DNA from: Escherichia phage vB_EcoM-RPN226 | Sequence record: OL770073.2 | Length of the DNA stretch: 64,000 nt | Strand: one strand, 5' to 3' | In this document: positions 1 to 64,000 of the stretch, piece after piece | Position numbering within the stretch: position 1 is the stretch's first letter | How the letters are laid out: each line of letters begins with the position of its first letter | The notes under the pieces: model-generated | Database searches by the model: none | What the model saw: the letters and a program-made list of their open reading frames with translations, nothing else | Told to the model about the DNA's origin: nothing | Made by a program: the position numbers and the translations under genes

Positions 1-150
1 GACGACTTCTGCTTGCATGAATATTCCTTCGATGTATAAACCCGGTTTTAAACCTAAGTCTTTTCCATCGTGGGATTCAAGCATTGGCACACCATCAATA
101 ATTTCGCCAGGTTGACCCCAAGTTTCAATTAGTAATTGGGGTTCATTCAT
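1..150 (-). CDS. 21: prohead core scaffold/protease gp21, N-terminal fragment (gene continues past window start)
   Basis: Minus-strand translation from ATG at 148-150 reads [50 protein letters not shown], matching the T4 gp21 N-terminus as recalled; 1-nt overlap with upstream stop. Confidence 0.8.
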   Translation of the reverse strand, partial: MNEPQLLIETWGQPGEIIDGVPMLESHDGKDLGLKPGLYIEGIFMQAEVV

Positions 151-575
151 TAGCTTAATCCTAATGCTTTACGGCGTTTAAGAGCTTTTTTACGCTTACG
201 CTGAGCACGAGATTGACCTGCTGGATTGGCAATCTTCGTTTTGGTAGCTTTGCGAGCAATTTGTCTACGTTTTGCTTTAGACAGCCCAGTGGTTTGAAAT
301 GCATTGCGTTCGCGTGTTTTGCGATCTTTAGTACGTGTAATTTCACCACGAGCTGAAACGTGCTTAACAATGAATTCATTTAACGGCATGTTTTCATTAA
401 TAGAAGCTAATGCAACTGCTAAATCAGTTTCATCATCAAGCATATTCTCGACAATTGTATTTATATCGTCTTTATTTAAAGCAGAAGACAATTCGTCAAA
501 GCGACCCTGTGCTTCAGGAATAAGTGCTTCGACATTCTCGAGAACTAATTCATGAGTTTCAGGGATCAGAAGCAT
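150..575 (-). CDS. 68: prohead core protein gp68
   Basis: 141 aa ORF, basic C-terminus, position between 67 and 21 as in T4 order 20-67-68-21. Confidence 0.8.
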
Positions 576-816
576 TATTCATCATCCTCGTCTTCGTCAT
601 CTTCGTCAGAGTCTTTGTCTTTTTTGTCGTCTTTATCATCACCATCTTCGTCATCATCCTCGTCTTCAGGTTCTTCACCTTCGATTAAGAAATTACGAGC
701 GATAGCGATTTTTTCTTCTTTAATTAAATCAATCGTTCTTGCAGCCATGGCTTCAGCAAATAATTTACGAGCGGCTACGAGGTCGTTTGATTTAATAGCT
801 TCAATTAAACCTTCCA

Positions 817-817
<1 letters not shown>
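575..817 (-). CDS. 67: prohead core protein gp67 with poly-acidic C-terminal tail
   Basis: 80 aa ORF ending in long D/E run, immediately downstream of portal gene; size and position match T4 gp67. Confidence 0.8.
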
Positions 818-2467
<1,650 letters not shown>

Positions 2468-2474
2468 ATTCATT

Positions 2475-2966
2475 TTATTCCCAATAATCGAGAGCGAGAG
2501 TTACTTCAAAGGTTTGGATTTCATTGTTTGAATCCCAATCTAATTGAAGTTCACCCACGTTAGTAGGCCACAGACCTTTAATTTCGACTTCTTTTGTTAC
2601 AGTTTTAGCGTCACGAGCATATTGGCGAACAACAGCGCTCTTTTTATACTCTGCTGGTTTTCCACCAGTAATTTCGTTCCCTTGCCCAGCAGCAATGCTT
2701 TGCCAATCAACAAACTTCTGGCGAGCATCATGTGCCTCATCGTTCATTACTGTAACAGTCCAGTCATCGAATGTACGATCGCCTGCTACGTTAATTTTAC
2801 GGTTCATGAATCCGACTGGAATTTTTTCTACAATACCAGCTGGTAAAGCAGTGGCTTTACATTGAAACGTAAAATTTTGTCCAAGATAAGAAATTTCTAC
2901 TTGGAATAAGTTAGGTCGAGCAAAATCACCAGATTCAAACGCTCGTGTTACATCATCTACAAACAT
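2475..2966 (-). CDS. 19: tail tube protein gp19
   Basis: 163 aa, identical length to T4 gp19, located between sheath gene and portal gene. Confidence 0.9.
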   Translation of the reverse strand: MFVDDVTRAFESGDFARPNLFQVEISYLGQNFTFQCKATALPAGIVEKIPVGFMNRKINVAGDRTFDDWTVTVMNDEAHDARQKFVDWQSIAAGQGNEITGGKPAEYKKSAVVRQYARDAKTVTKEVEIKGLWPTNVGELQLDWDSNNEIQTFEVTLALDYWE

Positions 2967-2980
2967 ATTAGCCTCTGTAG

Positions 2981-2988
2981 TATTTATA
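2981..2988 (-). promoter_or_regulatory. late promoter TATAAATA (gene 19)
   Basis: Plus-strand TATTTATA shortly upstream of gp19 start. Confidence 0.6.
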
Positions 2989-3039
2989 TCCCTATGTTTA
3001 ACCTAGGGCATATAGAATTAAAGAATTAAGGATATAGTG

Positions 3040-3047
3040 TATTTATA
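3040..3047 (-). promoter_or_regulatory. second late promoter-like TATAAATA upstream of gene 19
   Basis: Plus-strand TATTTATA; lies between the HNH gene stop and gene 19. Confidence 0.45.
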
Positions 3048-3073
3048 TGGCCTGCCGAAACAGGCCTTTAGAA

Positions 3074-3718
3074 TCATTCTAGTAAATCCCAAAGATCTAC
3101 GCTATTTCTTTTTGACTTTTCTCGGTTAGATTCCCAAGTGATTATTTCTAAATTTTTTACGCTTGCTATAATTTCCGGCGGAATTAAATTATCAAATCCA
3201 TATTTGATAGATACCTTGTGATCAAGTTGGTAAGCACCTTCTACGCCGCACAATCCTATTTTATCAGCATTCGGCCATTTTGACCAAATTTTTCTTATTT
3301 TAGCTGACTTAGTTATAGAATGAACTCTACTAGCATATAATGCAAACTCTTTTCTTTTACCAGTCCATCGAGGATGTTTATCGCCTCTTTGCCATGGTCT
3401 GCTTATTCCAGATTGAACTTCCGAATTTTTAATAGCAACTTGTTTAATGCTACATTTTCTACATGCATGTGTGGGTGTTCTATTTAAAAGCTGAATGCTT
3501 CTACTAAATTTAATACCACACAAATCACATTTAGCGTCAACTATTTTATTACTATTCTTTGGCATTAATTCTATTGGAACAGATATTGTATCATGATATG
3601 ATACTTTATATCCCAGAATTGTCGACCACATTTTTGAATGATTTCTTGGTTTTATTGTAACAAACTTAGAAATAATCACTTGTTTCCTCGAGAATAGGGG
3701 CCGAAGCCCCACAATCAA
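3074..3718 (-). CDS. free-standing HNH-family homing endonuclease (inserted between genes 18 and 19)
   Basis: Cys pairs CDLCG...CRKCS (zinc-finger-like) and C-terminal QLDHKVSIKYGFDNLIPPEIIASVKNLEIITWESN resembling an HNH motif; true start may be internal Met near 3631 because the 5' end overlaps the gene 18 terminator hairpin. Confidence 0.6.
   Translation of the reverse strand: MIVGLRPLFSRKQVIISKFVTIKPRNHSKMWSTILGYKVSYHDTISVPIELMPKNSNKIVDAKCDLCGIKFSRSIQLLNRTPTHACRKCSIKQVAIKNSEVQSGISRPWQRGDKHPRWTGKRKEFALYASRVHSITKSAKIRKIWSKWPNADKIGLCGVEGAYQLDHKVSIKYGFDNLIPPEIIASVKNLEIITWESNREKSKRNSVDLWDLLE
3697..3710 (-). terminator. UUCG-tetraloop hairpin after gene 18 (terminator or RNA stability element)
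   Basis: Minus-strand GGGGCTTCGGCCCC directly after gp18 stop; no strong U-run. Confidence 0.45.
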
Positions 3719-5698
3719 TTAACCTGCAAGACCAGTTAACTCATCGAAATCTGCACCAGTAGCAGTTGCGACGAAATTAAGTTGGATATAATTTATACTA
3801 CGAGCCGGTTGAATGTAGAATGTTGCAACAAACTCATTTCTATCAATTACTGACGGAGTGTTATTTGTTGTATCGCAAACTACACGATATTCATAAATTC
3901 CACCGAGAGCTTTAATTCCCTGCAAGTACTGGGAAGTTTCTGTGCGGAACGATGAACGAGTAAACGCGTTGTTTAATTCGAACAAACGATATTTTGAACT
4001 ACGTCCGATATTCGTTTTTAACATATTAAACAGACGACGAACGTTAATACGATCAAATGGAGAAGGAACAGAAGTAGCTGTTTTATCACCATACAATACG
4101 TAACCATCACCACCTGTACCGGTTACCGGGTTGATAGCTTCTTGATATAAACGGTCGCGCTGCGCCTGGCGAGTTTCAATAGCAAGTTTAATAACGTTAA
4201 GAATCTGGCCACGATTATAACCAGCTGGAGACATCCAAGTCTGAGAAACGTTATCAGTTCTTGCACACAAACCAGCAATATCAGCTGCTAATGGAACCCA
4301 ACGATTCACATCATTATATTTGTCATACTGATACTTGTAGTTACCATCGATTGCTGCATAGGTTGAACTGATATTAAAGTTGTTATCAGTGTATGAACCT
4401 GCTGCAGTTCTCCAATTGACTAAGTTATCAACAGCACGAGTTACAGGAATTCCAACTACAGTTTCACGCGGTGGTGAGCACAGTACTAAGCAATCTTGGC
4501 GAGCATCACCAATTGAAACGACGTGTTTTTGGACAGTAGATGCTGTTTCTAAAGATTCGCCGGCGCAAGAACCCGCAATAAACAACTGAACGTCAACAGA
4601 TTCACGGTCAGCAAAGAAGTCCCAAGCTTCCATCAAATCTCCTGCTGTCACTTCAGCATTTGATGATAATCCACCAGACAGAGTTAAAATTCCAGAGAAG
4701 CCTTCTGGCCAGTTTTGCGCAGTTGCAAAAATATATTCTGAACCACCTTTTGCGAAAAAGTCATCAATATAGATGTTACTATCGTAAATATCTTTTTCAC
4801 CACGCTTTGTTGAAAGAACAACGCTTTGAACAATAGCATCATTGCGACGAACTATAATAGCGTATTGTGAATCAGTTTGTGGTCCATATCCAAACACTGC
4901 CTTGGCAGTAGATGCGCGGGTTCCGCCGCCTGGATAAATTGGAAGTAATGCAGAAGCCCCTTTTGCGTAGTCAGCTTTAGATACGATTTCAATTTCGATT
5001 TTATCGCCCAACTCGCCTGGATAAAGAGCTACTACTCCTGGAATTCCATATTTTTCGAGATTTGCTTGAAAGTCAACAGCTGTCATAGCAGCTTCGGCAT
5101 TTTCAATTTCAGCTAATAAAATACCAGAATCAGTAATAATTTTTCCAAGAGTTATTACTGCAGCTAAACCAGAGGAAGACGAAGAAATTTCCGCGGTCCA
5201 GTTAGAACCTAATGCTGGATATTCGCCTACTTCTTTCGCTTTAGCGATAATTTTTGCGGTAGGAATATTAATTTTCTTAATTTTTCCATCAGCATCTACT
5301 TCGGTAACTTTACATTCTGTTTCAATGTCTTCTGAAACATACTTAACCGTGATTTTATCTCCAACCGCGTAGTTACTACCTGGGGTAGAAATAGTGTATT
5401 CAATATTACCGGCAATCGGAGATGAGTTTTTAGCGGTATCTCTATCGACAGCACGCACAACTCGCAAATCATTTCCGTATTGTAAGAAATTCATTGCAGA
5501 CATAAAATAGTCAGCAGTTTCAGCTGTAGGTTGACCAAAAGTATTAACTAAATCTACTTCGTTTGTAACCTGTTTAATTTGAAAAGCAGGACCCCACTGG
5601 AATTTACCGGCCAAAGCTGCTGTACCAGTAGAGTTATTAACCACGGTGCTTTGAACCGTAGTTTCTTTGAGCTCAATGCCCGGAGATAATAAAGTCAT
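3719..5698 (-). CDS. 18: tail sheath protein gp18
   Basis: 659 aa, same length as T4 gp18; synteny 17-18-19. Confidence 0.9.
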   Translation of the reverse strand: MTLLSPGIELKETTVQSTVVNNSTGTAALAGKFQWGPAFQIKQVTNEVDLVNTFGQPTAETADYFMSAMNFLQYGNDLRVVRAVDRDTAKNSSPIAGNIEYTISTPGSNYAVGDKITVKYVSEDIETECKVTEVDADGKIKKINIPTAKIIAKAKEVGEYPALGSNWTAEISSSSSGLAAVITLGKIITDSGILLAEIENAEAAMTAVDFQANLEKYGIPGVVALYPGELGDKIEIEIVSKADYAKGASALLPIYPGGGTRASTAKAVFGYGPQTDSQYAIIVRRNDAIVQSVVLSTKRGEKDIYDSNIYIDDFFAKGGSEYIFATAQNWPEGFSGILTLSGGLSSNAEVTAGDLMEAWDFFADRESVDVQLFIAGSCAGESLETASTVQKHVVSIGDARQDCLVLCSPPRETVVGIPVTRAVDNLVNWRTAAGSYTDNNFNISSTYAAIDGNYKYQYDKYNDVNRWVPLAADIAGLCARTDNVSQTWMSPAGYNRGQILNVIKLAIETRQAQRDRLYQEAINPVTGTGGDGYVLYGDKTATSVPSPFDRINVRRLFNMLKTNIGRSSKYRLFELNNAFTRSSFRTETSQYLQGIKALGGIYEYRVVCDTTNNTPSVIDRNEFVATFYIQPARSINYIQLNFVATATGADFDELTGLAG

Positions 5699-5726
5699 TT
5701 TTAATCCTCTTTAATATGCTTTAATA

Positions 5727-8867
<3,141 letters not shown>

Positions 8868-8908
8868 GATTTCTCCTAATCTGGGCTTTAATTAGTTTAT
8901 AATATTTA

Positions 8909-11419
<2,511 letters not shown>

Positions 11420-11424
11420 TTAAA

Positions 11425-11448
11425 AATCCTTTGGGGCCTTGCGGCCCC
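11425..11448 (-). terminator. terminator-like hairpin after wac
   Basis: GGGGCCTTGCGGCCCC hairpin followed on minus strand by AAAGGATTTTT. Confidence 0.5.
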
Positions 11449-11451
11449 ATG

Positions 11452-12909
11452 TTATGCTGGTGATAAAAAGGTAGAAAGTAGTACCCATTCGCCGTCTTTA
11501 CGAACGTAAGCTTGGCCATCTTTTGGAGCTTCAGGAATATAACCTGCTTCCTGTAAAGTCTGAACATCCCCCTGTAATGAAGATACATTACTTTTAATAC
11601 TATGCATTTCTTGATTAATAGAAGAAATGTTAGTTTCATTAGCTTTTATTGAATTAGTTAATCCGCGCTCTTCTACTGTTGAACCATTTGGATTTGTGCC
11701 GCTTACTAGTTTATTTAGTGCAACAACTTGGCCTTTAATTCCAGTAGTGTTATTACCAATTTCAACTTGTAAGTTTTGAACATCATTGTTCAGTCTATTA
11801 ACTGAAGTTTCAACAGTTGAAACCCTATTTAAAAGAGACCCAGGAGGAGAAGGCTGACCTCCACTAGAATCAGTTCCAACGATTTGGTTTAGCCATGAAA
11901 CGTTTGCTCGTAGTCCAGATGAAGTGTTTTCACCAACAATTCCATTTAAAAACTCAATTGATGTTGTATTATCTTTAATTTGACCTTTAATACTAGAAGG
12001 AATATCATCTGAGCCAATTGACGTTTCAATGACAGTCAATCGTTGTTTAATACCTCCGCTTTTATTTAGTTCATCATTTAAAGCTGAAACTTCTCGTGTA
12101 TTAGTGTTAACATCTGTGATTATTGAAGTATTTCCTGGATATCCAATAGAAGTTTTGATAGATTTAATTTCGGAACTAAGATTAATCTGCGATTGATCTA
12201 AATTATGAACACGTGAATATATGCTTTCACTGAATGAAGATGGTCTTTGTCCAAGCTCTTGTCTAAGATTTCCGACTTCAATTGTCAGTGAACCTACATC
12301 AGATTCAATAAATTTTTCTTCCAAATCACTTAGACGTATTCCTTGGGAAGTTATAGCATCTGTATTATTAATGATGCGGTGCTTCATACCCGTGCTGCTA
12401 TTTCCTACAACAGGAAGACCATTAATATCTTGCCCAGCATATTGTCCTAATTCCCTTTTAATCCATAACAAATCATTTCTAATCGTTCTATAAACTGAAT
12501 TTGCTTGCGAATTAAATGGACCAATATCAGAAAGAATATTATCAACCGTAGTATTTGTGCCATTTAATATATCAGTATGTTCATTCGTGAGTGTCTTTAA
12601 ATTTGATATATCATTTTTATTAACACTGATCTGTGATAGCGCTTCTATATCTCCTGATACATCTAAAATGTCTTGAATGGTTTTAATATCTTCCTGAGAT
12701 GTTTCAATGGCAGTTTTAAGAATTCCTACATTTTCGTCGAGAACCTCGACATTTTTAAACACAGAAACAGTTGGTCTATTCATTGACCCATCGTTTCCAT
12801 ACTTAGTACTAGCTCCTAATATTTCTTCACCATTTTTAATCCATGAAATACGTTCCTGACCTTCGCCAGGAACGCTATCAACAAAAGGTAACTCTTTTAA
12901 TTCAATCAT
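11452..12909 (-). CDS. wac: fibritin (whisker antigen control)
   Basis: 485 aa coiled-coil protein ending with foldon [27 protein letters not shown]. Confidence 0.95.
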
Positions 12910-12918
12910 TTGTAATCC

Positions 12919-14469
12919 TTAGTAATGAATTTTAATAATATAGTTTAATGATATATTCCATGGTCTAGTTTCATAACCAATTAATCCTTCACGATTAAGT
13001 GTACCAAGGGCATCTCTCGGTCCACCCAATTCAAATCCATCATTAGTGAAGTATGAAGCATTATCCCAGTCGGCATATTTTCTAGTTCCAAGATATCCTT
13101 GATAAACGGACGCACCAAATGGAGCTTCATGTCTTTGGTATTCTCCCCAACCACCAGCATGTTTATGGTATGACATTTGTTGTGCCTGAACGCCACCAAC
13201 ATGCATTCCGTCGCATCCTACACCAAGTCTATCCTTCCCATAGCCATCTTGTCCTCGTTGATTTAAAATATGACCGCCCGTGCCAGCTCCTCTGACGAAA
13301 AGACCTCGCATATCAGGAATGCCAGGGTTATTCCAATCACCACCAAATCTTGTTCCAACTGTGTTTCTATAATCAGGATATTGATCTCCTGACACTGTTC
13401 CACCATGGCACATAATCCAACCCGGAGGTGCTGAATCTCCCGCAAACATCATAATAGTTCCAACTGGAACCCTTTCTGACGCATATCTTTCAGTGGCAAC
13501 AGGTTGATCGCCATTTTTCCACATTCCGCCGCGCGACCAAATTCCGTTTGCTGTAAGATGGTCTAAATTTAAAGAACCATTAATAGTTTGTCCACCACGA
13601 GTATTAATTACATCTGCGTTCCATGCTAATGCACCAGAGCTATCACCTTCAGGGGCAATACCGGCTTGCGTCGTTAATTTTACCACCCCACGCATAGAAC
13701 CAGTAGCTCCTCGACCATTTAGTGTTTCACCTGTTACTGCAACATCTCCTAAATTACTGTTAATTTCCGATTGTGTTCCTAAACGTATAACACCCTTATA
13801 TTCTTGTGTTGCAACAGAATTCATAAAGGTATACGGAGAAATTGCATATCCTTCGCGGAGAGTTCCTTGACGAGTTTGCGCAACAGTAGATAATTGAACT
13901 ACACCTCTCACAGATTCTGATGCAGTATCTTCGGAAGGAGCTATTTGTGAAATTAATTTTATTGCAAGTTTTTGCGTTTTTAATGGAGTCATTGCCGTAG
14001 TATCATCAACTCCAGCTAAAGCTGCAGGTGTAGATGATATTTTAATAACCCCGTTTGATGACTCAGACGAATATCTATTTTGGAACACATCGTCAGTATG
14101 GTATTTCAGTTTTTGCGGCGTTATTGATGAATTATTATCTGAGCCTTCTAATGTTTCTTCATTTGTTGAATAGCGCGTTAAACCATACTTAGTTTCAGTA
14201 GCATTTGGATACAATAATCTTGTTGCTAATGTAGCTGGTGTAACGATTTTAGAATTATTAGTTCCATCTAAAACCTCTTGCTCTGACGCAATCATTGCTA
14301 TTCCTTTAACTTCCATAGTTGCATCAGGAATACCATTTATGCCGATATTACTTATTTTTGATAATGCAGACTGCACTGTCGTGACAGTGTCAGGAAAATT
14401 CGATCCAATAGGATCGAATTTAACATATTTTGATTCATTTGATACGTGCTGATATGTATTGTTACTCAT
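12919..14469 (-). CDS. 12: short tail fibre protein gp12
   Basis: 516 aa ORF between gp11 and wac; size and synteny with T4 gp12. Confidence 0.85.
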
Positions 14470-15125
14470 GCTATTCTCTCAAAATAATAAAATACTGTAG
14501 GTTGTGTGTGACTATCTAGCGTGACAGTTTGCGCACCTAATAATTGCCAAGTTCCGTATCCAGGTTTAGAAGGAGAAATTATTTCCTGTTTGAAAGTAAT
14601 TCCTTTATCAGAGTATTGTTCTAAGATATGTTCTTGGTTATCTAAATACTTAACTTGTATTTTATTTCCTATGGTAGGATGGTCTTCAAATGAATCAATT
14701 GCAATAAATTTTGCAACCATTTCCTGTAGAGCTGTTCTAACGGCACTGGTAAATTCGATTGAAGTCATTCCGTTGGTAGCTTTAACAGGAATGCCAAACA
14801 TGTTAACAATAACTGGGTCACCCGGTTTGGCTGAAGTATCAGTAACAGTTCCTTCAAATGACCAATAGTCTGTTTGCTGCACGCCAGTAGGAGATACGCC
14901 GCTTATATTAACTAATACAGCTCCAACTTGTTGCTCTGCCATATTTCTAACATCATTGATAGCAGATTCTACATTTGGGTCATAAAAACCCTTTGCTATT
15001 TGTGAAATTGTTACAGCGCCTACTGGCTGATTATTCATAACCGAAATATCATTTTTCTTAGTTCTAAAACCAAGAAAATCTGCTAAGCGGGAAATAACTC
15101 CCGCTTTATTATTAAGTAAACTCAT
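14466..15125 (-). CDS. 11: baseplate wedge protein gp11 (start moved to internal Met giving 219 aa)
   Basis: Met-7 start gives 219 aa as in T4 gp11 and ATGA-type overlap with gp10 stop. Confidence 0.8.
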
Positions 15126-16930
15126 TATGCAATCCTTATCCAACGGTATACAGTAATAGACGGTTGAATATTACTAATATTAGCAGGAGGAGTATGTGAA
15201 GAGTTTGTTGTTGCGTAATCTTCACGGTATTTTGTATATATAGGACCAGTTTCATCTGGGTCATATTGGCAACCTCCAATAATAACCGATCCATTTTCGT
15301 CTTCAATTAAAACTCTTTCGTCGGTTTTAGTTGCAGGAAGATTTGCGTTTTCAAGCGTTACTGATGTTGTTCCAACCGTTCCACCGGCAGTATGTGAAGG
15401 ATTTCCACTAGAATCTAAATCATTATTGTTTAAAGCAAAGTTTGGATCCGTAACATCATCATTCCATCCTACTAAAACTTGTCCTTTACCAAATAATTTC
15501 CATGAACCAAATCCCATATAAGTCACCGGATTATTTGGATTTATAGCATTTTCATAAATTGAACCTACAGGATAAATGCTATCGAAAATAGATGATATTG
15601 AATTATACGTTCTAGTATAAGAATCAACTTTTTCAACATTTGGCCAACCGATTTTATCGAAATCTGTTAAGGCCACATCACCAGTAACTTCAGTAGATGA
15701 TCCTTTGCTAACATAGCGGTCATCAGTCAATTCAATAATGTCATCTTTTTCTAAAAGAGTTCCTAAATCGTTATTGAACCATGTTATAACGATAATGTCA
15801 CCTGATTCAAATTTTCTATCAAATAAAAGACTGGTAGGTTTTCCATCTTCATATTCTATAGAATAATCTGTGTTTGATTCTTTCCATTCGCCACCAAGAG
15901 ATATACATCCTTCTTGTGTATCTGAACTAGCGCCTTCACACAAAAACAGAGGATATCCAGCTGTTCCAGCCTGCTGCTGTAAAATTCCATTAAAACGAAC
16001 CTCAAGAGAGTTAGGATTAATGGGTTCACCAGGAATTAATCCAAATGCAGAAAATGGAATTGATTTCATCGCCGATAAATCAGTAACATAAATGCTTCCT
16101 TCTAAAGAAGTCTTTGATGTTAGTTTTGAATCTAGTACTTTTATTTGGCGTCTAGTATATGAACTTCTCCATTGTGATACACCATCCATAAATGTTTCAA
16201 TTTGAACAGTGTCACCAATATTACAAGGCTGTCTTAATCGAATATTAAATCCATCAAGAGGAACTAATTCGCCTTCATTTTCGCCCGGAGAGCCAAAGTC
16301 ACTGTTTTCGCTAAATACATCACCGTAATACAATTCGTTACCACGATGTTTTACTCTGATGTTATTGACATTATAACTAGTTCCATTAAAAACATCTAAA
16401 AAGTCTGTTTGCCCTTGAACTTCGACTAAAAATTCTTTACGAGCTACATTACTAATGTCTGAACTAATAATTTTATCAATTTGCTTATTTTTGACATACT
16501 CCCAGCGTCCTGGAGCGCAATAAACGAGCTCTAAATCACTAAATTGAATATTAATTTCAACTGACGATGACGACCCTTTAATTGTATCTCCGGAAGCAGC
16601 TACTAAAGTAACTGGATTGATGTTCCATGTAGCGAATACGTCTCTAGCTCTAATTACCTTGTTGTAATCATTAACAGTTCCTTTAGGAAGTTGTAGAGTT
16701 ACTCTTCCAGACGAAGTATTAATGGCATATGATTTTCCCCATTCTGCCGTTAGTGTTTGTCCAGATGAAGCATTATAAGTTTTCCAGGCACCGGCTGAAT
16801 ATGGAACATCTCCATCACCAAGTTCATAATAAAGTTCATCAAAGTTTTCATTTATTTTTATACCACCTTTACGCAGGTAGTCACCGGTACCATCATCAAC
16901 AACATTACCGATATTAATATTTTGTTTCAT
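15125..16930 (-). CDS. 10: baseplate wedge protein gp10
   Basis: 601 aa; synteny 9-10-11. Confidence 0.85.
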
Positions 16931-17796
16931 TATTGAGCCACCCCGATTTTCTGCGTAGCGATAACTTTAACTGCTGCTCTCATACCGACAGTTGAAGAAC
17001 TTATAGTCGCCGTTACATAATTTTCTTTAATACTAAATGCAATATTAGCGATTTCGTCTTCTTCGGTTTCATTCCCAACCCGCATGACAGCATATTCAGA
17101 AGAAATGACCGTTGAATTAACAGTATCTACAAGAATATTTATTTCTGCCGTTTTAATTTTTCTTCCATCTACCGATTGACACGTAACTAGTAATTTAGCC
17201 ATATTGTATTCAGTACGATGAAATAATGGAATGTCAACTGATCCGGATGTAGAAATATTCCATGTACCTTCAGCCGGTGATTCCTTTTGGCCAAACATAC
17301 TTTCAATAGAATAATTCCAAACTGACGTAGAATTATCAGATGAAATACAACGTAAAGTAACTTTACTATATGGGCTAGTTACTACCAAATTACCTGAAAC
17401 ACCTTTAATTGAATCAATCGCTTGAATCGTTAAAGGATTGGTAACTGATATAGATCCATTTGAGTTAATAAATTCAACGCAATCACCAAGTTCGCCTCTT
17501 TCAATGATAACTTTAACACCTACAGCAGAGGTATCAATATCGTGTCTAGTACCAACTTTCACCGGAGTTGCGTACTCTGTGATAGAATGCTTTTGATAAT
17601 ATCCAGTAGCATGGATAATTTGGCCGTCAGCACCAGTACCATTTGCTACTGCCATTTTACGCTGATCGCCAAACGCGTTATAAATTGCATTAAAATCACT
17701 ATTAATTTTATTACCACCGTCGAATAAGATATCACCAGTAGAAGCGTTACCAATTTCGCCGGTATCAATCAATTTCTTTGGTTCTTGAATGAACAT
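16930..17796 (-). CDS. 9: baseplate wedge protein gp9 (long tail fibre socket)
   Basis: 288 aa, identical length to T4 gp9. Confidence 0.85.
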   Translation of the reverse strand: MFIQEPKKLIDTGEIGNASTGDILFDGGNKINSDFNAIYNAFGDQRKMAVANGTGADGQIIHATGYYQKHSITEYATPVKVGTRHDIDTSAVGVKVIIERGELGDCVEFINSNGSISVTNPLTIQAIDSIKGVSGNLVVTSPYSKVTLRCISSDNSTSVWNYSIESMFGQKESPAEGTWNISTSGSVDIPLFHRTEYNMAKLLVTCQSVDGRKIKTAEINILVDTVNSTVISSEYAVMRVGNETEEDEIANIAFSIKENYVTATISSSTVGMRAAVKVIATQKIGVAQ

Positions 17797-17820
17797 AGCG
17801 GTTTCCTTATGAGTTTATAG

Positions 17821-17828
17821 TATTTATA
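17821..17828 (-). promoter_or_regulatory. late promoter TATAAATA (gene 9)
   Basis: Plus-strand TATTTATA in 8-9 intergenic region just downstream of terminator hairpin. Confidence 0.6.
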
Positions 17829-17854
17829 AAGAAAAAGGGAGCCCATGGGCTCCC
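17829..17854 (-). terminator. rho-independent terminator after gene 8
   Basis: Hairpin GGGAGCCCATGGGCTCCC followed on minus strand by TTTTTC. Confidence 0.6.
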
Positions 17855-17859
17855 TTAAT

Positions 17860-18864
17860 TTAAAATGTAAACAGAATATTGATTTCTTCCGTTTGATCCA
17901 TTGCCATAATAATAGGTGGCCTATTTTCCATATAAATCATTTCGCCCGAATGCCTCATTAAATCTTCCGGATCATAATAATCCTTTTCAGCTTTAACGTT
18001 TGGGTCATTTGGATGAGCTTTAGCTTCAAGAGGATTCGTGATTATTGATATTTGCCTAAATCCTTTATTTCCCGGCAGTGCAGCTTCAGGAAAATAAACT
18101 GAATCTAAATATGCTTTAAAACGGATAGTATTTGCCTTAACACGGTAAATTAATCCAAAATCATCTTGCTGCCATGTGAGATTATCTTCATACCCCCATC
18201 TAGTCGGATCTTCTTTTAATTCCTCAGGCCAAGGAACCACGATATATTCATTCGTGCATCTGTTTATAGATACATCAGGCGGAATCTCAAAAAGATATTC
18301 CCATACATACCCGTCTCCAGGTTCGATTGTTCCTTCCGCGTCTCCTCGACCTTCAGGAGGAGTCATTGACCTAACAGAAGGAGTCCATTTTCCACCTAGC
18401 TTAAGGCATTCATCCTTATTAGTTAAAGACTCAATTGAGCACATTCCAGTATCAGGAACATCTAAACAACGATATACTAACCAGCCTGCGCCTGATTCGG
18501 TAGCGTTGTAAGGAGCTGAGTTACACACTACAATATCGTTAATTCTAAATGTGTATGGATCCGGATATCTAGTATCTCCCCAATCTCGACGAGGAATAAC
18601 TGCATCAAGCATAGATGGAAGAACCTTCACGGTTCCCATCATATGAGTCCACATGTCAGTTACACCTAACACAGAATCGGTGGGATGAGGTGGGGCAAAT
18701 CCCACCTCATTTTCGTTTGATGACCACGGTTCTGATCTTCCAAATGTAATAAAGATAGTGTTTTTATCCGGACCACTTCCAATTGAATTATAAAAATTCA
18801 ACATTTTTTCTGTTCTAAATTTTGAAGTAACTATCGCACGATAGATAACACTTGAATCATTCAT
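17860..18864 (-). CDS. 8: baseplate wedge protein gp8
   Basis: 334 aa, identical length to T4 gp8. Confidence 0.85.
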   Translation of the reverse strand: MNDSSVIYRAIVTSKFRTEKMLNFYNSIGSGPDKNTIFITFGRSEPWSSNENEVGFAPPHPTDSVLGVTDMWTHMMGTVKVLPSMLDAVIPRRDWGDTRYPDPYTFRINDIVVCNSAPYNATESGAGWLVYRCLDVPDTGMCSIESLTNKDECLKLGGKWTPSVRSMTPPEGRGDAEGTIEPGDGYVWEYLFEIPPDVSINRCTNEYIVVPWPEELKEDPTRWGYEDNLTWQQDDFGLIYRVKANTIRFKAYLDSVYFPEAALPGNKGFRQISIITNPLEAKAHPNDPNVKAEKDYYDPEDLMRHSGEMIYMENRPPIIMAMDQTEEINILFTF

Positions 18865-21800
18865 CTATTTTAACCTGTGTTGGATTTTCAGGGTCTCTTG
18901 GATTTCCTATATTATCTTTTAGACGTTTATTAACTAAATCTCTAAATTGCGCAAATGTTGTTCCAGATGCATCAAATAGAGGACTCATTAATTTACGTCG
19001 TTCAGATGGCAATTGACCTTGAAATATTGAATTGTTATTTTCAGCATTATAGTCATCAGGAAGAGGATATTCTACGCCAGCCATTGGGCCAGGCTCGTAA
19101 ATTGCTTCGCCTGTTACTGAATCATGTTCGATTTCACCGGTTGGAGTTAATTTAGCTACTCTATCAGCATATTCAGTAGGCAATCCAGAATCCCATTTAT
19201 AGTTTTTGTATTTATTAATTATAGTCTCTGTATGTTTAAGAGTTAAACCAACATTAATAAACATTGTTAAAAGAGTAATTGCTATAAATCCAAATCCTAC
19301 TGGATGAACAAAACGAATAACGTCAGATTTCCAACGGGAAGAAGGCAAATTGGATTTAATTTTCATTACATAATATGATCGACTTCTATTAATATAGTCT
19401 ATATTATTTTGAAGCAAATCCTTCCCTTTAACTCCACGAATAATTTCGCCTTCAAAACTAGGAAGTCTTTCTGCTTTAACTTCTTGACCGGCAATCAATC
19501 TTCCCAAAAGATTATGAATAGTTACGGTCCATTGCAATTTACCGTTAGAATAACTTCTTTCTATATAAGTAACATTACATCTTCCTGTAGCTGTATAAAT
19601 TGTTTGTCCTACTAAGTCTTCAGTCAAAGAATCAGATTGAACGATTATATCATATTCAGTACCAGCCCCAGATTCAATTTCAATTTCAACTTCTTCATTA
19701 TAAAGAACTTTAAAAAGAAATTTGTACGATGCTTCAATTCCTTTAGTGGAATAAAAATCATAGCTGCGTGATTCGAAAAATCTTGCAACAGCATCGCGTT
19801 TGTCAGCATTCAAATAAATGTTTCTTTTATATATCTCTGACCACAAATATTCCCATGCATGCTCTTCTCGTGGATATTTGTTACGAATTAAATTTCGTAA
19901 ATTGTTATACTGAGTTCCATATCCATCAGAAAGATATTGAATATATGCTTCGCAAAATGCCTCAAAATTCGAATCCTGTAACAAATAAGAATCAGGCATC
20001 ATTGTGCCAATCAATGGTCTTAAATCAGGGTCAGCTAATCCACGCTCTTCTTCGGGCGACCAAGGAGTTTCATGCTCTTGGTTTTGTAAAAATGCTTTTA
20101 AAAATACTTCAGTTGGTTTCCAAATAATTTCTACGGTATCTCTAACACGATAGTTAAAATCATAGTAAGAAATTATTTCACCAGAGGCTTTATAGAAAAG
20201 CATCCCAGATGCATATTTTTTAAATCCAGTGAATTTAACATTTGGCATTACTATAGTACAATCGCCATCATCCCAGTATTCATGAACTAATCTATCTGGT
20301 GATGTTTCAGGAATATTTTCTATAACTTTAGTGTATTTTAAATCAGCATAAACTACTACAACCCTATCAGAGTTGTTTATCCAACAACGTGTGTTAGATT
20401 TTTTAGACCAGTTAAAGAATGGTTCTGCATAGTATTTCATCGGCTGAGGAGTAAAAGTTTCCCAATCAGACTTTTCATCTGCTATAAATGCCATCATATG
20501 ATAATGCTTATCAGCTAGCCATTCACGAGGAAATTCATATTTAACAGCACCGATTAACTGATATTTCGCTGCAGTTTCAGGGTCATTAACAATGTTATCA
20601 CTTAAAAATTTAAAATTACTCGAAGACAGAGAAACTAATTTACCATCAGTTGACATATTCGCATATCCAGGTTGAATACGTCTTCTTTCTTCTTCAGTGT
20701 TGCCAAAAACTCTTTTCCATGTTTTCGTGGCATGATTTAAAACATATATTCCTTTATCGGCAGAATCAATTATTTTTGATGTTCTAGGATTAGCATTTAA
20801 TGTTTCAACTTCTCCAACAATAAGAGCAAAAACTTTATCACCAATAGAATCCATTTTATAACATACTGCTTTAGGATTTCCAGTTATAGTCATCGTATCA
20901 GGTTCAAATAGCCTTTCCGAATATGTTGGAGATAATGGGTCAGAATCTATAGGTGCATTACTCGTTTTTATGTATCTAACTTTGTCTCTGGCGACAACGT
21001 AAATGTAATCATCGGTGCAAGTAATAGCTTCTGCAATGCGGTATACATTAGCTGGCAAAGTCGCGTAAGTGGCAAAAATTTCTACATCAAATCCTAGATG
21101 TAATTGGTCGCCAAGTTTAGCAAATGTTATATCCTGCGAACTAAATCTGACATCATCAGCTGACCATCTAACATCAGTAGATTTGCGGCCATAGAAAATC
21201 TTGTCGTATCCTAGAACGTATGTTGTGTTTGCAGATTGGTAATATACTGTCTTAGATAAAGGATATCCTACGCGGTCATTGAAGAGTTTTACAGCTTTCC
21301 AAGTTTGTCCTTTATCATTAGATACTTTAACTACAGGTTGATAACGCTCAAAAAGATATAGAATCCCTTCTGATTCCATCAAATAAACTCGGTTAATATC
21401 CTTACATACTTGCTGAATAGAACCTTGTATTTCATGATACTCATTTTCACCAATAATAAAATTACTTATTGATGAAACATCAACATATGATGGGCTGAAT
21501 TGAAACGATTCGTTCATCAATGCAGCCATTATAGTGTCATTGTTAAAATTGACATAGTCAGAATTATTAAGAGTAAATTTTTCCTGAATGAATTTATTAG
21601 CTAATTGCATTTCAATCATGTTTTGAAATGTATAAGCGTTTGTAGCAAAAGTTTCAAACTCTTCAGTATAAATCCAATCAGACTGCTCAAAATCCTGCGC
21701 AGCTGTAGCTACTCTAATAATGTACGATGTCAATGGATTAGCGTTATCAAAAAAGAAGCTGTTATTTGCAGTATATCCTAAGTTAATCCATCTGTATTGA

Positions 21801-21955
21801 TTACTCGGGAGATTTTCCCCCGAGTTTGTTTTTGTCTCAGCGATTTCTACAAAATAGTAGAAATTAGCACCAACGTCATCCCAGCGTACTTGCACCTGAT
21901 TTGCGGATAACTTGGAAATTCTGAGACTAGTGACTGAAGGTGCTTTTACTGTCAT
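18857..21955 (-). CDS. 7: baseplate wedge protein gp7
   Basis: 1032 aa, identical length to T4 gp7. Confidence 0.85.
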   Translation of the reverse strand: MTVKAPSVTSLRISKLSANQVQVRWDDVGANFYYFVEIAETKTNSGENLPSNQYRWINLGYTANNSFFFDNANPLTSYIIRVATAAQDFEQSDWIYTEEFETFATNAYTFQNMIEMQLANKFIQEKFTLNNSDYVNFNNDTIMAALMNESFQFSPSYVDVSSISNFIIGENEYHEIQGSIQQVCKDINRVYLMESEGILYLFERYQPVVKVSNDKGQTWKAVKLFNDRVGYPLSKTVYYQSANTTYVLGYDKIFYGRKSTDVRWSADDVRFSSQDITFAKLGDQLHLGFDVEIFATYATLPANVYRIAEAITCTDDYIYVVARDKVRYIKTSNAPIDSDPLSPTYSERLFEPDTMTITGNPKAVCYKMDSIGDKVFALIVGEVETLNANPRTSKIIDSADKGIYVLNHATKTWKRVFGNTEEERRRIQPGYANMSTDGKLVSLSSSNFKFLSDNIVNDPETAAKYQLIGAVKYEFPREWLADKHYHMMAFIADEKSDWETFTPQPMKYYAEPFFNWSKKSNTRCWINNSDRVVVVYADLKYTKVIENIPETSPDRLVHEYWDDGDCTIVMPNVKFTGFKKYASGMLFYKASGEIISYYDFNYRVRDTVEIIWKPTEVFLKAFLQNQEHETPWSPEEERGLADPDLRPLIGTMMPDSYLLQDSNFEAFCEAYIQYLSDGYGTQYNNLRNLIRNKYPREEHAWEYLWSEIYKRNIYLNADKRDAVARFFESRSYDFYSTKGIEASYKFLFKVLYNEEVEIEIESGAGTEYDIIVQSDSLTEDLVGQTIYTATGRCNVTYIERSYSNGKLQWTVTIHNLLGRLIAGQEVKAERLPSFEGEIIRGVKGKDLLQNNIDYINRSRSYYVMKIKSNLPSSRWKSDVIRFVHPVGFGFIAITLLTMFINVGLTLKHTETIINKYKNYKWDSGLPTEYADRVAKLTPTGEIEHDSVTGEAIYEPGPMAGVEYPLPDDYNAENNNSIFQGQLPSERRKLMSPLFDASGTTFAQFRDLVNKRLKDNIGNPRDPENPTQVKIDE

Positions 21956-23934
21956 TGTGATATAGGCTCCAAATCGATAGTTAAGTATTGTGGACGTAAA
22001 TCATTTTCAAATACAATCAGTGAACCATCGCGTGTGAAAATAACATCGTCTATTGGATCAGAATATAGCTCAATAGTCTGAACCTCAAATTTATCGGATG
22101 TTAAATTAATTTTAGCGATATTCCAATAAATCATGTCAGCTGGATAATTTATTTCACCGATAACGTAGTATTTGTCGCGTCCATCGGAACTTGCTAATTT
22201 ATTAAAATCATTGCCTGTATATGGCTGAATGTTTTCATTTTCTGTAACATCGCCAGAAGCAAATGGACCAATAATAACTTTACCAATTCCTTTAGAATCT
22301 CGGTCTGTTGATACTATGCGAACGTCATATAATACATCTTCTTCTAAACCAGTATCAGGATTTACAACCTTTCGTCCAGAATTAAATGAAAACGTATTAG
22401 ATTCCATAGAACGATCTTTTATTTGATTATTGTATTTAATACCTGCTTCAGGCGTTTTATAGAAGTTTTGTACTTCACGAACAATTTGAATTGTCGCTGA
22501 TGAACCAATGATAGAATGATCTGCATCATCTACATATGTCAACATCTTAGATTTAGCGAAAGATGAGTTAAAAATTTCTACGTCTTCGGTATAATAACGA
22601 TCAATTTTATCAATTATTTGACCTTCGAGCCACTGTTCGGATTCTTGCAGCTTATTTAAAGCATATGTGACTTTTAAATTAGTCTTAATAAAAAGATAAT
22701 TAGGAGAAATAATTGATGGCGTAATAGGAGCTAAATTATAGTCTTTGAGATAATTTTTAATATCTTCGCGCTGTACAGTAGTTAAATACAACCCTGATTT
22801 AGGTTTAGCCGCAATAAATGCATAACCAGGTTTAGTAGAATCAGTGAAAGTCTGAACTGCTTGAATAATAGAACCAAATCTCTCTGAGACGAATGTATCA
22901 TAGTCAGTTGCAGTTACGCAGCGTTGCTGGGTTTCGCGTTTAATAGTACCCAATTCGCGAATACGTTCAATATCTTCTGGATCGCCGCCGCCATCTGCCC
23001 CAACAAAATCTGGGTCATCGTTTGGATTTTCATTAATGTTGATGACAGTTATATTTGTTAATGTATCTGCATATGAAAATCCGACTGCGCCATTCGCATC
23101 TGCGCCGTTAGTACTGATGTACTCAATAACAATCGTAGAGTTCTGAGTAGGTTTAAGACCCCCAATATAATTAGCAGTCAATGCTCCTTCTGCCGCATTA
23201 ACAGAAATCTCACCTTCACCAAAATAAAACTCAGTATTTCCATCAATAGTTTCACGCATGTAGTAAATTGTTGATGTAGAACCAGCATGAACCATTGACT
23301 TTCTTGTCCAGTTAATCCATTCTGCTCCATCAACGTACAGTTTAACTTGGTTTCTATCTATATTTTTGTCATAAATGATAATAGGTGTTAATTTATCATA
23401 AATGATTTCAGTTCTTACTATACGTCCCTGGGCTAATTTTAAACGCGGAAAATACTGGTTATTTTTATCGCGAATAGCAATAACATCTTCGGTAGATACA
23501 AAGTTATAAGGATTAACTGAAGTATCTTTTGCATATGCTAAAAAGCGAGTACCACGAGGAATAGTAATGTAATTTCTATTCAATGCATCTGTACAAGTTA
23601 GCATAATTTCAGTTTGAGCAGCTGATTTTGAAGTAGGTAAATATCCATTATCTTGTGCCGCTTGAACTACTGAACTACGTAAGTTAGCAGTACGCATAAA
23701 ACTTTCATACACGGCAGCATTACCAAACTGCTGAATGTATAATGTATTATAAGCCAAAAGGTCGCACAGAACGTTTAATCTTGAGCCTTCAAAATCATAA
23801 TCCAAAAATTCATTTTGGCCATTAAGCCATTCAATGAGGTTTTGTTTTATTTCAGCAAATGTACCCCCGACGAATATCTCGGGAATAGCATTTGCTGTTC
23901 TTGTTAATTGATAATTTACAGGGGTATTTGCCAT
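21952..23934 (-). CDS. 6: baseplate wedge protein gp6
   Basis: 660 aa, identical length to T4 gp6. Confidence 0.85.
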   Translation of the reverse strand: MANTPVNYQLTRTANAIPEIFVGGTFAEIKQNLIEWLNGQNEFLDYDFEGSRLNVLCDLLAYNTLYIQQFGNAAVYESFMRTANLRSSVVQAAQDNGYLPTSKSAAQTEIMLTCTDALNRNYITIPRGTRFLAYAKDTSVNPYNFVSTEDVIAIRDKNNQYFPRLKLAQGRIVRTEIIYDKLTPIIIYDKNIDRNQVKLYVDGAEWINWTRKSMVHAGSTSTIYYMRETIDGNTEFYFGEGEISVNAAEGALTANYIGGLKPTQNSTIVIEYISTNGADANGAVGFSYADTLTNITVININENPNDDPDFVGADGGGDPEDIERIRELGTIKRETQQRCVTATDYDTFVSERFGSIIQAVQTFTDSTKPGYAFIAAKPKSGLYLTTVQREDIKNYLKDYNLAPITPSIISPNYLFIKTNLKVTYALNKLQESEQWLEGQIIDKIDRYYTEDVEIFNSSFAKSKMLTYVDDADHSIIGSSATIQIVREVQNFYKTPEAGIKYNNQIKDRSMESNTFSFNSGRKVVNPDTGLEEDVLYDVRIVSTDRDSKGIGKVIIGPFASGDVTENENIQPYTGNDFNKLASSDGRDKYYVIGEINYPADMIYWNIAKINLTSDKFEVQTIELYSDPIDDVIFTRDGSLIVFENDLRPQYLTIDLEPISQ

Positions 23935-23942
23935 TTTAAATC

Positions 23943-24236
23943 CTATTTAATGAATACTTTAGATGATGCCTGAGCCACAGTATCACCGCATGATATTGGA
24001 TCAGCCATTTGAACAGCTTTCTTTCCAGTGACATATACCTTAGAAGTTCTAGGTTGTGTCACTCCGCCATGTGTTTCATATGGCTTTTTAATTTCTGTAT
24101 GTTCTGTAATTGGATCACCTGCTACGAGAACAGCAATTCCTCCAGTGAATACTTTACTTTGTGTAGCATTCACAACCGTTGGAGGCCATGCTTCATGGCC
24201 GGCAGTAACACACTTATCATAACTTAATCCTGACAT
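23943..24236 (-). CDS. 5.4: baseplate spike tip protein gp5.4 (PAAR-like)
   Basis: 97 aa small protein between 5.1 and 6, size as T4 gp5.4. Confidence 0.75.
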
Positions 24237-24773
24237 TTATGGCCTCTCATACACGTAGCTTCTCAATTTATTAGCCCAACGACTCCAATTTCCAACTATA
24301 GTTTTTGTATAATTTTTAACAAGAGTTTTTCTTATTGGAGCTGGAGGATTCGTTGGTTCAGTAGTATCAGAAGATGACCTAGAATTACTGCCAGAACCTC
24401 CAGATTCACCTTGTTCTTGATAGTCATATATTAATGTTACTTCGTAAGTGAATGTCTTCTGGAGGTTTTGAGGAGCTTTCCATAGATATAACTGAGTATT
24501 AGAATCAGTTGGAAGGTCTTCCCATGAAGCAGCAGTTTTAAATTCATTATCTAAACGATATTTCAACACATCATTTCCAAATCCAAACACAGATTCATAC
24601 GTTCCATATAAACGATTTTCTTCTACTAAAATCCCAGGAGTTTCTTCGTAACTAGTTATATTTATAGATACTAACGTTTCACCTGTTTCTAATTGAGCGG
24701 TAAAGGTGACGTCGATAGAAGAACCTTCCATGGATTCTCCTAAATCAGCGCTCATTGGAAGTATATTAGCCAA
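24237..24773 (-). CDS. 5.1: gp5.1-like protein
   Basis: 178 aa ORF immediately upstream of 5.4; position as T4 5.1. Confidence 0.6.
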
Positions 24774-25632
24774 TTGTTGAATTCTCTAATGATGTAAATT
24801 TATAATCACATTTTTTCAACGCTTTTAAAATTGCGTTATAACTTACATCCGGGAGGTCGTGTTCAATTGCTTTTTCTCTAAACCATTTGTATTTCTGTGG
24901 ATGTGGTTTTCCCAAATCCTCCCAAAGTTTTTTGACTTTTTCTATACTAATCCAAGGTTCAACTGATCTTAGTTTTTTATTTCTAGCATCTAATCTCGAT
25001 TTTCTTATCAAAGGATCATTCCATGATTGTTTCGTTCCTTCTATTTTTCCTGGATGATTGATTAATTTGTTTCTATATTCATCAGATTTCCATAAAGATT
25101 TAACGGTATTAGAAATACGAATTTTTAATGTTGGATCATTTTCAAAAGCAGTTTTCATCGCATTACTCATTTTCTTTCGATATTCTGGCGATGCGCATCT
25201 TTCTTTGTTTATTTTAGATATTTTCTCTGAAAATTCTTTAGTTGACGTTGATTTAGCTAATGCCTTCAATTGAGCTTTCCTATATTCAGGATTAGACCAC
25301 ATTCTCTTCAAATCTTCGGATGAAAAACCATCACCGCCGGATTTTATATTGGTACATAGAATATCAGATGATTTATATTTCGAAATCCAATATCTTTCTC
25401 TTGAATTGAGGATTTCATAAGTAGAAACAAATTCAATTATTTCAAAATCTATTTTATAACCAGGTTTATTACGTATCTTTTTAATATAATCACCGGAACC
25501 TCTATACTTATCATTTTCTAAATCAAAATATCTAGATTCATGTTTACCAATATAAACCCGTACTAATCCTTTCGGATTAGTAACGGTTGTTTTATATATG
25601 TATCTAAATTGAACTGTGTTAGATTTTTTCAT
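24766..25632 (-). CDS. GIY-YIG homing endonuclease with repeated NUMOD3-like DNA-binding motifs (Seg-like)
   Basis: N-terminus FRYIYKTT...VRVYIGKHE resembles a GIY-YIG motif; C-terminal repeats WSNPEYRKAQL / SPEYRKKMS / WKSDEYRNKL / WNDPLIRKSRL are NUMOD3-like. Confidence 0.75.
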   Translation of the reverse strand: MKKSNTVQFRYIYKTTVTNPKGLVRVYIGKHESRYFDLENDKYRGSGDYIKKIRNKPGYKIDFEIIEFVSTYEILNSRERYWISKYKSSDILCTNIKSGGDGFSSEDLKRMWSNPEYRKAQLKALAKSTSTKEFSEKISKINKERCASPEYRKKMSNAMKTAFENDPTLKIRISNTVKSLWKSDEYRNKLINHPGKIEGTKQSWNDPLIRKSRLDARNKKLRSVEPWISIEKVKKLWEDLGKPHPQKYKWFREKAIEHDLPDVSYNAILKALKKCDYKFTSLENSTIG

Positions 25633-25648
25633 AATTCACCTCTGGAAT

Positions 25649-25656
25649 TATTTATA
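25649..25656 (-). promoter_or_regulatory. late promoter TATAAATA upstream of the GIY-YIG gene
   Basis: Plus-strand TATTTATA overlapping gp5 stop, 17 nt upstream of the GIY-YIG start. Confidence 0.5.
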
Positions 25657-27382
25657 AACCTACGTCTATACGGCTACCATCAATTGTGTATTGACCAGAT
25701 GAAATAGAACTCATAGATGCCATTTTTTCTGTCCAATCTCCACCAACGTCCCAATCAACTGTCCCAGCAACTTTCCAAGAAAGATTTCCATTTACTGTAT
25801 TAGTCTGATTTCCTTCAACTAAAGTGGTAGCATCCCCTTTAACTGTAATGTCAGCATTACCTTCAACTACAATAGTAACATTACCTTTGACTAGGATAGT
25901 TCCATTACCTTCAACTGTCTTAGTTTCATCGCCACGTACAAATATTGTATTGCTTCCATCTATTTGATGGAGACGATTATCCATGTTGTAATAAATTTCT
26001 GATCCACCGACGTTAGTCTTTTTATCGCCAGCTACCAAAAAATTACCATCAGCATTTGTTATATCATACAAATTATCAACAGTTTTTCTTGTTCTTCTTC
26101 CTGATGGTGATACTTCCTCATATGTTCCAGTTGGATGAACTAATCTGTATCGTTCTTGTCCCGGGGTATCGTCAAATTCCTGAATATGACCGCTTTCAGT
26201 TTCCATTGTGTGAACATACGGATATTCACCTTTATATGAAGAAACAGGTTCTTTGAATAAAATTCTTGAATCATTCGGAATAGGAGGGTCAGCCGGGTCA
26301 GAAGACTTTGCTACAGTAGCAGCCATTGCCGACAAAGACCTAGCTGGTGTTTTCACTTCAATACCATATGATTCCAAATTACCGGTAAGAATAATCATGG
26401 TAACACGGGATGCACGGCCTTTTGTTTGTTGATACCACAATGAATCACGACCAGCTTTATATGCTTTTTCCCAATCTCCGGCTAACATAGCAGTTAACAT
26501 TGTGTTAAATTTAGCTACACCGCCAACGCCCATCTGAAATGCCATATTTTCTAACGCCATTTGACGAGAACGATTAACTGCCTGCCAAACTGGGCCAACT
26601 TTAGAATGTGATTTAATGTCACGTTGCATATCAGCTAAATCACGTTCAAATAAAGTTACCGCTTCTTCCATTGTAATAGAACCTGGATTTCCGGTAATTT
26701 CACGACCAACTTGTTTTGATAAAACTTTATTAATTTGGGCCATATCACGAACTGGCTGCTTCATGATAAGATGACCAATACCAATTGTCGGATATCCTTC
26801 GGTATCCCAATAAACTTTTAGTCTTAATCCTTCATCGCGGCGAAGCATTTCAGCCATTGACATATTTGGATTATCATCAATTGGAATCTCTGATAGTGGT
26901 CTATCATCAGGATTTATCGCAGTGTCTAAATTACTATCTTGGATAATATTAGAAGACGAATCATATCCTACTTCTCCGCCTTGGTTTAATACGTTAGTAT
27001 CATTTCCTAGACGTCTAGGATACTGTCCAGTCGGGTCAGAAAATCCTTCAAGTCTATTAGGCTTTTCGCGAACTATTCCACCATACGTGCCAAGGACAAT
27101 TCCGTTAGTTTTCCATTTGTCTAAAAAATGACCATAAACTCTAGTTCCTTCTACCGGACCAGTAACGGAGCCTCCAATTCCAGACATTGCTGCAGAAGTT
27201 ATAGGTTGAATAACTGACATCCATGGTAATTTATCAGTTGGAATACCCATTACATCACCTTGCGCTCTTTGAGGTGGATGCAGACCAACCACACGAACAC
27301 GAACACGACCTAATTTTAATGGGTCCATTCTATCTTCAACAACACCAACAAACCAATTAAGGTTATTACTTATCATTTCCAT
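25652..27382 (-). CDS. 5: baseplate hub subunit and tail lysozyme gp5
   Basis: 576 aa; internal lysozyme domain EGLRLKVYWDTEGYPTIGIGHLI paralogous to gene e lysozyme; beta-helix-like VxGxxT repeats at C-terminus. Confidence 0.9.
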   Translation of the reverse strand: MEMISNNLNWFVGVVEDRMDPLKLGRVRVRVVGLHPPQRAQGDVMGIPTDKLPWMSVIQPITSAAMSGIGGSVTGPVEGTRVYGHFLDKWKTNGIVLGTYGGIVREKPNRLEGFSDPTGQYPRRLGNDTNVLNQGGEVGYDSSSNIIQDSNLDTAINPDDRPLSEIPIDDNPNMSMAEMLRRDEGLRLKVYWDTEGYPTIGIGHLIMKQPVRDMAQINKVLSKQVGREITGNPGSITMEEAVTLFERDLADMQRDIKSHSKVGPVWQAVNRSRQMALENMAFQMGVGGVAKFNTMLTAMLAGDWEKAYKAGRDSLWYQQTKGRASRVTMIILTGNLESYGIEVKTPARSLSAMAATVAKSSDPADPPIPNDSRILFKEPVSSYKGEYPYVHTMETESGHIQEFDDTPGQERYRLVHPTGTYEEVSPSGRRTRKTVDNLYDITNADGNFLVAGDKKTNVGGSEIYYNMDNRLHQIDGSNTIFVRGDETKTVEGNGTILVKGNVTIVVEGNADITVKGDATTLVEGNQTNTVNGNLSWKVAGTVDWDVGGDWTEKMASMSSISSGQYTIDGSRIDVGL

Positions 27383-27956
27383 AAGATTTCTCCATTATAC
27401 GTATAAGGTCGTTCATAAATGAATTGATGTCTGATTTTGCTATTATTTTTATTTGACGAAGTTTTTCATTTTCAAGAACAGCAGCTTCATACGTATCGAC
27501 CGCAGCAAGTGCTCCTTCATATTGAGGATATTTTCTAGCTTTATCGCCTTTGTCATACCAAACATATGGATTATCATCGTATGATATTAAATTATAAAAT
27601 TTTTCACCGTTCTCATTCACATGATATACTATTTGGTCTCCACCTACATTTTTGTATTTTTGTATAGATGCTTGATAAGCAGCTTCTTGTGAAGTAATCC
27701 ATCCATAATACGGATCATAATTATCATTACACATCAATAAAACCCAATACAACTGTGGATTTCCATATATAGCATTTGCTAATTCTTCCGGGCGTGGTGA
27801 ACCTTTAATATAATAAGTACGTAAACGGTATCCCGCAAGAGCGCGTTTGAAATAGTCTTTATAGTTTCTAAAAATATCTGTCATAGGAATAGTCGGCGCG
27901 TTTTTATTCACCGTTTTGGCCGCATATTCAATCGGATCAAAAAATGTAAAGAGCAT
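27366..27956 (-). CDS. 53: baseplate wedge protein gp53
   Basis: 196 aa, identical length to T4 gp53; directly upstream of gene 5. Confidence 0.85.
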   Translation of the reverse strand: MLFTFFDPIEYAAKTVNKNAPTIPMTDIFRNYKDYFKRALAGYRLRTYYIKGSPRPEELANAIYGNPQLYWVLLMCNDNYDPYYGWITSQEAAYQASIQKYKNVGGDQIVYHVNENGEKFYNLISYDDNPYVWYDKGDKARKYPQYEGALAAVDTYEAAVLENEKLRQIKIIAKSDINSFMNDLIRIMEKSYGNDK

Positions 27957-27968
27957 GGGCCCTCCTGT

Positions 27969-27976
27969 TTATAAAT
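27969..27976 (+). promoter_or_regulatory. T4-type late promoter TATAAATA (for gene 4)
   Basis: Exact TATAAATA 28 nt upstream of gene 4 ATG. Confidence 0.6.
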
Positions 27977-27983
27977 ATATTAT

Positions 27984-27991
27984 CTATTTAT
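27984..27991 (-). promoter_or_regulatory. T4-type late promoter TATAAATA on minus strand (for gene 53 and 5)
   Basis: Plus-strand TATTTATA = minus TATAAATA, upstream of gene 53 start; divergent with the gene 4 promoter. Confidence 0.6.
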
Positions 27992-28003
27992 AAGGAGAAT
28001 CCA

Positions 28004-28456
28004 ATGGCATATTCTGGAAAATGGGTTCCTAAAAATATATCAAAATATAGAGGTGACCCTAAAAAAATTACGTATAGATCAAATTGGGAAAAATTCTTTT
28101 TTGAATGGTTAGATAAAAATCCAGAAATTATTGCATGGGGTAGTGAAACAGCAGTAATTCCTTATTTTTGTAATGCAGAAGGGAAAAAACGTAGATACTT
28201 CATGGATATTTGGATGAAAGATTCTTCTGGACAAGAATTTTTTATTGAAATAAAACCTAAAAAAGAAACACAACCACCAGTTAAACCGGCACATCTAACA
28301 ACTGCAGCGAAGAAAAGATTTATGAATGAAATTTATACATATTCCGTTAATACTGATAAATGGAAAGCAGCGCAATCTTTAGCTGAAAAGCGTGGAATAA
28401 AATTTAGAATTCTAACAGAAGATGGATTAAGAGCTCTTGGCTTTAAGGGGGCATAA
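28004..28456 (+). CDS. 4: head completion protein gp4
   Basis: 150 aa, same length as T4 gp4; divergent from gene 53. Confidence 0.8.
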
Positions 28457-29280
28457 TGGCTATTTTTCAAATAATTAATGAAAGCACTCCCCAAGTTCCA
28501 AAGGTTAAGCAATCATTAAACGAAAAGAAATGGATTCAGATAGGTCTTGAATACAAAAAGGCCAAAGCAAAAGGAATGACAGGAAAGCAATTTGCCGAAG
28601 AAAGAGGAATCAAATACTCTACGTTTACTTCGGCAATGTCAAAATATGCTTCAGGAATTAAAACGGCTGAAAAGATTCAAAAGCTTGAATCAAAACCAAT
28701 GAATAAACTCAATAAGCAAGAAAGACAACTGCTTATGATAAATTCATTCAGGCAAACATTGCGTGATAAAATTCGTAATGAAGGTGCAGCAATTAATAAT
28801 AAAACCAGAAAGTGGTTTGCTGAAACTATTAAGCAAGTAAAAGGACATAAAGTTGTTCGCCCGCAGCCGGGACGAATATATGCTTTTGCTTATGATGCTA
28901 AACACAAAGAAACTCTTCCTTATTGGGATAAATTTCCTTTGATAATTTACCTCGGTTTAGGTAAACATAATTTAATGTACGGATTGAACTTGCACTATAT
29001 TCCACCTAAAGCTCGTCAACAGTTTCTAGAAGAGCTTTTAAAGCAATATTCAAATACACCTACTATTACTAATAAAACGAAATTAAAAATTGATTGGAGT
29101 CAAGTGAAAGGATTTAGGGGTGCAGACCAAATGATTAAGGCATATATACCTGGTAATATTATGGGTAGCCTTGTTGAAATCGCCCCGAAAGACTGGGCGA
29201 ACGTTGTGTTAATGCCACTCCAAAGCTTCTACTCCAAAGGAAAACGTTTCTCTGCAAACAAAGTCTGGTCAAATATCTAA
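28456..29280 (+). CDS. 2: DNA end protector protein gp2
   Basis: 274 aa, same length as T4 gp2; synteny 4-2-3. Confidence 0.8.
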
Positions 29281-29386
29281 TTCTATTATCTTCCATTCTT
29301 TTCTATTGTTTGTTCTAAATGGAATTGAATGGAAGAGACCTAAAACCATTATACCACCAACAGTTATAAAGCATTATGAGGAATAT

Positions 29387-29917
29387 ATGTCGCAAGCTCT
29401 GCAACAAATTTTTAACCAAGCCAATACAACTAACTTTGTAGTATCAATACCACACAGTAATACTACATCTGCTTTTACTTTAAACGCTCAGTCAGTTCCT
29501 ATTCCAGGAATTAGAATACCTGTTACTGATACCGTGACTGGACCGTTTGGACTAGGCCGAGCACAACGCCCAGGAGTTACATTTGAGTACGATCCACTCA
29601 TCGTGAGATTTATAGTTGATGAAGAGCTTAAGTCGTGGATAGGAATGTATGAATGGATGCTAGGAACTAGTAACTATCTTACAGGCGAAAATACTGCCCA
29701 AAAAACAGGTCCTGAATACATTACGCTTTACATTTTAGATAATAGTAAAACTGAAATCGTGATGTCAATAAATTTTTATAAGCCTTGGGTTTCTGACCTG
29801 TCTGAAGTAGAATTTAGCTACACGGAAGATTCAGACCCAGCCTTAGTATGCACAGCAACGATTCCTTATACGTATTTTCAAGTAGAAAAAGATGGTAAAA
29901 TTATAGCAGAAGTTTAA
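29387..29917 (+). CDS. 3: tail completion / sheath stabiliser gp3 (start at internal Met, 176 aa)
   Basis: ORF track 203 aa; Met-28 start gives 176 aa as in T4 gp3. Confidence 0.75.
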   Translation: MSQALQQIFNQANTTNFVVSIPHSNTTSAFTLNAQSVPIPGIRIPVTDTVTGPFGLGRAQRPGVTFEYDPLIVRFIVDEELKSWIGMYEWMLGTSNYLTGENTAQKTGPEYITLYILDNSKTEIVMSINFYKPWVSDLSEVEFSYTEDSDPALVCTATIPYTYFQVEKDGKIIAEV

Positions 29918-29941
29918 TGCTTAAGTTTCATGTGTTATAAT
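29918..29941 (+). promoter_or_regulatory. MotA-dependent middle promoter candidate (gene 1)
   Basis: TGCTTA (MotA box) followed after 12 bp by TATAAT. Confidence 0.45.
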
Positions 29942-29966
29942 CTTAACTAAATTTGAGGAGAAACAT

Positions 29967-30679
29967 ATGAAACTAATCTTTTTAAGTGGTGTAAAGCGTA
30001 GTGGAAAAGATACTACCGCAGATTTTATCATGAATAATTATTCTGCAGTTAAATATCAACTTGCTGGTCCTATTAAGGATGCATTGGCTTATGCATGGGG
30101 TGTATTTGCAGCAAACACTGACTATCCTTGTTTAACTCGTAAAGAGTTTGAAGGAATTGACTATGATCGTGAAACTAATTTAAATCTGACTAAATTAGAA
30201 GTAATTACGATTATGGAACAAGCATTTTGCTATCTTAATAGTAAAAGCCCAATTAAAGGTGTGTTTGTTTTTGATGACGCAGTTAATTTCGTAGCATTTA
30301 ACAAGATTGCTGACGTTATAAATAATATTGAAGATCAATGGTCAGTCCGTCGTCTGATGCAAGCCCTAGGTACGGATTTGATTGTTAATAACTTCGACCG
30401 CATGTATTGGGTAAAATTATTTGCTTTAGATTATCTTGATAAATTTAACTCAGGTTATGATTATTATATCGTTCCTGATACTCGTCAAGATCATGAAATG
30501 GATGCGGCTAGGGCGATGGGTGCTACAGTAATTCATGTAGTTCGTCCTGGTCAAAAATCCAATGATACTCATATTACAGAAGCTGGATTGCCAATTCGTG
30601 ATGGCGATTTAGTAATTACAAACGATGGTTCTCTTGAAGAACTTTTTTCTAAAATTAAAAATACACTAAAGGTACTATA

Positions 30680-30680
<1 letters not shown>
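29967..30680 (+). CDS. 1: deoxynucleoside monophosphate kinase
   Basis: 237 aa; P-loop GVKRSGKDT; position before 57A as in T4. Confidence 0.85.
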
Positions 30681-31377
<697 letters not shown>

Positions 31378-31388
31378 TTTCACAAAGT

Positions 31389-31420
31389 TGTTTACACGTT
31401 GATGAGGTAGTGATACTATT
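31389..31420 (+). promoter_or_regulatory. T4-type early promoter (GTTTAC -35, TGATACTAT -10) with perfect 9-bp dyad flanking the -10
   Basis: TTTCACAAAGTTGTTTACACGTTGATGAGGTAGTGATACTATTACCTCATC; dyad GATGAGGTA/TACCTCATC. Confidence 0.65.
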
Positions 31421-31449
31421 ACCTCATCAAAATTAATTAGGAAAATAAA

Positions 31450-31722
31450 ATGAAAACTTTCAAAGAATTTATCAATGAAGCTGCTTTTAACGAAAAAGTA
31501 AAAATTAGCAAAGCTGTCAAGACTATGATTGATAACATCAATTACCTATATGGTATTGATTTAACTGACTATGTAACAGTTGGTAACAAACGTAACTATT
31601 TCGTGTTTGACATCTCTGAACTTGACCAGAATCAAATTAACAACATTGAGCGTTTTGCTAATGATAAGGGTCTTCGACACGAGCCTGGTGGCTATAAAAA
31701 ATACGCAATTTATTTAAAATGA
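31450..31722 (+). CDS. internal-protein-like head protein with capsid targeting sequence (IPI locus)
   Basis: N-terminus MKTFKEFINEA matches the T4 IP leader MKTYQEFIAE with gp21 cleavage site after I-N-E; sits next to 57B where T4 carries ipI. Confidence 0.65.
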   Translation: MKTFKEFINEAAFNEKVKISKAVKTMIDNINYLYGIDLTDYVTVGNKRNYFVFDISELDQNQINNIERFANDKGLRHEPGGYKKYAIYLK

Positions 31723-31753
31723 GTTTACTTTTAGATGGGGTAGTGATACTATT
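31723..31753 (+). promoter_or_regulatory. T4-type early promoter with imperfect dyad over the -10
   Basis: GTTTAC...GATGGGGTAGTGATACTATTACCCTATC; near-duplicate of promoter at 31389. Confidence 0.6.
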
Positions 31754-31780
31754 ACCCTATCAACTACAGAGGAGAATAAA

Positions 31781-31963
31781 ATGAAACGTTGTGAATTAAT
31801 TCGAAATGTTGCTATTGCAATTTCTGCTTCCGCTTTTAGTTTTTCAATGTTTGTTGGATTTATATGCGGATTATTAACTACAGCAGAAAATGTGTTTTCA
31901 CTTGTAGTAGCATTTTTAATTGGTTTAATCGCTATCGTTATGGATAAAATTTCTAAAGGTTAA
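31781..31963 (+). CDS. small hydrophobic (membrane) protein
   Basis: 60 aa ORF with two hydrophobic helices, preceded by GAGGAG RBS. Confidence 0.55.
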   Translation: MKRCELIRNVAIAISASAFSFSMFVGFICGLLTTAENVFSLVVAFLIGLIAIVMDKISKG

Positions 31964-31965
31964 TA

Positions 31966-32253
31966 ATGATTCTTTATGCGAAAGTATCGTCCGTTGAAAA
32001 TGGATATAAATATGATCAAGATGCGGCTAAAGCCTTGATTGATGATTATGGCATTTTAACATGTTTTGAAGTTGAAAAGGTTTACATTGACCGTTCATCT
32101 TCTCAAGTTAAATTAGTAAAGGAAGACCGTAAATTTAATACAGTAAATTTTGATTTCTTTATTGAAACAGAAAAAGGTCCTCTTGAATATGATATTTTCA
32201 AGAATCCTTTGGGTCTTGAATGCATCGTAAATATGTATTATCATAAATGGTAA
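31966..32253 (+). CDS. hypothetical protein
   Basis: 95 aa ORF immediately after previous stop. Confidence 0.5.
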   Translation: MILYAKVSSVENGYKYDQDAAKALIDDYGILTCFEVEKVYIDRSSSQVKLVKEDRKFNTVNFDFFIETEKGPLEYDIFKNPLGLECIVNMYYHKW

Positions 32254-32350
32254 ATATGCTTTAAGAATTATTTGTTATTATTAACTCATATCGCACTGAT
32301 TAATACCCTCTATCATCAAGGGTTCTTGCTTGAGAGCCTTTGTTAATAAT

Positions 32351-32423
32351 TGGGAATTAGCCAAGTTGGTAAGGCATAGCACTTTGACTGCTAGATGCAA
32401 AGGTTCGAGTCCTTTATTCCCAG
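32351..32423 (+). tRNA. tRNA-Gln (anticodon UUG)
   Basis: Manual fold: acceptor TGGGAAT/ATTCCCA, anticodon loop CTTTGAC, T-arm AAAGG-TTCGAGT-CCTTT. Confidence 0.85.
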
Positions 32424-32424
32424 C

Positions 32425-32511
32425 GCGAGAATGGTCAAATTGGTAAAGGCACAGCACTTAAAATGCTGCGGAATGATTTCCTTGTGGGTTCGAGTCCCAC
32501 TTCTCGTACCA
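32425..32511 (+). tRNA. tRNA-Leu (anticodon UAA), long variable arm, encoded CCA
   Basis: Acceptor GCGAGAA/TTCTCGT, anticodon TAA, T-loop GGTTCGAGTCC, 3' ACCA. Confidence 0.85.
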
Positions 32512-32517
32512 AAGTTT

Positions 32518-32589
<72 letters not shown>

Positions 32590-32601
32590 AAATTTAATTT
32601 A

Positions 32602-32675
32602 CTCCGTGTAGCTCAGTTTGGTAGAGCGTCTGCTTTGGGAGCAGAATGTCGCAGGTTCAAATCCTGCCGCGGAGA
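32602..32675 (+). tRNA. tRNA-Pro (anticodon UGG)
   Basis: Acceptor CTCCGTG/CGCGGAG, anticodon TGG, T-loop GGTTCAAATCC. Confidence 0.85.
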
Positions 32676-32677
32676 CT

Positions 32678-32764
32678 GGAGGCGTGGCAGAGTGGTTTAA
32701 TGCACCGGTCTTGAAAACCGGCAGTCGCTCCGGCGACTCATAGGTTCAAATCCTATCGCCTCCG
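32678..32764 (+). tRNA. tRNA-Ser (anticodon UGA), long variable arm
   Basis: Acceptor GGAGGCG/CGCCTCC, anticodon TGA, T-loop GGTTCAAATCC. Confidence 0.85.
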
Positions 32765-32771
32765 TAATTTC

Positions 32772-32844
32772 GCTGATTTAGCTCAGTAGGTAGAGCAACT
32801 CACTTGTAATGAGGATGTCGGCGGTTCGATTCCGTCAATCAGCA
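32772..32844 (+). tRNA. tRNA-Thr (anticodon UGU)
   Basis: Acceptor GCTGATT/AATCAGC, anticodon TGT, T-loop GGTTCGATTCC. Confidence 0.85.
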
Positions 32845-32850
32845 TATCAA

Positions 32851-32922
32851 GGCCCTGTAGCTGGAAGGTTCAAGCAAGCGACTCATAATCGCCAGATGGT
32901 GGTTCAATTCCACCCAGGGCCA
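32851..32922 (+). tRNA. tRNA-Ile (anticodon CAU, presumably lysidine-modified) or tRNA-Met
   Basis: Acceptor GGCCCTG/CAGGGCC, anticodon CAT, T-loop GGTTCAATTCC; T4 carries tRNA-Ile at this position. Confidence 0.75.
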
Positions 32923-32963
32923 TATTTTGGGAACATAAATACTCTTAGAAATAGGAGATATTT

Positions 32964-33629
32964 ATGTTCCATTACACTTATAAAATAACAAATAAAATTA
33001 ATAATAAAATCTATATAGGCGCTCATTCTACCGAAAATTTAGATGATGGATATATGGGTTCTGGTAAATTATTAAAAAGAGCCCAAGACAAGTATGGTAT
33101 AGAAAATTTCTCTAAAGAAATATTAGAGTTCTTTGACGATAAAACCTCTATGTTTGAGTCAGAAAAGAATATTGTGACTGAAGAGTTTTTAAAGCGCCCT
33201 GATGTTTATAATTTGAAATTAGGTGGTGAAGGTGGTTGGGACCATTTAAACACTAAAGAATATTTGGATAAAAAGAAAGAAGCTTCCTTAAAAGGGGCTG
33301 CTGCTTTTAAAACCAGATTTGAGAACGACCCAGACCTTAAAGAAAAATATCGTAAAATGGGTTCAGAAAGGTTTAAACAGCTTTGGGATAATCCTAAGTA
33401 TAGAGAGAAATTTTTAAATACTAAATCTTTCTTGGGTAAGACCCATACTCCTGAAACTATTAATAAAATGAAAGAATCTCACGCCAAAAATAAACACCAA
33501 CAAGGCGAAAAGAATTCCCAATTTGGTATGATGTGGATTCATTCATTAGATGAAAAAGTTTCTAAACGTATTAAGAAAACTGACCCAATTCCAGAAGGAT
33601 GGTTTAAAGGTCGAAAAATGAAATTTTAA
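32964..33629 (+). CDS. segB: GIY-YIG homing endonuclease SegB
   Basis: 221 aa; GIY-YIG motif YTYKITNKINNKIYIGAHS; located inside the tRNA cluster as T4 segB. Confidence 0.85.
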   Translation: MFHYTYKITNKINNKIYIGAHSTENLDDGYMGSGKLLKRAQDKYGIENFSKEILEFFDDKTSMFESEKNIVTEEFLKRPDVYNLKLGGEGGWDHLNTKEYLDKKKEASLKGAAAFKTRFENDPDLKEKYRKMGSERFKQLWDNPKYREKFLNTKSFLGKTHTPETINKMKESHAKNKHQQGEKNSQFGMMWIHSLDEKVSKRIKKTDPIPEGWFKGRKMKF

Positions 33630-33632
33630 TTA

Positions 33633-33709
<77 letters not shown>

Positions 33710-34025
33710 GACAAGAAACCGGGTCGCTACCGGTAAGTCGTCGGACTGATGTTCCCTGAGTAAGGAATTGTGTTAATAAATCTTTATGATTTGTTGATGC
33801 CCTCTTACATCACAGCAGAAACGGCGCTCAGAATTATCGATTCGAGGAAATATCTTTGCCGTAAGCCGAGTAGCGTTTTTGACGGAACGTTCGGATATGG
33901 TCGAGATATGGCCTTTTAAAAATATTGAGTAGCGTCAACTACTTAATAACCGGGTTCGAATCCCGGCGTTTCGTACAAACACTTGCCTTAGCAGGTGGAA
34001 CCCCGACAAGGTTGCCGCAAGGCTT
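33710..34025 (+). ncRNA. candidate small stable RNA(s) downstream of tRNA-Arg (T4 species 1/2-like)
   Basis: Noncoding 300-nt stretch with tRNA-like T-arm element CCGGGTTCGAATCCCGG, ending at a strong terminator; T4 encodes two stable RNAs in its tRNA region. Confidence 0.4.
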
Positions 34026-34026
34026 A

Positions 34027-34053
34027 GCCCCAGCCGAAAGGTTGGGGCTTTTT
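34027..34053 (+). terminator. rho-independent terminator
   Basis: GCCCCAGCCGAAAGGTTGGGGC hairpin plus TTTTT. Confidence 0.8.
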
Positions 34054-34102
34054 AGTATAAATATAGTAGTGTATTAAATCACGAATTAAAACAGGAAATA
34101 AG

Positions 34103-34576
34103 ATGAAATCATATGCTCAATTTTTAAATGAAGTGGCGTTAAATGAAGCATCCGCTTCAGATGTTCGCGCTGTAGCAACTGCTGCTATTAAAGCTGGTAA
34201 ATATTCTTATAAAGATGCTTCTGATGAATCCCGGTACAAGTTCTACGACGATATGAGAGCTGAAGGCTTTGTGGGTAACTATGTTACCACCGCCTGGAAA
34301 AGCCTGGTTGCTACTGGTGCGGCTTTCGAAAAACCTTCCGGTAAACCTGCTCCTAAAGCAGATCCTAAAGCTGCACAAGAAAAAAATATTGTTAAAGGAA
34401 TTATCGCTAAATATGAAGCTATCCTTAAAGAGCTTTTAGTAATCAAAACCGAAGGCCAAAAGTTAGCCCGTGCTTATAGTTTCAAAGACAACCCACATGC
34501 TCATGACCTAGAGTATGTTGAAGACATCCAAAAAATTATTAAAGACCGCATTTGGTCTGCTAAACAAATCAAATAA
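34103..34576 (+). CDS. internal-protein-like head protein with capsid targeting sequence
   Basis: N-terminus MKSYAQFLNEVALNEA (IP leader-like, L-N-E cleavage motifs); 157 aa; followed by terminator. Confidence 0.6.
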   Translation: MKSYAQFLNEVALNEASASDVRAVATAAIKAGKYSYKDASDESRYKFYDDMRAEGFVGNYVTTAWKSLVATGAAFEKPSGKPAPKADPKAAQEKNIVKGIIAKYEAILKELLVIKTEGQKLARAYSFKDNPHAHDLEYVEDIQKIIKDRIWSAKQIK

Positions 34577-34583
34577 CATTTTA

Positions 34584-34610
34584 GCCCCGACCGAAAGGTT
34601 GGGGCTTTTT
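34584..34610 (+). terminator. rho-independent terminator
   Basis: GCCCCGACCGAAAGGTTGGGGC hairpin plus TTTTT; near-duplicate of terminator at 34027. Confidence 0.8.
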
Positions 34611-34743
34611 GATATCTAGGCCTTTCTGGACCTCTCTAGGCATCATTTAGTTTATACCCTTTATAATATATTATCCTATCCTTTAATTGCCCATCCCTGC
34701 CCTAGAATTCCCTAAAACTTTTTAAAAATTTTTTCACAAAACG

Positions 34744-34775
34744 GTTTACATCCCCGTTCTTCCATGGTACTATAC
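34744..34775 (+). promoter_or_regulatory. T4-type early promoter
   Basis: TTTTTCACAAAACGGTTTACA...TGGTACTATACAACTATCAACT; shares 21-nt TGGTACTATACAACTATCAACT with promoters at 47558 and 48998. Confidence 0.65.
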
Positions 34776-34817
34776 AACTATCAACTACTGATACAGAAAA
34801 ACAACTTGGAGAATGAA

Positions 34818-35081
34818 ATGGATAATTACGGCGAACTGTTCAACTTCTTTATGAAATGCGTTTCAGAAGATTTCGGTCGTACAGTGAATGATATTAAAGT
34901 TATCGGTCCTGATCATCCGATGTTTGAAACTTACGCAGTAATGGGTAATGAAGATGGTCAGTGGTATACTGTAAAGGTTGTGATTAACATGTTCACTGCT
35001 GAAGGTTATGTTAAACTGTCTTCTAAAGTTTACCATGATAACGACGAAATCGCAGAAGAATATTTTAATAATATGAAATAA
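34818..35081 (+). CDS. hypothetical protein (start moved to ATG after RBS)
   Basis: ORF track starts inside the promoter; GGAGA RBS precedes ATG at 34818 (MDNYGELF...). Confidence 0.55.
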   Translation: MDNYGELFNFFMKCVSEDFGRTVNDIKVIGPDHPMFETYAVMGNEDGQWYTVKVVINMFTAEGYVKLSSKVYHDNDEIAEEYFNNMK

Positions 35082-35111
35082 GTTTACATAGGCTCATGAT
35101 TGAGATATTAT
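35082..35111 (+). promoter_or_regulatory. early promoter candidate with 10-bp perfect dyad
   Basis: GTTTAC -35, TATTAT -10 at 18 bp spacing; dyad ATAGGCTCAT/ATGAGCCTAT flanks the -10. Confidence 0.5.
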
Positions 35112-35136
35112 GAGCCTATAATTTGAGGAAACTGTT

Positions 35137-35667
35137 ATGTCTCTTTATACCGAACTGAATGAAACTTCCGAAAAATCTTTTGATGGTATCTTATCAATAA
35201 TGCAAAAGCAGGTATTAGAACAGCTTAGTGAAGCCGCAAGCAACGGACATAAGGCTTGTCGAATCCCAAGCCCACATCGTCGCCTGTATGAACGCCCTCT
35301 TATTAATTGGCTAGAAAGCGAAGGTCTTACAGTTAAGATTTGTCCTGCCAAATTTGATGTCCCACGTATTCTTAATATTTACTGGGATAAACCGATTGAG
35401 AAACCGATTGAGAAAAGTGAACCTTGGGTTGTCAATGTAAAAACATATGATAATGGATGCTCACTTGAGGTGTCTGCTGTAATTAAAGGCACTCACGGTG
35501 AAAAATCGTGGGGTTGGCCTGGCAAAGATAAAGAAATCGTGTTAAGTGTAAAAGCTACTAGTATTAGTACTCCTATAGCTAAAAGCATTATCGCCGCCGC
35601 TGTTGAAGAAGCTGAACGAATTTGTAAAATTAAAAATAGTTTACATCTCTTAAATAGCATGATATAA
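35137..35667 (+). CDS. hypothetical protein
   Basis: 176 aa ORF with tandem KPIEKPIEK repeat; no recognisable domain. Confidence 0.55.
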   Translation: MSLYTELNETSEKSFDGILSIMQKQVLEQLSEAASNGHKACRIPSPHRRLYERPLINWLESEGLTVKICPAKFDVPRILNIYWDKPIEKPIEKSEPWVVNVKTYDNGCSLEVSAVIKGTHGEKSWGWPGKDKEIVLSVKATSISTPIAKSIIAAAVEEAERICKIKNSLHLLNSMI

Positions 35668-35710
35668 TTCTTCCACAGATTTTAATTTTTAATCAACCTA
35701 AGGAAATACT

Positions 35711-36304
35711 ATGAACACACTGAAGAAAATTGTTGAGTTTATTCGCACTAAACTTGGTTCTGCTATGGCTAAAAATCTATCTGTTGAAGAACAGTATACT
35801 GCTGCAGCAGCAAAACTTCTTGATAAAATTAAAGACCTAAAAACTGCTTCTGTTAAATCTATTAATGAAGAAAAACGTATTCGTGAACTTGTTATCGAAA
35901 AGAATCGACAAGCCGAATCAAAAGAGCGTGAAATTCGCAAACTTCTTTCCGAAGGTCAAGATGTAACAATGCATGCTAAGCTCGGTTTACTATATCGTCG
36001 AACAGCTGAGCAGTTGACTACTAAAGCTGATGGTTATGCTGAAATGCGAATTGAAATCGCCAAGAAAGTAGTTGAGTTAGATGATGCTCGTCAAGAACTT
36101 GCAGTTAAATTGGAATATATCCGTGAAACTCGTGCGGCAAATGCCCTTGGAATTAGTACTGCCGATGATGTAGTTGAAATTGCAGCACTGACTAAGGTTG
36201 ATATTGAAGATACCCTTGCTCGAGTTGAAACCTTTAATGGTAATATTTCCGGGGTTGAAACTACCTCTGCCGATGTTCAGGAATACATTAATTCTCTGAA
36301 ATAA
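35711..36304 (+). CDS. coiled-coil protein, possible PspA/IM30-like
   Basis: 197 aa largely helical; heptad-like charged repeats; weak resemblance ([10 protein letters not shown] region) to the PspA family. Confidence 0.45.
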
Positions 36305-36310
36305 TGATAA

Positions 36311-36324
36311 GGGGCTTCGGCCCC
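36311..36324 (+). terminator. UUCG-tetraloop hairpin (RNA stability element or weak terminator)
   Basis: GGGGCTTCGGCCCC directly after the stop codon; no U-run. Confidence 0.4.
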
Positions 36325-36345
36325 TATTACTTGGAGTAAATAGGA

Positions 36346-36954
36346 ATGAAAATGCAAAGTGATTTCAATTCAATGTTTGAAGAGTTCCAAAGACATGTTG
36401 ATGTTCCAGACCAATTACTAAATGCTCTTAAACGTATGGCAAAAGGACGTAATTACTATTGGGGGTCTTCATATGAAACTGATGAAAGTCTTTCTGGAAG
36501 ATTTTCTAGAGGTAAAAAGTCTTTAATACGTCCTGGAATACTTATTAACAGTATTGAATCAATTCATTCATTGACGTGTGATTTTGATGTTGAATTTACT
36601 GATTTCATTTCTCCTGAATGGACAGTTTGTTATTTAAACGACGATTTTGATTATCTCGGTGTTTATAGTTTAAGTGACGCATGGTTTAAACGTAACTTAC
36701 AAAAGTCAAATTTATTCTATATTGATACTACAGTAAAATTTCAGGGAAAGAAATATTTCTTTACTCTTATAGTTGATTCTGAAACGAAGCATGAAAATAA
36801 ACGTATTCTTAGTAAAAGGAATATCTTGAATATTGTTGATGATCTTTTTGATAAATTCGTGGAAAATCCTAATTTTGAAAGCGATTTATTATTAGAAAAA
36901 TTTGTTAAGGAATGTAGAGAATATGTCAAAGCCATCACTATACCTTCCAAGTAA
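36346..36954 (+). CDS. hypothetical protein
   Basis: 202 aa ORF. Confidence 0.55.
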   Translation: MKMQSDFNSMFEEFQRHVDVPDQLLNALKRMAKGRNYYWGSSYETDESLSGRFSRGKKSLIRPGILINSIESIHSLTCDFDVEFTDFISPEWTVCYLNDDFDYLGVYSLSDAWFKRNLQKSNLFYIDTTVKFQGKKYFFTLIVDSETKHENKRILSKRNILNIVDDLFDKFVENPNFESDLLLEKFVKECREYVKAITIPSK

Positions 36955-37315
36955 ACCTGTGAAGTATGAATTAAAGCGCCAGCTAATTCCTACCGATGTA
37001 TTAATGGGTCCTGTGGTAGCTGTATCATTTGTAATTCTATTGATTGCTGGAATGGTTATAGACGTTATGACAGATATTGAATCTGACGTAATATTTGGAG
37101 CAACGTTAATTCTTCCATTAGCAGTTCCATTTTTATTGGTACCTGTAAATTGGGTAGGATATTGGTATCAAGGAAGGCATTATCGTAAACGTGTACGTGA
37201 ATGGAAAGCTCAGTGTAAAAAGATTAAAAAGGAACACCAGCTTAAACTAAATATGTATGAATTTAATGAAATTATGAAATTTGTTAAGGAATCACGATGC
37301 AAAAGCCAAAACTAA
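36923..37315 (+). CDS. hypothetical membrane protein
   Basis: Start taken at ATG 36923 (MSKPSLYL); two hydrophobic segments. Confidence 0.5.
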   Translation: MSKPSLYLPSKPVKYELKRQLIPTDVLMGPVVAVSFVILLIAGMVIDVMTDIESDVIFGATLILPLAVPFLLVPVNWVGYWYQGRHYRKRVREWKAQCKKIKKEHQLKLNMYEFNEIMKFVKESRCKSQN

Positions 37316-37659
37316 ATAAAGTCAAATATTCTTTTTCTGAGTCATTTTTAATTTTTGCTGTGGCGTTGGCTGCAGCTCTTGCGGGTAGTCTTTTTGGATT
37401 GTTAATTGACTGTCTTATTTTAAACATCGACGGCACAGTAAATATAACAGAAGTTTGGAGTGAACTTCGTTTTACTATAGCGATTTCATTATTTTCATTC
37501 TTTGGCACCATGCTATTTTTTCATTATGATAATTTTAAAATAAATTGGCAAAGAAAAAAGGATTACAAAATACAATTAAAAGAATATAATAGCTACATGT
37601 CTTATATTGAAAATGAATCAATGAAAGAGTTTGTGATTGATTGCAGGAAATTAAAATGA
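37297..37659 (+). CDS. hypothetical membrane protein
   Basis: 120 aa with hydrophobic helices. Confidence 0.5.
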   Translation: MQKPKLNKVKYSFSESFLIFAVALAAALAGSLFGLLIDCLILNIDGTVNITEVWSELRFTIAISLFSFFGTMLFFHYDNFKINWQRKKDYKIQLKEYNSYMSYIENESMKEFVIDCRKLK

Positions 37660-38096
37660 AAACATTATCAGCTGGTATTATCTTTATGACAGAAGATAAA
37701 GATTTATTTATGGGTCGGGTTACTGGTTCTCGTAAGCCTGGAATGATGGCACATCGCTGGGATATTCCAAAGGGCCATGTAGAAAATTCTGATTTAAGCG
37801 CATTAGATGCAGCACGAAGAGAATGTTTAGAAGAGACTGGTTTTAACAATTATAATCCAGGCCTTCTAGAAGACCTAGGTGTATTTAAATATTCTAGTAA
37901 TAAAGACTTACAGTTATTTTATTATACGATTCCAGTAGAGCATGAGATGTTTAGAAATTGCCATTGCGAGTCTTATTTTGAAAATAAAGATGGTGTTATG
38001 ATTCCAGAGATGGATGCTTTTGCTCTTATTCCTCGTACCCAGTGGCAATATGTGATGGGTCCTTCACTTTATCGAATAATGAACAGCCTCTTTTAA
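37656..38096 (+). CDS. nudE: Nudix hydrolase
   Basis: Nudix-box-like GHVENSDLSALDAARRECLEETGF; position upstream of e as in T4. Confidence 0.75.
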   Translation: MKTLSAGIIFMTEDKDLFMGRVTGSRKPGMMAHRWDIPKGHVENSDLSALDAARRECLEETGFNNYNPGLLEDLGVFKYSSNKDLQLFYYTIPVEHEMFRNCHCESYFENKDGVMIPEMDAFALIPRTQWQYVMGPSLYRIMNSLF

Positions 38097-38899
<803 letters not shown>

Positions 38900-38900
38900 T

Positions 38901-38931
38901 GTTTACTTCCTCCAAGGACTTTGATACTATA
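38901..38931 (+). promoter_or_regulatory. T4-type early promoter
   Basis: GTTTAC...17 bp...GATACTAT. Confidence 0.55.
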
Positions 38932-38957
38932 CATTCATCAACTACTTGGAGGAAATT

Positions 38958-39032
38958 ATGACTCGTATCAATTTAACAACTTCAGAATTATTTCTGGTGG
39001 TAAGGCTTAAACAGTTTACGCTTAAGTATTAA
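38958..39032 (+). pseudogene. denV: truncated remnant of endonuclease V gene (denV)
   Basis: 24-codon ORF MTRINLTTSELFLVVRLKQFTLKY; first 11 residues resemble the recalled T4 DenV N-terminus MTRINLTLVSEL, then diverges and stops. Confidence 0.5.
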
Positions 39033-39043
39033 TATGATATAAT
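39014..39043 (+). promoter_or_regulatory. T4-type early promoter embedded in denV remnant
   Basis: GTTTAC...18 bp...TGATATAAT, 30 nt upstream of next gene. Confidence 0.55.
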
Positions 39044-39073
39044 TACTCTATCAAAACAAACAAGGAAACAAAA

Positions 39074-39670
39074 ATGAAAACGTATCAAGAATTTATCGCC
39101 GAAGCTTCTGTAGGAAAGGTCCAAGGCATTAATAAAGATGAGTGGACTTACCGAGGAAACGGCTTTGACAACCCAGGAAACGGCTTTGACCCTAAAACAG
39201 CCCCTATTGAACGGTATTTAGCTACAAAGGCTTCCGACTTTAAAGCTTTCGCCTGGAAAGGACTTCGCTGGCGTACCGACCTAAATATTGAAGTTGACGG
39301 ACTTAAATTTGCTCATATTGAAGATGTTGTTGCTAGTAACTTGGACGCAGCTTTTGTTAAAGCTGACTTTGACCTTCGTCGCTGGAATTTAAAACTGTTC
39401 TCTAAACAGAAAGGTCCTGTGTTTGTGCCTAAAGCTGGTAAATGGGTTATTGATAATAAATTAGCTAAGGCTGTCAACTACGCTGGTCTTGAATTCGCCA
39501 AGCACAAATCATCATGGAAAGGTCTTGATGCAATGGCTTTCCGTAAAGAATTTGCCGATGTTATGGCTAAAGGCGGCTTTAAGGCAGAAATAGACACCTC
39601 TAAAGGTATGTTTAAGGACGCTAATGTTCAGTACGCTTATGCCGTTGCTAATGCAGCCCGTGGTAATTAA
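39074..39670 (+). CDS. internal-protein-like head protein with capsid targeting sequence (IPIII-like size)
   Basis: N-terminus MKTYQEFIAEA matches the recalled T4 IP leader exactly; 198 aa. Confidence 0.7.
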   Translation: MKTYQEFIAEASVGKVQGINKDEWTYRGNGFDNPGNGFDPKTAPIERYLATKASDFKAFAWKGLRWRTDLNIEVDGLKFAHIEDVVASNLDAAFVKADFDLRRWNLKLFSKQKGPVFVPKAGKWVIDNKLAKAVNYAGLEFAKHKSSWKGLDAMAFRKEFADVMAKGGFKAEIDTSKGMFKDANVQYAYAVANAARGN

Positions 39671-39673
39671 TAA

Positions 39674-39691
39674 GGCCTATACTTAGGCCTA
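39674..39691 (+). terminator. terminator-like hairpin
   Basis: AGGCCTATACTTAGGCCT hairpin after stop; weak U-run. Confidence 0.4.
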
Positions 39692-39847
39692 TTTACATTC
39701 AAATAACATGGGAACAACCTGGACCTCATGATTCTATGAGGGATTCCCGCCAACCTGTAATAAGGTCGAGCCCAAGTGCGGTAATGGGTAAATACAGAAA
39801 TGGACAATTCACGCGCCATGGAATGGCCCAAATTTAGAGAGAATAAA

Positions 39848-40387
39848 ATGAGAACATTTTTAACTGGTCCTTATCTATCCCTGATGAATGCTTTTACACA
39901 CCATTCTGATGCTAGAGTAGAAGAAATTTGTAAGAACGGTTATGCCCCACCATTTGAAGACGTACTCAAGCAGTACTGTACACTTCGTTTAGACGGCGGC
40001 AGACAATCAGGTAAATCGACTGCAGTAACTAATTTTGCTGTTAATTGGCTGCACGACGGTGGAACAGTTATTGTTCTTTCTAATACTTCAGCTTATGCTA
40101 AAATTTCTGCTGGCAACATTAAAAAAGAATTTTCTCGTTATTCTAGCGATGATATTAGATTCCGTTTATTTACTGATTCTGTCCGTAGTTTTATTGGCAA
40201 TGAAGGTTCTAAATTCCGCGGATTAACGCTTTCTCGTATTCTGTATATAATTGACGAGCCTATTAAAGCTCCTGATATGGATAAGATTTACAATGTCCAT
40301 ATTAAAGCAATACAGCACTGCTGCAAAAGCAAATATTGCATCGGCGGTATTGCTCGTCCTCAATTTTTTGTGATTGGAATGCAATGA
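39848..40387 (+). CDS. small P-loop NTPase-like protein
   Basis: Walker A-like GGRQSGKST and Walker B-like LYIIDEP; start set at ATG after GAGAG RBS. Confidence 0.5.
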   Translation: MRTFLTGPYLSLMNAFTHHSDARVEEICKNGYAPPFEDVLKQYCTLRLDGGRQSGKSTAVTNFAVNWLHDGGTVIVLSNTSAYAKISAGNIKKEFSRYSSDDIRFRLFTDSVRSFIGNEGSKFRGLTLSRILYIIDEPIKAPDMDKIYNVHIKAIQHCCKSKYCIGGIARPQFFVIGMQ

Positions 40388-40692
40388 TGACCACTATTGA
40401 AGTTTTTGAGTATTGTTATAACAGCCCAGTATGCAATAAAAGGGCTGTTGTAGAAAATTACGAGATTTACCATTTTAAACCTAAACGATATCGTTTGACT
40501 AAAGGTCCGTTTGCAGGGCAGCAGGTTCTTTGTACTGCTCCTAATGCAAGATTAATGAATAAAATTCCATATTTTACCATGGAATTTATTGATGGGCCTT
40601 TTAAAGGACTAATCACACAGAGTTTAATGGCATATGATTCTGAGCCATTTTTAATTAAAGAGCAATCTTGGATAAATTTATTTTCTAATTGA
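40384..40692 (+). CDS. hypothetical protein
   Basis: ATGATGA overlap with upstream stop; about 102 aa. Confidence 0.5.
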
Positions 40693-40700
40693 GAGGTTAT

Positions 40701-41063
40701 ATGAAAGCATATCAAATTCTTGAAGGCACGCATAAAGGTACTATTTATTTTGAAGACGGTATTCAAGCACGAATTATTGTCTCTAAAACCTTTAAAGAGG
40801 ACTCTTTTGTAGACCCAGAAATTTTCTATGGTTTGCATGCCCGTGAAATTGAAATTGAGCAACAGCCTACAGTTAAAATTGAAGGTGGTCAACACCTGAA
40901 CGTTAACGTTCTGCGCCGTGAAACTCTGGAAGATGCAGTTAAGCATCCAGAAAAATATCCGCAGCTGACCATCCGTGTATCCGGTTATGCAGTTCGCTTT
41001 AACTCTCTGACTCCGGAACAGCAGCGCGACGTTATCGCTCGTACCTTTACCGAGAGTTTGTAA
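40701..41063 (+). CDS. autonomous glycyl radical cofactor (GrcA/YfiD-like)
   Basis: C-terminal glycine-radical motif [27 protein letters not shown]; about 120 aa as GrcA. Confidence 0.75.
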
Positions 41064-41284
41064 TGGCAAAGATAATTATTGAAGGTTCTGAAGATGTGCT
41101 AAATGCTTTCGCCGAGTGGTTTAGTAATTCAGGCGAACAGCAATTTAATGAAGCGTGGAACATGGGTGATATTAGTGGAATTTATCCTACGACAGAAATT
41201 TCTGTTCAGGGATATGGCATTCATGAACCTATTCATTTAGTTGAATATGATTTGGGTACTGGTGAGGAAGTAAAATATGATTGA
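41063..41284 (+). CDS. hypothetical protein
   Basis: 73 aa ORF, start overlaps upstream stop. Confidence 0.5.
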   Translation: MAKIIIEGSEDVLNAFAEWFSNSGEQQFNEAWNMGDISGIYPTTEISVQGYGIHEPIHLVEYDLGTGEEVKYD

Positions 41285-41543
41285 AGATATTAAGGGTTAT
41301 AAGCCACATACTGAAGAGAAAATCGGTAAAGTGAATGCTATCAAAGATGCTGAAGTTCGTTTAGGACTTATTTTTGATGCTTTATATGACGAATTCTGGG
41401 AAGTGCTAAATAATTGCGAAGACTATGAATTCGCGAAGAATTATGCTGAAAGCATCGATCAGTTAACTATTGCTAAAACGAAGCTCAAAGAAGCCAGTAT
41501 GTGGGCTTGTCGCGCAGTGTTTCAACCAGAGGAAAAATATTAA
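41277..41543 (+). CDS. hypothetical protein
   Basis: 88 aa ORF. Confidence 0.5.
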
Positions 41544-41821
41544 TGGCTCAATTAAGCGCAGGGTTTGGTTATGAGTATTATACTGCCCCTCGTCGTGTAT
41601 CTGTTGCTCCTAAGAAAATTCAAAGTCTTGATGACTTCCAGGAAGTAGTCCGTAAAGCTTTCCAGGACTATGCACGTTATCTTAAAGAAGATTCGCAGGA
41701 CTGTCTCGAAGAAGATGAAATTGCTTACTATGAGCAGCGTCTTGAACAGCTTAAAAACCTACATGAGGTTCGTGCAGAAGTTACAAAGTCTATGAATAAA
41801 TTGATTAGATTTAAAGAATAA
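41543..41821 (+). CDS. hypothetical protein
   Basis: Start at ATG overlapping upstream stop (TAATG), GAGG RBS; 92 aa. Confidence 0.5.
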
Positions 41822-41823
41822 CT

Positions 41824-41853
41824 GTTTACTTTTCCTCTTGACTGTGGTATAAT
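41824..41853 (+). promoter_or_regulatory. T4-type early promoter (regB)
   Basis: GTTTAC...TGTGGTATAAT, followed by GAGGAG RBS. Confidence 0.65.
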
Positions 41854-41880
41854 TTTTCTATCAGTTAAGAGGAGAATAAC

Positions 41881-42342
41881 ATGACTATCAACACAGAAGT
41901 TTTTATCCGTCGAAATAAACTCCGTCGTCACTTTGAGTCGGAGTTTCGTCAAATTAACAATGAGATTCGTGAGGCATCAAAAGCAGCAGGGGTCTCATCG
42001 TTTCATCTAAAATATTCTCAGCATCTTCTTGATCGTGCAATTCAACGGGAGATCGATGAGACATATGTTTTTGAATTATTCCATAAAATAAAAGACCATG
42101 TTTTAGAAGTTAATGAATTCCTGAGTATGCCTCCGCGTCCTGACATTGACGAGGATTTTATTGATGGGGTTGAATATCGTCCTGGGCGTTTAGAAATCAC
42201 AGATGGAAATCTTTGGCTTGGATTTACAGTTTGTAAACCTAATGCGAAGTTCAAAGACCCGTCACTTCAATGTAGGATGGCCATTATCAACAGTCGTCGT
42301 TTACCAGGAAAGGCTTCTAAAGCAGTAATTAAAACTCAATGA
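41881..42342 (+). CDS. regB: site-specific endoribonuclease RegB
   Basis: 153 aa MTINTEVFIRRNKLRRHFESEF...; length and sequence consistent with T4 RegB as recalled. Confidence 0.85.
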   Translation: MTINTEVFIRRNKLRRHFESEFRQINNEIREASKAAGVSSFHLKYSQHLLDRAIQREIDETYVFELFHKIKDHVLEVNEFLSMPPRPDIDEDFIDGVEYRPGRLEITDGNLWLGFTVCKPNAKFKDPSLQCRMAIINSRRLPGKASKAVIKTQ

Positions 42343-42349
42343 GGTAAGC

Positions 42350-42895
42350 ATGAGAAAAGCACTACTCGCTGGTCTATTGGCCATTTCAATGATGGCACAT
42401 AGCTCCGAGCATACTTTCAGTAATGTCCAACTCGATAACATGCGTTACGCGTATCAATTCGGGGAACAATTTTCTAAGGATGGAAAATATAAAACACACA
42501 AAAATATCCACAAGAGCGGATTAGGTCATATAATGGCTGCTATTTTATGGCAAGAAAGCTCTGCCGGAGTTAATTTAAAATCTAAGCCAAAGCATCATGC
42601 CTACGGAATGTTCCAAAATTATTTGCCGACCATGCGTGCAAGAGTTAAGGAACTTGGTTATAATATGACCGATGCCGAAATAAAAAGAATGTTGAATAAA
42701 CGGTCCAATTCAGCTTCCTGGGCGTACATTGAACTTTCTTATTGGTTAAATATACATAAGGGTGATATAAGAAAGGCAATATCCTCTTATAATTCGGGAT
42801 GGAATGTTAAAGCAGGTTCTAAATATGCTTCTGAAGTCCTAGAAAAGGCTAATTACCTTAAAAATAATAAACTTTTGGAAATAGTAAATGACTAA
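42350..42895 (+). CDS. secreted protein, possibly transglycosylase-like (vs.1 position)
   Basis: N-terminal signal peptide MRKALLAGLLAISMMAHS; 181 aa; fold not verifiable by eye. Confidence 0.5.
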   Translation: MRKALLAGLLAISMMAHSSEHTFSNVQLDNMRYAYQFGEQFSKDGKYKTHKNIHKSGLGHIMAAILWQESSAGVNLKSKPKHHAYGMFQNYLPTMRARVKELGYNMTDAEIKRMLNKRSNSASWAYIELSYWLNIHKGDIRKAISSYNSGWNVKAGSKYASEVLEKANYLKNNKLLEIVND

Positions 42896-43235
42896 AATTT
42901 TGGTTTTATGCATAGGATTAATTTCATTTTCTGCTTCTGCGTCAGCAGATGCATCATATACTGAAATTAGAGAATATGTAAACCGTACTGCCGCGGATTA
43001 TTGTGGGAAAAATAAAGCATGCCAAGCTGAATTTGCGCAGAAATTAATATATGCATATAAAGACGGGGAAAGAGATAAATTAAGCAGATACAAAAATGAT
43101 ACTTTATTAAAACGATATGCTAAAAAGTGGAATACCTTAGAATGTTCAGTTGCGGAGGAGAAAGATAAAGCCGCTTGTCATTCAATGGTTGACCGTTTGG
43201 TAGATTCTTATAATCGAGGATTGAGTACTAAATGA
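42888..43235 (+). CDS. vs: valyl-tRNA synthetase modifier candidate
   Basis: 115 aa (same as T4 vs) located before tk; signal-peptide-like N-terminus; assignment by size and synteny only. Confidence 0.45.
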   Translation: MTKILVLCIGLISFSASASADASYTEIREYVNRTAADYCGKNKACQAEFAQKLIYAYKDGERDKLSRYKNDTLLKRYAKKWNTLECSVAEEKDKAACHSMVDRLVDSYNRGLSTK

Positions 43236-43699
43236 TTGTAAAATATATCAAGGGCGATATTGTCGCCCTGTTTTCTAAAGGTAATAATATTGCTCATGGG
43301 TGTAATTGTTTTCATACAATGGGCGCCGGTGTGGCAGGACAATTAGCAAAGGCTTATCCAAAAATTCTGGAAGCTGATAAACTACAGACTGAATGGGGTG
43401 ATGTAACTAAACTTGGTTCTTATTCAGTCTATGAAAAATACTTTAGGACCCATAAAGCTTATTGCTTTAATCTTTATACACAGTTTGAGCCGGGACCTAA
43501 TTTTGAGTACTTTGCTTTAATGAATTGTATAATAGAATTAAATGAATTCGGAAAGAATAAAATAACAAAGCCTGTAATTTATATGCCAAGAATTGGTGCA
43601 GGTATCGGTGGCGGAAACTGGGATGTAATCGAAGAGATTTTAGATACGTATTCCACTAAACTAGAAATTGTGATTGTTGATTGGGAACCATTATTATGA
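43232..43699 (+). CDS. macro-domain-like protein (ADP-ribose binding/processing fold)
   Basis: Two glycine-rich motifs IAHGCNCFHTMGAGVAGQL and IYMPRIGAGIGGGNW at macro-domain-like spacing; 155 aa. Confidence 0.55.
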   Translation: MIVKYIKGDIVALFSKGNNIAHGCNCFHTMGAGVAGQLAKAYPKILEADKLQTEWGDVTKLGSYSVYEKYFRTHKAYCFNLYTQFEPGPNFEYFALMNCIIELNEFGKNKITKPVIYMPRIGAGIGGGNWDVIEEILDTYSTKLEIVIVDWEPLL

Positions 43700-43908
43700 A
43701 TATACATTATCCACATCCATACGACCCAAAGAATAAGGCAGTAATTATTCGTCAATGGGAACGCATTTGCCGTACTAAATGTCCAATTAATAGTCCGCAT
43801 GATGTAGATAAAGACTACATTGGAACATTCGTCGAATATACCTTTATTGATAAGAAAGGTCGTAAACAGCATGTAGAAGAATACTGCTTAAAGGTGACAT
43901 GGTTATGA
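43696..43908 (+). CDS. hypothetical protein
   Basis: ATGA overlap with upstream stop; Cys/His-containing 70 aa. Confidence 0.45.
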   Translation: MNIHYPHPYDPKNKAVIIRQWERICRTKCPINSPHDVDKDYIGTFVEYTFIDKKGRKQHVEEYCLKVTWL

Positions 43909-44090
43909 GTTTAAGTAAAGAACAAAAAGACAAACTCTTTTCTCTTATCCATGGAGTTATGGATAAAAATAGTGAATTGGAAAAAGTTTGTGATGAATGC
44001 GGTCCTTTTAGCGCAAACGAGTACGAAGAACTTTCTAAAGAATTCGATAATAAAGAACAAGAACTCATTGATTATATAAATTCCTTATGA
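43905..44090 (+). CDS. small acidic helical protein (paralogue family member)
   Basis: 61 aa; similar to 44087, 46086 and 46292 ORFs. Confidence 0.5.
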   Translation: MSLSKEQKDKLFSLIHGVMDKNSELEKVCDECGPFSANEYEELSKEFDNKEQELIDYINSL

Positions 44091-44275
44091 TTACTCGCGA
44101 ACAAAAGAACGAAATATTATTTTTAGTTAGTGAAATTATTAGTTTAGAAAAGGATTTGTCTTTTGAATTATCTTCTGATTATGGAGATGACGAAACATAT
44201 TACGAATTAGTAAAATCTATCGATAAAGCTGAAAATGATTTAAAAACATATTTAGAAAATTTAACTAAGGGCTAA
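44087..44275 (+). CDS. small acidic helical protein (paralogue family member)
   Basis: 62 aa; MITREQKNEILFLVSEIISLEKDL pattern shared with neighbour. Confidence 0.5.
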   Translation: MITREQKNEILFLVSEIISLEKDLSFELSSDYGDDETYYELVKSIDKAENDLKTYLENLTKG

Positions 44276-44276
44276 G

Positions 44277-44858
44277 ATGGCGAGTTTAATTTTTACTTAT
44301 GCAGCAATGAATGCTGGAAAATCTGCTTCTCTTTTGACTGCTGCGCATAATTATAAAGAACGTGGAATGAGTGTATTAGTTCTTAAGCCTGCTATTGATA
44401 CTCGCGATTCTGTCTGTGAAGTCGTTTCTCGCATTGGAATTAAGCAGGAAGCGAATATTATTACAGATGATATGGATATTTTTGAGTTCTATAAATGGGC
44501 TGAAGCACAAAAAGATATTCATTGCGTATTTGTAGATGAAGCACAGTTTTTAAAAACTGAACAGGTGCATCAATTAAGCCGAATTGTCGATACATATAAT
44601 GTTCCTGTTATGGCTTATGGTCTAAGGACTGATTTCGCTGGAAAATTATTTGAAGGTTCTAAAGAACTTTTGGCGATTGCAGATAAACTTATTGAACTAA
44701 AAGCAGTTTGTCATTGCGGTAAAAAAGCGATTATGACAGCTCGATTAATGGAAGATGGAACACCAGTTAAAGAAGGTAATCAAATCTGTATTGGTGATGA
44801 AATTTATGTTTCTTTGTGCAGAAAACATTGGAATGAATTAACTAAAAAGCTCGGTTAG
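44277..44858 (+). CDS. tk: thymidine kinase
   Basis: 193 aa; P-loop AAMNAGKS; C-terminal zinc ribbon CHCGKK...C; same length as T4 Tk. Confidence 0.95.
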   Translation: MASLIFTYAAMNAGKSASLLTAAHNYKERGMSVLVLKPAIDTRDSVCEVVSRIGIKQEANIITDDMDIFEFYKWAEAQKDIHCVFVDEAQFLKTEQVHQLSRIVDTYNVPVMAYGLRTDFAGKLFEGSKELLAIADKLIELKAVCHCGKKAIMTARLMEDGTPVKEGNQICIGDEIYVSLCRKHWNELTKKLG

Positions 44859-44900
44859 TGCAAAAGTTATAAATAGGTTTATCTAACTAAAGGGGTATAT

Positions 44901-45113
44901 ATGCTACAATTAACTGAAAAGCAACTTCGCAATCTTACTGTTCTTCAATTAGATGAAATTCGTAGGGAAGTTGGAAATATCATTTCAGCTTTGCGTCGAG
45001 AAGTATCACTCAACCAATCTCCGGCAGACTATACTAGATTGCGAAATTTTGAAAAATACCTTGATAAAGTTAAGGCCGTGCATCGGCACAAAGTAAATAC
45101 AGGACAAAAATGA
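44901..45113 (+). CDS. hypothetical protein
   Basis: 70 aa ORF between tk and rI. Confidence 0.5.
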
Positions 45114-45125
45114 TAGGAGGCCTTT

Positions 45126-45419
45126 ATGGCCTTAAAAGCAACGGCACTATTTGCCATGCTAGGATTAGCGTTTGCTTTATCTCCACCGATTGAAGCGAAT
45201 GTCGATCCTCATTTTGATAAATTTATGGAATCTGGTATTAGACATGTTTATATGCTTTTTGAAAATAAAAGCGTAGAATCATCTGAACAGTTCTATAGTT
45301 TTATGCGAACGACCTATAAAAATGACCCGTGCTCTTCAGATTTTGAATGTATAGAGCGAGGCGCGGAGATGGCACAATCATACGCTAGAATTATGAACAT
45401 TAAATTGGAGATTGAATGA
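45126..45419 (+). CDS. rI: lysis inhibition regulator RI
   Basis: 97 aa with signal-anchor MALKATALFAMLGLAFALS; matches T4 RI as recalled. Confidence 0.85.
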   Translation: MALKATALFAMLGLAFALSPPIEANVDPHFDKFMESGIRHVYMLFENKSVESSEQFYSFMRTTYKNDPCSSDFECIERGAEMAQSYARIMNIKLEIE

Positions 45420-45802
45420 AATTCAGCGACTTTTCACAAAGTGGAAAACCTTCAAAGGCAGATGAATACTTAGGTTTATTAATGGCTGCACAAGCTTATT
45501 TTCATTCTGCGCATTTTGAAACTAAAAGTTATGCTAGACACAAAGCATACGATTTTATTTTCTCTGAGTTGCCAGATTTGATTGATAAATTTGGTGAGCA
45601 ATATTTGGGGTATTCTGGTAGAAAATACACACCTTCTATTCCAGATGCCAGTAAACTTCCTACCGACACAATTAAAATGATTGATCGCATACTAGACCAA
45701 TCTAACAGCATTTACAAAGAAATGCCTCCAGCCATTCAAAGCACGATAGATGATATTACTGGAATGTTTTATCAAAGTAAATATCTTCTTTCTCTCGAAT
45801 AA
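45416..45802 (+). CDS. hypothetical protein (rI.1 position)
   Basis: 128 aa ORF overlapping rI stop. Confidence 0.55.
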
Positions 45803-45807
45803 CATTA

Positions 45808-45829
45808 GTCTCCTTCGGGAGACTTTTTT
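45808..45829 (+). terminator. rho-independent terminator
   Basis: GTCTCCTTCGGGAGAC hairpin plus TTTTTT. Confidence 0.8.
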
Positions 45830-45839
45830 CATTTTACCG

Positions 45840-45870
45840 GTTTACTTTCCACTTGAGCTGTGATACTATA
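45840..45870 (+). promoter_or_regulatory. T4-type early promoter
   Basis: GTTTAC...TGATACTATACAACC. Confidence 0.6.
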
Positions 45871-45897
45871 CAACCATCAGATAAAGAGGAGAACATC

Positions 45898-46086
45898 ATG
45901 AAAATTGAAGCACTTAATAAAGAAGGAAATATCTACGTCATCATTAATGGTGATTTTTTCGTCGACATGGATGAAGTTACCAGTGAAGAACTTGTAGAAC
46001 TTCTTAAGAAACGTTATGATATGTGTGATGAAGCTGCAACTCATATGGCGTGTGCAATATTCTCTCTTTCATATGTGGTGGAATAA
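45898..46086 (+). CDS. hypothetical protein
   Basis: Start at ATG after GAGGAG RBS; 62 aa. Confidence 0.5.
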
Positions 46087-46289
46087 TGATTAGTATCGAA
46101 CAAGCAGATAAAATTAAAGAATTGGTAGCTTTAATTCGCAAAGCAGATGAGGAACTTAGTGACTTTGCTTGGTTTTCGTCAGGCATTGCAAATAAAGGCG
46201 CTGAAGAACTTGAAGCTAAAGTTGATAATGCTGTAGAAGCTTTAGATATGTTTCTTGATGAAATTATCGATCACAATACGAGAGTTTAA
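46086..46289 (+). CDS. small acidic helical protein (paralogue family member)
   Basis: TAATG overlap; [24 protein letters not shown]. Confidence 0.5.
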   Translation: MISIEQADKIKELVALIRKADEELSDFAWFSSGIANKGAEELEAKVDNAVEALDMFLDEIIDHNTRV

Positions 46290-46291
46290 GT

Positions 46292-46492
46292 ATGCTGACA
46301 CACGAACAGTTTGAAAAAATCATTAAATTAGCACGTGATGTTGAAATAGATTCATATCAATTAGCAGTTGAGCATTGTGAAGGATATTCATATGAAGGTA
46401 TAGCAGCAGCTAAAAGAGATTTGGATGAATCTAAAGCTAAGTTAGTTCAATATCTTGAAATGATTAGGTGGAATAATGAAAACTGTAGTTAA
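46292..46492 (+). CDS. small acidic helical protein (paralogue family member)
   Basis: MLTHEQFEKIIKLARDVEID; 66 aa. Confidence 0.5.
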   Translation: MLTHEQFEKIIKLARDVEIDSYQLAVEHCEGYSYEGIAAAKRDLDESKAKLVQYLEMIRWNNENCS

Positions 46493-47486
46493 GTCTTATT
46501 TTGGTAGTCATCTTTATGGAACTTCTACTCCAGAATCTGATGTAGATTTTAAAGAAATCTTTGTTCCTCCTGCTCGTGATATTCTTATTGGAAATGTTAA
46601 AGAGCATATGAGCAAAAACACTAACAACACATCATCTAAAAACACTAAAGATGATATTGACCATGAACTATACAGTCTTAAGTATTTCTTTAAATTAGCA
46701 GCAGATGGTGAAACCGTAGCATTGGATATGCTCCACACTCCACCTGAACTGGTAGTTAAATCTGATTTGCCTGATGTATGGAAGTTTATTCAAGACAATC
46801 GTTCTCGTTTTTATACGACTAACATGAAATCCTATTTAGGATATGTCCGCAAGCAAGCTTCTAAATACGGTGTCAAGGGTTCTCGTTTGGCCGCATTACG
46901 TGATGTATTGAAAGTAGTTAATCAAATCCCTGACCAGTGGGTCGACTATCAAGAAGGAATCCCTGATAGACTTCGTCGCACTAAAGTTGAAGATATTAAG
47001 CATCGTCTTCCAGAAAACGAGTTCTGCGAATGGGTATTCTATAATCATGAGAAAACAGGCCCGCAAACGTTCTATACTGTGTTGAGTCGTAAATATCAGA
47101 CTACACTTTCTCTTATTGAGCTTAAGCAGTCTTTGAATAAACTTGATGCTGAATATGGTGAACGTGCTCGTAAAGCTGAAGCGAATGAGGGTATTGACTG
47201 GAAAGCTCTGAGTCATGCTTGTCGTGGTGGACTCCAACTATTGGAAATTTACAAAACCGGTGACTTAGTTTATCCACTTCAAGACGCTCCATTTATTCTC
47301 GACGTGAAGCTGGGTAAGCATCCATTTAAAACTGTTCAAGAGTTTTTGGAAGATGTGGTCGATCAAGTAGAAGCAGCATCCATTGAAGCTTCTAAGAACG
47401 GTATGCAACAAAAAGTAGACATGGGTTTCTGGGATGACTTCCTTGAGAGGGTTTATCTTGAAAACCATCGAAGTTATTATAAATGA
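46476..47486 (+). CDS. Pol-beta-superfamily nucleotidyltransferase-like protein
   Basis: N-terminal motif YFGSHLYGTSTPESDVDF (G-S...D-x-D) with a candidate third acidic residue in VALDML; 336 aa. Confidence 0.55.
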   Translation: MKTVVKSYFGSHLYGTSTPESDVDFKEIFVPPARDILIGNVKEHMSKNTNNTSSKNTKDDIDHELYSLKYFFKLAADGETVALDMLHTPPELVVKSDLPDVWKFIQDNRSRFYTTNMKSYLGYVRKQASKYGVKGSRLAALRDVLKVVNQIPDQWVDYQEGIPDRLRRTKVEDIKHRLPENEFCEWVFYNHEKTGPQTFYTVLSRKYQTTLSLIELKQSLNKLDAEYGERARKAEANEGIDWKALSHACRGGLQLLEIYKTGDLVYPLQDAPFILDVKLGKHPFKTVQEFLEDVVDQVEAASIEASKNGMQQKVDMGFWDDFLERVYLENHRSYYK

Positions 47487-47488
47487 TA

Positions 47489-47512
47489 GGGAGCCTTCGG
47501 GCTCCCTTTTTT
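47489..47512 (+). terminator. rho-independent terminator
   Basis: GGGAGCCTTCGGGCTCCC hairpin plus TTTTTT. Confidence 0.8.
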
Positions 47513-47536
47513 ATTTCAAAAATTTTTCACAAAACT

Positions 47537-47567
47537 GTTTACAAGCATAAAGCTTTATGGTACTATA
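47537..47567 (+). promoter_or_regulatory. T4-type early promoter
   Basis: TTTTTCACAAAACTGTTTACA...TGGTACTATACAACTATCAACT. Confidence 0.65.
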
Positions 47568-47600
47568 CAACTATCAACTGATACGGATTTGGAGAATAAA

Positions 47601-48569
47601 ATGAAAACTGTAACTATCAATAAGGGTATCTACTTCGGTAAAGAAATCTCTGGAACTTTTGAGCTCTTAGGCGAATGGTTCCCAGATAATGCTCCGGTAG
47701 ATGCACAAGGAGATGGTAAAGTTTTTGTTGAAATTGACGGTAAACGTCGCGGTGTTTGGGTTTACAAATCAGATATTTCATATGATGGTGTAAAAGTTGA
47801 AGAAGTTAAAGAATCGTATGAAGATATGAAAACCCGCATTAATAAAAGATTTAACGTTATGGGAATGATGACGAACGGTATTATTAATGGAAATATTCGT
47901 TCATTAATTATCTCTGGCGCAGCAGGTATTGGTAAAACGTATTCTTTAGATAAAGCTTTAAATAAAGCAAATGATATTGGATACATTGAATATAAAAGCA
48001 TTAATGGTAAAATCTCTGGTATTGGTCTTTATGAGCAGCTTTGGAATAATCGTGAAGAGAATTCTGTCCTTTTGATTGATGATGTGGATGTTTTCTCTGA
48101 TATGGATATTCTTAATCTTCTAAAAGCCGCTCTGGACACCGGAGAGACCCGTAAAGTCTGCTGGAGCACTGCGTCTTCTTACTTAGAAGAAAAAGGCATT
48201 GAGCGTGAGTTTGAATTTAAAGGAACGATTGTTTTTATCACAAACGTTGACATTGACCGCGAATTAGACCGTGGTACTAAACTTGCTCCACACTTACAAG
48301 CATTAGTGTCCCGCTCAGTTTATTTGGATTTGGGTGTTCATACTAATGAAGAAATTATGGTCAGGGTTGAAGATGTTATTCTTTCAACTGACATGATGCA
48401 AAAGCGCGGTCTTTCTGATGAAGAAACTTATAAAGCATTATCATGGATGAAAGTTAATGTTAATCGTTTACGCAATGTTTCACTGCGTACTGCTCTTTAT
48501 CTTGCTGACTTTATTATGACCGACAAAAACGGTTGGGAAGAAATTGCTGAGGTTACTCTTCTGAAATAA
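47601..48569 (+). CDS. AAA-type ATPase
   Basis: Walker A GAAGIGKT, Walker B LLIDDVD; start moved to ATG 47601 after GGAG RBS (track uses TTG). Confidence 0.65.
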   Translation: MKTVTINKGIYFGKEISGTFELLGEWFPDNAPVDAQGDGKVFVEIDGKRRGVWVYKSDISYDGVKVEEVKESYEDMKTRINKRFNVMGMMTNGIINGNIRSLIISGAAGIGKTYSLDKALNKANDIGYIEYKSINGKISGIGLYEQLWNNREENSVLLIDDVDVFSDMDILNLLKAALDTGETRKVCWSTASSYLEEKGIEREFEFKGTIVFITNVDIDRELDRGTKLAPHLQALVSRSVYLDLGVHTNEEIMVRVEDVILSTDMMQKRGLSDEETYKALSWMKVNVNRLRNVSLRTALYLADFIMTDKNGWEEIAEVTLLK

Positions 48570-48670
48570 TTCATAAGAGGACTTCTATGACAAAAAGGCA
48601 GTTCAGAAATAGATTATATGGACTGCCATTTAAAAGATGACTAGAATTAAACTGGTGAATGGAGGTAGTG

Positions 48671-48973
48671 ATGTTATACTCAAAGGCTCGTGAAATTTAC
48701 GAAACTAAGATTAAAGAAGCAGTATTTCAATTCGCAACGACAATGCGATGGACAAATGACTGGGAGTATTCAAAAAATCATAAGAAGCCCATGGTGACAA
48801 GAAAGGCTCATATGTTAGTGTTAATAGACCGTGAGCAGATTAAAGCCCGAGAAGCCCTCCAGAATCATAAAAAGGCTGCCTTTGAATGGTTTATGGATAA
48901 CACTGCTCCTGAGACTAAGAAAGCAGTAAGCGCATGGTTCAGTGGAAAAAATTGTGAAAGAAGTTTCTTTTAG
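48671..48973 (+). CDS. hypothetical protein
   Basis: ATG after GGAGG RBS; about 100 aa. Confidence 0.5.
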   Translation: MLYSKAREIYETKIKEAVFQFATTMRWTNDWEYSKNHKKPMVTRKAHMLVLIDREQIKAREALQNHKKAAFEWFMDNTAPETKKAVSAWFSGKNCERSFF

Positions 48974-48975
48974 TG

Positions 48976-49010
48976 GTTTACAAGACTGTTCCTCTGTGGT
49001 ACTATACAAC
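48976..49010 (+). promoter_or_regulatory. T4-type early promoter
   Basis: GTTTACAAGACTG...TGGTACTATACAACTATCAACT. Confidence 0.65.
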
Positions 49011-49033
49011 TATCAACTATGGAGGAACACAAA

Positions 49034-49561
49034 ATGAATGCTAAAGATATTTTCAACTTGGTAAATTACAACGATGGTAAATTTAAATCTGAAGCACAAA
49101 GCAAGTTCTTTAATGACATCTCAATCGGAGGTGAAATCACAGTTGATGGAGGACAAATTTACAAATCCCGTTGGAATTGGATCGTTATTATTGATGAGAT
49201 TGGTATTGTCGAAATTTACAAAAATACGAATAAAAATCGTACATTACACTGGTCTCGTGATACTAACGAACAGTACAAAAAGGATAAAGCATCTAAATTA
49301 TCTCGTGTAACTCAAGAAGATATTGAGTTCATCAAGAAAGATATTTTAATGTATGATAACTTAATTGCTGAAGAGCAAGCTGTTATTGATAAATTTGATG
49401 AGATTAAAGCTTCTCGTGAAATTCCTGATTTTATGAAAGAATCAGTAAATGAACGATACACTCTCATTTCAGAGCGTATTGAAACTTACAAAAAGCAAAG
49501 AGCTGAACGCCAAAATACTCTTCGGAAGTTTGAAGAACGGTTAAAGACGGTACTCGCATAA
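49034..49561 (+). CDS. hypothetical protein
   Basis: ATG after GGAGG RBS; coiled-coil C-terminus. Confidence 0.55.
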   Translation: MNAKDIFNLVNYNDGKFKSEAQSKFFNDISIGGEITVDGGQIYKSRWNWIVIIDEIGIVEIYKNTNKNRTLHWSRDTNEQYKKDKASKLSRVTQEDIEFIKKDILMYDNLIAEEQAVIDKFDEIKASREIPDFMKESVNERYTLISERIETYKKQRAERQNTLRKFEERLKTVLA

Positions 49562-49616
49562 CCGCTTTATACCAAGGATGGTATAATGGTTCTAAGCCCT
49601 TTTAATTGAGATTATT

Positions 49617-50024
49617 ATGAAACAGTTGATAATTAAAAGATTGAATTTATTGATATGTTGTTTATGTGTAGTAGTTGCATACGGTTATTACGCAATTAAT
49701 GATTATATGCATTATAAAGATTATGATGTTACTGTAGTTAATACCATTACAGGAACACAAGGAAAAGGGTCTAGTTTATCGTTTATTGCCGTATATGAAC
49801 TTAAAGACGGTTATAGATTTAGTGAATATATTTCCCCAGAGATGTATTCTTCAATAGAAAAAGGTGATAATATTACTGTAAGTTTACGTCCTTTCGACGT
49901 AAAACAGACACTGTTTGATAATATTGTTTGGTTCTTTGGGATGGTATTAGTTCAATCCGTGTGTGGCGCTTATGTAGTCTGTTCAATCATATTCTGTGTA
50001 TTTAGTAAAATTGAAATTGAGTGA
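49617..50024 (+). CDS. hypothetical membrane protein
   Basis: Two hydrophobic helices (LNLLICCLCVVVAYGYYAI and VWFFGMVLVQSVCGAYVVCSIIFCVF). Confidence 0.55.
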   Translation: MKQLIIKRLNLLICCLCVVVAYGYYAINDYMHYKDYDVTVVNTITGTQGKGSSLSFIAVYELKDGYRFSEYISPEMYSSIEKGDNITVSLRPFDVKQTLFDNIVWFFGMVLVQSVCGAYVVCSIIFCVFSKIEIE

Positions 50025-50031
50025 GGAAAAT

Positions 50032-50922
50032 ATGTCAGTAGTAATTAATAATGTTAATGCAGTAATTAAATCTTTAGTTAATAAAAAAATGATGAATGAA
50101 TGGACTGTATTTCGCCGTGGAGAGCCAGATAAATTTTTTCATAGATTTAACTCAACTCTGAATTTGAATGTTATTGACAGAGATGTTCATGCCGAAATTT
50201 TAGATAAGTTTAAAGTTGATATTGGATTTGGATTAGAAAAACATCTACAGCGAACAAATGGGTCTGGAATGAGTTTATCTAATCGCATTATGAAAGCCCT
50301 TAATAAAATTGGAGCATTGTCTCGTATTAACGCGAGTGAAATCCTTCGTAATTACAATAAAGGATATGACCTTTATGGTCGACTAATGCCGAAGTTATCA
50401 TTTGACCAAATGATTGCGGATTTGTGGGAAAATCAACGCCGATTATTAGCATTAGGCGCTCGATTAGCTAAAGGTCTAGATAAACAAATGATTTTTAAGA
50501 CCAATAATACAGAAGACCTTAAATGCTTTAAATTTAGTATTCGTGGCGATGATTATTACATCAGAGCCCACTCTACAGATTATGTTAATATGGGGCATCA
50601 TCTCTGTTTAGCTTTTGAAGTTTTAAAAGAAGCTGGAACACTAGAATATTCATCTGGTGCTAAATGCCCTATTGGTTCAAGTTGTATTTTAATTTATCGA
50701 CCGGATGAATCCAGTTCAACTAAATTGCCTACAAAACCTGTGCTAGTTCGTAGTAACGAAAAACATTCTGAACAAATTGATTATTTTAATAAGCAGATTG
50801 AAGAGCTGAATATTTCTATTCAACAATATGATGATGAAATTTTCAGACTATCTGAATTGAGTAGTAAAGCTAAATCTGAGCGTGAAAAGTTAATTAAAAT
50901 TGTTGATTTACTTAAATCTTAA
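50032..50922 (+). CDS. hypothetical protein with C-terminal coiled coil (tandem set 1 of 3)
   Basis: ATG after GAGGA RBS; about 296 aa; C-terminal heptad segment. Confidence 0.55.
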   Translation: MSVVINNVNAVIKSLVNKKMMNEWTVFRRGEPDKFFHRFNSTLNLNVIDRDVHAEILDKFKVDIGFGLEKHLQRTNGSGMSLSNRIMKALNKIGALSRINASEILRNYNKGYDLYGRLMPKLSFDQMIADLWENQRRLLALGARLAKGLDKQMIFKTNNTEDLKCFKFSIRGDDYYIRAHSTDYVNMGHHLCLAFEVLKEAGTLEYSSGAKCPIGSSCILIYRPDESSSTKLPTKPVLVRSNEKHSEQIDYFNKQIEELNISIQQYDDEIFRLSELSSKAKSEREKLIKIVDLLKS

Positions 50923-50930
50923 GGAACACC

Positions 50931-51959
50931 ATGAAAACTCGTTCTCAAATTGAAGATATGGTTCGTAATGCCAGTTATACTCGTGATGTTATGACATTTT
51001 TGTGTGAAAATAATTTAGACCCTGATAAAGTTAATCGTGTTATTCATCACTTTAAGTATACGAATAGCAGTGAATGGTTACGTCATTTTAGTAAAGCGGG
51101 GTATATTACACAAATGACTGCTCGTGAGCAACTCACCGATTTCTGTAAAACCATTGATTATAAAAATCCTCTATTTGTTCAAGGCGTTGGTCAAAGTAAG
51201 GTCGATTTATCATCTGGATTTTTCAATCCAAATCATTATCGTATTGAATGGAGATTTATTGCTCTGTTCCGTAGACAATTAAAGCAAATTTTGTCGACGG
51301 CTAGTCGATTAAAAGGTTCTGACATTAACTTAAAGAACCTGAAATTTGATGGTTATACTCTTCAGATGGAAGTAAGACCATTAAAAGAAAATAATAGAAC
51401 TGCACGAATTAGCTTTAAACCTAATACAAAAAATTCTCTTTCAATTTGCGAATGCCTTAAATCACAGTTGACAGAAGCATTTAAGTATATGGATGTTGTT
51501 GCCGCTGTTCAGTCTAAGATTTTACCTCGTTTTGAGCGAAATTGGGAACATACAACAACGTATGAACTTGATATGATCGTTTCATTTAAATACGATTTTT
51601 TGAGAAAGGACGAAGTCACGCAAGAGAAAAAGCAGGAAGTGCAAGATAACTTAAATTTAAATTTATCCAATTACTCATCAAACGATCCTAAATTTTGGAT
51701 GTATAGCTCAAGCAATATAGATGCATGTAAACTTAATAAAGTGAGTTTTCTTCCTACTGAAAATTCAAATTTTAAACCTGTAGAAAAATGGCACGCTGAC
51801 GCGATTGAGAAGTCTCTTAAGGCAGTAGATGATGAACTCGTTAAAGCGACCAATGAAGTGCTAGAAGCTGAAAAGGTGTTAGAACAAGCTCAGTCAAGGG
51901 TTAAAAATCTGACAAAGCAACGTTCTAAACTGAACAATGCACTAAATGCACTGAACTAG
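50931..51959 (+). CDS. hypothetical protein with C-terminal coiled coil (tandem set 2 of 3)
   Basis: 342 aa; C-terminal heptad segment ending ...LNNALNALN. Confidence 0.55.
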   Translation: MKTRSQIEDMVRNASYTRDVMTFLCENNLDPDKVNRVIHHFKYTNSSEWLRHFSKAGYITQMTAREQLTDFCKTIDYKNPLFVQGVGQSKVDLSSGFFNPNHYRIEWRFIALFRRQLKQILSTASRLKGSDINLKNLKFDGYTLQMEVRPLKENNRTARISFKPNTKNSLSICECLKSQLTEAFKYMDVVAAVQSKILPRFERNWEHTTTYELDMIVSFKYDFLRKDEVTQEKKQEVQDNLNLNLSNYSSNDPKFWMYSSSNIDACKLNKVSFLPTENSNFKPVEKWHADAIEKSLKAVDDELVKATNEVLEAEKVLEQAQSRVKNLTKQRSKLNNALNALN

Positions 51960-51989
51960 TTTACTTTGCCACAAGGATGTGGTATAATG
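51959..51989 (+). promoter_or_regulatory. T4-type early promoter
   Basis: GTTTAC...TGTGGTATAAT then GAGGAG RBS. Confidence 0.6.
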
Positions 51990-52016
51990 TTCTTACTTTC
52001 TACTGAGGAGATTAAT

Positions 52017-52943
52017 ATGACTCGTAAACATTATATTGATTATTTTGACAGTCTTATTACTAAACACCACAATTATCAGATCGGACACAGAGCAGTAATT
52101 AATAATATTCTTCGTGATTTCCTTCAATATGTTGGCCAGGAAAATCATATCTGTAAAGATACTCAAAACGCTTATTCTCATTCGTTAGGCAATTTGCTTG
52201 AATGGTTTAAACGTTCTCGTATGTTATCTTCTACTGTAGCTCGCGATAACATTAAAAACTTTATGAAGCCGAGATTCATTAAAACTGCGACATCTATAAC
52301 CGATTTGGTTGAATTTACTATTATTAACGATGTTAAAAAGACCCATTTAGCTGATTGGTTATCTACCATTCCTGAAACTAAATTTGCTGATAAATTCGCT
52401 TGTCAATTCAATGACCAAGTGAATATGCTTTTTAAGCATGCTCGTAAACTATTTACCGCGGGCGATGACCGTACAAATACAGTTCATGTTAAGGACTGGG
52501 TTATTGCTGATGAAGTAACACACAAACCAGGTGGTTCATCAGTATTAATTAATATCCAGGTTCCTTATTATTACTCACGTAATCTCGGCACCATGACAGC
52601 TAGAGAAATTAATAAGCATAACAAAACTATTCGTTCGTTGTCTTATAAACTCTGCACGATGGTGGAGATGATGGACGTAGTGGAAATGTATGATGAAACC
52701 GAAGATAATGATTCAATGCTGTACAGTTCACGCATTCTAATTAAACTGAAGAACCCTAATACGTATAAGCCAGTTGTAAAAGAACCTAAAGTAGAAAAGG
52801 TTGATAACTTGAGCGAAGAACGTGAATATCTCAATGCTCGTTTGATTGAAGTTGAAGCCCAAATTGCAGAACACACCAAATTGTTAAAAGCTCTTAATGC
52901 AAAAGCAAATGGTTTACGTAATGCTATTGAGGTACTGAAATGA
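52017..52943 (+). CDS. hypothetical protein with C-terminal coiled coil (tandem set 3 of 3)
   Basis: Start moved to ATG 52017 after promoter and RBS; about 308 aa; C-terminal heptad segment ending ...[19 protein letters not shown]. Confidence 0.55.
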   Translation: MTRKHYIDYFDSLITKHHNYQIGHRAVINNILRDFLQYVGQENHICKDTQNAYSHSLGNLLEWFKRSRMLSSTVARDNIKNFMKPRFIKTATSITDLVEFTIINDVKKTHLADWLSTIPETKFADKFACQFNDQVNMLFKHARKLFTAGDDRTNTVHVKDWVIADEVTHKPGGSSVLINIQVPYYYSRNLGTMTAREINKHNKTIRSLSYKLCTMVEMMDVVEMYDETEDNDSMLYSSRILIKLKNPNTYKPVVKEPKVEKVDNLSEEREYLNARLIEVEAQIAEHTKLLKALNAKANGLRNAIEVLK

Positions 52944-53236
52944 AAAAGCGCTTATTAGAAGATATTGCCGAAGCTTCAGATTTTCCTGAATGGACTCCAT
53001 GCGCTGGGTTTGATAAAGGGCTGCTAGTTACCGACGATTTAGACTTTAAACCTCCAGCATGGGATGCCATTATGGCTATGGTTAGTCGTCGTGAGCAATC
53101 TTCTAAGAATGTTCCAAACTGTCCAAAGTGTGGTACTGAACAGGTACAATTAGTTCATTGGCAGACTAGTAATCTTCGTTATAAATGTCGTCATTGTAAA
53201 CACCGATTTGACCGAGAAGAAAATGACCAAGCGTAA
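52940..53236 (+). CDS. zinc-ribbon protein
   Basis: CPKCG...CRHCKH four-Cys motif; 98 aa. Confidence 0.5.
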
Positions 53237-53465
53237 AGAATATATGGAGACTGCTGAAAAGGCAGTCCGTGAATTAGCAATAGCTTATTATAATGAACAT
53301 GGTAAATTTCCTGATAGATACAGCGTGCTTAAATCAGCTTTAACTCGTTCATATAAAAATATGCTATCAGAAGTAAGTGATATTATATACAAACATAAAG
53401 AACAAACAGGTCAAAGTCTTGATTACGACGAGACTTTTAAACAAGTACTAGGAATTAAGGAATAA
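53208..53465 (+). CDS. hypothetical protein
   Basis: 85 aa ORF; true start may be one of two downstream Met codons. Confidence 0.45.
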
Positions 53466-53466
53466 T

Positions 53467-53730
53467 ATGTTTAAAGTATATGGTTATGATAGCAACATCC
53501 ATAAATGTGTGTATTGCGATAATGCAAAACGTCTCTTGACTGTGAAGAAACAGCCGTTTGAATTTATCAACATTATGCCAGAAAAAGGTGTTTTTGATGA
53601 TGAGAAAATCGCTGAGCTTCTGACTAAACTAGGTCGTGATACTCAAATTGGATTGACGATGCCTCAGGTATTTGCTCCTGATGGAAGTCATATTGGTGGA
53701 TTTGACCAATTGCGGGAATACTTTAAATGA
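53467..53730 (+). CDS. nrdC: glutaredoxin/thioredoxin (NrdC)
   Basis: 87 aa MFKVYGYDSNIHKCVYCDNAKRLL, active site CVYC; same length as T4 thioredoxin. Confidence 0.9.
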   Translation: MFKVYGYDSNIHKCVYCDNAKRLLTVKKQPFEFINIMPEKGVFDDEKIAELLTKLGRDTQIGLTMPQVFAPDGSHIGGFDQLREYFK

Positions 53731-53942
53731 TGTTCGAAGGAACTGATTATATCCATGACTACCGCGGAAGCGCGGTATATGTAGGTGATGAAGTCGCAGT
53801 TTATTACGGGTATGGAACTTTGATGACAGCAAAGGTTATTCAAATTAAAAATGGCCGCGCTAAACTCGAAGTTTATTATTCTAACGGTGAAAGGTCTATT
53901 TCTAAATGGAAATATGGCGATTGCATGGTCAAACTGGGGTAA
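53727..53942 (+). CDS. hypothetical protein
   Basis: 71 aa ORF overlapping nrdC stop. Confidence 0.5.
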   Translation: MMFEGTDYIHDYRGSAVYVGDEVAVYYGYGTLMTAKVIQIKNGRAKLEVYYSNGERSISKWKYGDCMVKLG

Positions 53943-53944
53943 AT

Positions 53945-54115
53945 ATGATTTACGATATTAGTGTATCAAGAACTCCGTCAATGGTTACTATTCCTGCCGA
54001 AGAATTAGATCGTCTTCAGAAAATTGAAGAGCTTCTTTGGGAAATTGAATCTGATTTGCCATCAGGATTAGAATCCTGGATTGATTATGAAGAACTTAAT
54101 AAATTGCGAAATTAA
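53945..54115 (+). CDS. hypothetical small protein
   Basis: Start at ATG following previous stop; 56 aa. Confidence 0.4.
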   Translation: MIYDISVSRTPSMVTIPAEELDRLQKIEELLWEIESDLPSGLESWIDYEELNKLRN

Positions 54116-54125
54116 TTGGTGAAAA

Positions 54126-54446
54126 ATGAATATTGAAAATAAATTAGATGTTGATGCAGTTCTGAGTGAAATCATCGAAGACCATGATGCATTTTCAGAA
54201 AATTATGATTTCGATTTTTCGGATTATCTTAAACCTGTCGAAATAGAAGATTGGGTACAAGATGGCAAATGCCAATATCGGCAGTGTGTTTATTTTAGTC
54301 CAAAACATAACGTTCATGTGTCTGTAAATGAATCTCGCTCAGGTTCTTACCATTCTGACTGGTATTATGCAGTTCCGACTGTTGAACTAGTCGAGCCCCG
54401 TGAACGTGTAGTAACTCAGACAATACGAGAATGGATTACGCTATAA
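54126..54446 (+). CDS. hypothetical protein
   Basis: 106 aa acidic ORF. Confidence 0.5.
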   Translation: MNIENKLDVDAVLSEIIEDHDAFSENYDFDFSDYLKPVEIEDWVQDGKCQYRQCVYFSPKHNVHVSVNESRSGSYHSDWYYAVPTVELVEPRERVVTQTIREWITL

Positions 54447-54551
54447 AACCCTGGTGGGCGGCTAGATGGGAAACTGTAGAGCCAGAGCCGGAAGAACCGG
54501 TTTACACTGATGAAGAAACAGTATATAATGAACCAACGATAAATGACTTAA

Positions 54552-55016
54552 TTGATATGGAGATGGGACATGATTACAGTAGATAAGTGGTTTAGAATTA
54601 ATCGTGCTGATAAAGGGCTGTGTAATTATTGGCCGGAACTTAGTGCAGGTACTGTCTTTAAAGTTCGTGAACTTGCAAAAGAATGCGAAGATGATATAGA
54701 ACCTGATACTGGAATTATTGAAATTGAACTTTCTGATGGAAAGATTATTAACATCTACGATAAGCCAATTACGTATTGGTGCTTGTGGAATACTGAATCA
54801 GTAGAAAATGGCGAGATTGAAGAAGTTGTAGAACGAGTTGATCAAGCTATTCATAAACCTAAAGCCGCTTTTCAAGGTGAACGCATTTCATATGCATTAG
54901 CTAAATTAGCTGCGCAAGAAAATAACGATGGTTATGAAGGAAATTTGATGCAAGCTGCGGCAGAATATATTGAATGGCTTGAAACTCAAATTTCTTTTTC
55001 TGACCGAGCGTTTTAA
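54552..55016 (+). CDS. hypothetical protein
   Basis: 154 aa ORF (true start possibly Met-7 at 54570). Confidence 0.5.
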   Translation: MIWRWDMITVDKWFRINRADKGLCNYWPELSAGTVFKVRELAKECEDDIEPDTGIIEIELSDGKIINIYDKPITYWCLWNTESVENGEIEEVVERVDQAIHKPKAAFQGERISYALAKLAAQENNDGYEGNLMQAAAEYIEWLETQISFSDRAF

Positions 55017-55065
55017 TACTTGAAAATAATAAATACCCTTATCTATTCAAGGTAAGGGTTTTATT

Positions 55066-55539
55066 ATGTTATTGACTGGCAAATTGTACAAAGAAGAAAA
55101 ACAAAAATTTTATAATGCACAAAACGGTAAATGCTTAATTTGCCAACGAGAACTAAATCCTGATGTTCAAGCTAATCACCTTGACCATGACCATGAATTA
55201 AATGGACCGAAAGCTGGAAAGGTACGTGGATTGCTATGTAATCTCTGTAATGCTGCAGAAGGTCAAATGAAGCATAAATTCAATCGTTCTGGCTTAAAGG
55301 GACAAGGTGTTGATTATCTTGAATGGCTAGAAAATTTACTTACTTATTTAAAATCCGATTACACCCAAAATAATATTCACCCTAACTTCGTTGGAGATAA
55401 ATCAAAGGAATTTTCTCGTTTAGGAAAAGAGGAAATGATGGCTGAGATGCTTCAAAGAGGATTTGAATATAATGAATCTGACACTAAAACACAATTAATA
55501 GCTTCATTTAAGAAGCAGCTTAGAAAGAGTTTAAAATGA
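55066..55539 (+). CDS. 49: endonuclease VII (Holliday junction resolvase)
   Basis: 157 aa MLLTGKLYKEEKQKFYNAQNGKCLICQREL...; matches T4 gp49 as recalled. Confidence 0.9.
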   Translation: MLLTGKLYKEEKQKFYNAQNGKCLICQRELNPDVQANHLDHDHELNGPKAGKVRGLLCNLCNAAEGQMKHKFNRSGLKGQGVDYLEWLENLLTYLKSDYTQNNIHPNFVGDKSKEFSRLGKEEMMAEMLQRGFEYNESDTKTQLIASFKKQLRKSLK

Positions 55540-56079
55540 CAATTGAAAAAGAAATTGAAGGATTGATTCATAAAACTAATAAAGACCTTTTAAACGAGAA
55601 TGCTAATAAAGATTCTCGTGTTTTTCCAACTCAACGGGACCTTATGGCTGGTATTGTGTCTAAACACATTGCCAAAAATATGGTCCCGTCTTTTATTATG
55701 AAAGCGCATGAAAGCGGAATTATTCATTTCCATGATATTGATTATTCCCCTGCTCTTCCATTTACTAATTGCTGTTTAGTAGATTTAAAAGGAATGCTTG
55801 AGAACGGATTTAAGCTCGGTAATGCACAGATTGAAACTCCTAAATCAATCGGTGTTGCTACTGCAATTATGGCACAAATTACTGCACAGGTTGCTTCCCA
55901 TCAATATGGCGGAACGACTTTTGCGAATGTAGATAAAGTACTTTCTCCTTATGTTAAACGCACCTATGCAAAACATATTGAGGACGCAGAAAAATGGCAA
56001 ATCGCTGATGCGTTGAATTATGCCCAATCTAAAACAGAAAAAGATGTATACGATGCATTCCAAGCTTATGAGTTAACGT
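55536..56079 (+). CDS. nrdD: anaerobic ribonucleoside-triphosphate reductase NrdD, exon 1
   Basis: N-terminal 181 codons of NrdD; exon1+exon2 = 605 aa, the T4 NrdD length; junction inferred from frame, U/G splice rule and 1033-nt intron length. Confidence 0.75.
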
Positions 56080-57112
56080 AAGTCAAGCTCATGTAAAATC
56101 TGCCTAAAACGGGAAACTCTCACTGAGACAATCCGTTGCTAAATCAGCAGTAGCTGTAAATGCCCAACGACTATCCCTGATGAATGTAAGGGAGTAGGGT
56201 CAAGCGACCCGAAACGGCAGACAACTCTAAGAGTTGAAGATATAGTCTGAACTGCATGGTGACATGTAGCTGTTTATCCTCGTATAAATATGAATACGAG
56301 GTGAAACGATGAAATGGAAATTAAGAAAAAGCTTAAAAATTGCCAATTCTGTAGCATTTACCTATATGGTAAGATTTCCTGATAAGTCTTTTTATATAGG
56401 TTTTAAAAAATTCAAAACTATATATGGTAAAGATACAAATTGGAAAGAATACAATTCGTCATCTAAGCTTGTTAAAGAAAAGCTTAAAGATTATAAAGCT
56501 AAGTGGATAATTCTTCAAGTTTTTGATTCTTATGAATCGGCCCTTAAACATGAAGAAATGCTTATTAGGAAATATTTTAATAACGAATTTATTCTTAATA
56601 AATCTATAGGTGGATATAAATTTAACAAATATCCGGATTCAGAAGAACATAAGCAAAAACTTAGTAATGCCCATAAAGGTAAAATCTTATCTTTAAAACA
56701 TAAAGATAAGATACGAGAGAAATTGATTGAGCATTATAAAAATAATAGTAGAAGTGAAGCTCATGTTAAAAATAATATTGGTAGTAGAACGGCTAAAAAG
56801 ACTGTTTCTATAGCTTTAAAATCCGGAAATAAATTTAGAAGTTTTAAATCAGCTGCAAAATTTCTTAAATGCTCTGAAGAACAGGTTAGTAATCATCCAA
56901 ATGTTATAGATATAAAAATAACAATTCATCCCGTCCCAGAATATGTTAAAATAAATGACAATATCTATAAATCATTTGTGGATGCTGCTAAAGATTTAAA
57001 ACTCCACCCAAGTCGTATTAAAGATTTGTGTTTAGATGACAATTATCCAAATTACATTGTTTCATATAAACGGGTAGAGAAGTAGCGAACTCTACTGAAC
57101 ACATTGATGAAG
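56080..57112 (+). other. group I self-splicing intron in nrdD (1033 nt)
   Basis: Non-coding structured flanks (e.g. GGGTCAAGCGACCCGAAACGG...) around an internal ORF; boundaries inferred, not verified by folding. Confidence 0.65.
56309..57085 (+). CDS. intron-encoded endonuclease-like ORF (I-TevIII position)
   Basis: 258 aa ORF wholly inside the nrdD intron; weak GIY-YIG-like N-terminal pattern (FYIGF ... EEMLIRKY); family uncertain. Confidence 0.6.
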   Translation: MKWKLRKSLKIANSVAFTYMVRFPDKSFYIGFKKFKTIYGKDTNWKEYNSSSKLVKEKLKDYKAKWIILQVFDSYESALKHEEMLIRKYFNNEFILNKSIGGYKFNKYPDSEEHKQKLSNAHKGKILSLKHKDKIREKLIEHYKNNSRSEAHVKNNIGSRTAKKTVSIALKSGNKFRSFKSAAKFLKCSEEQVSNHPNVIDIKITIHPVPEYVKINDNIYKSFVDAAKDLKLHPSRIKDLCLDDNYPNYIVSYKRVEK

Positions 57113-58386
57113 TGAACACGTTATTCAGTTCAAATGGACAAACGCCTTTTGTAACAATTACATTTGGTACGGGAACTGACTGGACTGAACGAATGATTCA
57201 GAAAGCAATTCTGAAAAATCGCATTAAAGGTCTTGGTCGTGACGGGATAACTCCTATTTTCCCTAAGCTTGTTATGTTCGTTGAAGAGGGTGTCAATCTT
57301 TATAAAGACGATCCGAACTATGATATTAAGCAGCTTGCTCTAGAGTGTGCAAGTAAAAGAATGTATCCTGATATTATTTCAGCTAAGAACAATAAAGCTA
57401 TCACTGGTTCATCTATTCCTGTTTCTCCAATGGGTTGCCGTAGTTTCTTGGGCGTATGGAAAGATTCGACTGGTAATGAAATTCTTGATGGACGTAATAA
57501 TCTTGGCGTTGTAACACTGAATCTTCCTCGTATTGCATTAGATTCTTATATTGGAACACAGTTCAATGAACAGAAATTTGCCGAATTGTTCAATGAGAGA
57601 ATGGATTTATGTTTTGAAGCATTGATGTGTAGAATTAGTTCATTAAAAGGAGTTAAAGCTACTGTTGCTCCTATTCTTTACCAAGAAGGTGCATTCGGGG
57701 TTCGTCTTAAACCTGATGACGATATAATTGAGTTATTTAAAAACGGTAGAAGTTCAGTGTCCTTAGGATACATTGGTATTCACGAATTGAATATTCTTGT
57801 CGGTCGTGATATTGGACAGGAAATTTTAACTAAAATGAATGCTCGTCTTAAGCAGTGGACTGAAAGAACTGGTTTTGCTTTTAGCTTGTATTCTACACCT
57901 GCTGAAAACCTGTGCTATCGCTTCTGTAAACTTGATACCGAAAAATATGGAAGTGTAAAAGATGTTACTGATAAAGGTTGGTACACTAATAGTTTCCACG
58001 TTTCAGTAGAAGAAAATATTACTCCGTTTGAAAAGATTTCTCGCGAAGCCCCATATCATTTCATTGCGACAGGCGGTCACATTTCTTATGTTGAACTTCC
58101 TGATATGAAAAATAACCTAAAAGGTCTTGAGGCTGTATGGGATTATGCTGCACAACATTTAGATTATTTTGGTGTTAACATGCCAGTAGATAAATGTTTT
58201 ACGTGTGGAAGTACCCATGAAATGACTCCTACTGAAAACGGATTTGTTTGTTCTATTTGTGGAGAAACTGATCCTAAAAAGATGAACACAATAAGAAGAA
58301 CATGCGGATATCTTGGAACTCCTAGCGTTGTTCCATGGAATTTAGGTAAAATGAAAGAAATGGTAAAACGAGTAAAACATGCATAG
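57113..58386 (+). CDS. nrdD: anaerobic ribonucleoside-triphosphate reductase NrdD, exon 2
   Basis: Continues exon 1 frame; C-terminal Cys cluster CFTCGSTHEM...CSICG and glycyl radical region. Confidence 0.75.
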
Positions 58387-59209
58387 GTATTATATAATTT
58401 ATAAAATAACAAATATAATTAATTCAAAGGAATATATCGGTGCGCATAGCACCGATAACATAAATGACGGTTATATGGGGTCAGGAACATTGATTCGTGC
58501 CGCTTTATTAAAATATGGTAGAAAAAATTTTAATAAAGAAATTTTACATGTTTTTGATAATGAAAAACAAATGTATGATAAAGAAGCTGAACTTGTAACC
58601 GAAGAGTATTGTCTAAAAGAAAATACATATAATATTAAACCTGGTGGAAAAGGTGGAACTGCTTATGAACAGACACTTGAACATCGCCACAAAAATAGTT
58701 TAGCAAATAAAGGTAAAAAGAAAACGGCAGAAACTAAAATAGCTATTTCACGTGCTTTAAAGAAATATAAACGTACGCCAGAGCATCAAGCAAATTTAAA
58801 TAAAGCTGTAAGAATAGCTATGAAGCGAAAAGATGTTAGAAGTAAATTAACTGGAGAGCGTTCTGAGAAAGATAAATTATCTATATCAAACGGTGTTAAA
58901 AAATATTACAATTCTTTGAGCGAAGAAGAACGTGAACTGCATCGCAAGCGAATTATTGAAGGTAAAAAGAATTCTCCCATGTCATTGGAATCTAGACAAA
59001 AGCTTTCAAAAGCTTTAAAAGGACTTCAAGTTGGTTCAAAAAATCCAATGTATGGAAAAATTTCTCCAACTAGCAAAACCGTTTCAGTTGACGGTATTAA
59101 ATATGATTCAATTAAAAAGTGCTCAAATGCCATAAAAGTTTCTAGACATCTTATACTAAAACGCTGTAATTCTACTGATGAAGCTTGGAAAAATTGGATA
59201 TTATTATGA
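58379..59209 (+). CDS. GIY-YIG homing endonuclease, SegB paralogue, between nrdD and nrdG
   Basis: YIIYKITNIINSKEYIGAHSTDNINDGYMGSG nearly identical in pattern to SegB N-terminus at 32964; NUMOD-like C-terminal repeats. Confidence 0.8.
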   Translation: MHRYYIIYKITNIINSKEYIGAHSTDNINDGYMGSGTLIRAALLKYGRKNFNKEILHVFDNEKQMYDKEAELVTEEYCLKENTYNIKPGGKGGTAYEQTLEHRHKNSLANKGKKKTAETKIAISRALKKYKRTPEHQANLNKAVRIAMKRKDVRSKLTGERSEKDKLSISNGVKKYYNSLSEEERELHRKRIIEGKKNSPMSLESRQKLSKALKGLQVGSKNPMYGKISPTSKTVSVDGIKYDSIKKCSNAIKVSRHLILKRCNSTDEAWKNWILL

Positions 59210-59676
59210 ATTATGACAGAATATACCCGTGTTGCTTTGTGAATGGCCCTGGATGCAGGACCGTTCTTTTCGTCACAGGTTGTTTGCATAAATGCGAAGG
59301 GTGTTATAATAAATCAACATGGAATGCTAGAAATGGCGTTCCATTCACTGGTGAAACACTAGAACAATTAATTGAATGTTTGAATAATGATTATATAGAA
59401 GGATTAACTATAACTGGAGGAGACCCTCTCTATCCTGATAACCGAGATGTTGTTCATTGCATCGTTCAAACAGTAAAAAATCTTTATCCGAATAAAAGCA
59501 TTTGGTTGTGGACAGGATATAAGTTTGAAGATATTAAACAACTAGAAATGCTTAAATATGTTGATGTTATTATTGATGGGAAGTATGAGAAAAATCTTCC
59601 GACCAAAAAGCTGTGGCGAGGATCAGATAATCAGCGACTTTGGTCAAATACCGACGGGGTGTGGAAACATGATTAA
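59206..59676 (+). CDS. nrdG: anaerobic RNR activating protein (radical SAM)
   Basis: Start at MNYDRIYP gives 156 aa as T4 NrdG; Cys cluster CLHKCEGCYN. Confidence 0.85.
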   Translation: MNYDRIYPCCFVNGPGCRTVLFVTGCLHKCEGCYNKSTWNARNGVPFTGETLEQLIECLNNDYIEGLTITGGDPLYPDNRDVVHCIVQTVKNLYPNKSIWLWTGYKFEDIKQLEMLKYVDVIIDGKYEKNLPTKKLWRGSDNQRLWSNTDGVWKHD

Positions 59677-59790
59677 ATTGAATTATATTATGGACACTAT
59701 AAATGATATGATTTTTCATTTTGGTCCAGAATTTTATTCGCAGTATAGTTTAGTGCTTATCAATGCTTGGTTAATCAATTAAGGGTAAAT

Positions 59791-60006
59791 ATGTATAAAT
59801 TTCGTAAAGGTTTAGCTGATTTTCTTACAACTGTAACGTTCTTTTTGTTTATGGCAGTTGGAGCTATTTTCCTTATTCCTTTTATTGCTATATTTTTCGT
59901 GATTAGCTTAATTTCTCCAGAAAAAGGCTTATCTTCTAGCGAGTTTAATGAGCGTCTGGATAAAATTACTAACAAACTGAATGCTGTTCTTGATAAAAAG
60001 GCTTAA
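59791..60006 (+). CDS. small membrane protein
   Basis: ATG at 59791; single long hydrophobic helix. Confidence 0.5.
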   Translation: MYKFRKGLADFLTTVTFFLFMAVGAIFLIPFIAIFFVISLISPEKGLSSSEFNERLDKITNKLNAVLDKKA

Positions 60007-60008
60007 TT

Positions 60009-60320
60009 ATGATTAGTTTTGAGCAGTACGTGGTAGAGAGTTGGAAGGGTTTTGATATGTTCGGTAATGACTATTATTTCTATGAATGTAGTCTAAATCC
60101 TAGTTTTTGGGCTGGACGAGAACGAGAACTTGAAGAAATTAATAACCGTGCTGAATTGTTAGGTGAATTACCTACGGTTTATTTTACCTTTGATGCATCT
60201 GGATTTGTTATCCAGGTTTATTTTCCTGAAGAAAATTCTGGCGATGATTCTGTTAACCCGCCATACTGGGCTTATCAAGGAATTATTTCTCGTGGAACAA
60301 AACTCGAACTTAAAGAATAA
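60009..60320 (+). CDS. hypothetical protein
   Basis: 103 aa ORF. Confidence 0.5.
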   Translation: MISFEQYVVESWKGFDMFGNDYYFYECSLNPSFWAGRERELEEINNRAELLGELPTVYFTFDASGFVIQVYFPEENSGDDSVNPPYWAYQGIISRGTKLELKE

Positions 60321-60615
60321 GATTGAAGTCTATGGAATTCCAGATGAAGTAGGTCGTTGTCCTGGATGTCAATCAGTTACAAAACTTCTAAAGGAGCTCA
60401 ATGCTCCTTTTACTTTCTATAAAGTTCTTACAAATAATGGTAAGATTGAGTATGATCGTCCACTGATTGTATCTCTTGCTAAACGAGCTGGATTCACATC
60501 TCTTAACATTCGTTATCCAGTCATTTTCATCAATGATTCTAGACAAAAGAACATTAAACACTTCAAAGAAACTCTCATTTCACTTGGATATGATAGAGAT
60601 ATCATAGAAGACTAA
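60287..60615 (+). CDS. glutaredoxin-like redoxin (NrdH-like), probable GTG start
   Basis: KIEVYGIPDEVGRCPGCQSV with CxxC active site; no in-frame ATG, candidate GTG at 60287 overlapping upstream gene. Confidence 0.5.
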
Positions 60616-60618
60616 GAT

Positions 60619-60640
60619 GGGCCCTCTGGGCCTTTCTTTC
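60619..60640 (+). terminator. terminator-like hairpin
   Basis: GGCCCTCTGGGCC followed by TTTCTTTC. Confidence 0.5.
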
Positions 60641-60713
60641 TCACATTCTGTATATTACCATTCTAAGATATCGTTCCCTTCTTATCATTCCCTAAAATAA
60701 TTTTCACAAAGTT

Positions 60714-60744
60714 GTTTACAAGAAGTTTAAACTGTGGTATTATT
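60714..60744 (+). promoter_or_regulatory. T4-type early promoter
   Basis: TTTTCACAAAGTTGTTTACA...TGTGGTATTAT; upstream block identical to that at 31380. Confidence 0.6.
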
Positions 60745-60942
60745 AACATATGAATTGCCTTTGAGGATTTGATATGGTTGATAAAGAGATTAAAAAGGAT
60801 CAGTATTATCGTGTTAACGGACATATTGTTATTGTTACAGCAGTAGATGATCTAGATGTTCATTATACTGTACTTAAATGGAATAAACAGATGATTTGCG
60901 ATCGTGCTGTATTTAGTTCAGTTGCTAAGGAAATTAAACTCC

Positions 60943-61236
60943 ATGGGTAAAACGTATCGTCGTAAAGACTTGAAAGTTCGTGATTATGACTATTTCGGAA
61001 AGCGTAAAGCTCCTGATGGTGTAAGTCATAAAGATATGGTTGAAAACATTTTTCGCTCTGATAAATGGCGTAGAATGAAAGGTATTGATTCAGAAGTTAA
61101 AGATGAGCTAAATCGCCAATTACGTGGTGAAGTAAGAAAGTTGAAAAAATCAGTTTACATTGACGATGATTTTGATTACAATACTTCTCAACGAGTTGCT
61201 AAGCGTAAATCAAACGAGTGCTATCGTTACAGCTGA
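60943..61236 (+). CDS. hypothetical basic protein
   Basis: Start at ATG 60943 (MGKTYRRKDL); lysine/arginine-rich. Confidence 0.5.
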   Translation: MGKTYRRKDLKVRDYDYFGKRKAPDGVSHKDMVENIFRSDKWRRMKGIDSEVKDELNRQLRGEVRKLKKSVYIDDDFDYNTSQRVAKRKSNECYRYS

Positions 61237-61375
61237 GGAAAATATGAATATCAAACGCATGCTTTTTAAACAAGGATTATACACTTTAAATATTGCTCCA
61301 AAAGGCGATACGACTAAGTGGTCAGTAAATGACTGGATTAAATTCATTGATGAAAACGGTAACTGGAAAATTTAA

Positions 61376-61576
61376 ATGAATCCTGAATCTAAATTATCAC
61401 AACGAATTGCCGAAGCTCGTCGTCAGTTCTTTGAAAATATGATAGCCCAGGGTATTGATGACGAAGTTTTTCTGAACTGGTTTTGGAATCACAAATATTC
61501 AAGTTGCTCAGGAGCAATATTAATATCAGCTGCAATGATGTACGAAGGCTGGAAGGGTGCCAAAAAGTTTAGCTAA
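61376..61576 (+). CDS. hypothetical protein
   Basis: 66 aa ORF followed by terminator. Confidence 0.5.
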   Translation: MNPESKLSQRIAEARRQFFENMIAQGIDDEVFLNWFWNHKYSSCSGAILISAAMMYEGWKGAKKFS

Positions 61577-61592
61577 GGGCTTCGGCCCTTTT
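61577..61592 (+). terminator. rho-independent terminator
   Basis: GGGCTTCGGCCC hairpin plus TTTT. Confidence 0.7.
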
Positions 61593-61628
61593 TGGATAAT
61601 AAAACTTTAACGCAATTGAGGATAATGT

Positions 61629-61955
61629 ATGACTATTCAAATTAAAAACGCCATCAATTCTTACGCATATGATAAAGTAGTTTCTTTGCTAGAAAAAGGC
61701 GATATTGTAACTCCTCAAATTTTGGATAAATGGGAAAAAGAGCTTCATCAGACGATGAAACAGAATGATCAGAAGATTGGGCGCAATACTGTCCGTGAAT
61801 TGTTGGTTCAATATATCTTGTCAGAATTTGATGTTAAAGCTTTTGGTGTAGAATCTAAAGCTTATCAAAAACATGAAATTTCCGATAAAACTATTCGTCG
61901 CATGAAAAATCAACGCAAGAAAAAATTTGCAGACCTGAAAATTACTAAGGTATAA
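61629..61955 (+). CDS. hypothetical protein
   Basis: 108 aa ORF. Confidence 0.5.
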   Translation: MTIQIKNAINSYAYDKVVSLLEKGDIVTPQILDKWEKELHQTMKQNDQKIGRNTVRELLVQYILSEFDVKAFGVESKAYQKHEISDKTIRRMKNQRKKKFADLKITKV

Positions 61956-61957
61956 TT

Positions 61958-62173
61958 ATGAACGAAGCTCTTATTAACGATTTGCGTCTTGCTGGATATG
62001 AAGTAAATACAAATGGCATTGGTTTAACTCAAATTGAAGGAAACGGATTCATCCTTGAGTATGAATTTAGCCAATGGTGGTTATATGCTAATTACGGCAA
62101 ACTGATTGAATACGTTGACCAATTTGATTCACTAGATGCAGCTCTTGAAGCGGCTAAGTTGATGAATGCATGA
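61958..62173 (+). CDS. hypothetical protein
   Basis: 71 aa ORF. Confidence 0.5.
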   Translation: MNEALINDLRLAGYEVNTNGIGLTQIEGNGFILEYEFSQWWLYANYGKLIEYVDQFDSLDAALEAAKLMNA

Positions 62174-62439
62174 AATTAATTAATATTTCTATTGCTATTG
62201 AAAATTTTGGTATTTTCTATGTTGACCAATACATGAAAATTTCATTTTTCCCAAATAAGACTGGTGTTGGATATTGGGAAAGCCATGTTTCTGAATTAAA
62301 TGAAAGTAAATATTCTAACACCCATAAAAAGTTTTTAGACTTTTTATATCATGCTGATTTAACTAGTCATTACATAGATATTCATGAATTTAAAAAGATG
62401 ATGGAGAAAGTGTTCCAAGCATACTGCTTACTTAGATAA
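62170..62439 (+). CDS. hypothetical protein
   Basis: 89 aa ORF. Confidence 0.5.
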   Translation: MKLINISIAIENFGIFYVDQYMKISFFPNKTGVGYWESHVSELNESKYSNTHKKFLDFLYHADLTSHYIDIHEFKKMMEKVFQAYCLLR

Positions 62440-62517
62440 CTGATATCCTCTATGCTTTAAGATAGATCTTCAAATATTATGATATAATAGATCTATGAAT
62501 TGAGCTAAGAGGTGAAA

Positions 62518-63075
62518 ATGTCAGAAACTAAGCCTAAATATAATTACGTAAACAATAAAGAGCTTTTACAAGCTATTATTGATTGGAAAACAGAATTAGC
62601 AAATAATAAAGACCCAAATAAAGTAGTTCGACAGAATGATACTATCGGATTGGCCATTATGCTTATCGCAGAAGGCTTATCTAAACGTTTCAACTTTTCA
62701 GGATACACCCAATCCTGGAAACAAGAAATGATTGCAGATGGTATAGAAGCTTCTATTAAGGGGCTTCATAATTTTGATGAAACGAAATATAAAAACCCGC
62801 ATGCATATATAACTCAAGCTTGTTTTAATGCATTCGTCCAACGTATTAAAAAAGAACGTAAGGAAGTTGCAAAGAAATACAGTTACTTCGTTCACAATGT
62901 CTATGACAGTCGTGACGACGATATGGTTGCGTTAGTAGATGAAACTTTTATTCAAGACATCTACGATAAAATGACGCATTACGAAGAATCAACCTATAGA
63001 ACACCGGGGGCTGAAAAGAAAAGTGTTGTAGACGATTCTCCTAGTTTGGATTTTTTATATGAGGCTAACGATTAA
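62518..63075 (+). CDS. 55: late-transcription sigma factor gp55
   Basis: Start at [27 protein letters not shown] gives 185 aa matching T4 gp55 as recalled. Confidence 0.9.
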
Positions 63076-63277
63076 CCTCTCCGGATTCTTGGAAGAAATA
63101 CCCGAAGTTGAAGCTATTCCCTATTTACTTAAAATGTATCTCAGGGAAGTTTTAGCTCTTGACATTGATATTGATCCAGAAAATCCGTATGATACCGCTT
63201 TTAAATCTAATGGTGTAGAATTAAACTATCGGTATCATTTAACAGATGATGATTTTTATTTTATATTAGAGAAATAA
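63059..63277 (+). CDS. hypothetical protein
   Basis: 72 aa ORF. Confidence 0.45.
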
Positions 63278-63278
63278 T

Positions 63279-63587
63279 ATGACTGATAAACCCGAAATTA
63301 ATGATGAAGTGGAAAAGCTTATTTCTTCTATTGAAGAAAAGAACCGTCTTGAAGCAGAAAGAAAAGCAAATAAGTTATTGTCTAAAAATAAACGCGAACT
63401 GAACCGTCTTTATAAACACGCTCAGATTGCAGCTGAAAACAATAATTTTGCTCAATACGAATATGCTATCAAGAAAAGTCGGGATATTCTAAAACAGCCA
63501 TATAACGATGAACTCATTAGTATTCTTTGGAAGACTACTAGATCGCAGATTGAGGATATGATTGATGCTTACACACGTAAAATTTAA
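63279..63587 (+). CDS. hypothetical protein
   Basis: 102 aa coiled-coil-like ORF. Confidence 0.5.
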   Translation: MTDKPEINDEVEKLISSIEEKNRLEAERKANKLLSKNKRELNRLYKHAQIAAENNNFAQYEYAIKKSRDILKQPYNDELISILWKTTRSQIEDMIDAYTRKI

Positions 63588-63768
63588 GCGTCTTAAAATT
63601 AATGCAGGATTTACTGAATCTTTGAATGGTCATCTTTGCGTGAAAATTTCTGAAAAAGAATACCATGATAGTTCAATCAAAGAAGTTAATCCTCCTATTG
63701 TAAGAGCAGACCCTAATATGAAAGTGTGGGTTGATTCCTATCAAGTCAAAAAATGGTGGCAACTGTGA
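63562..63768 (+). CDS. hypothetical protein
   Basis: 68 aa ORF. Confidence 0.45.
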   Translation: MMLTHVKFKRLKINAGFTESLNGHLCVKISEKEYHDSSIKEVNPPIVRADPNMKVWVDSYQVKKWWQL

Positions 63769-63943
63769 AAGATGAACACCCAGACTTCTGAAATAGATTA
63801 TAATAAAATTCGTTCCTCTAAAGTAGAAATGATGAGACGCTTTAAAGAGTCTCATGATAAAGCTAAAGCAGAAGGAACTATAACATATAAGCGTATAAAA
63901 TTTAGAAGCTCTAATGAGCCTCTGTATGGCGTATTATGTGGAT

Positions 63944-63961
63944 AGGAGCTTCGGCTCCTAT
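63944..63961 (+). terminator. terminator-like hairpin
   Basis: TAGGAGCTTCGGCTCCTA hairpin after a 58-codon ORF (63769-63945). Confidence 0.45.
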
Positions 63962-64000
63962 ATTGCTTTATAAATTTTTGGTAAAATAAACCAAAACAAT

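Follow-up and report, generated by a model that had tools for sequence, protein, structure and literature searches.

A probable Seg-type GIY-YIG homing endonuclease cassette at the end of gene 5 of a T4-like phage

Between genes 5 and 5.1 of Escherichia phage vB_EcoM-RPN226 lies a free-standing gene whose place is empty in most related phages, which raises the question of what it encodes and how it came to lie at the end of an essential gene. The window analyzed here is the whole stretch of 64,000 nucleotides of this phage (record OL770073.2), with positions counted from its first letter. The locus is arranged as follows.

25652-27382, minus strand: gene 5 (gp5, baseplate hub/tail lysozyme), upstream of the endonuclease gene
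24766..25632, minus strand: free-standing homing endonuclease gene (288 aa; ORF list, T6 annotation, PHROG 314, pN/pS)
ATG 24731, stop 24237, minus strand: gene 5.1, downstream of the endonuclease gene
23943-24236: gene 5.4 (PAAR gene), downstream of gene 5.1 and followed by gene 6

In the ORF list of the window, the gene is read on the minus strand (24766-25632) as 288 codons without interruption. The original prediction had described a GIY-YIG endonuclease with tandem repeats at these coordinates. The coordinates, the N-terminal motifs and the repeats were all found in the sequence, the predicted position between genes 5 and 5.1 agrees with both the ORF list and the T6 annotation, and the strand is corrected to minus. 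Further downstream, the stop of gene 5.1 (24237) abuts the start of gene 5.4 (24236), and segC and 5.3 are both absent from the window. The protein is 100% identical to T6 AXN58183.1, which is annotated as 'seg-like hypothetical protein, T6ncORF142'; other records label the gene 'hypothetical protein', 'homing endonuclease' or 'putative Seg-like homing endonuclease'. Six seg-like genes have been counted in T6 (PMC2993671), and the endonuclease gene presumably belongs among them. A literature search returned no paper specific to the gene and no named or characterized enzyme at the 5/5.1 site, and Rfam gave no match across 23800-26200. The gene is thus an ordinary Seg-family gene for a free-standing homing endonuclease, already annotated but uncharacterized. 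Its catalytic domain occupies the following segment.

25321..25611, minus strand: GIY-YIG catalytic domain, residues ~8-104 (motifs YIY 11-13, YIG 27-29, Y43xGSG47, K56, E79, N95, GG 99-100)

The Pfam search with the whole protein gave nothing relevant and no hit to the GIY-YIG model PF01541, against which the N-terminal domain alone reached 13.7 bits, below the cut-off of 22.6. This miss is uninformative and reflects the sensitivity limit of the model, because T4 SegF and SegG, which are experimentally active, likewise have no Pfam hit. With the single sequence as a query, NCBIfam returned only a weak 'group I intron endonuclease' match and PDB nothing significant; PHROG 314 'homing endonuclease' was matched with E = 1.2e-25. 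The single-sequence search found 13 proteins only, three of which are orthologues (78-100% identity) and the rest ~30-37% identical, and from these 13 proteins a family profile was built. The profile matched the catalytic domain of I-TevI (1LN0, E = 1.7e-6), and in a search against 1.84 billion representative proteins it retrieved 99,254 relatives at E <= 0.001. Pfam domains detected in the closer relatives were SegE_GIY-YIG, GIY-YIG, NUMOD3 and I-TevI_DNA-bd, the first being matched by 8 of the 13 proteins.

In the profile alignment to I-TevI, YIY (residues 11-13) corresponds to GIY, YIG (residues 27-29) to YVG, E79 to E75 and N95 to N90, with Y13, Y27 and G29 aligned to I-TevI Y6 and Y17-V18-G19. 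Y43-x-G45-S46-G47, E79, N95 and the YIY/YIG motifs are invariant in the alignments of 13 and of 107 relatives; in the 107-sequence alignment the invariant positions include Y13, Y27, G29, Y43, G45, S46, G47, E79, N95, G99 and G100, and the conserved basic residues are K14, K21, K30, H31 and K56. The domain also has the beta-beta-alpha-beta-alpha fold of the GIY-YIG superfamily. The GIY-YIG motif that had been predicted at the N-terminus is therefore borne out, as the catalytic tyrosines, E79 and N95 align with I-TevI and stay invariant. The expectation that the catalytic residues would align held for the tyrosines and glycines, E79 and N95, but not for the catalytic Arg27 of I-TevI, with which no residue of the endonuclease is aligned in the profile, multiple or 107-sequence alignment. 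At this point I-TevI has an insertion relative to the endonuclease family, and R34 and R44 of the endonuclease are not conserved. We do not take the missing counterpart as disqualifying, because T4 SegA-F show the same gap in the multiple alignment and several of them are listed as active (PMC2988022, Table 1).

The rest of the protein is divided into two parts.

24961..25320, minus strand: linker and six tandem helical units, NUMOD3-like by pattern only (motif positions, shuffles, AF2 model)
24769..24960, minus strand: C-terminal three-helix module, residues ~225-288, shared with T4 SegA and SegF

Residues 105-224 hold six helical units of ~17-18 aa each, which start at residues 114, 130, 148, 166, 183 and 206 and are of the type [ST/ND]-P-E-Y-R-x-K-h-S. 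All four repeats claimed for the C-terminal half were found (WSNPEYRK at 112, ASPEYRKK at 147, WKSDEYRNK at 181 and WNDPLIRK at 204), but the total is six when the interleaved TKEFSEKISK unit is counted. Helices of the AF2 model start at residues 115, 129, 149, 167, 184 and 207, with pLDDT >90 for residues 140-190. A looser unit, [SND][PD][ELT][YIL][RK], which was picked after seeing the sequence, occurs five times at a spacing of 16-23 residues; in composition shuffles its mean count is 0.045 and its maximum 2, and 0 of 20,000 shuffles reach 5.

The assignment of these repeats to NUMOD3 is suggested by their pattern but was not reproduced with the Pfam model. Three units, SPEYRKKMSNAMK, TKEFSEKISKINK and DPTLKIRISNTVK, match the NUMOD3 pattern S-x-E-x-K-x-K-I-S by eye, and MAFFT aligns them with the Pfam-positive NUMOD3 units of protein P0008. 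The Pfam NUMOD3 model (PF07460) gave no hit at E <= 10 with either the whole protein or residues 105-288. A mini-HMM built from 16 bona fide NUMOD3 units yielded a marginal 4.1 bits, a score reached by 7 of 300 shuffles, and hhalign set a NUMOD3 unit on SPEYRKKMSNAMK with a likewise marginal P = 0.01. Among known proteins, T4 SegA and SegC reach the Pfam NUMOD3 cut-off, and I-TevI (19.3 vs. 20.4 bits) and SegB (12.5 bits) stay below it. A NUMOD3-like nature of the repeats is plausible but unproven from these comparisons. The helical units presumably form an extended DNA-binding region, and the C-terminal three-helix module is presumably a helix-turn-helix-like DNA-binding domain.

The boundaries of the insert can be read from the comparison of occupied and empty sites.

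25652..25678, minus strand: recoded gene-5 3' end, GGT AGC CGT ATA GAC GTA GGT TTA TAA (GSRIDVGL*)
24766..24774, minus strand: ATT GGC TAA, a relic of the original end of gene 5 that serves as the final two codons and stop of the endonuclease ORF
24732-24765: unchanged 34-nt spacer between genes 5 and 5.1, following the relic terminus

In empty sites, gene 5 ends with GG(A/T) TCG AGG ATT GAC ATT GGC TAA (GSRIDIG*), and the site reads ...ATTGATGG(A/T) TCG AGG ATT GAC ATT GGC TAA TATACTTCC.... The occupied site reads ...ATTGATGGT AGC CGT ATA GAC GTA GGT TTA TAA ATAATTCCAGAGGTGAATT ATG... on the left and ...TCA ACA ATT GGC TAA TATACTTCC... on the right, giving a net insert of ~0.89 kb. At the right junction, ATT GGC TAA is also found in F2, and L025 has AAT GGC TAA. 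About half of the last 21 bases of gene 5 are changed (Ser TCG to AGC, Arg AGG to CGT, and Ile to Val), and the tail is longer by one Leu codon. The combination of AGC CGT and the extra TTA was found in all 14 occupied copies (the window and 13 loci), which represent only three independent lineages, and in none of 16 empty sites (T4 and 15 IMG/VR loci). When IMG/VR was scanned for the recoded tail, only ZN18 was recovered, and the scan of JGI metagenomes gave one unrelated GC-rich chance match and nothing else.

Three putative control elements accompany the gene.

25649-25656, minus strand: T4 late-promoter consensus TATAAATA, spanning the added Leu codon, the new gp5 stop and three bases beyond it
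25637..25642, minus strand: Shine-Dalgarno sequence GAGGTG, 4 nt before the ATG, read from the sequence
25561..25582, minus strand: 9-bp hairpin with a GAAA loop on codons V-T-N-P-K-G-L-V, inside the 5' coding region (covariation)

A late promoter overlapping the gp5 stop had been predicted, and the exact consensus TATAAATA is indeed found there, co-oriented with the gene, overlapping the stop (TAA 25652-25654) and ending 16 nt before the endonuclease ATG. The 8-mer occurs 17 times in the window against 10.7 expected, a count that is not significant and makes the motif weak evidence when taken alone. However, each of the 17 copies points the same way as the genes around it, and 11 sit 13-39 nt upstream of a start codon, so that the copy at the endonuclease belongs to the same class as 10 others in the window. 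Furthermore, TATAAATA is kept in all three diverged lineages and missing from T4 and 15 other empty sites; judged from these sequences, the putative promoter comes with the insert and is not a resident promoter of gene 5.1. The Shine-Dalgarno sequence is GAGGTG or GAGGTA in the other lineages. An RNA structure sequestering the ribosome-binding site, as in I-TevI and mobE, was not indicated by the fold of -93..+18 (z = -0.65, not significant), and sigma-70-like promoters showed no excess over chance.

T4 segF also has a hairpin, located on the homologous codons. F2 and L025 keep it by paired synonymous changes (U-A to C-G twice and U-A to A-U once), and across five sequences (from only three lineages and segF) 95.6% of cells are paired and five of the nine pairs have changed on both sides. 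This covariation score was reached by 0 of 500 shuffles, and registers slid along the alignment are 20-47% paired. An intrinsic terminator has been reported in the 5' end of segF (PMC2988022). Termination at the hairpin of the endonuclease gene is uncertain, because its tail is CGGGUUUAUAUU, unlike the UUUU of segF; no clean U-tract follows it on the sense strand, and the terminator scan flagged it as terminator-like on the antisense (+) strand only. By analogy with the segF element, the hairpin probably holds expression down, whether by weak termination or by acting as an RNA-processing or translation barrier.

To see how the gene is distributed, the 5/5.1 junction of T4 was compared with phage records. 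The junction was matched by 530 records, in 489 of which it is contiguous (empty) and in 30 split into two places, so that ~6% of related records are occupied; DNA of the endonuclease gene itself is present in 37 records. The site is empty, with the 34-nt spacer, in T4 and in 15 of the 16 loci from IMG/VR. At the identical junction we found three lineages with 78-86% amino acid identity to one another, namely the type of the window and T6, the type of F2, ZQ3 and CEV1, and the metagenomic contig L025, and their backgrounds are classified as Tequatrovirus and Mosigvirus. The gene thus behaves as Seg-type genes do: it is a stand-alone gene, present or absent at a fixed site among close relatives.

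Between the three lineages, pN/pS is 0.16-0.23 and pS is 0.55-0.72. The low pN/pS shows that the protein is under selection, and at such a high pS it is meaningful that TATAAATA, the Shine-Dalgarno sequence and the recoded tail have been conserved. Within Tequatrovirus, among the window, T6 and T4_ev151, the endonuclease gene differs at 1-3 of 867 nt (99.7-99.9% identity), whereas divergence in the same genomes is 3.9-5.1% for gp5 and 3.4-7.1% for gene 5.1, which makes the gene about ten times less diverged than its flanks. The near-identical haplotype of the carriers is limited to ~200-400 bp upstream of the insert. As read from the sequences, this disparity is what recent horizontal spread with short tracts of co-conversion leaves behind, and not what vertical descent does, and the gene is probably still mobile. 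The possibility that T4_ev151 is a T4 derivative with a laboratory-acquired gene was also considered and rejected, as it is only ~97.5% identical to T4 across the region and so offers no direct evidence of an acquisition.

We therefore favor the reading that the insert is a Seg-type GIY-YIG homing endonuclease cassette of ~0.89 kb, lodged at the extreme 3' end of gene 5 in a T4-like (Tequatrovirus) phage and homing by the route proposed below, to which we assign a probability of about 0.82. The steps are modeled on I-TevI and on T4 SegA, SegB, SegE, SegF and SegG. The gene would be transcribed late from its own TATAAATA, with additional read-through from gene 5. With its helical repeats and the helix-turn-helix-like module at its C-terminus, the protein would bind a long, asymmetric site, and the tethered GIY-YIG domain would cut both strands of co-infecting genomes without the gene. 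The conserved stretch ...GATGG(A/T)TCGAGGATTGACATTGGCTAATAT... where gene 5 meets 5.1 is the likeliest target, with a predicted cut at or near GATGGATCGAGGATTGACATTGGCTAA in the empty site of T4 and T2. Recombination-dependent repair of the T4 type would then transfer a copy of the cassette, along with short tracts of its flanks, to the broken genome. Carriers themselves would be immune, because the insert splits the site and recodes its left half (TCG AGG to AGC CGT).

The target may lie elsewhere than the junction, because some Seg enzymes cut hundreds of base pairs from their own gene, as for SegG, whose 'distant cleavage site' is cited in PMC2988022. In such a case the enzyme would be an active homing endonuclease that cuts away from the junction, at some other place in gene 5 or within 5.1, and the recoded tail would be a leftover of the donor brought in by co-conversion instead of an immunity patch. 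The Ser codon AGC is natural in the distant empty-site phages L018-L021, so the tail could be foreign, and the upstream near-identity of the carriers fits such a tract. Against this, AGC-CGT and the extra Leu are kept in three lineages despite nearly saturated synonymous sites, and the 24 nt replaced by the insert are invariant in empty sites whose neighboring synonymous positions vary. We regard cutting at a distance as unlikely, although it is the alternative that survives best.

The cassette may also be a self-contained, portable unit of immunity and expression. The recoded last seven codons of gp5 would let it sit in its own target with gp5 functional, the promoter would be formed from the new Leu and stop codons, the mRNA hairpin of the SegF subgroup would throttle expression, and the enzyme might repress itself as I-TevI does. 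Autorepression is conceivable because the promoter lies within a diverged remnant of the homing site. We put this elaboration forward tentatively, with clearly less confidence than the homing reading itself.

A different explanation is that homing has been lost and the gene is kept because it benefits the phage, whether by regulating as a DNA-binding protein, by providing genes 5.1-6 with a late promoter, or by driving recombination or gene amplification against host defenses. [quoted passage not shown] However, none of the invariant catalytic positions has been lost, only ~6% of related records have the site occupied, and the low divergence of the gene relative to its flanks points to recent horizontal spread, so we consider a retained benefit without homing improbable. 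Even less probable is an old, vertically inherited gene that was lost many times and is not mobile. Descent would also place all copies at exactly one junction, but the empty sites of 489 records, and those across genera, keep the uninterrupted ancestral end of gene 5, which loss would have to restore exactly, and a gene identity of 99.7-99.9% next to flanks of 93-97% contradicts co-descent. Finally, T4 segC displaced by one gene can be dismissed as having a negligible chance of being the ortholog, since the two share a Seg-type character and the 5-to-6 interval but have only 22% identity, other junctions and flanks, and coexist in T4_ev151; T4 segC sits between 5.1 and 5.3 and not at 5/5.1, in agreement with the caution in the original prediction that its position and sequence may differ.

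As a homing cassette, the gene would be an uncharacterized and, by prediction, apparently active addition to the classic Seg endonucleases of T-even phages. A stretch of ~60 bp holds its predicted target, the proposed immunity changes and the putative promoter, which makes the junction unusually readable. It is a convenient test case both for how free-standing endonuclease genes insert at the end of an essential gene without harm and for the role of the coding-region hairpin that it has in common with segF. In addition, the site would be a predictable hotspot of recombination and marker exclusion in the baseplate-hub region (genes 5, 5.1, 5.4 and 6) when T4-like phages mix, which is relevant to phage cocktails and directed evolution.

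Comparison with known systems places the endonuclease among the T4 Seg proteins. In the alignment with T4 SegA, B, C, E and F, it carries the Seg signature (YIGxH...D-x-Y-x-G-S-G...K-Y-G...E...Y-N-h-x-x-G-G-x-G), from which its clade departs by K-P-G for K-Y-G and T-N for Y-N. Of its T4 paralogues, SegF comes closest, with 32% identity across 167 residues (E = 1e-10). The two have in common the P-K-G insertion in the first beta-hairpin, GKHES, NDKYxGSG and CxNIxxGGxG, helical units of the type W/N-x-PE-x-[RK], a similar C-terminus (LWxxLGKP...VKALK), the GAAA-loop hairpin on the same codons and the failure of Pfam to detect them. They differ in that the endonuclease is 64 residues longer with more repeat units, and in insertion site and presumed target, as the SegF gene lies between 56 and soc with gene 56 as its presumed target. 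Moreover, the hairpin of segF is directly followed by UUUU while that of the endonuclease gene is not, and segF is described as promoter-less (PMC2988022), whereas the endonuclease cassette has its own late-promoter consensus.

SegA and SegB have the Seg signature motifs in common with the endonuclease (~28-29% identity in the multiple alignment) and occupy different insertion sites, and both are detected by Pfam, unlike the endonuclease. The C-terminal module of T4 SegA (IEKIKEIWENSGK...FPNKSYARMLEVF) matches residues 229-273 of the endonuclease, and T4 SegB has one LWSTPEYREK unit of the same repeat type. T4 SegC belongs to the same family and the same baseplate-hub gene cluster, at a different junction, its 22% identity being taken from the multiple alignment. 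I-TevI is encoded by the td intron of T4 (structures 1LN0/1MK0), whereas the endonuclease is free-standing, has no zinc finger and no Pfam hit to I-TevI_DNA-bd or NUMOD3, and, apart from the absence of a residue aligned with Arg27, has the Seg-specific YxGSG in place of the RxxxH segment of I-TevI.

Synonymous divergence is uneven along the Seg-type GIY-YIG endonuclease gene (24766-25632, minus strand) that lies between genes 5 and 5.1. Compared with the diverged F2-type lineage at the same junction, pS falls from 0.83 in the N-terminal domain to 0.39 in the C-terminal part. The corresponding values against the lineage from a metagenomic contig were 0.64 and 0.71. This unevenness suggests that recombination between lineages has taken place within the gene. 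In Tequatrovirus LF73P3 (OZ035756.1, 150441-151078, hit H125), the T4 5/5.1 junction query was matched in two pieces. The match spans 638 nt rather than 601 nt, which implies about 37 nt of additional sequence near the junction.

All 17 copies of the T4 late-promoter consensus 8-mer TATAAATA in the window have the same orientation as the local genes, being on the minus strand below about 28,000 and on the plus strand above it. Two of them, at 27970 and 27985, point away from each other in the interval separating genes 53 and 4. Besides the copy overlapping the gp5 stop, a second one was found downstream, and T4 carries the identical 8-mer at the homologous position in 5.1:
24659-24666, minus strand, TATAAATA within gene 5.1, 422 nt upstream of gene 5.4.

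Two small ORFs antisense to gene 5 were also detected, at positions that carry the repEB and repEA annotations (oriE region) in the T6 and T4 records:
27223-27360, plus strand, small ORF.
26056-26256, plus strand, small ORF.
The hairpin at 25561-25582, located in the 5' coding region of the endonuclease gene, is followed by ACGGTTGTTT when read on the plus (antisense) strand, and it was scored as terminator-like on that strand by consensus scan. The hairpin could also halt antisense transcription heading for gene 5 and the oriE region.

Further seg-like ORFs were identified in the baseplate-hub cluster of other T4-like phages:
L008 (T4-like phage locus), 4298-4954, seg-like ORF flanked by 5.4 and gene 6, sharing 37% identity with SegC.
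L014 (T4-like phage locus), 347-631, minus strand, seg-like ORF upstream, near genes 4 and 53.
The number of distinct Seg insertion sites in this cluster is at least three or four, counting T4 segC and the endonuclease gene at the 5/5.1 junction.

The segC site of vB_EcoM-RPN226 is empty: neither segC nor 5.3, the two genes found there in T4, is present, and the start of gene 5.4 immediately adjoins the stop of gene 5.1 (24236-24237). Escherichia phage T4_ev151 carries a single SegC-like ORF of 196 aa (L036, 8383-8973), whereas T4 has two genes at the equivalent place (L002, 8197-8792), segC with 140 aa and then gene 5.3 with 56 aa. T4 gp5.3 (MCGANNPRYGK...) corresponds to the C-terminal, HTH-like portion of the full-length T4_ev151 protein, and T4 segC/5.3 therefore looks like an endonuclease gene split by a frameshift.

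Follow-up and report, generated by a model that had tools for sequence, protein, structure and literature searches.

Gene e.6 of Escherichia phage vB_EcoM-RPN226 (sequence record OL770073.2) very probably encodes a remote homologue of PspA/IM30/Vipp1, as judged from profile and structure searches; within the ESCRT-III superfamily, its product would be a short phage representative of this branch, much diverged in sequence. The best overall explanation of its function, held with moderate confidence, is that of a phage-borne PspA-like protein that maintains the inner membrane. The kinship with PspA is already in print: a genome announcement of 2021 reported an HHpred match of 99.9% to PspA (PDB 4WHE) for an e.6 homologue (PMC7862958), and a paper of 2022 called PHROG 1203 a PspA homologue (PMC9409062). 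The present result independently re-derives this published annotation. No main-text discussion of "e.6" was found in the full-text literature, in which the gene appears in supplementary tables only.

The window, the stretch of 64,000 nucleotides that was analysed, contains the gene as an open reading frame with an ATG start and a TAA stop codon at 36302–36304 (Table 1). The 197-residue product is equal in length to T4 e.6 (NP_049742, T4p129) and identical to it at 194 of 197 positions (98%), the three differences being the conservative substitutions V61I, I62V, and R66K. It matches PHROG 1203 over residues 1–197 with an E-value of 1.6e-87, which places it in that family; tblastn retrieves homologues from 1106 phage records; and the T4 protein has been seen by proteomics (PMC9697503 supplement). 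The open reading frame of the original prediction is thus a genuine gene rather than a chance one, and its sequence identifies it as e.6 of a phage of the T4 type (Tequatrovirus). Across Tequatrovirus, e.6 is kept at 98–100% identity in hundreds of genomes. Many GenBank records label it "host specificity protein"; this name and "tail completion protein", both carried in GenBank/UniRef entries, are unsupported, and no evidence of any kind was found for host specificity. Assignment as an Rz-like spanin (PHROG 1267) was also rejected, as the match has an E-value of 0.24 with no passing stretch, and e.6 contains no hydrophobic segment.

Table 1. Features of the e.6 locus, with positions counted from the first nucleotide of the window.
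Feature	Position	Strand	Basis or remark
Promoter-like site, sigma-70 type, TTTACA-17 nt-TATAAT with extended -10 TG	35640..35668	+	11 of 12 consensus positions
Shine-Dalgarno sequence AAGGA	35700..35704	+	6 nt ahead of ATG; identical in T4 and KMB39
e.6 coding sequence, 197 aa plus stop; very probable divergent phage member of the PspA/IM30 (ESCRT-III) superfamily	35711..36304	+	Profile and structure searches
Predicted helix α0, aa 3–22, cationic and amphipathic, presumed membrane-binding	35717..35776	+	Both AF2 models, low pLDDT
Predicted helix α1, aa 25–80, first arm of hairpin	35783..35950	+	pLDDT ~70–85 at start, >90 mostly
Predicted helix α2/3, aa 86–145, second arm of hairpin, most conserved family motif	35966..36145	+	AF2 models
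Conserved linker, aa 146–165, low-confidence model	36146..36205	+	pLDDT ~40–57
Predicted helix α4, aa 166–175, ARVETF motif	36206..36235	+	AF2 models; aligns with PspA ARFESF
Predicted helix α5, aa 186–196, ending YINSLK	36266..36298	+	AF2 models
C(UUCG)G tetraloop hairpin AGGGGC-UUCG-GCCCCU, between e.6 and e.5	36310..36325	+	5 nt past e.6 stop

The promoter-like site upstream of e.6 is the best in a 5-kb scan and is probably an early phage promoter for this gene. The pattern GTTTACA...TGATAT(A/T)AT is kept in T4 despite a different upstream gene, the slot being occupied by a 176-residue PHROG 6869 gene in the window and by the 111-residue e.7 in T4. The ribosome-binding site, the promoter-like site, and the UUCG hairpin are the same in T4, as are the downstream neighbours e.5, e.4, e.3, nudE, and e. 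T4 e.6 is classed as early by RNA and as middle by protein (PMC9697503 supplement). Knock-down of T4 e.6 by CRISPRi-ART is scored "Not Fit" (log2FC ~0.3), and the gene is accordingly dispensable in T4 under standard laboratory conditions.

The UUCG-tetraloop hairpin said to end the reading frame is present just beyond the stop codon. With no U-tract on the + strand, it is not a clear intrinsic terminator there, and a scan for terminators leaves it uncalled on that strand. Hairpins of this kind with a stem of at least 5 bp are enriched in the window (7 observed versus 0.48 expected from shuffles), and six of the seven lie on the + strand. The hairpin is probably an RNA 3′-end stabiliser or a weak terminator. 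In a single GenBank record, NC_055723, a terminator is annotated under the match.

Gene order in the window runs segB-tRNA ... e.8, the e.7 slot, e.6, e.5, e.4, e.3, nudE, e, so that e.6 shares a gene block with the endolysin gene e. It is flanked by the gene in the e.7 slot, by e.5, and by e.4 and e.3, which encode small membrane proteins; each of these belongs to a PHROG of unknown function. The location of e.6 varies among phages: in RB43 it lies between nrdD and nrdG, and in Kuttervirus near a ligase gene. No neighbour is conserved across the T4-likes, RB43, and Kuttervirus, which suggests that e.6 acts alone. T4 e.5 and the membrane protein encoded downstream in Kuttervirus, considered as a conserved partner, are unrelated (E 0.099; different PHROGs). 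No PspB, PspC, PspF, or LiaI-type partner is found near e.6, and the gene shows neither the pspF-pspABCDE arrangement nor the sigma-54 promoter of the enterobacterial Psp system. Linkage to Psp partners is not a defining property of the wider PspA/IM30 family, in which Vipp1 likewise stands alone.

The structure of e.6 was considered on the basis of two AlphaFold (AF2) models. The protein had been described as almost entirely helical, and the models agree, placing ~79% of residues in helices 3–22, 25–80, 86–145, 166–174, and 186–196. Mean pLDDT is 74.8 and 77.9, with values above 90 along the long hairpin and of ~40–60 at the N terminus and in residues 147–185, where the conformation is uncertain. 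Charged residues make up 34% of the sequence. The charged heptad-like repeats of the original prediction hold for the first arm of the hairpin, in which the strongest hydrophobic periodicity falls at exactly 3.5 residues with a power reached in 12 of 1000 shuffles, and do not extend to the second arm, in which no periodicity stands out (221 of 1000 shuffles reach its power).

The predicted fold has the PspA helix topology, α0–α5 with a long antiparallel hairpin formed by α1 and α2/3. Helix α0 pairs residue for residue with α0 of PspA/Vipp1, and its hydrophobic moment over 11 residues, 0.77, is the highest of any window of the protein, as compared with 0.83 in Vipp1 and 0.57 in E. coli PspA; the median of the e.6 family is 0.52 over 14 residues. 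In α2/3, the invariant residues K90, L91, L94, and R96 belong to the motif that pairs with PspA LARAALIEK. G147 and E156 of the linker are invariant among close T4-like homologues, and T174 and F175 are invariant in α4. In the global hhalign alignment, the C-terminal segment (α5) is paired with PspA DDAISEQLAQLKAKM, and e.6 is without ~21 residues that PspA has between α4 and α5. This absence could alter or abolish polymerisation of the PspA type.

The weak resemblance to PspA proposed from motifs proved correct, and it becomes visible only with family profiles. Taken alone, e.6 of the window gives no PF04012 hit even at E ≤ 10, and so does not reach the curated cut-off of 33.9 bits; it has no relevant match in NCBIfam and none in the PDB by phmmer. 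A significant profile match to the PspA family, named beforehand as the deciding observation, was thus lacking for the single protein and was obtained with a family alignment of 54 sequences that includes divergent members. Five of the 54 match PF04012, and two of these, both from Ackermannviridae, exceed the curated cut-off: P0186 with 39.0 bits and P0185 with 35.1 bits, residues 6–146 falling on profile positions 2–143. Both are full-length members of the e.6 family, matched by the T4-like profile at E-values of 1e-20 to 1e-21, and e.6 of the window aligns with P0186 over its full length by BLASTP (E 1e-13, 25% identity).

Searched against the PDB, the family profile retrieves Vipp1 or PspA as all of its best eight hits (E 6.8e-5 to 1.9e-3), with residues 1–146 in register with 1–147. 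Unrelated coiled coils appear from an E-value of 2e-3 (prefoldin), ~30-fold weaker than the best Vipp1 hit. Comparison of the family by hhalign with a PspA/Vipp1 alignment that is shallow (Neff 1.8), consisting of E. coli PspA homologues at least 86% identical and Synechocystis Vipp1, gave probabilities of 90.9% (E 1.2e-6) in local mode and, end to end, of 92.8% (E 5.4e-8) in global mode, short of 99%. The real score was 47.0, versus 20.7 with the template reversed and no more than 25.7 in 30 heptad-preserving block shuffles. Aligned motifs include AKL..L with LAR.AL, ARVETF with ARFESF, and the C-terminal ..SLK with ..QLK. When 329 ORF-like segments of the window are scored with a shallow PspA profile, e.6 comes out on top. 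By Foldseek, the best nine PDB hits of the e.6 model are all Vipp1 (probability 0.99–1.00), and in a viral structure library family members come first, followed among named entries by Snf7 of a giant virus at rank 7 and, at rank 8, by a phage protein named "PspA/IM30 family protein".

The link to PspA rests on the divergent family members, since a profile confined to close T4-like sequences is weak: hhalign gives 8% (E 0.004), and in the PDB Vipp1 appears at E-values of 1.8–4.4, ranked under a spurious hit to LptE (E 0.2). An exhaustive search of 1.8 billion proteins with the T4-like profile returned only 45 clusters, all of the e.6 family, with full-length members of ~195–209 residues and the rest fragments; no cellular PspA was among the hits at E ≤ 1e-3. 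For one divergent family member, a different coiled-coil Pfam family scores slightly above PspA.

Maintenance of the inner membrane could proceed as follows. In the first minutes of infection, e.6 would be expressed from a strong sigma-70 early promoter of its own. The protein would attach to the cytoplasmic face of the inner membrane through α0, and contacts of the hairpin and of α4/α5 may let it self-assemble into the carpets, rings, or rods that PspA and Vipp1 form. Because host transcription is shut off by T4, the PspF/sigma-54-dependent Psp response of the host would not be inducible, and e.6 would act as a phage-supplied stabiliser after host gene expression has ceased. It would thereby protect the proton-motive force, loss of which would cause premature lysis, at a time when the membrane may be strained by injection of DNA, by superinfecting phages, by the build-up of holin, and possibly by abortive-infection effectors that attack membranes. 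This mechanism, in which binding to the membrane, oligomerisation, and the safeguarding of the proton-motive force are inferred, is somewhat favoured.

An unlikely though credible alternative is that e.6 is a dedicated anti-defence protein, patching the membrane against depolarising or permeabilising abortive-infection systems rather than serving general housekeeping. RexAB-type channels and the CBASS, retron, and Thoeris systems with transmembrane effectors are examples of such targets. Such a role has been put forward as a hypothesis for PHROG 1203 in Kuttervirus SeF3a (PMC9409062), and it is in keeping with an accessory-like gene that occupies different positions in T4-likes, RB43, and Kuttervirus, is not needed on a laboratory host, and is expressed early, as is common for anti-defence genes. 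The stable and wide retention of e.6 in Tequatrovirus, however, fits a general physiological role at least equally well, and the two mechanisms overlap without excluding each other.

Still less likely is a role in lysis timing or superinfection exclusion, part of which was suggested in the original prediction: by stiffening or sealing the inner membrane, e.6 would prevent early triggering of holin T and so prolong lysis inhibition, or else would hinder the entry of DNA from later phages, beside Imm and Sp. Depolarisation of the membrane precedes both the triggering of holin and the collapse of lysis inhibition, in line with such a role, and e.6 shares its gene block with e. The proximity to e is not conserved, however, as the positions in RB43 and Kuttervirus show, and the RNA is early rather than late, which argues against a function confined to the time of lysis. 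A gain-of-function truncation of pspA in Klebsiella alters envelope properties and phage susceptibility, but this effect arises through capsule loss and reduced adsorption and not at the inner membrane (PMC12234005).

That e.6 is a plain coiled-coil protein, for example a scaffold, a structural component, or a "host specificity protein", with a compositional or convergent likeness to PspA, is very unlikely. In its favour, the single sequence finds no match in Pfam, NCBIfam, or the PDB, and the hit lists from Pfam and the PDB contain coiled-coil noise. Against it, the alignment with PspA/Vipp1 is collinear from residue 1 to the C terminus and takes in elements that are not coiled coil, namely α0, the α0–α1 junction, the α4 motif, and the C-terminal LK; reversed and block-shuffled controls stay below 55% of the real score; two family members exceed the curated Pfam threshold; and the top hits of two independent PDB searches are all Vipp1/PspA.

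E. coli PspA has a second role, as an anti-activator of PspF through its hairpin region. Conservation and alignment of e.6 are both best in the hairpin, and a regulatory mimic of host PspA that binds PspF, PspBC, or other partners and steers Psp signalling, rather than binding lipid, is conceivable on this ground. It is nevertheless very unlikely, as blocking PspF would add little while T4 is already silencing host transcription, identity to E. coli PspA is ~13% with no partner-binding surface visibly retained, and the elements kept in e.6 (α0, α4, and α5) are those of the effector and polymer, not of regulation. Least probable of all, and drawn by analogy with a Bacillus type II CBASS in which the nucleotide cyclase is kept inactive by Cap2-mediated conjugation to host PspA (PMC11153139), is that e.6, with or instead of membrane patching, is an early-made decoy of host PspA that captures PspA-docked immune enzymes or co-polymerises with PspA and so keeps immunity off; were this true, e.6 would be the first viral ESCRT-III-superfamily protein for immune evasion.

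PspA, Vipp1, and ESCRT-III constitute an ancient superfamily of membrane repair and remodelling, and phage-encoded copies go undiscussed in two recent reviews of its bacterial and archaeal members. T4, the phage studied best, carries a PspA-like gene, as do more than 1000 of its sequenced relatives; the gene is expressed early and is dispensable in the laboratory. A PspA-like membrane-maintenance protein in these phages would bear on the means by which a lytic phage maintains an energised host membrane once the host stress response has been silenced, and on whether such upkeep also defeats membrane-targeting abortive-infection defences. The system is tractable, and e.6 is cheap to test.

Among known systems, ESCRT-III proper (Snf7/CHMP and archaeal CdvB) matches e.6 far more weakly than Vipp1 and PspA do, and the structural similarity is weak. 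Snf7 is absent from the 25 Pfam families most matched by the 54 members at E ≤ 1, and no partner ATPase of the Vps4 type was seen in the stretch examined. E. coli PspA (PF04012; PDB 4WHE) has the order of helices α0–α5, the long hairpin, and the amphipathic N-terminal helix that are predicted in e.6. The two proteins differ in length (222 versus 197 residues), share ~13% identity, and are differently controlled: PspA has a sigma-54/PspF promoter and the partners pspBCDE/pspF, whereas e.6 has a probable sigma-70 early-type promoter and no such partners.

Vipp1/IM30 (Synechocystis sll0617; PDB 7O3W, 8QFV, and 6ZVR) is the best match to e.6 among solved structures, both by profile (E 6.8e-5) and by Foldseek (E 1.3e-3, probability 1.0). 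Its α0 is cationic and amphipathic with a hydrophobic moment similar to that of e.6. Identity is 14–18%, and the C-terminal extension (α6) of Vipp1 is absent from e.6. TM-scores of 0.45–0.5 are obtained because the conformation of the modelled e.6 monomer differs from the conformations in the polymer. A further counterpart is the "PspA/IM30 family protein" of Ackermannviridae (for example QMV34086 of Salmonella phage vB_SentM_sal1; Kuttervirus and Taipeivirus; cluster P0186), a member of the e.6 family with ~202 residues. Its gene lies in a different neighbourhood, with an unrelated membrane-protein gene downstream, and like e.6 it is a lone gene without Psp partners. The Ackermannviridae protein is the closer of the two to cellular PspA, passing the PF04012 cut-off that T4-type e.6 does not.

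The 197-aa ORF, which runs from an ATG start to a TAA stop, corresponds to T4 e.6 (NP_049742), with 194 of 197 residues identical. The window is a Tequatrovirus genome in the orientation opposite to the T4 GenBank record and keeps the T4 gene order: tRNA array, segB-like GIY-YIG gene, tRNA-Arg, e.8, e.7 slot, e.6, e.5, e.4, e.3, nudE and lysozyme e. Across the 1.8 kb around e.6, many T4-type phages of Escherichia and Shigella share 97-98.6% identity with the window, the protein matches PHROG 1203 ("unknown function"; E 1.6e-87), and homologues are found by tblastn in 1106 of 50,697 phage records. e.6 is a real, conserved gene. Its neighbours are not kept across the phages compared: e.5 lies downstream in T4-likes, an unrelated membrane protein in Kuttervirus, and in RB43 e.6 is placed between nrdD and nrdG. 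The RB43 gene (NC_007023) is annotated as a 97-aa CDS at 4193-4486 of the locus compared; family similarity (tblastn) begins upstream of that CDS, at locus position 4001 and query residue 42. Truncation, a frameshift or a mis-called start may account for this, or the CDS may be wrongly called in some other way. Many GenBank and UniRef records of homologues (e.g., OR539219 and PV390659) are labeled "host specificity protein," and one family member is labeled "tail completion protein" in BFVD; no support was found for either name, and both look like propagated mis-annotations.

Features of the e.6 region and UUCG-tetraloop hairpins of the window
Feature	Position	Strand	Detail
UUCG hairpin	3697-3710	-	perfect stem
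UUCG hairpin	8339-8356	+	perfect stem
tRNA array	32351-32922	+	
segB-like GIY-YIG homing endonuclease	32964-33629		
tRNA-Arg	33633-33709	+	
GAAA-tetraloop terminator	34024-34058	+	35 nt
ORF	34103-34576	+	157 aa, PHROG 2280
GAAA-tetraloop terminator	34581-34615	+	35 nt
e.7 slot ORF	35137-35667	+	176 aa, PHROG 6869
Promoter-like site	35640-35668	+	TTTACA-17-TATAAT, extended -10 TG; 11/12 consensus positions
AAGGA ribosome-binding site	6 nt 5' of e.6 ATG	+	
e.6	35711-36304	+	197 aa
UUCG hairpin	36310-36325	+	AGGGGC-UUCG-GCCCCU; 5 nt past e.6 TAA stop
e.4	36902-37315	+	PHROG 2604
e.3	37297-37659	+	PHROG 2330
UUCG hairpin	45807-45824	+	perfect stem
UUCG hairpin	47488-47507	+	perfect stem
UUCG hairpin	61575-61590	+	perfect stem
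UUCG hairpin	63942-63961	+	perfect stem

The original prediction proposed a weak resemblance to PspA/IM30, to be checked by a profile match. Such a match is absent for the single e.6 protein, which finds no PspA in Pfam even at E ≤ 10, nothing in NCBIfam and nothing in the PDB (phmmer). An alignment of 30 T4-like homologues sharing 47% identity or more (A1) reaches Vipp1 in the PDB only at E 1.8-4.4, collinearly (4-143 versus 4-145), and gives 8% against PspA in hhalign. Searched exhaustively against 1.8 billion representative proteins, A1 retrieves only 45 clusters, all e.6-like (full-length members of ~195-209 aa, the others fragments), with cellular PspA absent among the matches.

The match is present for the family alignment of 54 sequences (A2), which adds divergent clusters to A1. 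Five of the 54 members match PF04012 (PspA_IM30), and two clusters, P0186 (39.0 bits) and P0185 (35.1 bits), lie above the curated cut-off of 33.9, with residues 6-146 on profile positions 2-143. P0186-type proteins belong to Ackermannviridae (Kuttervirus and Taipeivirus), one copy of which is already named "PspA/IM30 family protein" in GenBank, and the window e.6 and P0186 align along their full length, at 25% identity and E 1e-13. The best eight PDB matches of the A2 profile are all Vipp1 or PspA, at E 6.8e-5 to 1.9e-3 and in the register 1-146 versus 1-147; coiled-coil noise appears from E 2e-3 up. Against a shallow alignment of seven enterobacterial PspA sequences and Synechocystis Vipp1 (A3), hhalign gives A2 90.9% locally (E 1.2e-6, 167 columns) and 92.8% globally (E 5.4e-8, first to last residue). 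That e.6 is a mere coiled coil is very unlikely: the hhalign score is 47.0 against the real A3, compared with 20.7 against reversed A3 and at most 25.7 against 30 shuffles of 7-column A3 blocks, both controls for coiled-coil bias. Among 329 ORF-like window segments, e.6 is the top match of a shallow PspA profile, at an E value (0.079) that alone is not significant. The top nine Foldseek matches of the e.6 model in the PDB are all Vipp1 (probability 0.99-1.00); in a viral structure library, e.6-family members rank first, followed among named entries by a giant-virus Snf7 at rank 7 and, at rank 8, an Acinetobacter-phage "PspA/IM30 family protein."

At the family level, these comparisons make it highly probable that e.6 is homologous to PspA/IM30, a confidence aided by HHpred results that others have published. 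In a 2021 genome announcement (PMC7862958), the T4 e.6 homologue gp163 of Klebsiella phage Metamorpho matched E. coli PspA (4WHE_A) at 99.9% in HHpred, and a pspA-like gene is mentioned in Jug jumbo phages (PMC12363816). Because gene and kinship are both published, the finding is already known. Phage copies are absent from discussion in two recent PspA/ESCRT-III evolution papers, and our literature search turned up no experimental work on a phage PspA.

The ORF had also been described as almost entirely helical with charged heptad-like repeats. Two AlphaFold2 models (mean pLDDT of 74.8 and 77.9) bear out the former, placing ~79% of residues in helices at 3-22, 25-80, 86-145, 166-174 and 186-196; pLDDT exceeds 90 over the long hairpin and is ~40-60 at the N terminus and residues 147-185. 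The latter holds in part: 34% of residues are charged and hydrophobic periodicity in helix 25-80 peaks at exactly 3.5 residues (equaled by 12 of 1000 shuffles), but the heptad signal of helix 86-145 is not significant (221 of 1000).

T4 quickly turns off host transcription, and thus the sigma-54/PspF-dependent host Psp response cannot be mounted; the phage needs proton-motive force as a source of energy and to keep holin from triggering too early. We lean toward e.6 being a membrane-maintenance effector, the phage's own PspA-type protein in place of the unavailable host response. Helix α0 would attach e.6 to the inner membrane, and polymerization via the hairpin and α4/α5 would lessen proton leakage and preserve proton-motive force. 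The strong promoter-like site before e.6 is kept in T4 despite a different upstream gene and agrees with the early RNA class of T4 e.6, listed as "early RNA, middle protein" in time-resolved omics (PMC9697503 supplements). CRISPRi-ART knock-down of T4 e.6 was scored "Not Fit," i.e., without fitness cost (PMC11879866 supplement).

Rival readings include variants of this mechanism. Protection against membrane-depolarizing abortive-infection effectors is unlikely; for Kuttervirus SeF3a, PHROG 1203 was described in 2022 as homologous to PspA, with an anti-abortive-infection role proposed (PMC9409062). Support of lysis inhibition or an effect on superinfection is more doubtful still. That e.6 is a regulatory mimic of PspA acting on PspF/PspBC is scarcely probable, and least probable is the speculation that this PspA look-alike could be a decoy of host PspA, on which the cyclase of one Bacillus type II CBASS is parked (PMC11153139).

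The UUCG-tetraloop hairpin predicted at the end of the ORF is present; on the + strand no U-run follows it and a terminator scan does not call it. The window holds seven UUCG-loop hairpins whose stems have 5 bp or more, versus 0.48 expected from shuffles, and six are on the + strand. T-runs follow three of the other six (45807, 47488 and 61575), which look like terminators; the remaining three are without. Tuerk et al. in 1988 reportedly found very stable C(UUCG)G hairpins to be a feature of T4 intercistronic regions.

At the e.7 slot, T4 has a 111-aa e.7 (PHROG 7266), and the window ORF also partly matches PHROGs 8232, 18312 and 3012; the DNAs differ across the slot up to the shared promoter-like site, which looks like gene replacement at a fixed junction. 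Upstream, two copies of the GAAA-tetraloop terminator (TTAGCCCC..CCGAAAGGTTGGGGCTTTTT), 89% identical and 557 nt apart, bracket the PHROG 2280 ORF where T4 annotates none, rnaC being followed by e.8; a cassette inserted between duplicated terminators may have left this footprint. No Rfam family covers 33710-34050, the positional equivalent of the T4 stretch annotated with the stable RNAs rnaD and rnaC. The tRNA array comprises Gln, Leu, Gly, Pro, Ser, Thr and a CAU-anticodon tRNA (Met by ARAGORN, tRNA-Ile in the T4 annotation), and the segB-like gene separates it from tRNA-Arg. Downstream, e.4 and e.3, both of "unknown function," are small proteins containing segments that are strongly hydrophobic and transmembrane-like; their genes are transcribed in the direction of e.6, with frames that overlap one another, e.5 and nudE. 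Evidence that they partner e.6 was not found, and neither adjoins e.6 in RB43 or Kuttervirus.

Unlike the Psp system, with its partners PspB, PspC and PspF, e.6 is without them. Identity between PspA and e.6 is ~13%, and e.6 is shorter by 25 residues, with ~21 missing between α4 and α5. The 11-residue hydrophobic moment of e.6 α0 (0.77) is the highest in the protein and comparable to those of Vipp1 LFDRLGRVVRA (0.83) and E. coli PspA GIFSRFADIVN (0.57). Helix α2 holds the most conserved 11-residue stretch of the family, with K90, L91, L94 and R96 invariant; this stretch aligns with LARAALIEK of PspA. Similarly, the α4 motif ARVETF, in which T174 and F175 are invariant, aligns with ARFESF of PspA, and a C-terminal 12-residue stretch of e.6 aligns with DDAISEQLAQLKAKM of PspA.

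Follow-up and report, generated by a model that had tools for sequence, protein, structure and literature searches.

Gene Order and Regulatory Elements of the Locus

The window, i.e., the whole stretch of 64,000 nt of Escherichia phage vB_EcoM-RPN226 that was analyzed, belongs to a T4-like phage of the genus Tequatrovirus. RB32/RB33/HMD-9-type phages were the best whole-region matches, with about 95% identity, and the phage collection searched contained no record nearly identical to the stretch. The locus lies on the plus strand and begins with nudE (37641-38096) and the lysozyme gene e (38133-38621). They are followed by IP93 (38618-38899), an intact gene for an internal head protein of 93 amino acids (PHROG 3499 'internal head protein', E 1e-46). 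IP93 precedes denV in HMD-9 and in Lutter as well, and in this Tequatrovirus clade it is conserved as the gene directly upstream of denV. On the minus strand, a 114-codon antisense ORF (38590-38934) extends across the entire IP93 gene. It is open also in HMD-9 (L001 1991-2335, minus strand), and most likely it arises from the codon composition and the conservation of the sequence and is not a gene.

Downstream of IP93 the predicted early promoter of denV has been retained (38901-38930). It comprises GTTTAC (38901-38906) and, with an 18-nt spacer, TG-n-TACTAT, which ends at 38930. The homologous position in Lutter is annotated 'promoter' (L008 942-971), and T4 denV carries the same GTTTAC...TGATACTAT arrangement; a generic sigma-70 scan missed the site, which was too weak for it. 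A perfect 10-bp inverted repeat, UUCCUCCAAG / CUUGGAGGAA, spans 38907-38954 (arms 38907-38916 and 38945-38954). Its 3' arm holds the denV Shine-Dalgarno sequence (GGAGG, 38948-38952), and its loop contains the -10 box. The minimum free energy of the fold was -18.5 kcal/mol (z = -3.68), and one of 200 shuffled sequences was equally stable. T4 precedents for an arrangement that sequesters the Shine-Dalgarno sequence are the genes e, 49 and I-TevI. Because of these precedents and of the description of promoter/stem-loop cassettes (PeSLs; PMC2839356), the Shine-Dalgarno sequence would be sequestered on read-through transcripts from upstream and free on transcripts that start within the loop. By its layout, the segment 38901-38954 can be classified as a PeSL-like cassette in the sense of that study.

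The next feature is an ORF of 24 codons (38958-39032, ATG...TAA), which reads MTRINLTTSELFLVVRLKQFTLKY*. It had first been noticed in a sequence-only reading of the window as a truncated denV beginning with MTRINLTTSEL, and it is indeed present with exactly these coordinates.

A second predicted early promoter follows at 39014-39043 (GTTTAC 39014-39019, TG-n-TATAAT with TATAAT at 39038-39043). Scored as TTTACG-17-TATAAT, with 10 of 12 consensus positions and a TG-extended -10 box, it outranked all other sigma-70 matches of the 3-kb region, and it has the sequence features of a T4-type early (sigma-70) promoter; the T4 IP genes share the GTTTAC motif. The promoter is kept in HMD-9 and HEMP5, and its homolog in Lutter is annotated 'promoter' (L008 1684-1713). 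The initial proposal of an early promoter embedded in the ORF was right about the consensus site, not about its placement: the ORF overlaps only the -35 half, and the sequence is not derived from denV. In relatives it is the native promoter that lies behind the stop codon of the gene IP84, in agreement with the proposal that it serves the next IP-like gene.

This next gene (39074-39670) is an intact ipIII ortholog, which encodes an internal virion protein of 198 amino acids with 90% identity to T4 IPIII over the full length and with matches to PHROG 5341 (E 3e-114) and Pfam PF26861 (Phage_T4_IpIII). The sequence-only reading had thus characterized it correctly as IP-like. No terminator-like site was found when 38930-39074 was scanned, and therefore transcription of ipIII is predicted to start at both promoters, its own and the upstream one of denV, which are now 113 nt apart. 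An Rfam scan of 38500-40000 yielded sub-threshold chance matches only. Three nucleotides past the ipIII stop codon lies a perfect 7-bp GC-rich hairpin (39673-39690, AGGCCTATACTTAGGCCT), which is terminator-like on both strands and poor in its T-run. A vs.8 homolog follows downstream of ipIII on the same strand.

The ORF Joins Seven denV Codons to the Tail of IP84

The first 21 nt of the ORF (38958-38978, codons 1-7, MTRINLT) are identical to the denV start of HMD-9 at 21 of 21 positions. This 21-mer had a single site in the 64-kb window when up to three mismatches were allowed, and none in 100 shuffles. It terminates a gap-free alignment of window 38000-38978 with HMD-9 (PV287714; L001 1401-2379), which ends exactly at denV nt 21. 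Within this alignment, 38600-38978 matches L001 2001-2379 with 97.6% identity and covers IP93, the denV promoter, the Shine-Dalgarno sequence and denV nt 1-21. Because the 21-nt match is the end of an unbroken alignment, the homology is founded on synteny and not on the seven residues by themselves. As in a denV pseudogene, homology runs without a break from the upstream neighbour through promoter and Shine-Dalgarno sequence to the denV start codon.

The proposed alignment with the 5' end of T4 denV was also carried out. T4 itself aligned only at window 38922-38971, i.e., with the denV leader and the first 14 nt, at 77% identity; this match is weak, and therefore the evidence for denV was drawn from closer relatives and from synteny, which place the similarity to denV far beyond chance. 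The junction context between IP93 and denV was recovered from 240 records, 219 of which run on into an intact denV, while about 17-21 do not.

The second part of the ORF has another origin. Window 38966-39102 corresponds to HMD-9 L001 2995-3131 at 94% identity, and this segment comprises the end of the IP84 coding sequence with the stop codon, then the promoter and the start codon that come next. In relatives IP84 encodes a protein of 84 amino acids that matches PHROG 2667 'internal head protein'. After the junction, 32 nt of the IP84 3' end are retained (38979-39010); in the native frame they read ...NFRIISGGKA* with the stop codon at 39008-39010, and this C-terminus matches FNNFGIISGGKA of HMD-9 IP84. 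An identification of IP84 as T4 ipII was considered and rejected, as the likeness is confined to the capsid-targeting sequence of 8-11 residues.

The alignments on the denV side and on the IP84 side overlap in the heptanucleotide TTTAACA (38972-38978). HMD-9 has two copies of it, one in denV codons 5-7 (2373) and the other 628 nt further on, where IP84 is about to end (3001); the copies of Lutter are at 1013 and 1642, with a distance of 629 nt. A direct repeat thus flanks the missing segment in intact relatives, and one copy of this 7-nt microhomology is left at the junction. As 628 equals 3x209 + 1, the reading frame of denV continues into the IP84 tail out of register, and 'TTSELFLVV...' is a +1 frame reading of the C-terminal IP84 codons ...FNNFRIISGGKA*. 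The jump is out of frame, and hence the likeness of 'TSEL' to 'VSEL' of DenV is coincidental. The resemblance to denV that had been noticed originally therefore holds for codons 1-7 and not for 'TSEL', and the denV-derived part of the ORF is restricted to these 21 nt. The shifted frame skips the IP84 stop codon, runs on through intergenic DNA and ends at 39030-39032, within the spacer of the next promoter. It is because the frameshifted ORF reads beyond the old IP84 stop that it overlaps the ipIII promoter at all.

The gene order in HMD-9 is e, IP93, denV, IP84, a gene of 132 amino acids, and IPIII, and the order in Lutter is e, IP93, promoter, denV, IP84, promoter, and IPIII. A single gap is sufficient to align the window with Lutter (38100-38978 with L008 140-1019, and 38972-39800 with L008 1642-2452). 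In HMD-9, the segment with ipIII (L001 3584-4902) corresponds to window 39074-40391. A model with two deletions, in which the 132-aa gene of HMD-9 would be the second loss, was rejected, as Lutter-type genomes lack that gene. Because one gap aligns the window to Lutter, the 132-aa gene is a separate insertion or polymorphism. It lies between IP84 and ipIII (HMD-9 L001 3103-3501), belongs to PHROG 15461 of unknown function and has no counterpart in either Lutter or the window. It has an IP-type N-terminus (MKTYQEFIAE) and is bordered on both sides by repeated capsid-targeting-sequence (CTS) codons, so that it looks like a cassette that was gained or lost through recombination in the CTS repeat.

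The junction was searched for in other collections. A 41-nt junction query had no match in 50,697 phage records, and exact junction 20- to 23-mers gave 0 matches in IMG/VR, JGI metagenomes and GTDB genomes. Among the collections searched, the junction was carried only by one Logan contig, which had been located via its exact IPIII protein. This assembly (SRR27297327) is 100% identical to window 36074-42670 over 6597 nt, junction included. The contig may share its read set with the window, and it therefore excludes an assembler-specific error, not a deletion that is specific for the stock or arose in the laboratory.

A Probable Single Deletion between Short Direct Repeats

It is highly probable that the feature is the scar of one microhomology-flanked deletion, that its product is non-functional, and that the phage is DenV-null. 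According to the gene orders of Lutter, F25 and SF2-1, the ancestral order would have been e, IP93, promoter-denV, IP84, and promoter-ipIII. The anatomy of the junction suggests a single event of illegitimate recombination or replication slippage between the two TTTAACA copies. The deletion of 628-629 bp (compared with HMD-9 and Lutter) would have removed denV codons 8-137 and, of the 84 codons of IP84, approximately the initial 73. Still present in the window are the denV early promoter, the stem-loop and the ribosome-binding site, seven denV codons joined out of frame to the IP84 tail as the 24-codon ORF, and the ipIII gene with its promoter, both untouched. The direction of the event, a deletion here rather than an insertion in the relatives, is strongly indicated, because the seven stranded denV codons and the detached tail of IP84 make sense only as remnants.

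Comparable events are known from laboratory T4, in which microhomology-flanked deletions of 0.7-6 kb form readily and the neighbouring ipIII was lost repeatedly (Srikant et al. 2022, eLife, PMC9391042). In both cases non-essential early genes were lost between short direct repeats. The T4 deletions arose under experimental selection and compensated for amplifications.

The original proposal had left open whether denV was deleted or replaced in a gene swap at a plastic locus. The deletion at this internal-protein locus is supported by the remnant together with the collinear intact relatives. A swap, in which an incoming IP-type cassette would have replaced denV through PeSLs or through the conserved 5' ends that encode the capsid-targeting sequence, is very unlikely. 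In its favour, the locus is plastic (e, ipIII, ipII and denV in T4; e and ipIV in T2; the extra 132-aa gene in HMD-9), and T4-type phages have been described to shuffle modules by means of PeSLs (Arbiol et al. 2010, PMC2839356; Comeau et al. 2014, PMC4122927). However, 38600-39700 contains no DNA that is foreign to Lutter-type relatives, and one gap of 629 nt aligns all of it. As nothing foreign was inserted, the event was not a gene swap but a simple deletion of 628-629 bp, with the remainder collinear with Lutter. Furthermore, the junction lies at a 7-nt repeat inside two coding sequences and not in PeSLs or CTS repeats, both flanking promoters (38901-38930 and 39014-39043) survive, and remnants of both genes are present, which is not the outcome of a PeSL excision. 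The locus shares with PeSL systems (PMC2839356) the hyperplastic region with genes between early-promoter/stem-loop cassettes, one of which was kept at 38901-38954. It differs in that the crossover took place in coding DNA and left a scar ORF instead of a single chimeric PeSL.

The possibility that the scar ORF is a functional small gene, or that the rearrangement was adaptive, for example by boosting ipIII through tandem promoters or by discarding DenV or IP84, is highly improbable. The ORF does retain a promoter, a strong Shine-Dalgarno sequence and an ATG, denV loss recurs independently in at least five lineages, and T4 IPIII is known as an anti-defence factor (PMC9391042). On the other hand, the ORF was found in no other record searched and hence no conservation supports a function, out-of-frame or intergenic read-through accounts for 17 of the 24 codons, and the loss of a dispensable gene under headful genome-size pressure predicts recurrence equally well. 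An artefact of sequencing or assembly, in which the phage would actually possess denV and IP84 and the assembly would have collapsed across them, can practically be dismissed: a 5' sequence of about 30 nt does recur among the IP genes and could confuse assemblers, but the junction is not at this CTS repeat, the 7-nt repeat is far too short for a collapse, the SRR27297327 assembly reproduces the identical sequence over 6.6 kb, and comparable natural deletions are present in several deposited genomes.

Probable Absence of a Functional DenV

To be active, DenV depends on Thr2, the alpha-amino group of which is the nucleophile after removal of the methionine, and on Glu23, which is also catalytic. 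The scar product shares the first seven residues with T4 endonuclease V (DenV, PF03013), Thr2 included. Unlike the enzyme, it lacks 131 of the 138 residues, including Glu23 and the DNA-binding surface: it diverges past residue 7 and ends at residue 24, and position 23 is a Lys from an unrelated frame. The product had no match among Pfam families (0) and PHROG families (0), while DenV of HMD-9, used as a control, was recognized by Pyr_excise (PF03013, E 3e-14) and by PHROG 1183 (E 3e-62). It has neither the Pyr_excise profile, a domain of about 80 residues, nor the pair of Thr2 and Glu23. On the basis of its sequence the scar product cannot be an enzyme, and the 24-residue peptide would be a non-functional by-product.

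A second denV was not found by tblastn and blastn across the 64-kb window, in agreement with the prediction that no intact copy lies elsewhere, which was thereby verified for the window as part of the genome of about 167 kb. The only, weak tblastn match to DenV was at 55378-55524 in gene 49 (55066-55539), at the C-terminus of endonuclease VII. The 49 C-terminal residues of gp49 have 41% identity with DenV residues 56-101 (E 0.002 without composition correction). As a denV paralog this site was rejected, since it is probably a chance match of gp49.

In phages denV is essentially a single-copy gene (1125 places in 1119 records), and in this clade it sits at the locus studied here. From the 64 kb of the about 167-kb genome that the window covers, the phage is very likely to be DenV-null, and the suggestion that it lacks its own pyrimidine-dimer glycosylase is probably correct, as no other denV is present in the window and the 24-mer matches no family. 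Such a phage would make neither a pyrimidine-dimer glycosylase nor IP84, and, in the absence of the glycosylase, its dark UV sensitivity is predicted to be about like that of T2 or of T4 denV mutants.

Other Losses of denV in Related Phages

Several relatives were found to have lost denV in other ways. In 235Ecol030PP, Shinka, G8, JM17, G4498 and FL23, denV nt 9 is joined to about nt 307. In HEMP5, denV nt ~99 is joined to the 3' end of IP84, and in CT01, denV nt ~112 is joined to ipIII codon 2, so that both denV and IP84 are missing. In each of these three resolved alleles the junction is at a short homology. The Mosigvirus ESCO47 has a truncated denV of 42 amino acids. Counted from these sequences, there are at least four other independent deletion or truncation alleles of denV in relatives. 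The alleles of the 235Ecol030PP group, HEMP5 and CT01 resemble the present one in that they are at the same locus and share the upstream IP93, promoter and Shine-Dalgarno sequence. The break points differ: they are at denV nt 9, ~99 and ~112, and the break at nt 21 in this phage matches none of them.

Two of these genomes have peculiarities of their own. In Shigella phage CT01 (L011 1710-1830), the deletion took the promoter, the Shine-Dalgarno sequence and the start codon of ipIII itself. The annotated ipIII of CT01 starts at an ATG that is borrowed from denV codons 36-37 (MFKTYQEF...), and both the expression of ipIII and its capsid targeting may be altered. ESCO47 (L009) has, in addition to the 42-aa 'endonuclease V' (1501-1629), a 72-aa 'pyrimidine dimer DNA glycosylase' (2658-2876) three genes downstream. 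The latter may be part of a denV that has been moved, or it may be annotated wrongly.

T2 (LC348380) has the order e, promoter, ipIV and vs.8-like sequence, and between e and vs.8 neither blastn nor tblastn revealed a trace of denV. An identity of the present phage with T2 was considered and rejected on account of this different locus and because RB32/RB33/HMD-9-like phages gave the best whole-region matches. T2 has classically been regarded as more UV-sensitive than T4, the 'u'/'v' locus difference. Reportedly, this difference between T2 and T4 goes back to Streisinger in 1956 and Harm in 1963. The absence of denV from T2 is consistent with its greater sensitivity. T2 is similar to the present phage in that both are T-even phages from nature with no denV in the interval from e to vs.8, and the present phage is predicted to have the DenV-null, UV-sensitive phenotype of T2. 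The difference is that denV is cleanly absent from T2, whereas this phage keeps the denV promoter, the Shine-Dalgarno sequence and seven codons. In the open-access literature searched, no sequence-level description of a natural denV loss in T2 or Tequatrovirus was found.

In the event described here a dispensable accessory gene became a pseudogene, which is nothing unusual; the allele is new, the kind of event is known. For annotation this means that the 24-codon ORF is a denV pseudogene or a deletion scar and not a gene, and that a phage without DenV and without one internal head protein is to be expected. The predicted dark UV sensitivity, like that of T2 or T4 v-, matters for UV-exposed applications and for UV-inactivation protocols. 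The locus illustrates at base resolution how accessory genes of T-even phages are lost via short-homology deletions. Independent denV loss in about 7% of the genomes with this gene order lends modest natural-history support to the view that phage-borne dimer repair is dispensable in enteric settings.

That coliphages of the T4 genus were recurrently selected for losing denV, and that the loss was not merely tolerated, is very unlikely. If it were so, DenV or the co-deleted, injected IP84 might be a liability in some hosts, or the removal of about 630 bp might bring a second early promoter beside the anti-defence gene ipIII. The window would then represent one of at least five independent, convergent events within the same few hundred bases.

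The vs.8 Region Downstream of ipIII

The stretch of about 100 nt that follows the last IP gene (ACATGGGAACAACCTGGACCTCATGATTCT...GGGTAAATACAG, 39695-39800) is conserved in T2 (L006 about 6100-6440, reverse strand), HMD-9 (L001 4208-4400) and T4. The conservation persists though the upstream gene varies and can be ipIV, ipIII or denV. The segment 39695-39800 had no Rfam match, and its folding was weakly better than that of shuffled sequences (z = -2.0). It overlaps an ORF that encodes the N-terminus of Vs.8.

Compared with T4, the vs.8 homolog is split. The ORF 39736-39837 corresponds to Vs.8 residues 1-32 with 94% identity, and the rest of vs.8 (residues 26-219, 83% identity) is encoded in another frame from 39800 onward (39800-40387). 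The annotation of vs.8 in HMD-9 covers only the part that begins with MRTFLTG. Either the frameshift is common in this clade, or the N-terminal extension of T4 lies outside the real protein.

Follow-up and report, generated by a model that had tools for sequence, protein, structure and literature searches.

A mosaic vs.6/grcA gene in a T4-like Escherichia phage: a predicted pyruvate formate-lyase spare part with a host-like radical domain

The window analyzed here is a 64,000-nucleotide stretch of DNA from Escherichia phage vB_EcoM-RPN226 (sequence record OL770073.2), and the gene of interest is a short open reading frame whose 120-residue product has a computed molecular weight of 13.9 kDa. 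Its features are listed in Table 1, together with those of the nrdD and nrdG genes encoded in the same window. The gene is closely flanked on both sides: the Shine-Dalgarno-like GAGG is immediately 3′ of the stop codon of the upstream vs.7 homolog (40690-40692), and the stop codon overlaps the start of the next gene downstream, the vs.5 homolog (41063-41284). The opposite strand has an overlapping ORF of 200 aa (40467-41069), which has been treated as a chance ORF, as there is no annotation there in T4 and all of the homology is on the plus-strand ORF. A scan for promoters and terminators between positions 38500 and 42500 returned 10 promoter-like sites where 11.2 are expected.

The 10-kb stretch around the gene shares approximately 94-95% nucleotide identity with hundreds of Escherichia T-even phages, and T4 proteins fall on the window in the order of the T4 genome: e, ipIII, vs.8, vs.7, vs.6, vs.5, vs.4, vs.3, regB, vs.1, vs, tk.4 and tk, continuing with nrdC, pin, 49, nrdD, nrdG and nrdH. 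Judged by these similarities, the window belongs to a T4-like (Tequatrovirus) genome. Several features of the surrounding region can be noted in their own right. No homolog of T4 denV or ipII is present in the window, and in the interval 38600-39800 a 98-aa ORF (38603-38899) that matches the internal head protein family phrog_3499 is located between e and ipIII. The vs.8 homolog (39736-40387) matches T4 Vs.8 in two frames, with residues 1-32 at 39736-39831 and residues 26-219 at 39800-40384, which suggests either a frameshift or a shortened gene with an ATG start at 39800. The vs.5 homolog codes for 73 aa and matches phrog_1986 over its full length; the vs.5 gene annotated in T4 (58 aa) tracks this ORF for 17 residues and then follows another frame, and it looks as if the T4 annotation, or the T4 sequence, is the odd one out. 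Eight tRNA genes (Gln, Leu, Gly, Pro, Ser, Thr, one with a CAT anticodon, and Arg) are present at 32351-33709, as in T4, and this is where the GC content of the window reaches its maximum.

Table 1. Positions of the phage grcA gene, its parts and the nrdD/nrdG genes in the window
Feature	Coordinates	Strand	Remarks
Shine-Dalgarno-like GAGG	40693-40696	+	4 nt 5′ of the ATG; read from the sequence
Phage GrcA CDS, predicted (T4 vs.6/Y06I ortholog)	40701-41063, including stop	+	ATG, 120 codons, TAA
Phage-type 5′ half, residues 1-59	40701-40878	+	GC 0.34, GC3 0.23; 45% DNA identity to E. coli grcA
3′ block, probably host-derived; structured glycyl-radical domain	40879-41054	+	96-98% DNA identity to E. 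coli grcA; GC 0.49, GC3 0.44
GGT codon of Gly95, predicted radical-bearing glycine of RVSGY	40983-40985	+	In-register alignments with GrcA and PflB
TAATG stop/start overlap of grcA with the vs.5 homolog	41061-41065	+	Read from the sequence
nrdD, class III ribonucleotide reductase, two exons	55536-58386	+	Pfam NRDD and Gly_radical on both exon ORFs
nrdD exon 1 start	55536	+	Exon 2 is 57112-58386
I-TevII ORF in the nrdD group I intron	56309-57085	+	Protein 100% identical to that of T4; interruption as in T4
nrdG, radical-SAM activase of NrdD	59206-59676	+	Pfam Fer4_12 and Radical_SAM; 79% identity to T4 NrdG

The original prediction held that the C-terminus of this protein is the glycine-radical motif of E. 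coli GrcA (YfiD), the autonomous glycyl radical cofactor, and pairwise alignment bears this out. Residues 61-120 form an ungapped alignment with residues 68-127 of E. coli GrcA and are 100% identical to them, with the RVSGY motif included and in register, such that Gly95 is aligned with G102 of GrcA and with G734 of pyruvate formate-lyase (PflB), in the numbering of PMC12338860. The Pfam Gly_radical model (PF01228) matches the phage protein at 67 bits (cutoff 22.2, E value 2.5e-18), and the top structure in a PDB search is E. coli GrcA (6OWR, E value 9e-42), followed by the C-terminus of pyruvate formate-lyase (E value 5e-26), to which 49 of 63 residues (78%) are identical over PflB residues 697-759. 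Taken as sequence similarities, these three matches are far beyond chance.

Relationships of the N-terminal half are more distant. The best-scoring family for the protein is the NCBIfam equivalog model TIGR04365 (spare_glycyl), which aligns its positions 25-126 to residues 20-120 of the protein at 154.9 bits; this misses the cutoff of 170 by 15 bits because the N-terminal half is divergent. The match to phrog_1209 is full-length (211.5 bits, residues 1-120 against profile positions 1-121 of 121), although this family is still labeled 'unknown function'. We have also made a profile from the N-halves of 68 bacterial GrcA proteins, using 2,400 shuffled sequences as controls. The phage N-half scores 17.4 bits against this N-half-only profile, and all eight of the Tevenvirinae N-halves examined score between 16 and 24 bits, with every one of the 2,400 shuffled controls lower (maximum 12.3). 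The match is weak but consistent, and residues 1-59 are thus best described as a diverged GrcA N-half; in YfiD this half matters for the binding of cleaved pyruvate formate-lyase (PFL) and for activation. The features by which GrcA is defined are therefore present, namely a small standalone protein with the RVSGY domain in register and a GrcA-like N-half, and the prediction that the gene encodes an autonomous glycyl radical cofactor of the GrcA/YfiD type is supported.

Comparison with the known systems shows where the phage protein resembles them and where it departs. E. coli GrcA is likewise a standalone protein of approximately 14 kDa, and its N-half is related to that of the phage protein through the motifs ARxIVxK, F.ED and RE..vE..P.V, although the phage protein is 7 residues shorter and the similarity of the N-halves is weak. 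The two genes also differ in their settings, since E. coli grcA is next to ung/eamB and under the anaerobic and stress regulation of the host, whereas the phage gene is part of a tightly packed phage gene block. The C-terminal domain of PflB, with its Gly loop, flanking strand and helix, is the part that a spare part replaces and resembles that of the phage protein, but it is a domain within a 759-aa enzyme. GrcA2 and GrcA3 (NF008341 and NF038360) match the phage radical domain at 94 and 106 bits respectively, below their cutoffs of 145 and 158; they are proteins of about 80 aa that do not have the N-half.

The T4 counterpart of the gene is vs.6 (NP_049730.1), which is located between vs.7 and vs.5 as in the window and encodes a protein of equal length with 118 of 120 residues identical (98%). 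In RefSeq the T4 protein is named 'autonomous glycyl radical cofactor GrcA', in agreement with the phage-encoded GrcA/YfiD-like spare part that had been predicted. There are nine nucleotide differences between the two genes and two amino acid differences, residues 54 and 73 being Q and R in the window but P and H in T4; at residue 73 it is the window protein that has the E. coli residue. We take T4 Vs.6 to be the Y06I protein of the biochemical literature, and its RefSeq name, its calculated mass of 13.8 kDa (which fits a spare part of about 14 kDa) and the presence of a single copy per T4-like record in DNA searches are consistent with this.

Homologs of the gene are widespread: megablast matches 733 phage records and blastn 1,518, and more than 900 of the phage records have a complete, uninterrupted reading frame. 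The records include T4-like phages of Klebsiella, Enterobacter and Citrobacter, RB49, T5-like Demerecviridae, jumbo phages and Straboviridae, and many of the homologs are annotated as GrcA; the public labels vary, with 'pyruvate formate-lyase', '2-ketobutyrate formate-lyase', 'hypothetical protein' and 'ribonucleotide reductase subunit' also in use. An earlier comparison found vs.6 to be kept in six of six T4-like genomes, with a Gly_radical Pfam match (Nolan et al. 2006, PMC1524935). The identification of the gene is already known, and vs.6/Y06I has been a textbook spare part since 2001.

YfiD and T4 Y06I are described in PMC8683613 as the only validated spare-part proteins. According to the same text, which cites Wagner et al. 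2001, both acquire a glycyl radical from the PFL activase and restore oxygen-cleaved PFL, in the case of Y06I in vitro; a 2026 review (PMC13450708) also cites Wagner et al. 2001 for Y06I as a validated spare part activated by PFL-AE. The structured half of the YfiD spare part has been mapped by NMR to residues 61-127 and consists of a beta-strand, the Gly loop and a helix, and the residues of GrcA that are identical in the phage protein (68-127) make up most of this domain. A spare-part function for the window protein is thus proposed by analogy with the published experiments on its T4 ortholog.

By that analogy, the protein would act by the route that is established for YfiD of E. coli and has been reported for Y06I. 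When oxygen meets PflB carrying the Gly734 radical, the chain is cut at Gly734 and the enzyme left dead. The small phage protein would then bind the cleaved PflB, with its C-terminal beta-strand, Gly loop and helix replacing the lost C-terminus, and the host radical-SAM enzyme PflA would install a radical on Gly95. From there the radical would be passed to Cys419 of PflB and the production of acetyl-CoA and formate would resume, as presumably would ATP production via Pta-AckA. Because the phage radical domain is identical to that of the host, it should be recognized identically by the host PflA and PflB. With its gene expression shut off by the T-even phage, an infected host could not induce grcA when its PFL is damaged, and we infer that this is why the phage carries a copy of its own, which would keep fermentative energy metabolism going in microaerobic hosts, gut bacteria for example.

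The original prediction also pointed to NrdD and NrdG in the same window, and both are indeed encoded there (Table 1). In the interval 58379-59676, a 276-aa ORF between nrdD and nrdG contains NUMOD3 and I-TevI-type DNA-binding motifs, and the HNH endonuclease gene mobC is found at this place in T4. We also note that NrdG is only 79% identical to its T4 counterpart, whereas the products of the nearby genes 49, nrdH and I-TevII are 99-100% identical to theirs. The presence of NrdD and NrdG prompts one to ask whether the small protein might instead serve the phage NrdD as a spare radical domain or as its partner, activated by the phage NrdG. Such a role would fit with the suggestion, made from the Pfam match, of a function in nucleotide metabolism (Nolan et al. 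2006, PMC1524935), with the oxygen sensitivity of glycyl radical enzymes including NrdD (a general statement in PMC8683613), and with the arrangement in jumbo phage A4, where the grcA homolog is between nrdD and nrdG. However, a BLASTP comparison of the phage protein with the product of nrdD exon 2 in the window gives no significant similarity (E value 1.4) and leaves the two Gly loops unaligned, and the domain is that of GrcA, with 78% identity to the PflB C-terminus and DNA that appears to come from host grcA. Moreover, nrdD and nrdG are located downstream of grcA at a distance of approximately 14.5 kb and about 30 genes, and the activator and target published for Y06I (PMC8683613) are PFL-AE and PFL, not NrdG. 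The phage protein therefore fits PFL and not NrdD as far as its sequence goes, and we regard a partnership with NrdD as very unlikely. Of the 'glycyl-radical module' originally envisaged, all of the genes are present but the functional unit is not upheld, and the link between grcA and NrdD/NrdG is a thematic one, that of life without oxygen. The A4 genome (Escherichia, Asteriusvirus) is the sole context we have seen that hints at a link of grcA to anaerobic ribonucleotide reductase; the homolog is directly between the two genes (locus L091:327-689), and its codons are fully phage-like with a GC3 of 0.15.

At the DNA level, the phage grcA gene is a mosaic. A search of 5,426 complete E. coli genomes shows that it matches grcA at nucleotides 179-363 only, with 96.8% identity, and a three-way alignment puts the identity to E. 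coli grcA at 45.5% over the 5′ 178 nt and at 96.8% over the 3′ 185 nt (Fisher p 1e-30). T4 vs.6 is mosaic with E. coli grcA in the same manner, with 3 mismatches in the 3′ 185 nt. Between the 183-nt block and K-12 there are 7 differences, of which all 7 are synonymous. The composition changes as well, with a GC3 of 0.23 in the 5′ half and 0.44 in the 3′ half, the latter being the value for E. coli grcA itself, and a local GC peak of 0.50 over the 3′ block in a window with a GC content of 0.355. In a megablast search with positions 28000-52999 of the window, the 3′ block is the best match in every one of the 5,426 E. coli genomes, and pflB is the sole other E. coli match among the matches listed. 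We have rejected pflB as the DNA donor, as its 3′ end is only 78% identical to the block, compared with 96-98% for grcA.

Both junctions of the mosaic are in frame and lie inside a homologous gene. The left edge at 40879 is near the start of the structured domain, with the block beginning at YfiD residue 67 and the domain at residue 61. The right edge is approximate (41048-41056), the last 8-10 nt or so of grcA being phage-type (AGT TTG, in place of AGC CTG in the host) with the TAATG overlap with vs.5 kept. Because the N-half is GrcA-like and the junctions are in frame, the structure favors conversion of a pre-existing homolog over capture of a fragment, and the simplest reading is that an old phage grcA has undergone gene conversion by the host gene, rather than that a captured fragment was fused. 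We consider it very probable overall that the ORF is the T4 vs.6/Y06I ortholog and a PFL spare part, and that it is an old phage grcA in which recombination with host grcA has replaced the half encoding the radical domain.

If the block is of host origin, it should be asked which host it resembles in different phage lineages. A genome scan supplied 80 bacterial grcA loci for comparison, to which those of K-12 and K. pneumoniae were added; identities over the first 171 nt of the block are shown for four phages in Table 2. The blocks of the window, T4 and the Mosigvirus DCP548 are 91-92% identical to grcA of Citrobacter amalonaticus. In Klebsiella phage JIPh_Kp122, the first 107 nt of the block are identical to K. 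pneumoniae grcA (L083:581-753 against L095), and GC3 is 0.59 in the block as compared with 0.23 in the 5′ half. The same division is seen in the larger collection, in which 632 phage records match E. coli grcA at 95-99% and 106 match K. pneumoniae grcA at 95-99%, the latter all being Klebsiella phages among the matches listed, whereas the E. coli phages are 85-88% identical to K. pneumoniae grcA. Salmonella grcA has no match above 84% in the phage collection.

Table 2. Nucleotide identity of the 3′ block to bacterial grcA genes (first 171 nt)
Block	E. coli grcA	K. pneumoniae grcA	Salmonella grcA
This window	97.7%	87.1%	82.5%
T4	98.8%	87.1%	82.5%
Mosigvirus DCP548	100%	88.3%	82.5%
Klebsiella phage JIPh_Kp122 (Jiaodavirus)	88.3%	95.9%	86.0%
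E. coli grcA itself		88.3%	82.5%

Because the blocks have the composition of host DNA, and each is closer to one host grcA than the host grcA genes are to each other, the direction of transfer is from host to phage. That the host species differ among themselves, with identities of 82-88%, argues that the likeness of phage and host reflects ancestry and not constraint. The patterns point to at least two independent host-to-phage gene conversions, with E. coli as the putative donor in Tequatrovirus and Mosigvirus and K. pneumoniae in Jiaodavirus. At least some of the conversions are younger than the split between the first two genera, since there is an 11% difference between Tequatrovirus and Mosigvirus in the 5′ half and yet a Mosigvirus 3′ block is identical to that of K-12. 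While the left edge is shared by every lineage, this could simply mark the position at which homology starts and would then be uninformative as to the number of conversions.

Not all lineages have a host-matched block. It is absent from Karamvirus (78%), RB49 (75-80%), the T5-like phages (about 75%) and jumbo phage A4 (69%), and Pseudotevenvirus/Slopekvirus-like phages of Klebsiella and Citrobacter have no host match either, with identities of 80-85% to whichever of 83 bacterial grcA genes is compared; in all of these groups the codons are more or fully phage-like. In addition, Tequatroviruses isolated on Yersinia, Salmonella, Serratia and Citrobacter retain the E. coli-type block, and because it is kept regardless of the host used for isolation, the matching follows the phage genus and not the isolation host. 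We think it likely, though with less assurance than for the identity and mosaic origin of the gene, that the radical-domain half has been repeatedly overwritten from the chromosomal grcA of the current host and that the phage-specific N-half has never been replaced. T4 is able to recombine with short homologous inserts in plasmids, and the pattern may be a neutral by-product of recombination with fragments of host DNA rather than an adaptation. We found no description of the host-matched mosaic, or of a vs.6 phenotype, in the searchable literature, a search outside which both Wagner 2001 and the 2003 T4 genome review fall.

The near identity of the 3′ half to host DNA, its host-like composition, and its being the sole host-like stretch in 25 kb among the matches listed would also be expected of a functionless passenger, a scrap of host DNA left by recombination and carried without selection. 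Nonetheless, more than 900 records have an unbroken frame of full length, Tevenvirinae genera share a conserved phage-type 5′ half that is still GrcA-like, and the differences in the block are all synonymous. The lineages without recent conversion (Karamvirus, RB49, the T5-like phages and A4) keep the motif in phage-like codons, which shows long-term purifying selection, and the T4 protein is active in vitro according to PMC8683613; we thus find a passenger extremely improbable. There is equally scant likelihood that the protein is a decoy which titrates host PflA or occupies PflB so as to shut down or redirect pyruvate metabolism, for although the divergent N-half could alter the engagement of PFL (in YfiD this half governs binding and activation), the catalytic domain is identical to the functional one of the host, and Y06I is reported, in PMC8683613, to restore PFL activity as YfiD does.

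As a predicted PFL spare part in a virulent phage, the gene illustrates that such phages bring along parts with which host central metabolism can be repaired, presumably since the infected cell is no longer able to make them. The inconsistent GenBank labels for grcA homologs are a practical point for annotation. The presence of host-matched blocks in two sister genera suggests that T-even phages, though they destroy the DNA of the host, exchange short homologous segments with it in nature, and the mosaic block may serve as a built-in marker of host history in this group. If recurrent conversion is true, it would provide a natural example of a virulent T-even phage recombining with the host chromosome, and it would mean that the phage spare part stays matched to the PflB and PflA of its host.

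Follow-up and report, generated by a model that had tools for sequence, protein, structure and literature searches.

What does a stand-alone macrodomain protein do in the early region of a T-even phage, and by which chemistry does it act? The question is raised by a small gene in the stretch of Escherichia phage vB_EcoM-RPN226 DNA analysed here (OL770073.2; 64,000 nucleotides, referred to as the window). The gene occupies positions 43232..43699 of the plus strand, stop codon included, and encodes a protein of 155 amino acids from an ATG start. A preliminary description, made from the sequence, had drawn attention to two glycine-rich motifs in this ORF and proposed a macrodomain that reverses ADP-ribosylation or degrades defence signals. 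Both motifs are found in the translation where they had been placed.

The gene lies directly 3' of vs and four genes ahead of tk (44277-44858), which agrees with its earlier placement between the two. The upstream neighbour vs (42888..43235, plus strand) encodes the valyl-tRNA synthetase modifier (PHROG 1256, E=1.6e-38; 97% amino acid identity to T4 Vs) and is itself preceded by vs.1 (42350-42895), which carries an SLT domain. On the downstream side, tk.3 (43696..43908, plus strand) encodes a 70-residue DUF7202 protein (Pfam E=1.6e-38, positions 1-70/70), followed by two DUF7438 ORFs, tk.2 and tk.1, that fill the space between tk.3 and tk. The gene order regB-vs.1-vs-tk.4-tk.3-tk.2-tk.1-tk is identical in T4. 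The DNA of the region is ~95% identical to T4 and to many other Tequatroviruses, where the same ORF is named tk.4, and the synteny of tk.4 is kept across Tevenvirinae. ORFs that overlap tk.4 on the opposite strand were dismissed for want of a significant match to any family (best PHROG E=0.075).

The stop codon of vs and the start codon of tk.4 overlap in an ATGA (43232..43235), and a second ATGA joins the tk.4 stop to the tk.3 start (43696..43699, both on the plus strand). The coupling to a small downstream ORF that had been pointed out before is therefore correct as an overlap, but tk.3 does not hold up as a consistent partner. Many syntenic loci keep regB, vs.1, tk.4 and tk without tk.3, for which reason a functional tie between tk.4 and tk.3 was rejected, and tk.3 never adjoins the more distant tk.4 homologs. 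Other gene junctions of the region also carry ATGA overlaps. Since tk.3 is not a consistent neighbour, the ATGA coupling is no evidence of a functional pair.

A few further features of the region were observed. The longest tk.2 ORF (43899-44090) begins at ATG 43899, and the start equivalent to that of T4 is ATG 43905, which again overlaps the stop of tk.3 in an ATGA (43905-43908); the 63-residue reading of tk.2 is probably two codons too long. In tk.1 (44087-44275), all six nucleotide differences from T4 are non-synonymous (dS 0, dN 0.041), which is not statistically significant at n=6. The best sigma-70-like promoter match of the region lies just 5' of regB, at 41825-41853 (TTTACT-17-TATAAT with an upstream TG). 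Judging by its sequence, this site could drive an early transcript from regB to tk that includes tk.4. Overall, the promoter-like sites of the region do not outnumber those of shuffled sequence.

The assignment of the tk.4 product to the macrodomains is confirmed by profile and structure comparisons. Pfam Macro (PF01661) matches residues 22-136 with 25.3 bits, above the gathering cutoff of 22 (E=1.6e-5, profile positions 2-117/118), and PHROG 335 matches with E=6e-67. A single-sequence search of the PDB returns BT1257 (4e-10), yeast Poa1p (2e-8), SCO6735, DarG macrodomains and TARG1, and with a family profile of 58 sequences the matches improve to a range of 2.5e-17 to 3.6e-12. The AlphaFold2 model, calculated from the 58-sequence family alignment with the T4 sequence left out, has a pLDDT of 94.9 and a pTM of 0.90. 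The predicted structure is a three-layer alpha/beta/alpha macro fold, for which Foldseek returns a probability of 1.00 to known macrodomains including SCO6735. Together, the PDB and profile matches and the model place the protein in the ALC1/TARG1-like class.

The family is large. Homologs of tk.4 were detected by tblastn in 2782 phage records, and a profile run against 1.84 billion representative proteins retrieves at least 1199 clusters (50% identity) at E<=1e-30, mostly of stand-alone proteins of ~150-160 residues. The gene is under purifying selection, with a dN/dS of 0.07 in the comparison with T4 and a range of 0.07-0.12 over comparisons. The tk.4 ORF is a real macrodomain gene, with a signal far above chance.

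Fusions were also seen in the family, in which the macrodomain is joined to a NUDIX (P0232) or a DUF4326 (P0210) domain. The NUDIX fusion fits a putative role of the family in ADP-ribose processing. In T4, nudE encodes a separate Nudix hydrolase that is active on ADP-ribose, and the T4 nudE/e stretch aligns to positions 37630-38616 of the window. The NUDIX fusions and nudE suggest downstream processing of the released ADP-ribose.

Much of this has precedent. Recognition of the A1pp (macro) domain in tk.4 orthologs dates back to 2006 (PMC1524935); the RefSeq annotation of the gene reads 'contains A1pp phosphatase motif', and many GenBank records use 'macro domain protein'. According to a 2022 survey, 41% of myoviruses have macro domains (PMC9503650). 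In T4, the function was approached by HIDEN-SEQ, described in a November 2025 preprint, in which a saturated transposon library of the phage was challenged with DarTG2; tk.4 was the single significant hit on the DarTG2 host (10.1101/2025.11.20.689424). A clean tk.4 knockout rendered T4 DarTG2-sensitive, and the gene was named adfM, for anti-DarT factor Macrodomain. On plain E. coli K-12 the phage can do without it, and the need for it arises only in the presence of DarTG2; hydrolysis of ADP-ribose from DNA is what the preprint infers (10.1101/2025.11.20.689424). The macrodomain identity of tk.4 (2006) and its anti-DarTG2 role in T4 (2025) are thus already known and are not a discovery of this work. 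Among the roles put forward in the preliminary description, reversal of DarT-type ADP-ribosylation is supported by these T4 genetics and is the sole one with direct published support.

The window protein aligns to T4 Tk.4 over all 155 residues without a gap, at 88% amino acid identity. The two proteins have the same length, synteny and ATGA overlaps and hold all family-invariant residues in common. On these grounds of sequence and position, the window ORF is the ortholog of T4 tk.4 (adfM). The genetic requirement against DarTG2 concerns the T4 ortholog, from which the window allele differs by 18 substitutions; one of them falls in the phosphate loop, where K127 of T4 is replaced by the family-consensus Gly. 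Given the high identity, we infer that the window allele does the same job as T4 tk.4.

The two glycine-rich motifs correspond to the ligand loops of the macrodomain. Loop 1, the substrate-binding motif HGCNCFHTMGAGVAG, comprises residues 22-36 (H22-G-C-N25-C-F-H-T-M-G-A-G33-V-A35-G; 43295..43339, plus strand). In 258 family members, H22 is conserved to 97%, and N25, G33 and A35 are each present in 257-258 sequences. The loop aligns to His24, Val25 and Asn27 of SCO6735, and N25 to N23 of PhiKZ AdfM. Loop 2, assigned from alignment and conservation, is the phosphate-binding P119-R-I-G122-A-G124-I-G-G-G-N-W130 (43586..43621, plus strand). It includes IGAGIGGGNW (residues 121-130, nucleotides 43592-43621) and aligns to PRIGCGLAGGTW of SCO6735, with its Gly126 and Gly128. 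P119, G122 and G124 are conserved to 99% and W130 to 97%. Both loops are conserved at the residue level, and the tk.4 product is predicted to bind ADP-ribose with them.

A third motif, N80-L-Y-T-Q84 (43469..43483, plus strand), was located by profile alignment to TARG1 and BT1257 as well as by MAFFT. Its last residue occupies the catalytic Lys site of TARG1 (K84) and DarG (K80) and corresponds to Gln85 of SCO6735 and to its Gln counterpart in Bt_1257. Q84 is present in 258/258 family sequences, none of which has Lys, and the pattern N-x-Y-x-Q is kept in 256 of the 257 database members. Overall, His24, Val25, Asn27, Gln85, Gly126 and Gly128 of SCO6735 are matched by H22, G23, N25, Q84, G122 and G124, each with a conservation of 97% or more across the family. 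What the present analysis adds is that the T4-type family, as aligned here, has an invariant Gln where DarG, TARG1 and PhiKZ AdfM carry the catalytic Lys. Asp49 (43376..43378, plus strand) is a family-specific residue, likewise conserved in 258/258; it aligns to a conserved Tyr of BT1257, SCO6735, ALC1, DarG and PhiKZ gp104.

SCO6735 is a Gln-type enzyme that strips thymidine-linked ADP-ribose from DNA faster than DarG and rescues DarT toxicity (PMC9411070). It favours DNA over protein substrates, and each of the mutations Q85A, Q85E and N27S abolishes its activity (PMC9411070). The Gln and the supporting Asn of SCO6735 and Bt_1257, both Gln-type ALC1-like macrodomains (PDB 5E3B, 2FG1), are common to the tk.4 product (Q84, N25). 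Differences between them can nevertheless be observed. The identity is just ~26-30%, the tk.4 product has a mobile loop that is shorter by 5-6 residues, so that BT1257 needs a 6-residue insertion relative to the Tk.4 family in the profile alignment, and the DNA-positioning Lys34 and Lys89 of SCO6735 are without counterpart. Full membership of the SCO6735/Bt_1257 subclass was rejected, as the extended mobile loop, which in that subclass exceeds those of TARG1 and DarG by about 5 residues, is absent.

Nor is the tk.4 product a DarG. DarG and DarG2 (PDB 5M31, 5M3I, 7OMU) have a catalytic Lys80 (Taq and Mtb DarG), where the tk.4 product has Gln84. The C-terminal DarT-binding domain of DarG, whose profile has ~330-340 positions, is missing from the 155-residue protein. 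The NCBIfam DarG equivalog NF048014 scores 33.1 bits, compared to a cutoff of 250, and the PADLOC DarG model scores 34 bits over profile positions 2-145/329 only. The genes adjoining tk.4 are vs and tk.3, and neither is a darT gene. Membership of the DarG family was rejected on account of the low score, the Gln in place of Lys, the lack of the C-terminal domain and the lack of a darT neighbour.

A second phage protein bears the name 'AdfM' (Cell Rep 2026), PhiKZ gp104, which in vitro clears DNA of the ADP-ribose attached by DarT2 (PMC13309987). It is likewise a stand-alone macrodomain that counters DarTG2, with its Asn N23 corresponding to N25. Unlike the tk.4 product, PhiKZ gp104 is of the DarG type; its lysine lies in an FPTK motif, its PADLOC DarG score is 133 bits against 34, and the BLASTP match between the two proteins covers 23 residues only. 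The DarG-type score and motif, together with this short match, indicate that the two AdfMs are distantly related macrodomain clades under one name.

Based on these comparisons, we consider, with a probability of roughly three in four, that tk.4 encodes an early-region, stand-alone macrodomain enzyme, an orphan antitoxin-like counter-defence that hydrolyses thymidine-linked ADP-ribose by a Gln/Asn-assisted, water-mediated reaction. On infection, the DarT2 toxin of the host would ADP-ribosylate thymidines of single-stranded phage DNA and thereby block replication. The two glycine-rich loops of the tk.4 macrodomain would enclose the ADP-ribose, and the enzyme would hydrolyse the ribose-thymine bond, which would give normal DNA back. 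Q84, held by Asn25, would position the distal ribose for attack by an activated water, in the manner of SCO6735. The alignment of Q84 and N25 and the likeness to SCO6735 make Gln/Asn-assisted hydrolysis the most likely mechanism. By this analogy, SCO6735-type chemistry is most likely for the tk.4 product, unlike the catalytic-lysine chemistry of DarG, TARG1 and PhiKZ AdfM, and its mechanism is expected to be Gln-based.

Protection without catalysis is conceivable, because catalytically dead SCO6735 still inhibits DarT. The Q85A mutant of SCO6735, K80A of DarG and K84A of TARG1 all inhibit DarT by interaction, SCO6735 being the strongest (PMC9411070). The tk.4 product could similarly protect mainly by binding and inhibiting DarT2 rather than by hydrolysing ADP-ribosylated DNA, and the cassette-like exchange of tk.4 alleles described below would suit a protein-protein arms race. 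However, the tk.4 product lacks the C-terminal DarT-binding domain of DarG, and the residues conserved in 257-258 of the 258 sequences are those of the active site (N25, Q84, G33), which the substitutions between alleles spare, while dN/dS is low. PhiKZ AdfM is also catalytic in vitro (PMC13309987). Inhibition by toxin binding is therefore improbable as the main activity, and we infer that the protection by tk.4 is catalytic.

The historical 'A1pp phosphatase' annotation implies a different substrate. The tk.4 product would then be a small-molecule hydrolase, either a Poa1p-like ADP-ribose-1''-phosphate phosphatase or an O-acetyl-ADP-ribose deacetylase, with the DarTG2 effect being secondary. 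Poa1p, an ADP-ribose-1''-phosphate phosphatase, is indeed among the closest structural neighbours, and both Poa1p from yeast and human TARG1/OARD1 belong to the same ALC1/TARG1-like structural class as the tk.4 product. The loop after the catalytic position has the same length as in TARG1, whereas the Lys84/Asp125 dyad of TARG1 is replaced by Q84 and G126. With the residue requirements of Poa1p drawn from PDB entry titles alone, its mutant sites are His23, Ser30 and Phe152. Of these, the His is present as H22, position 29 is a Thr and variable in the family, and the Phe152 site is Gly in the tk.4 product and Gly or Ala in the family, as in SCO6735 and BT1257, which would speak against a Poa1p-like role. 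Macrodomains of this class are often weakly active on Appr1p in vitro without this being their main role. As DarTG2 sensitivity is the only phenotype on record for the T4 ortholog, we find a small-molecule function quite unlikely.

DNA is also not the only macromolecule that carries ADP-ribose. The tk.4 product could reverse the ADP-ribosylation of protein or RNA, introduced by the phage enzymes Alt, ModA and ModB or by defences of the host that use other ADP-ribosyltransferases. The three phage enzymes attach it to arginine, and we know of no report of this linkage as a substrate of TARG1 or SCO6735; it lies outside the reported substrates of the two enzymes. TARG1 and SCO6735 do cleave Glu/Asp-linked ADP-ribose from proteins in addition to their DNA substrate, with SCO6735 preferring DNA (PMC9411070), and T-even phages encode ADP-ribosyltransferases (PMC9503650). 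No ADP-ribosyltransferase gene adjoins tk.4, however, and the dispensability of the gene on plain K-12, as opposed to hosts with DarTG2, makes a protein or RNA target very unlikely. Degradation of ADP-ribose-derived immune signals (Thoeris gcADPR, His-ADPR or similar), which had been suggested at the outset, is harder still to credit, and nothing points to Thoeris or other signals. Among the closest relatives there are only glycohydrolases that act on conjugated ADP-ribose and no signal binders, and no report of signal degradation by this class was found in PMC9411070, PMC13309987, PMC9503650 or the HIDEN-SEQ preprint.

Hydrolysis of thymidine-linked ADP-ribose remains our preferred function for tk.4, and the gene has a history that differs from that of its surroundings. 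Compared to T4, the tk.4 DNA is 85% identical with a dS of 0.82, whereas the flanks from regB to rI.-1 (41881-45802 of the window) are 95-100% identical with a dS of ~0.1-0.2 where estimable. The raised divergence is confined to a block inside the ORF (43270..43661, plus strand), with 3-16 mismatches to T4 per 60 nucleotides inside and 0-4 outside, and the conserved ends of the gene form its boundaries. The preliminary description had spoken of a variable early region, and this takes a concrete form here, with tk.4 being a gene-sized divergent cassette in conserved flanks.

Similar discordance is seen with other phages. The flanking proteins of the window are 97-100% identical to those of the Tequatrovirus T4 and 93-100% to those of the Tequatrovirus RB6, while the Tk.4 proteins are 88% and 58% identical, respectively. 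The closest alleles come from Mosigvirus: in RPN187 and related phages, Tk.4 is 93-95% identical, despite flanks that are only 63-84% identical, apart from RPN187 tk.3 with 100%. The window allele is mosaic even within the gene: it resembles T4 over residues 1-14 and 43-85, and Mosigvirus over residues 15-42 and 86-142. Not one record of the phage collection matches the window tk.4 at 95% identity or more. The divergent gene in conserved flanks and its Mosigvirus-like allele indicate that tk.4 is exchanged among T-even phages as a gene-sized cassette.

The window differs from T4 at several other places. The block from mobD to mobD.2a is missing at 46466-46485, where the alignment jumps from T4 58156 to 56455. 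The segments 34059-34580, 35140-35693, 38617-39061, 53732-54118, 58658-59197, 59992-60315 and 62185-62444 are without similarity to T4, and a segB-like stretch (58399-58657, 68% identity) adjoins one of them. Such gaps and insertions are typical of homing-endonuclease and plasticity-region variation.

At the 5' end of tk.4, codons 7-13 contain a GC-rich 8-bp hairpin, AGGGCGAT-ATT-GTCGCCCT, which is followed by a U-rich tract and thus resembles a terminator (43251..43269, plus strand; RNAfold -13 kcal/mol). The hairpin nucleotides are kept in tk.4 alleles whose proteins are just 55-61% identical. At 39-42% identity, the phages have a hairpin of different sequence in the same codons (GAGGGAGAT-TTR-ATCTCCC), and many other alleles have none. 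In the stem, 6 of 7 codons for identical amino acids are unchanged. The synonymous-site test on the stem is not significant, since the fraction of codons retained elsewhere in the gene is already ~0.6. Judging by its position and sequence, the hairpin may serve as an attenuator behind vs or as an mRNA element, or it may simply be a homology patch at the edge of the cassette.

It is possible, although we hold this only tentatively and would sooner bet against it, that the T4-type AdfM constitutes a mechanistically distinct clade of DNA de-ADP-ribosylases with an origin independent of DarG, marked by Gln84, Asp49 and the short mobile loop, and that the swapping of its alleles reflects an arms race with DarT2-like toxins. 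If so, the swapped tk.4 alleles possibly differ in toxin or substrate range. The predicted SCO6735-type, Gln-dependent chemistry of the T4 type makes Q84A, N25A and D49A testable mutants. The name AdfM covers two phage proteins, T4 Tk.4 and PhiKZ gp104, that come from separate macrodomain clades and differ in their catalytic residues, and in the T-even phages this counter-defence gene moves as a gene-sized cassette.

What the first reader, a model, noticed from the sequence alone, without database searches (positions are those of the whole stretch)
43905..46492. Four small paralogous acidic helical proteins in two tandem pairs flanking tk and rI
ORFs at 43905, 44087, 46086 and 46292 (61-67 aa) share an N-terminal xxxxEQxxKIxxLVxxI pattern and acidic C-terminal halves. 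They occur as two tandem pairs with overlapping stop and start codons. Small duplicated early proteins of this kind in T-even phages are often host-takeover or anti-defence factors.
Basis: seen in the sequence. Interest (0 to 1): 0.4.

Follow-up and report, generated by a model that had tools for sequence, protein, structure and literature searches.

The report
Four paralogous T4 helical-hairpin proteins (DUF7438)
The four small acidic proteins really are relatives of one another, but they are the already catalogued phage T4 genes tk.2, tk.1, mobD.4 and mobD.3 (Pfam DUF7438), a dispensable, copy-number-variable family of two-helix hairpins whose function is still unknown.

Summary
The window is a T4-like phage (Tequatrovirus). 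The four ORFs are the orthologues of T4 tk.2, tk.1, mobD.4 and mobD.3. All four match Pfam DUF7438 (55-67 bits, cut-off 25) and PHROG 653. A family HMM finds exactly these four in the 64 kb window.

AlphaFold2 models of Tk.1 and MobD.4 are simple antiparallel two-helix hairpins. The conserved positions are mostly structural: two helix N-caps and an a/d hydrophobic core. Fold and sequence searches find no characterised relative.

The family is narrow, with 35 clusters among 1.84 billion proteins, and sits mostly in Tevenvirinae. Genomes carry 2 to 6 copies in varying subsets. Published T4 data show all four are made early or middle in infection and are dispensable in the laboratory host. dN/dS of about 0.15 shows they are constrained proteins.

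The paralogy is therefore real but already on record. The anti-defence or host-takeover idea is plausible and untested. My best guess, about 35% likely, is that they are independently acting small protein-binding modulators with diversified surfaces. I rate the interest low to moderate.

The parts
43905..44090 (+). tk.2 orthologue, 61 aa, DUF7438 member. Its start overlaps the tk.3 stop (ATGA).
   Evidence: ORF. Pfam DUF7438 E=1.3e-18. PHROG 653. 58 of 61 residues identical to T4 Tk.2.
44087..44275 (+). tk.1 orthologue, 62 aa, DUF7438 member. Its start overlaps the tk.2 stop (ATGA) and no good Shine-Dalgarno precedes it, which suggests translational coupling.
   Evidence: Pfam E=7.6e-15. AF2 hairpin H4-29/H35-61, pLDDT 93.6.
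46086..46289 (+). mobD.4 orthologue, 67 aa, DUF7438 member. This is the long-loop allele (T4 has 60 aa). Its start overlaps the mobD.5 stop (TAATG).
   Evidence: Pfam E=8.8e-16. AF2 hairpin H4-30/H36-66, pLDDT 82.4. Loop indel relative to T4.
46292..46492 (+). mobD.3 orthologue, 66 aa, DUF7438 member. It starts 2 nt after the mobD.4 stop, and its 3' end overlaps the nrdC.11 start by 17 nt.
   Evidence: Pfam E=2.4e-15. PHROG 653.
43696..43908 (+). tk.3 orthologue (DUF7202), upstream member of the coupled tk.3-tk.2-tk.1-tk string. Not a family member.
   Evidence: Pfam DUF7202 E=2e-38. T4 annotation.
44277..44858 (+). tk, thymidine kinase. It starts 1 nt after the tk.1 stop.
   Evidence: 192 of 193 residues identical to T4 Tk.
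44901..45802 (+). rI.1, rI (antiholin) and rI.-1, the genes between the two pairs. Not family members.
   Evidence: rI.1 = PHROG 1826 with no DUF7438 hit.
45807..45832 (+). Intrinsic-terminator-like hairpin plus T run after rI.-1. It separates the two transcription units.
   Evidence: stem 45807-45824, 7 pairs, TTTTTCATTT tail.
45840..45869 (+). T4 early-promoter-like site (GTTTAC ... TG.TACTAT) upstream of mobD.5-mobD.4-mobD.3.
   Evidence: Read from the sequence. It scores below the threshold of the consensus scan. A mobD.5 promoter and an early transcript are reported for T4 in PMC1702504.
45898..46086 (+). mobD.5 orthologue (PHROG 3024), first gene of the second unit. Not a family member.
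46476..47486 (+). nrdC.11 nucleotidyltransferase, which abuts mobD.3 directly. The mobD.2a-mobD.2-mobD.1-mobD cassette of T4 is absent here.
   Evidence: No tblastn hit for MobD.2a in the window.

Best explanation
Shown, about 97% sure: the four ORFs are the orthologues of phage T4 tk.2, tk.1, mobD.4 and mobD.3. They are anciently diverged paralogues (20-27% identity) of one small family, Pfam DUF7438 / PHROG 653. Each is a roughly 60-residue acidic antiparallel two-helix hairpin. They are real, expressed, selectively constrained proteins made early or middle in infection, and they are dispensable in the laboratory host.

Inferred, about 35% sure: each protein acts on its own as a stoichiometric protein-binding modulator of a host (or competitor) factor, that is, an accessory host-takeover or counter-defence protein. 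The conserved hairpin would serve as a scaffold. A surplus hydrophobic patch at the end where the N- and C-termini meet (family-alignment A4 columns 3, 12, 15, 59, 63) would serve self-association into a four-helix bundle or docking. The variable acidic surface and loop would give each paralogue its own specificity. Duplication, loss and allele exchange in the plastic tk-rI-mobD region would then tune the repertoire to the hosts met.
For: Identity:
- The window is 96-97% identical to Tequatrovirus genomes, and the gene order matches T4.
- Pfam DUF7438 scores 55-67 bits against a cut-off of 25. PHROG 653 matches at E 1e-22 to 1e-24.
- Shuffle z-scores are 4-6, and the window holds exactly four copies.

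Fold:
- AF2 hairpins have pLDDT 93.6 (Tk.1) and 82.4 (MobD.4).
- Conserved columns are two N-cap motifs (T-x-E-Q; S/T at column 37), an a/d core with Ala at the crossing, and extra hydrophobics at e/b positions near the termini.

Real genes:
- dN/dS is 0.14-0.18 against a Mosigvirus.
- All four are detected as RNA and protein in T4 (PMC9697503 supplement).
- Transcription signals are on record: the middle promoters Ptk.3 and PmobD.3 (PMC2988021) and a mobD.5 early promoter (PMC1702504).

Accessory character:
- All four are 'Not Fit' (no fitness defect) in the CRISPRi-ART knock-down screen (PMC11879866 supplement).
- nrdC.11-mobD.3 is deletable (PMC9825161).
- Copy number ranges from 2 to 6, with different subsets per genome.
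- Only 168 of 549 phages with a near-identical tk carry the T4-type tk.2-tk.1.
- MobD.4 has loop-length alleles.
- tk.1 shows 6 non-synonymous and 0 synonymous differences between the window and T4 (Fisher test against tk, p=6e-4).

Independence of members: RB3 has a Tk.2-type copy without Tk.1. P896 has MobD.3 without MobD.4. phi25-307 has neither MobD.4 nor MobD.3.
Against: - No target, phenotype or interaction is known.
- Almost all conserved residues are structural, so no conserved functional surface is visible.
- Dispensability, acidity and early timing are shared by a large share of T4 ORFs, so they discriminate weakly.
- Self-association is inferred from the hydrophobic pattern only. 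No multimer prediction could be run.
- The tk.1 substitution excess rests on six differences.
Confidence: 0.4

Rival explanations
1. They are accessory subunits or regulators of the phage's own functions encoded next to them. Candidates are thymidine kinase/nucleotide salvage for tk.2 and tk.1, or lysis inhibition (rI), rather than host-directed factors.
For: One to three family copies sit directly upstream of tk in the Tequatrovirus, Gaprivervirus, Gelderlandvirus and Mosigvirus genomes examined and in a metagenomic T4-like contig, L004, which has three tandem copies. The tk.3-tk.2-tk.1-tk string has overlapping or abutting stop and start codons, which suggests coupled translation.
Against: - The mobD-side copies are in a separate transcription unit behind a terminator.
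- The distant member in L007 has no tk neighbour.
- RB3-type phages keep a 97% identical tk but lack Tk.1.
- Synteny among related phages is expected by descent alone.
Confidence: 0.15
2. They are nucleic-acid mimics, or Rop-like four-helix-bundle proteins that act on DNA- or RNA-binding proteins, or on RNA itself.
For: They are small and acidic (pI 4.25-4.85, net charge -5 to -9). Their size and helix-loop-helix layout match Rop (my own knowledge of Rop). The a/d/e hydrophobic pattern is compatible with hairpin dimers.
Confidence: 0.1
3. They are functionless or decaying duplicated ORFs carried along in a plastic genome region.
For: Knock-downs have no fitness effect. Copies are often lost, and the T4 reference sequence carries a frameshifted fifth copy.
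Against: - dN/dS is 0.14-0.18.
- The proteins are detected in infected cells.
- Each paralogue has orthologues in other genera that are closer to it than its own paralogues are.
- The hairpin core and caps are conserved across 29 diverse members.
- The 'frameshifted' copy is intact in about 490 other records, including another T4 stock.
Confidence: 0.05
4. They are what some GenBank records call them: 'helicase loader' or 'molybdopterin-guanine dinucleotide biosynthesis protein MobD'.
For: These labels appear on family members in public records. PHROG 4859, labelled 'helicase loader', weakly matches MobD.4 (E=3e-5).
Against: A 60-residue hairpin has no similarity to any solved helicase loader or molybdopterin enzyme. 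'MobD' in T4 names a mobile homing endonuclease gene, and the numbered genes are merely its neighbours. One record gives the 'helicase loader' label to all six paralogues, which looks like automated label transfer (that is my inference).
Confidence: 0.02

Closest known systems
Pfam DUF7438 (PF24219) / PHROG 653: T4 Tk.2, Tk.1, MobD.4, MobD.3
   Same: Full-length matches well above threshold. Same length, same gene order and neighbours, and about 90-95% amino-acid identity to the T4 proteins where the lengths match.
   Different: Allelic differences only. MobD.4 here has the 67-aa long-loop allele against 60 aa in T4. MobD.3 has two extra C-terminal residues. The fifth copy, mobD.2a (PHROG 2758), and the mobD cassette are absent.
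Rop/ROM (ColE1 repressor of primer), a 63-aa helical hairpin that dimerises into a four-helix bundle
   Same: Similar size, helix-loop-helix layout and acidity (the Rop properties come from my own knowledge). The hydrophobic pattern here is compatible with hairpin dimerisation.
   Different: No detectable sequence relationship. Rop binds RNA kissing complexes, and nothing suggests that here. The oligomeric state of DUF7438 proteins is unknown.
Small acidic phage inhibitor or decoy proteins of T-even phages and relatives (e.g. Arn, Ocr, IPI*, anti-CRISPRs)
   Same: Small, acidic, early, dispensable in laboratory hosts, and encoded in variable accessory regions.
   Different: No sequence or specific fold similarity. 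The best PDB sequence hit is an anti-CRISPR at a non-significant E=0.12. No known target and no inhibition assay.

Membership tests
Pfam DUF7438 (PF24219) | Whole-protein HMM score above the curated gathering threshold (25 bits), matched end to end | tested here: met
   67.5, 55.5, 58.5 and 57.1 bits. Profile positions 1-57 of 57 are matched in all four.
Pfam DUF7438 (PF24219) | About 60-residue protein consisting of the domain alone | tested here: met
   61, 62, 67 and 66 aa. Family representatives are 49-76 aa, apart from a 117-aa and a 320-aa outlier.
Pfam DUF7438 (PF24219) | Two-helix antiparallel hairpin with an N-terminal T-x-E-Q cap and a C-terminal L-x-x-[YF]-[LIV]-E-x-[LI] motif (derived here from 29 members) | tested here: met
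   AF2 models and column statistics. All four window proteins carry both motifs.
PHROG 653 | Best PHROG hit with a full-length match | tested here: met
   E 1.5e-24, 6.3e-22, 2.4e-22 and 1.6e-23. The same assignment for the T4 genes appears in the PMC11879866 supplement.
Rop/ROM family | Detectable sequence or profile similarity to Rop | tested here: not met
   hhalign probability 0.1%, 1 aligned column.
Rop/ROM family | Homodimeric four-helix bundle | not testable with these tools
   Only monomer prediction was available. The hydrophobic a/d/e pattern is compatible but not decisive.
Known anti-defence / DNA-mimic proteins | Homology to a characterised inhibitor, or demonstrated inhibition of a defence system | tested here: not met
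   The homology half was tested and not met. No significant PDB sequence hit (best is an anti-CRISPR at E=0.12). All BFVD neighbours are uncharacterised. The literature search found no functional report. An inhibition assay cannot be run here.
Helicase loader (label in some GenBank records / PHROG 4859) | Similarity to a characterised helicase-loading protein | tested here: not met
   No such hit in Pfam, NCBIfam or PDB. The label is applied wholesale to all six paralogues in one record.

The most novel reading that the evidence does not exclude
DUF7438 is a diversifying multigene family of minimal helical-hairpin inhibitors. Each paralogue (Tk.2, Tk.1, MobD.4, MobD.3, MobD.2a and a sixth type) neutralises a different host immunity or physiology factor. 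The 2-6 copy repertoire of a T-even phage would then help set its host range.
Probability: 0.25. Interest if true: 0.55.

Novelty: already known. Interest (0 to 1): 0.25.

Why it matters
As it stands, this re-discovers a catalogued family of unknown function in the best-studied phage, so it adds little.

It would matter if the function were found. The family is present in hundreds of T-even phages used in therapy and research. It is expressed early, is under purifying selection, and varies in copy number and allele from phage to phage, which is typical of genes that decide which strains a phage can infect. The family is also small and simple enough (60 residues, two helices) to be an attractive system for studying how a minimal scaffold diversifies its binding specificity.

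Tried and rejected
- **rI.1 as a fifth member.** Its N-terminus (TEKQLRNL) looks similar. It was rejected: no Pfam or PHROG match, shuffle z of 2.9 or less, hhalign probability 1.6%, and it is basic with pI 10.2.
- **More copies in the window.** None were found.
- **Relationship to Rop.** None.
- **PDB profile search.** Nothing significant.
- **PADLOC and NCBIfam.** Nothing.
- **The search for related loci with the broad alignment.** It failed because no block was conserved enough.
- **Tk.2/Tk.1 chimera (P0049, UFV-AREG1) as evidence of recombination between paralogues.** Rejected as a probable artefact, because the current RefSeq record has two separate genes.
- **Natural tandem fusions that could be folded as a surrogate dimer.** P0072 is a MobD.5-MobD.4 fusion, and P0116 carries an unrelated C-terminal extension in an uninformative context.
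- **A metal site from the CxxC in the Tk.2 loop.** It is not conserved in Tk.2 orthologues.
- **'Pair duplication' origin (Tk.2~MobD.4, Tk.1~MobD.3).** Clustering gives weak support only for Tk.1 with MobD.3, so the question is left open.
- **Literature searches.** Searches for gene names, locus tags and family accessions found no functional study.
Full report
**What is in the sequence**

On the + strand there are ORFs at 43905-44090 (61 aa), 44087-44275 (62 aa), 46086-46289 (67 aa) and 46292-46492 (66 aa). The window is a T4-like phage. The 3-kb stretch is 96-97% identical to many Tequatrovirus genomes. The gene order matches T4: vs.1, vs, tk.4, tk.3, tk.2, tk.1, tk, rI.1, rI, rI.-1, mobD.5, mobD.4, mobD.3, then nrdC.11. 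The four ORFs are therefore the orthologues of T4 tk.2, tk.1, mobD.4 and mobD.3.

The junctions, read, are:
- tk.3/tk.2 and tk.2/tk.1 overlap as ATGA.
- tk starts 1 nt after the tk.1 stop.
- mobD.5/mobD.4 overlap as TAATG.
- mobD.3 starts 2 nt after the mobD.4 stop.

Only the first pair has overlapping stop and start codons.

**Is the similarity more than chance?**

Yes.
- Smith-Waterman scores against 500 shuffles give z = 4.1-5.9 for five of the six pairs. The mobD.4/mobD.3 pair gives 2.3. Neighbouring small proteins (tk.3, mobD.5) score at background.
- All four match Pfam DUF7438 (PF24219) from the first to the last profile position, with 55-67 bits against a cut-off of 25.
- All four match PHROG 653 with E 1e-22 to 1e-24.
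- An HMM of the family finds exactly these four in all six frames of the 64-kb window. The next best hit has E = 0.77.
- rI.1 has a look-alike N-terminus but is basic (pI 10.2) and is not a member.

All four proteins are acidic, with pI 4.25-4.85 and net charge -5 to -9. The charge lies mainly in the C-terminal half only in Tk.2 and MobD.4.

**Anatomy**

AlphaFold2 models Tk.1 as two helices (4-29 and 35-61) with pLDDT 93.6. It models MobD.4 as helices 4-30 and 36-66 with pLDDT 82.4. Both are antiparallel helical hairpins.

Across 29 diverse members (alignment A4), the conserved columns are mostly structural:
- M-[IL]-T-x-E-Q at the N-terminus, which reads as a helix N-cap.
- An S/T cap at the start of helix 2, and a loop glycine.
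- A heptad a/d core (columns 11, 14, 18, 21=Ala, 25; 41, 44, 48, 51=Ala/Ser, 55, 58, 62).
- Extra hydrophobic positions (columns 3, 12, 15, 59, 63) at the end of the hairpin where the two termini meet.

The loop and the loop-proximal surfaces vary. MobD.4 even has loop-length alleles, 67 aa here against 60 aa in T4. I infer that the fold is a conserved scaffold. The surplus hydrophobic patch could serve self-association or docking, and specificity would lie in the variable surface. That inference is not tested.

**Distribution and dynamics**

An exhaustive profile search of 1.84 billion representative proteins finds only 35 clusters with E < 1e-3, nearly all 49-76 aa. The loci whose source could be identified are mostly Tevenvirinae or T4-like metagenomic contigs. 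Two distant members sit in other phage-like contigs.

Copy number differs between genomes:

| Genome | Copies | Notes |
|---|---|---|
| Salmonella phage S16 | 2 | Both upstream of tk |
| Phage P896 (Gaprivervirus) | 3 | Has MobD.3 without MobD.4 |
| Metagenomic contig L004 | 3 | In tandem, directly upstream of tk |
| This window | 4 | tk.2, tk.1, mobD.4, mobD.3 |
| Mosigvirus phi25-307 | 4 | A different set, without MobD.4 or MobD.3 |
| RB3 | 5 | Has a Tk.2-type copy but no Tk.1 |
| Shigella phage vb_GEC_SH_GT | 6 | All labelled 'helicase loader' in the record |

The members occur independently of each other, so the 'pair' is not a conserved unit.

Of 549 phages with a matching tk, mostly 97-98% identical, only 168 carry the T4-type tk.2-tk.1 next to it. 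Each window paralogue is closer to its orthologues in other genera than to its own paralogues, which are 20-27% identical. The duplications are therefore old.

**Are they real genes, and when are they made?**

dN/dS against the Mosigvirus copies is 0.14-0.18 for tk.2 and tk.1, which indicates purifying selection. Between this window and T4, tk.1 shows 6 non-synonymous and 0 synonymous differences. That differs from tk (1 and 10; Fisher p = 6e-4) but rests on few sites.

Published T4 data agree:
- All four are detected as RNA and protein. mobD.3 and mobD.4 are classed early-RNA/early-protein, and tk.1 and tk.2 are classed early-RNA/middle-protein (PMC9697503 supplement).
- Middle promoters Ptk.3 and PmobD.3 are listed in PMC2988021.
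- A mobD.5 promoter with an early transcript is reported in PMC1702504.

In the window, a terminator-like hairpin at 45807-45824 is followed by an early-promoter-like GTTTAC...TACTAT at 45840-45869 (read). This fits a separate early unit mobD.5-mobD.4-mobD.3.

All four genes are 'Not Fit' in the T4 CRISPRi-ART screen, meaning knock-down causes no defect, and that table already assigns them to phrog_653 (PMC11879866 supplement). The nrdC.11-mobD.3 segment was lost in genome-reduced T4 (PMC9825161).

**Comparison with what is known**

No characterised relative was found.
- The profile search of PDB sequences has a best E of 0.12.
- Foldseek against the PDB gives nothing below E = 0.3.
- BFVD returns only uncharacterised phage proteins, among them recognisable family members.
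- PADLOC and NCBIfam return nothing.
- Rop, which has the same size and layout, shows no profile similarity.

The GenBank labels 'helicase loader' and 'molybdopterin-guanine dinucleotide biosynthesis protein MobD' look like annotation artefacts. Literature searches by gene name, locus tag and family accession found no functional study.

**Most likely explanation**

The identity is settled. For function, I consider it most likely, at about 35%, that these are independently acting small protein-binding modulators of host factors (host-takeover or counter-defence). The support is their timing, dispensability, mosaic and copy-number-variable distribution, structural-only conservation and variable surfaces.

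The rivals are:
- Accessory factors of the neighbouring phage functions, tk or rI (about 15%).
- Nucleic-acid mimics or Rop-like bundles (about 10%).
- Functionless remnants (about 5%, contradicted by selection and proteomics).
- The database labels (about 2%).

**Verdict**

It is already recorded as Pfam DUF7438 and PHROG 653, and these are orthologues of named T4 genes. The functional suggestion remains an untested guess. What this analysis adds is the family's anatomy, its 2-6 copy dynamics, and the recognition that T4 'mobD.2a' is a split fifth member.

Noticed in passing
L001 (T4 NC_000866) 5997-6166, minus strand; absent from the window: T4 reference gene mobD.2a and the short ORF after it are the two halves of a frameshifted fifth DUF7438 copy. 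The reconstructed 57-aa protein hits Pfam DUF7438 at E=1.6e-14 and PHROG 2758. It is intact as a single tblastn piece in about 490 Tequatrovirus records, including T4 'wild' KJ477684, where it is unannotated. So the reference carries either a sequencing error or a strain-specific frameshift.
   Followed up: yes
window 46476-46492: mobD.3 overlaps the start of nrdC.11 by 17 nt. The whole mobD.2a-mobD.2-mobD.1-mobD (homing endonuclease) cassette of T4 is missing in this phage.
   Followed up: partly
window 46086-46289 versus L001 6356-6535: MobD.4 exists as loop-length alleles, 67 aa here and in Shigella phage vb_GEC_SH_GT against 60 aa in T4. The helices are nearly identical.
   Followed up: partly
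window 44087-44272 versus T4: tk.1 differs from T4 by 6 non-synonymous and 0 synonymous changes, whereas the adjacent tk has 1 and 10 (Fisher p=6e-4). The sample is small, so this could be relaxed or positive selection, or a mosaic allele.
   Followed up: partly
L013 (Mosigvirus phi25-307) 3292-4454 versus the window: The tk.3-tk.2-tk.1 block is far more similar between this Mosigvirus and T4-type phages (dS 0.2-0.4; tk.3 protein identical) than the adjacent tk (dS about 0.85). This suggests recent exchange of the small-gene block.
   Followed up: no
L012 (RB3) 2927-3491: Most Tequatroviruses (RB3 type) have two unrelated small ORFs plus a single Gaprivervirus-like Tk.2 allele upstream of a 97% identical tk, in place of the T4-type tk.2-tk.1.
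   Followed up: partly
public records: Family members are mislabelled 'molybdopterin-guanine dinucleotide biosynthesis protein MobD' (apparently from the T4 gene name mobD.x) and 'helicase loader' (apparently from PHROG 4859). The latter label is given to all six paralogues in OR887633.
   Followed up: partly
P0049 (UniRef entry for phage UFV-AREG1) versus L014: A 64-aa protein looks like a Tk.2 N-half fused to a Tk.1 C-half. The current RefSeq record has two separate genes, so the chimera is probably an artefact of an older assembly.
   Followed up: yes
window 47488-47507 and 47538-47566: A second strong terminator hairpin (8 pairs, 6 GC) is followed by a promoter-like TTTACA-17-TACTAT with an upstream TG. 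It lies between nrdC.11 and nrdC.10, in the same layout as the terminator and promoter upstream of mobD.5.
   Followed up: no
window 43232-43699: tk.4 orthologue (155 aa). Related records annotate it as a macro-domain (A1pp) protein or phosphatase. It lies immediately upstream of the tk.3-tk.2-tk.1 string.
   Followed up: no
P0103 (320 aa, metagenomic): This protein has five repeats of an 'LTDEQKERI(I/V)AL' motif that matches only the first 16 profile positions of DUF7438. It is probably an unrelated repeat protein sharing the helix-cap motif.
   Followed up: no
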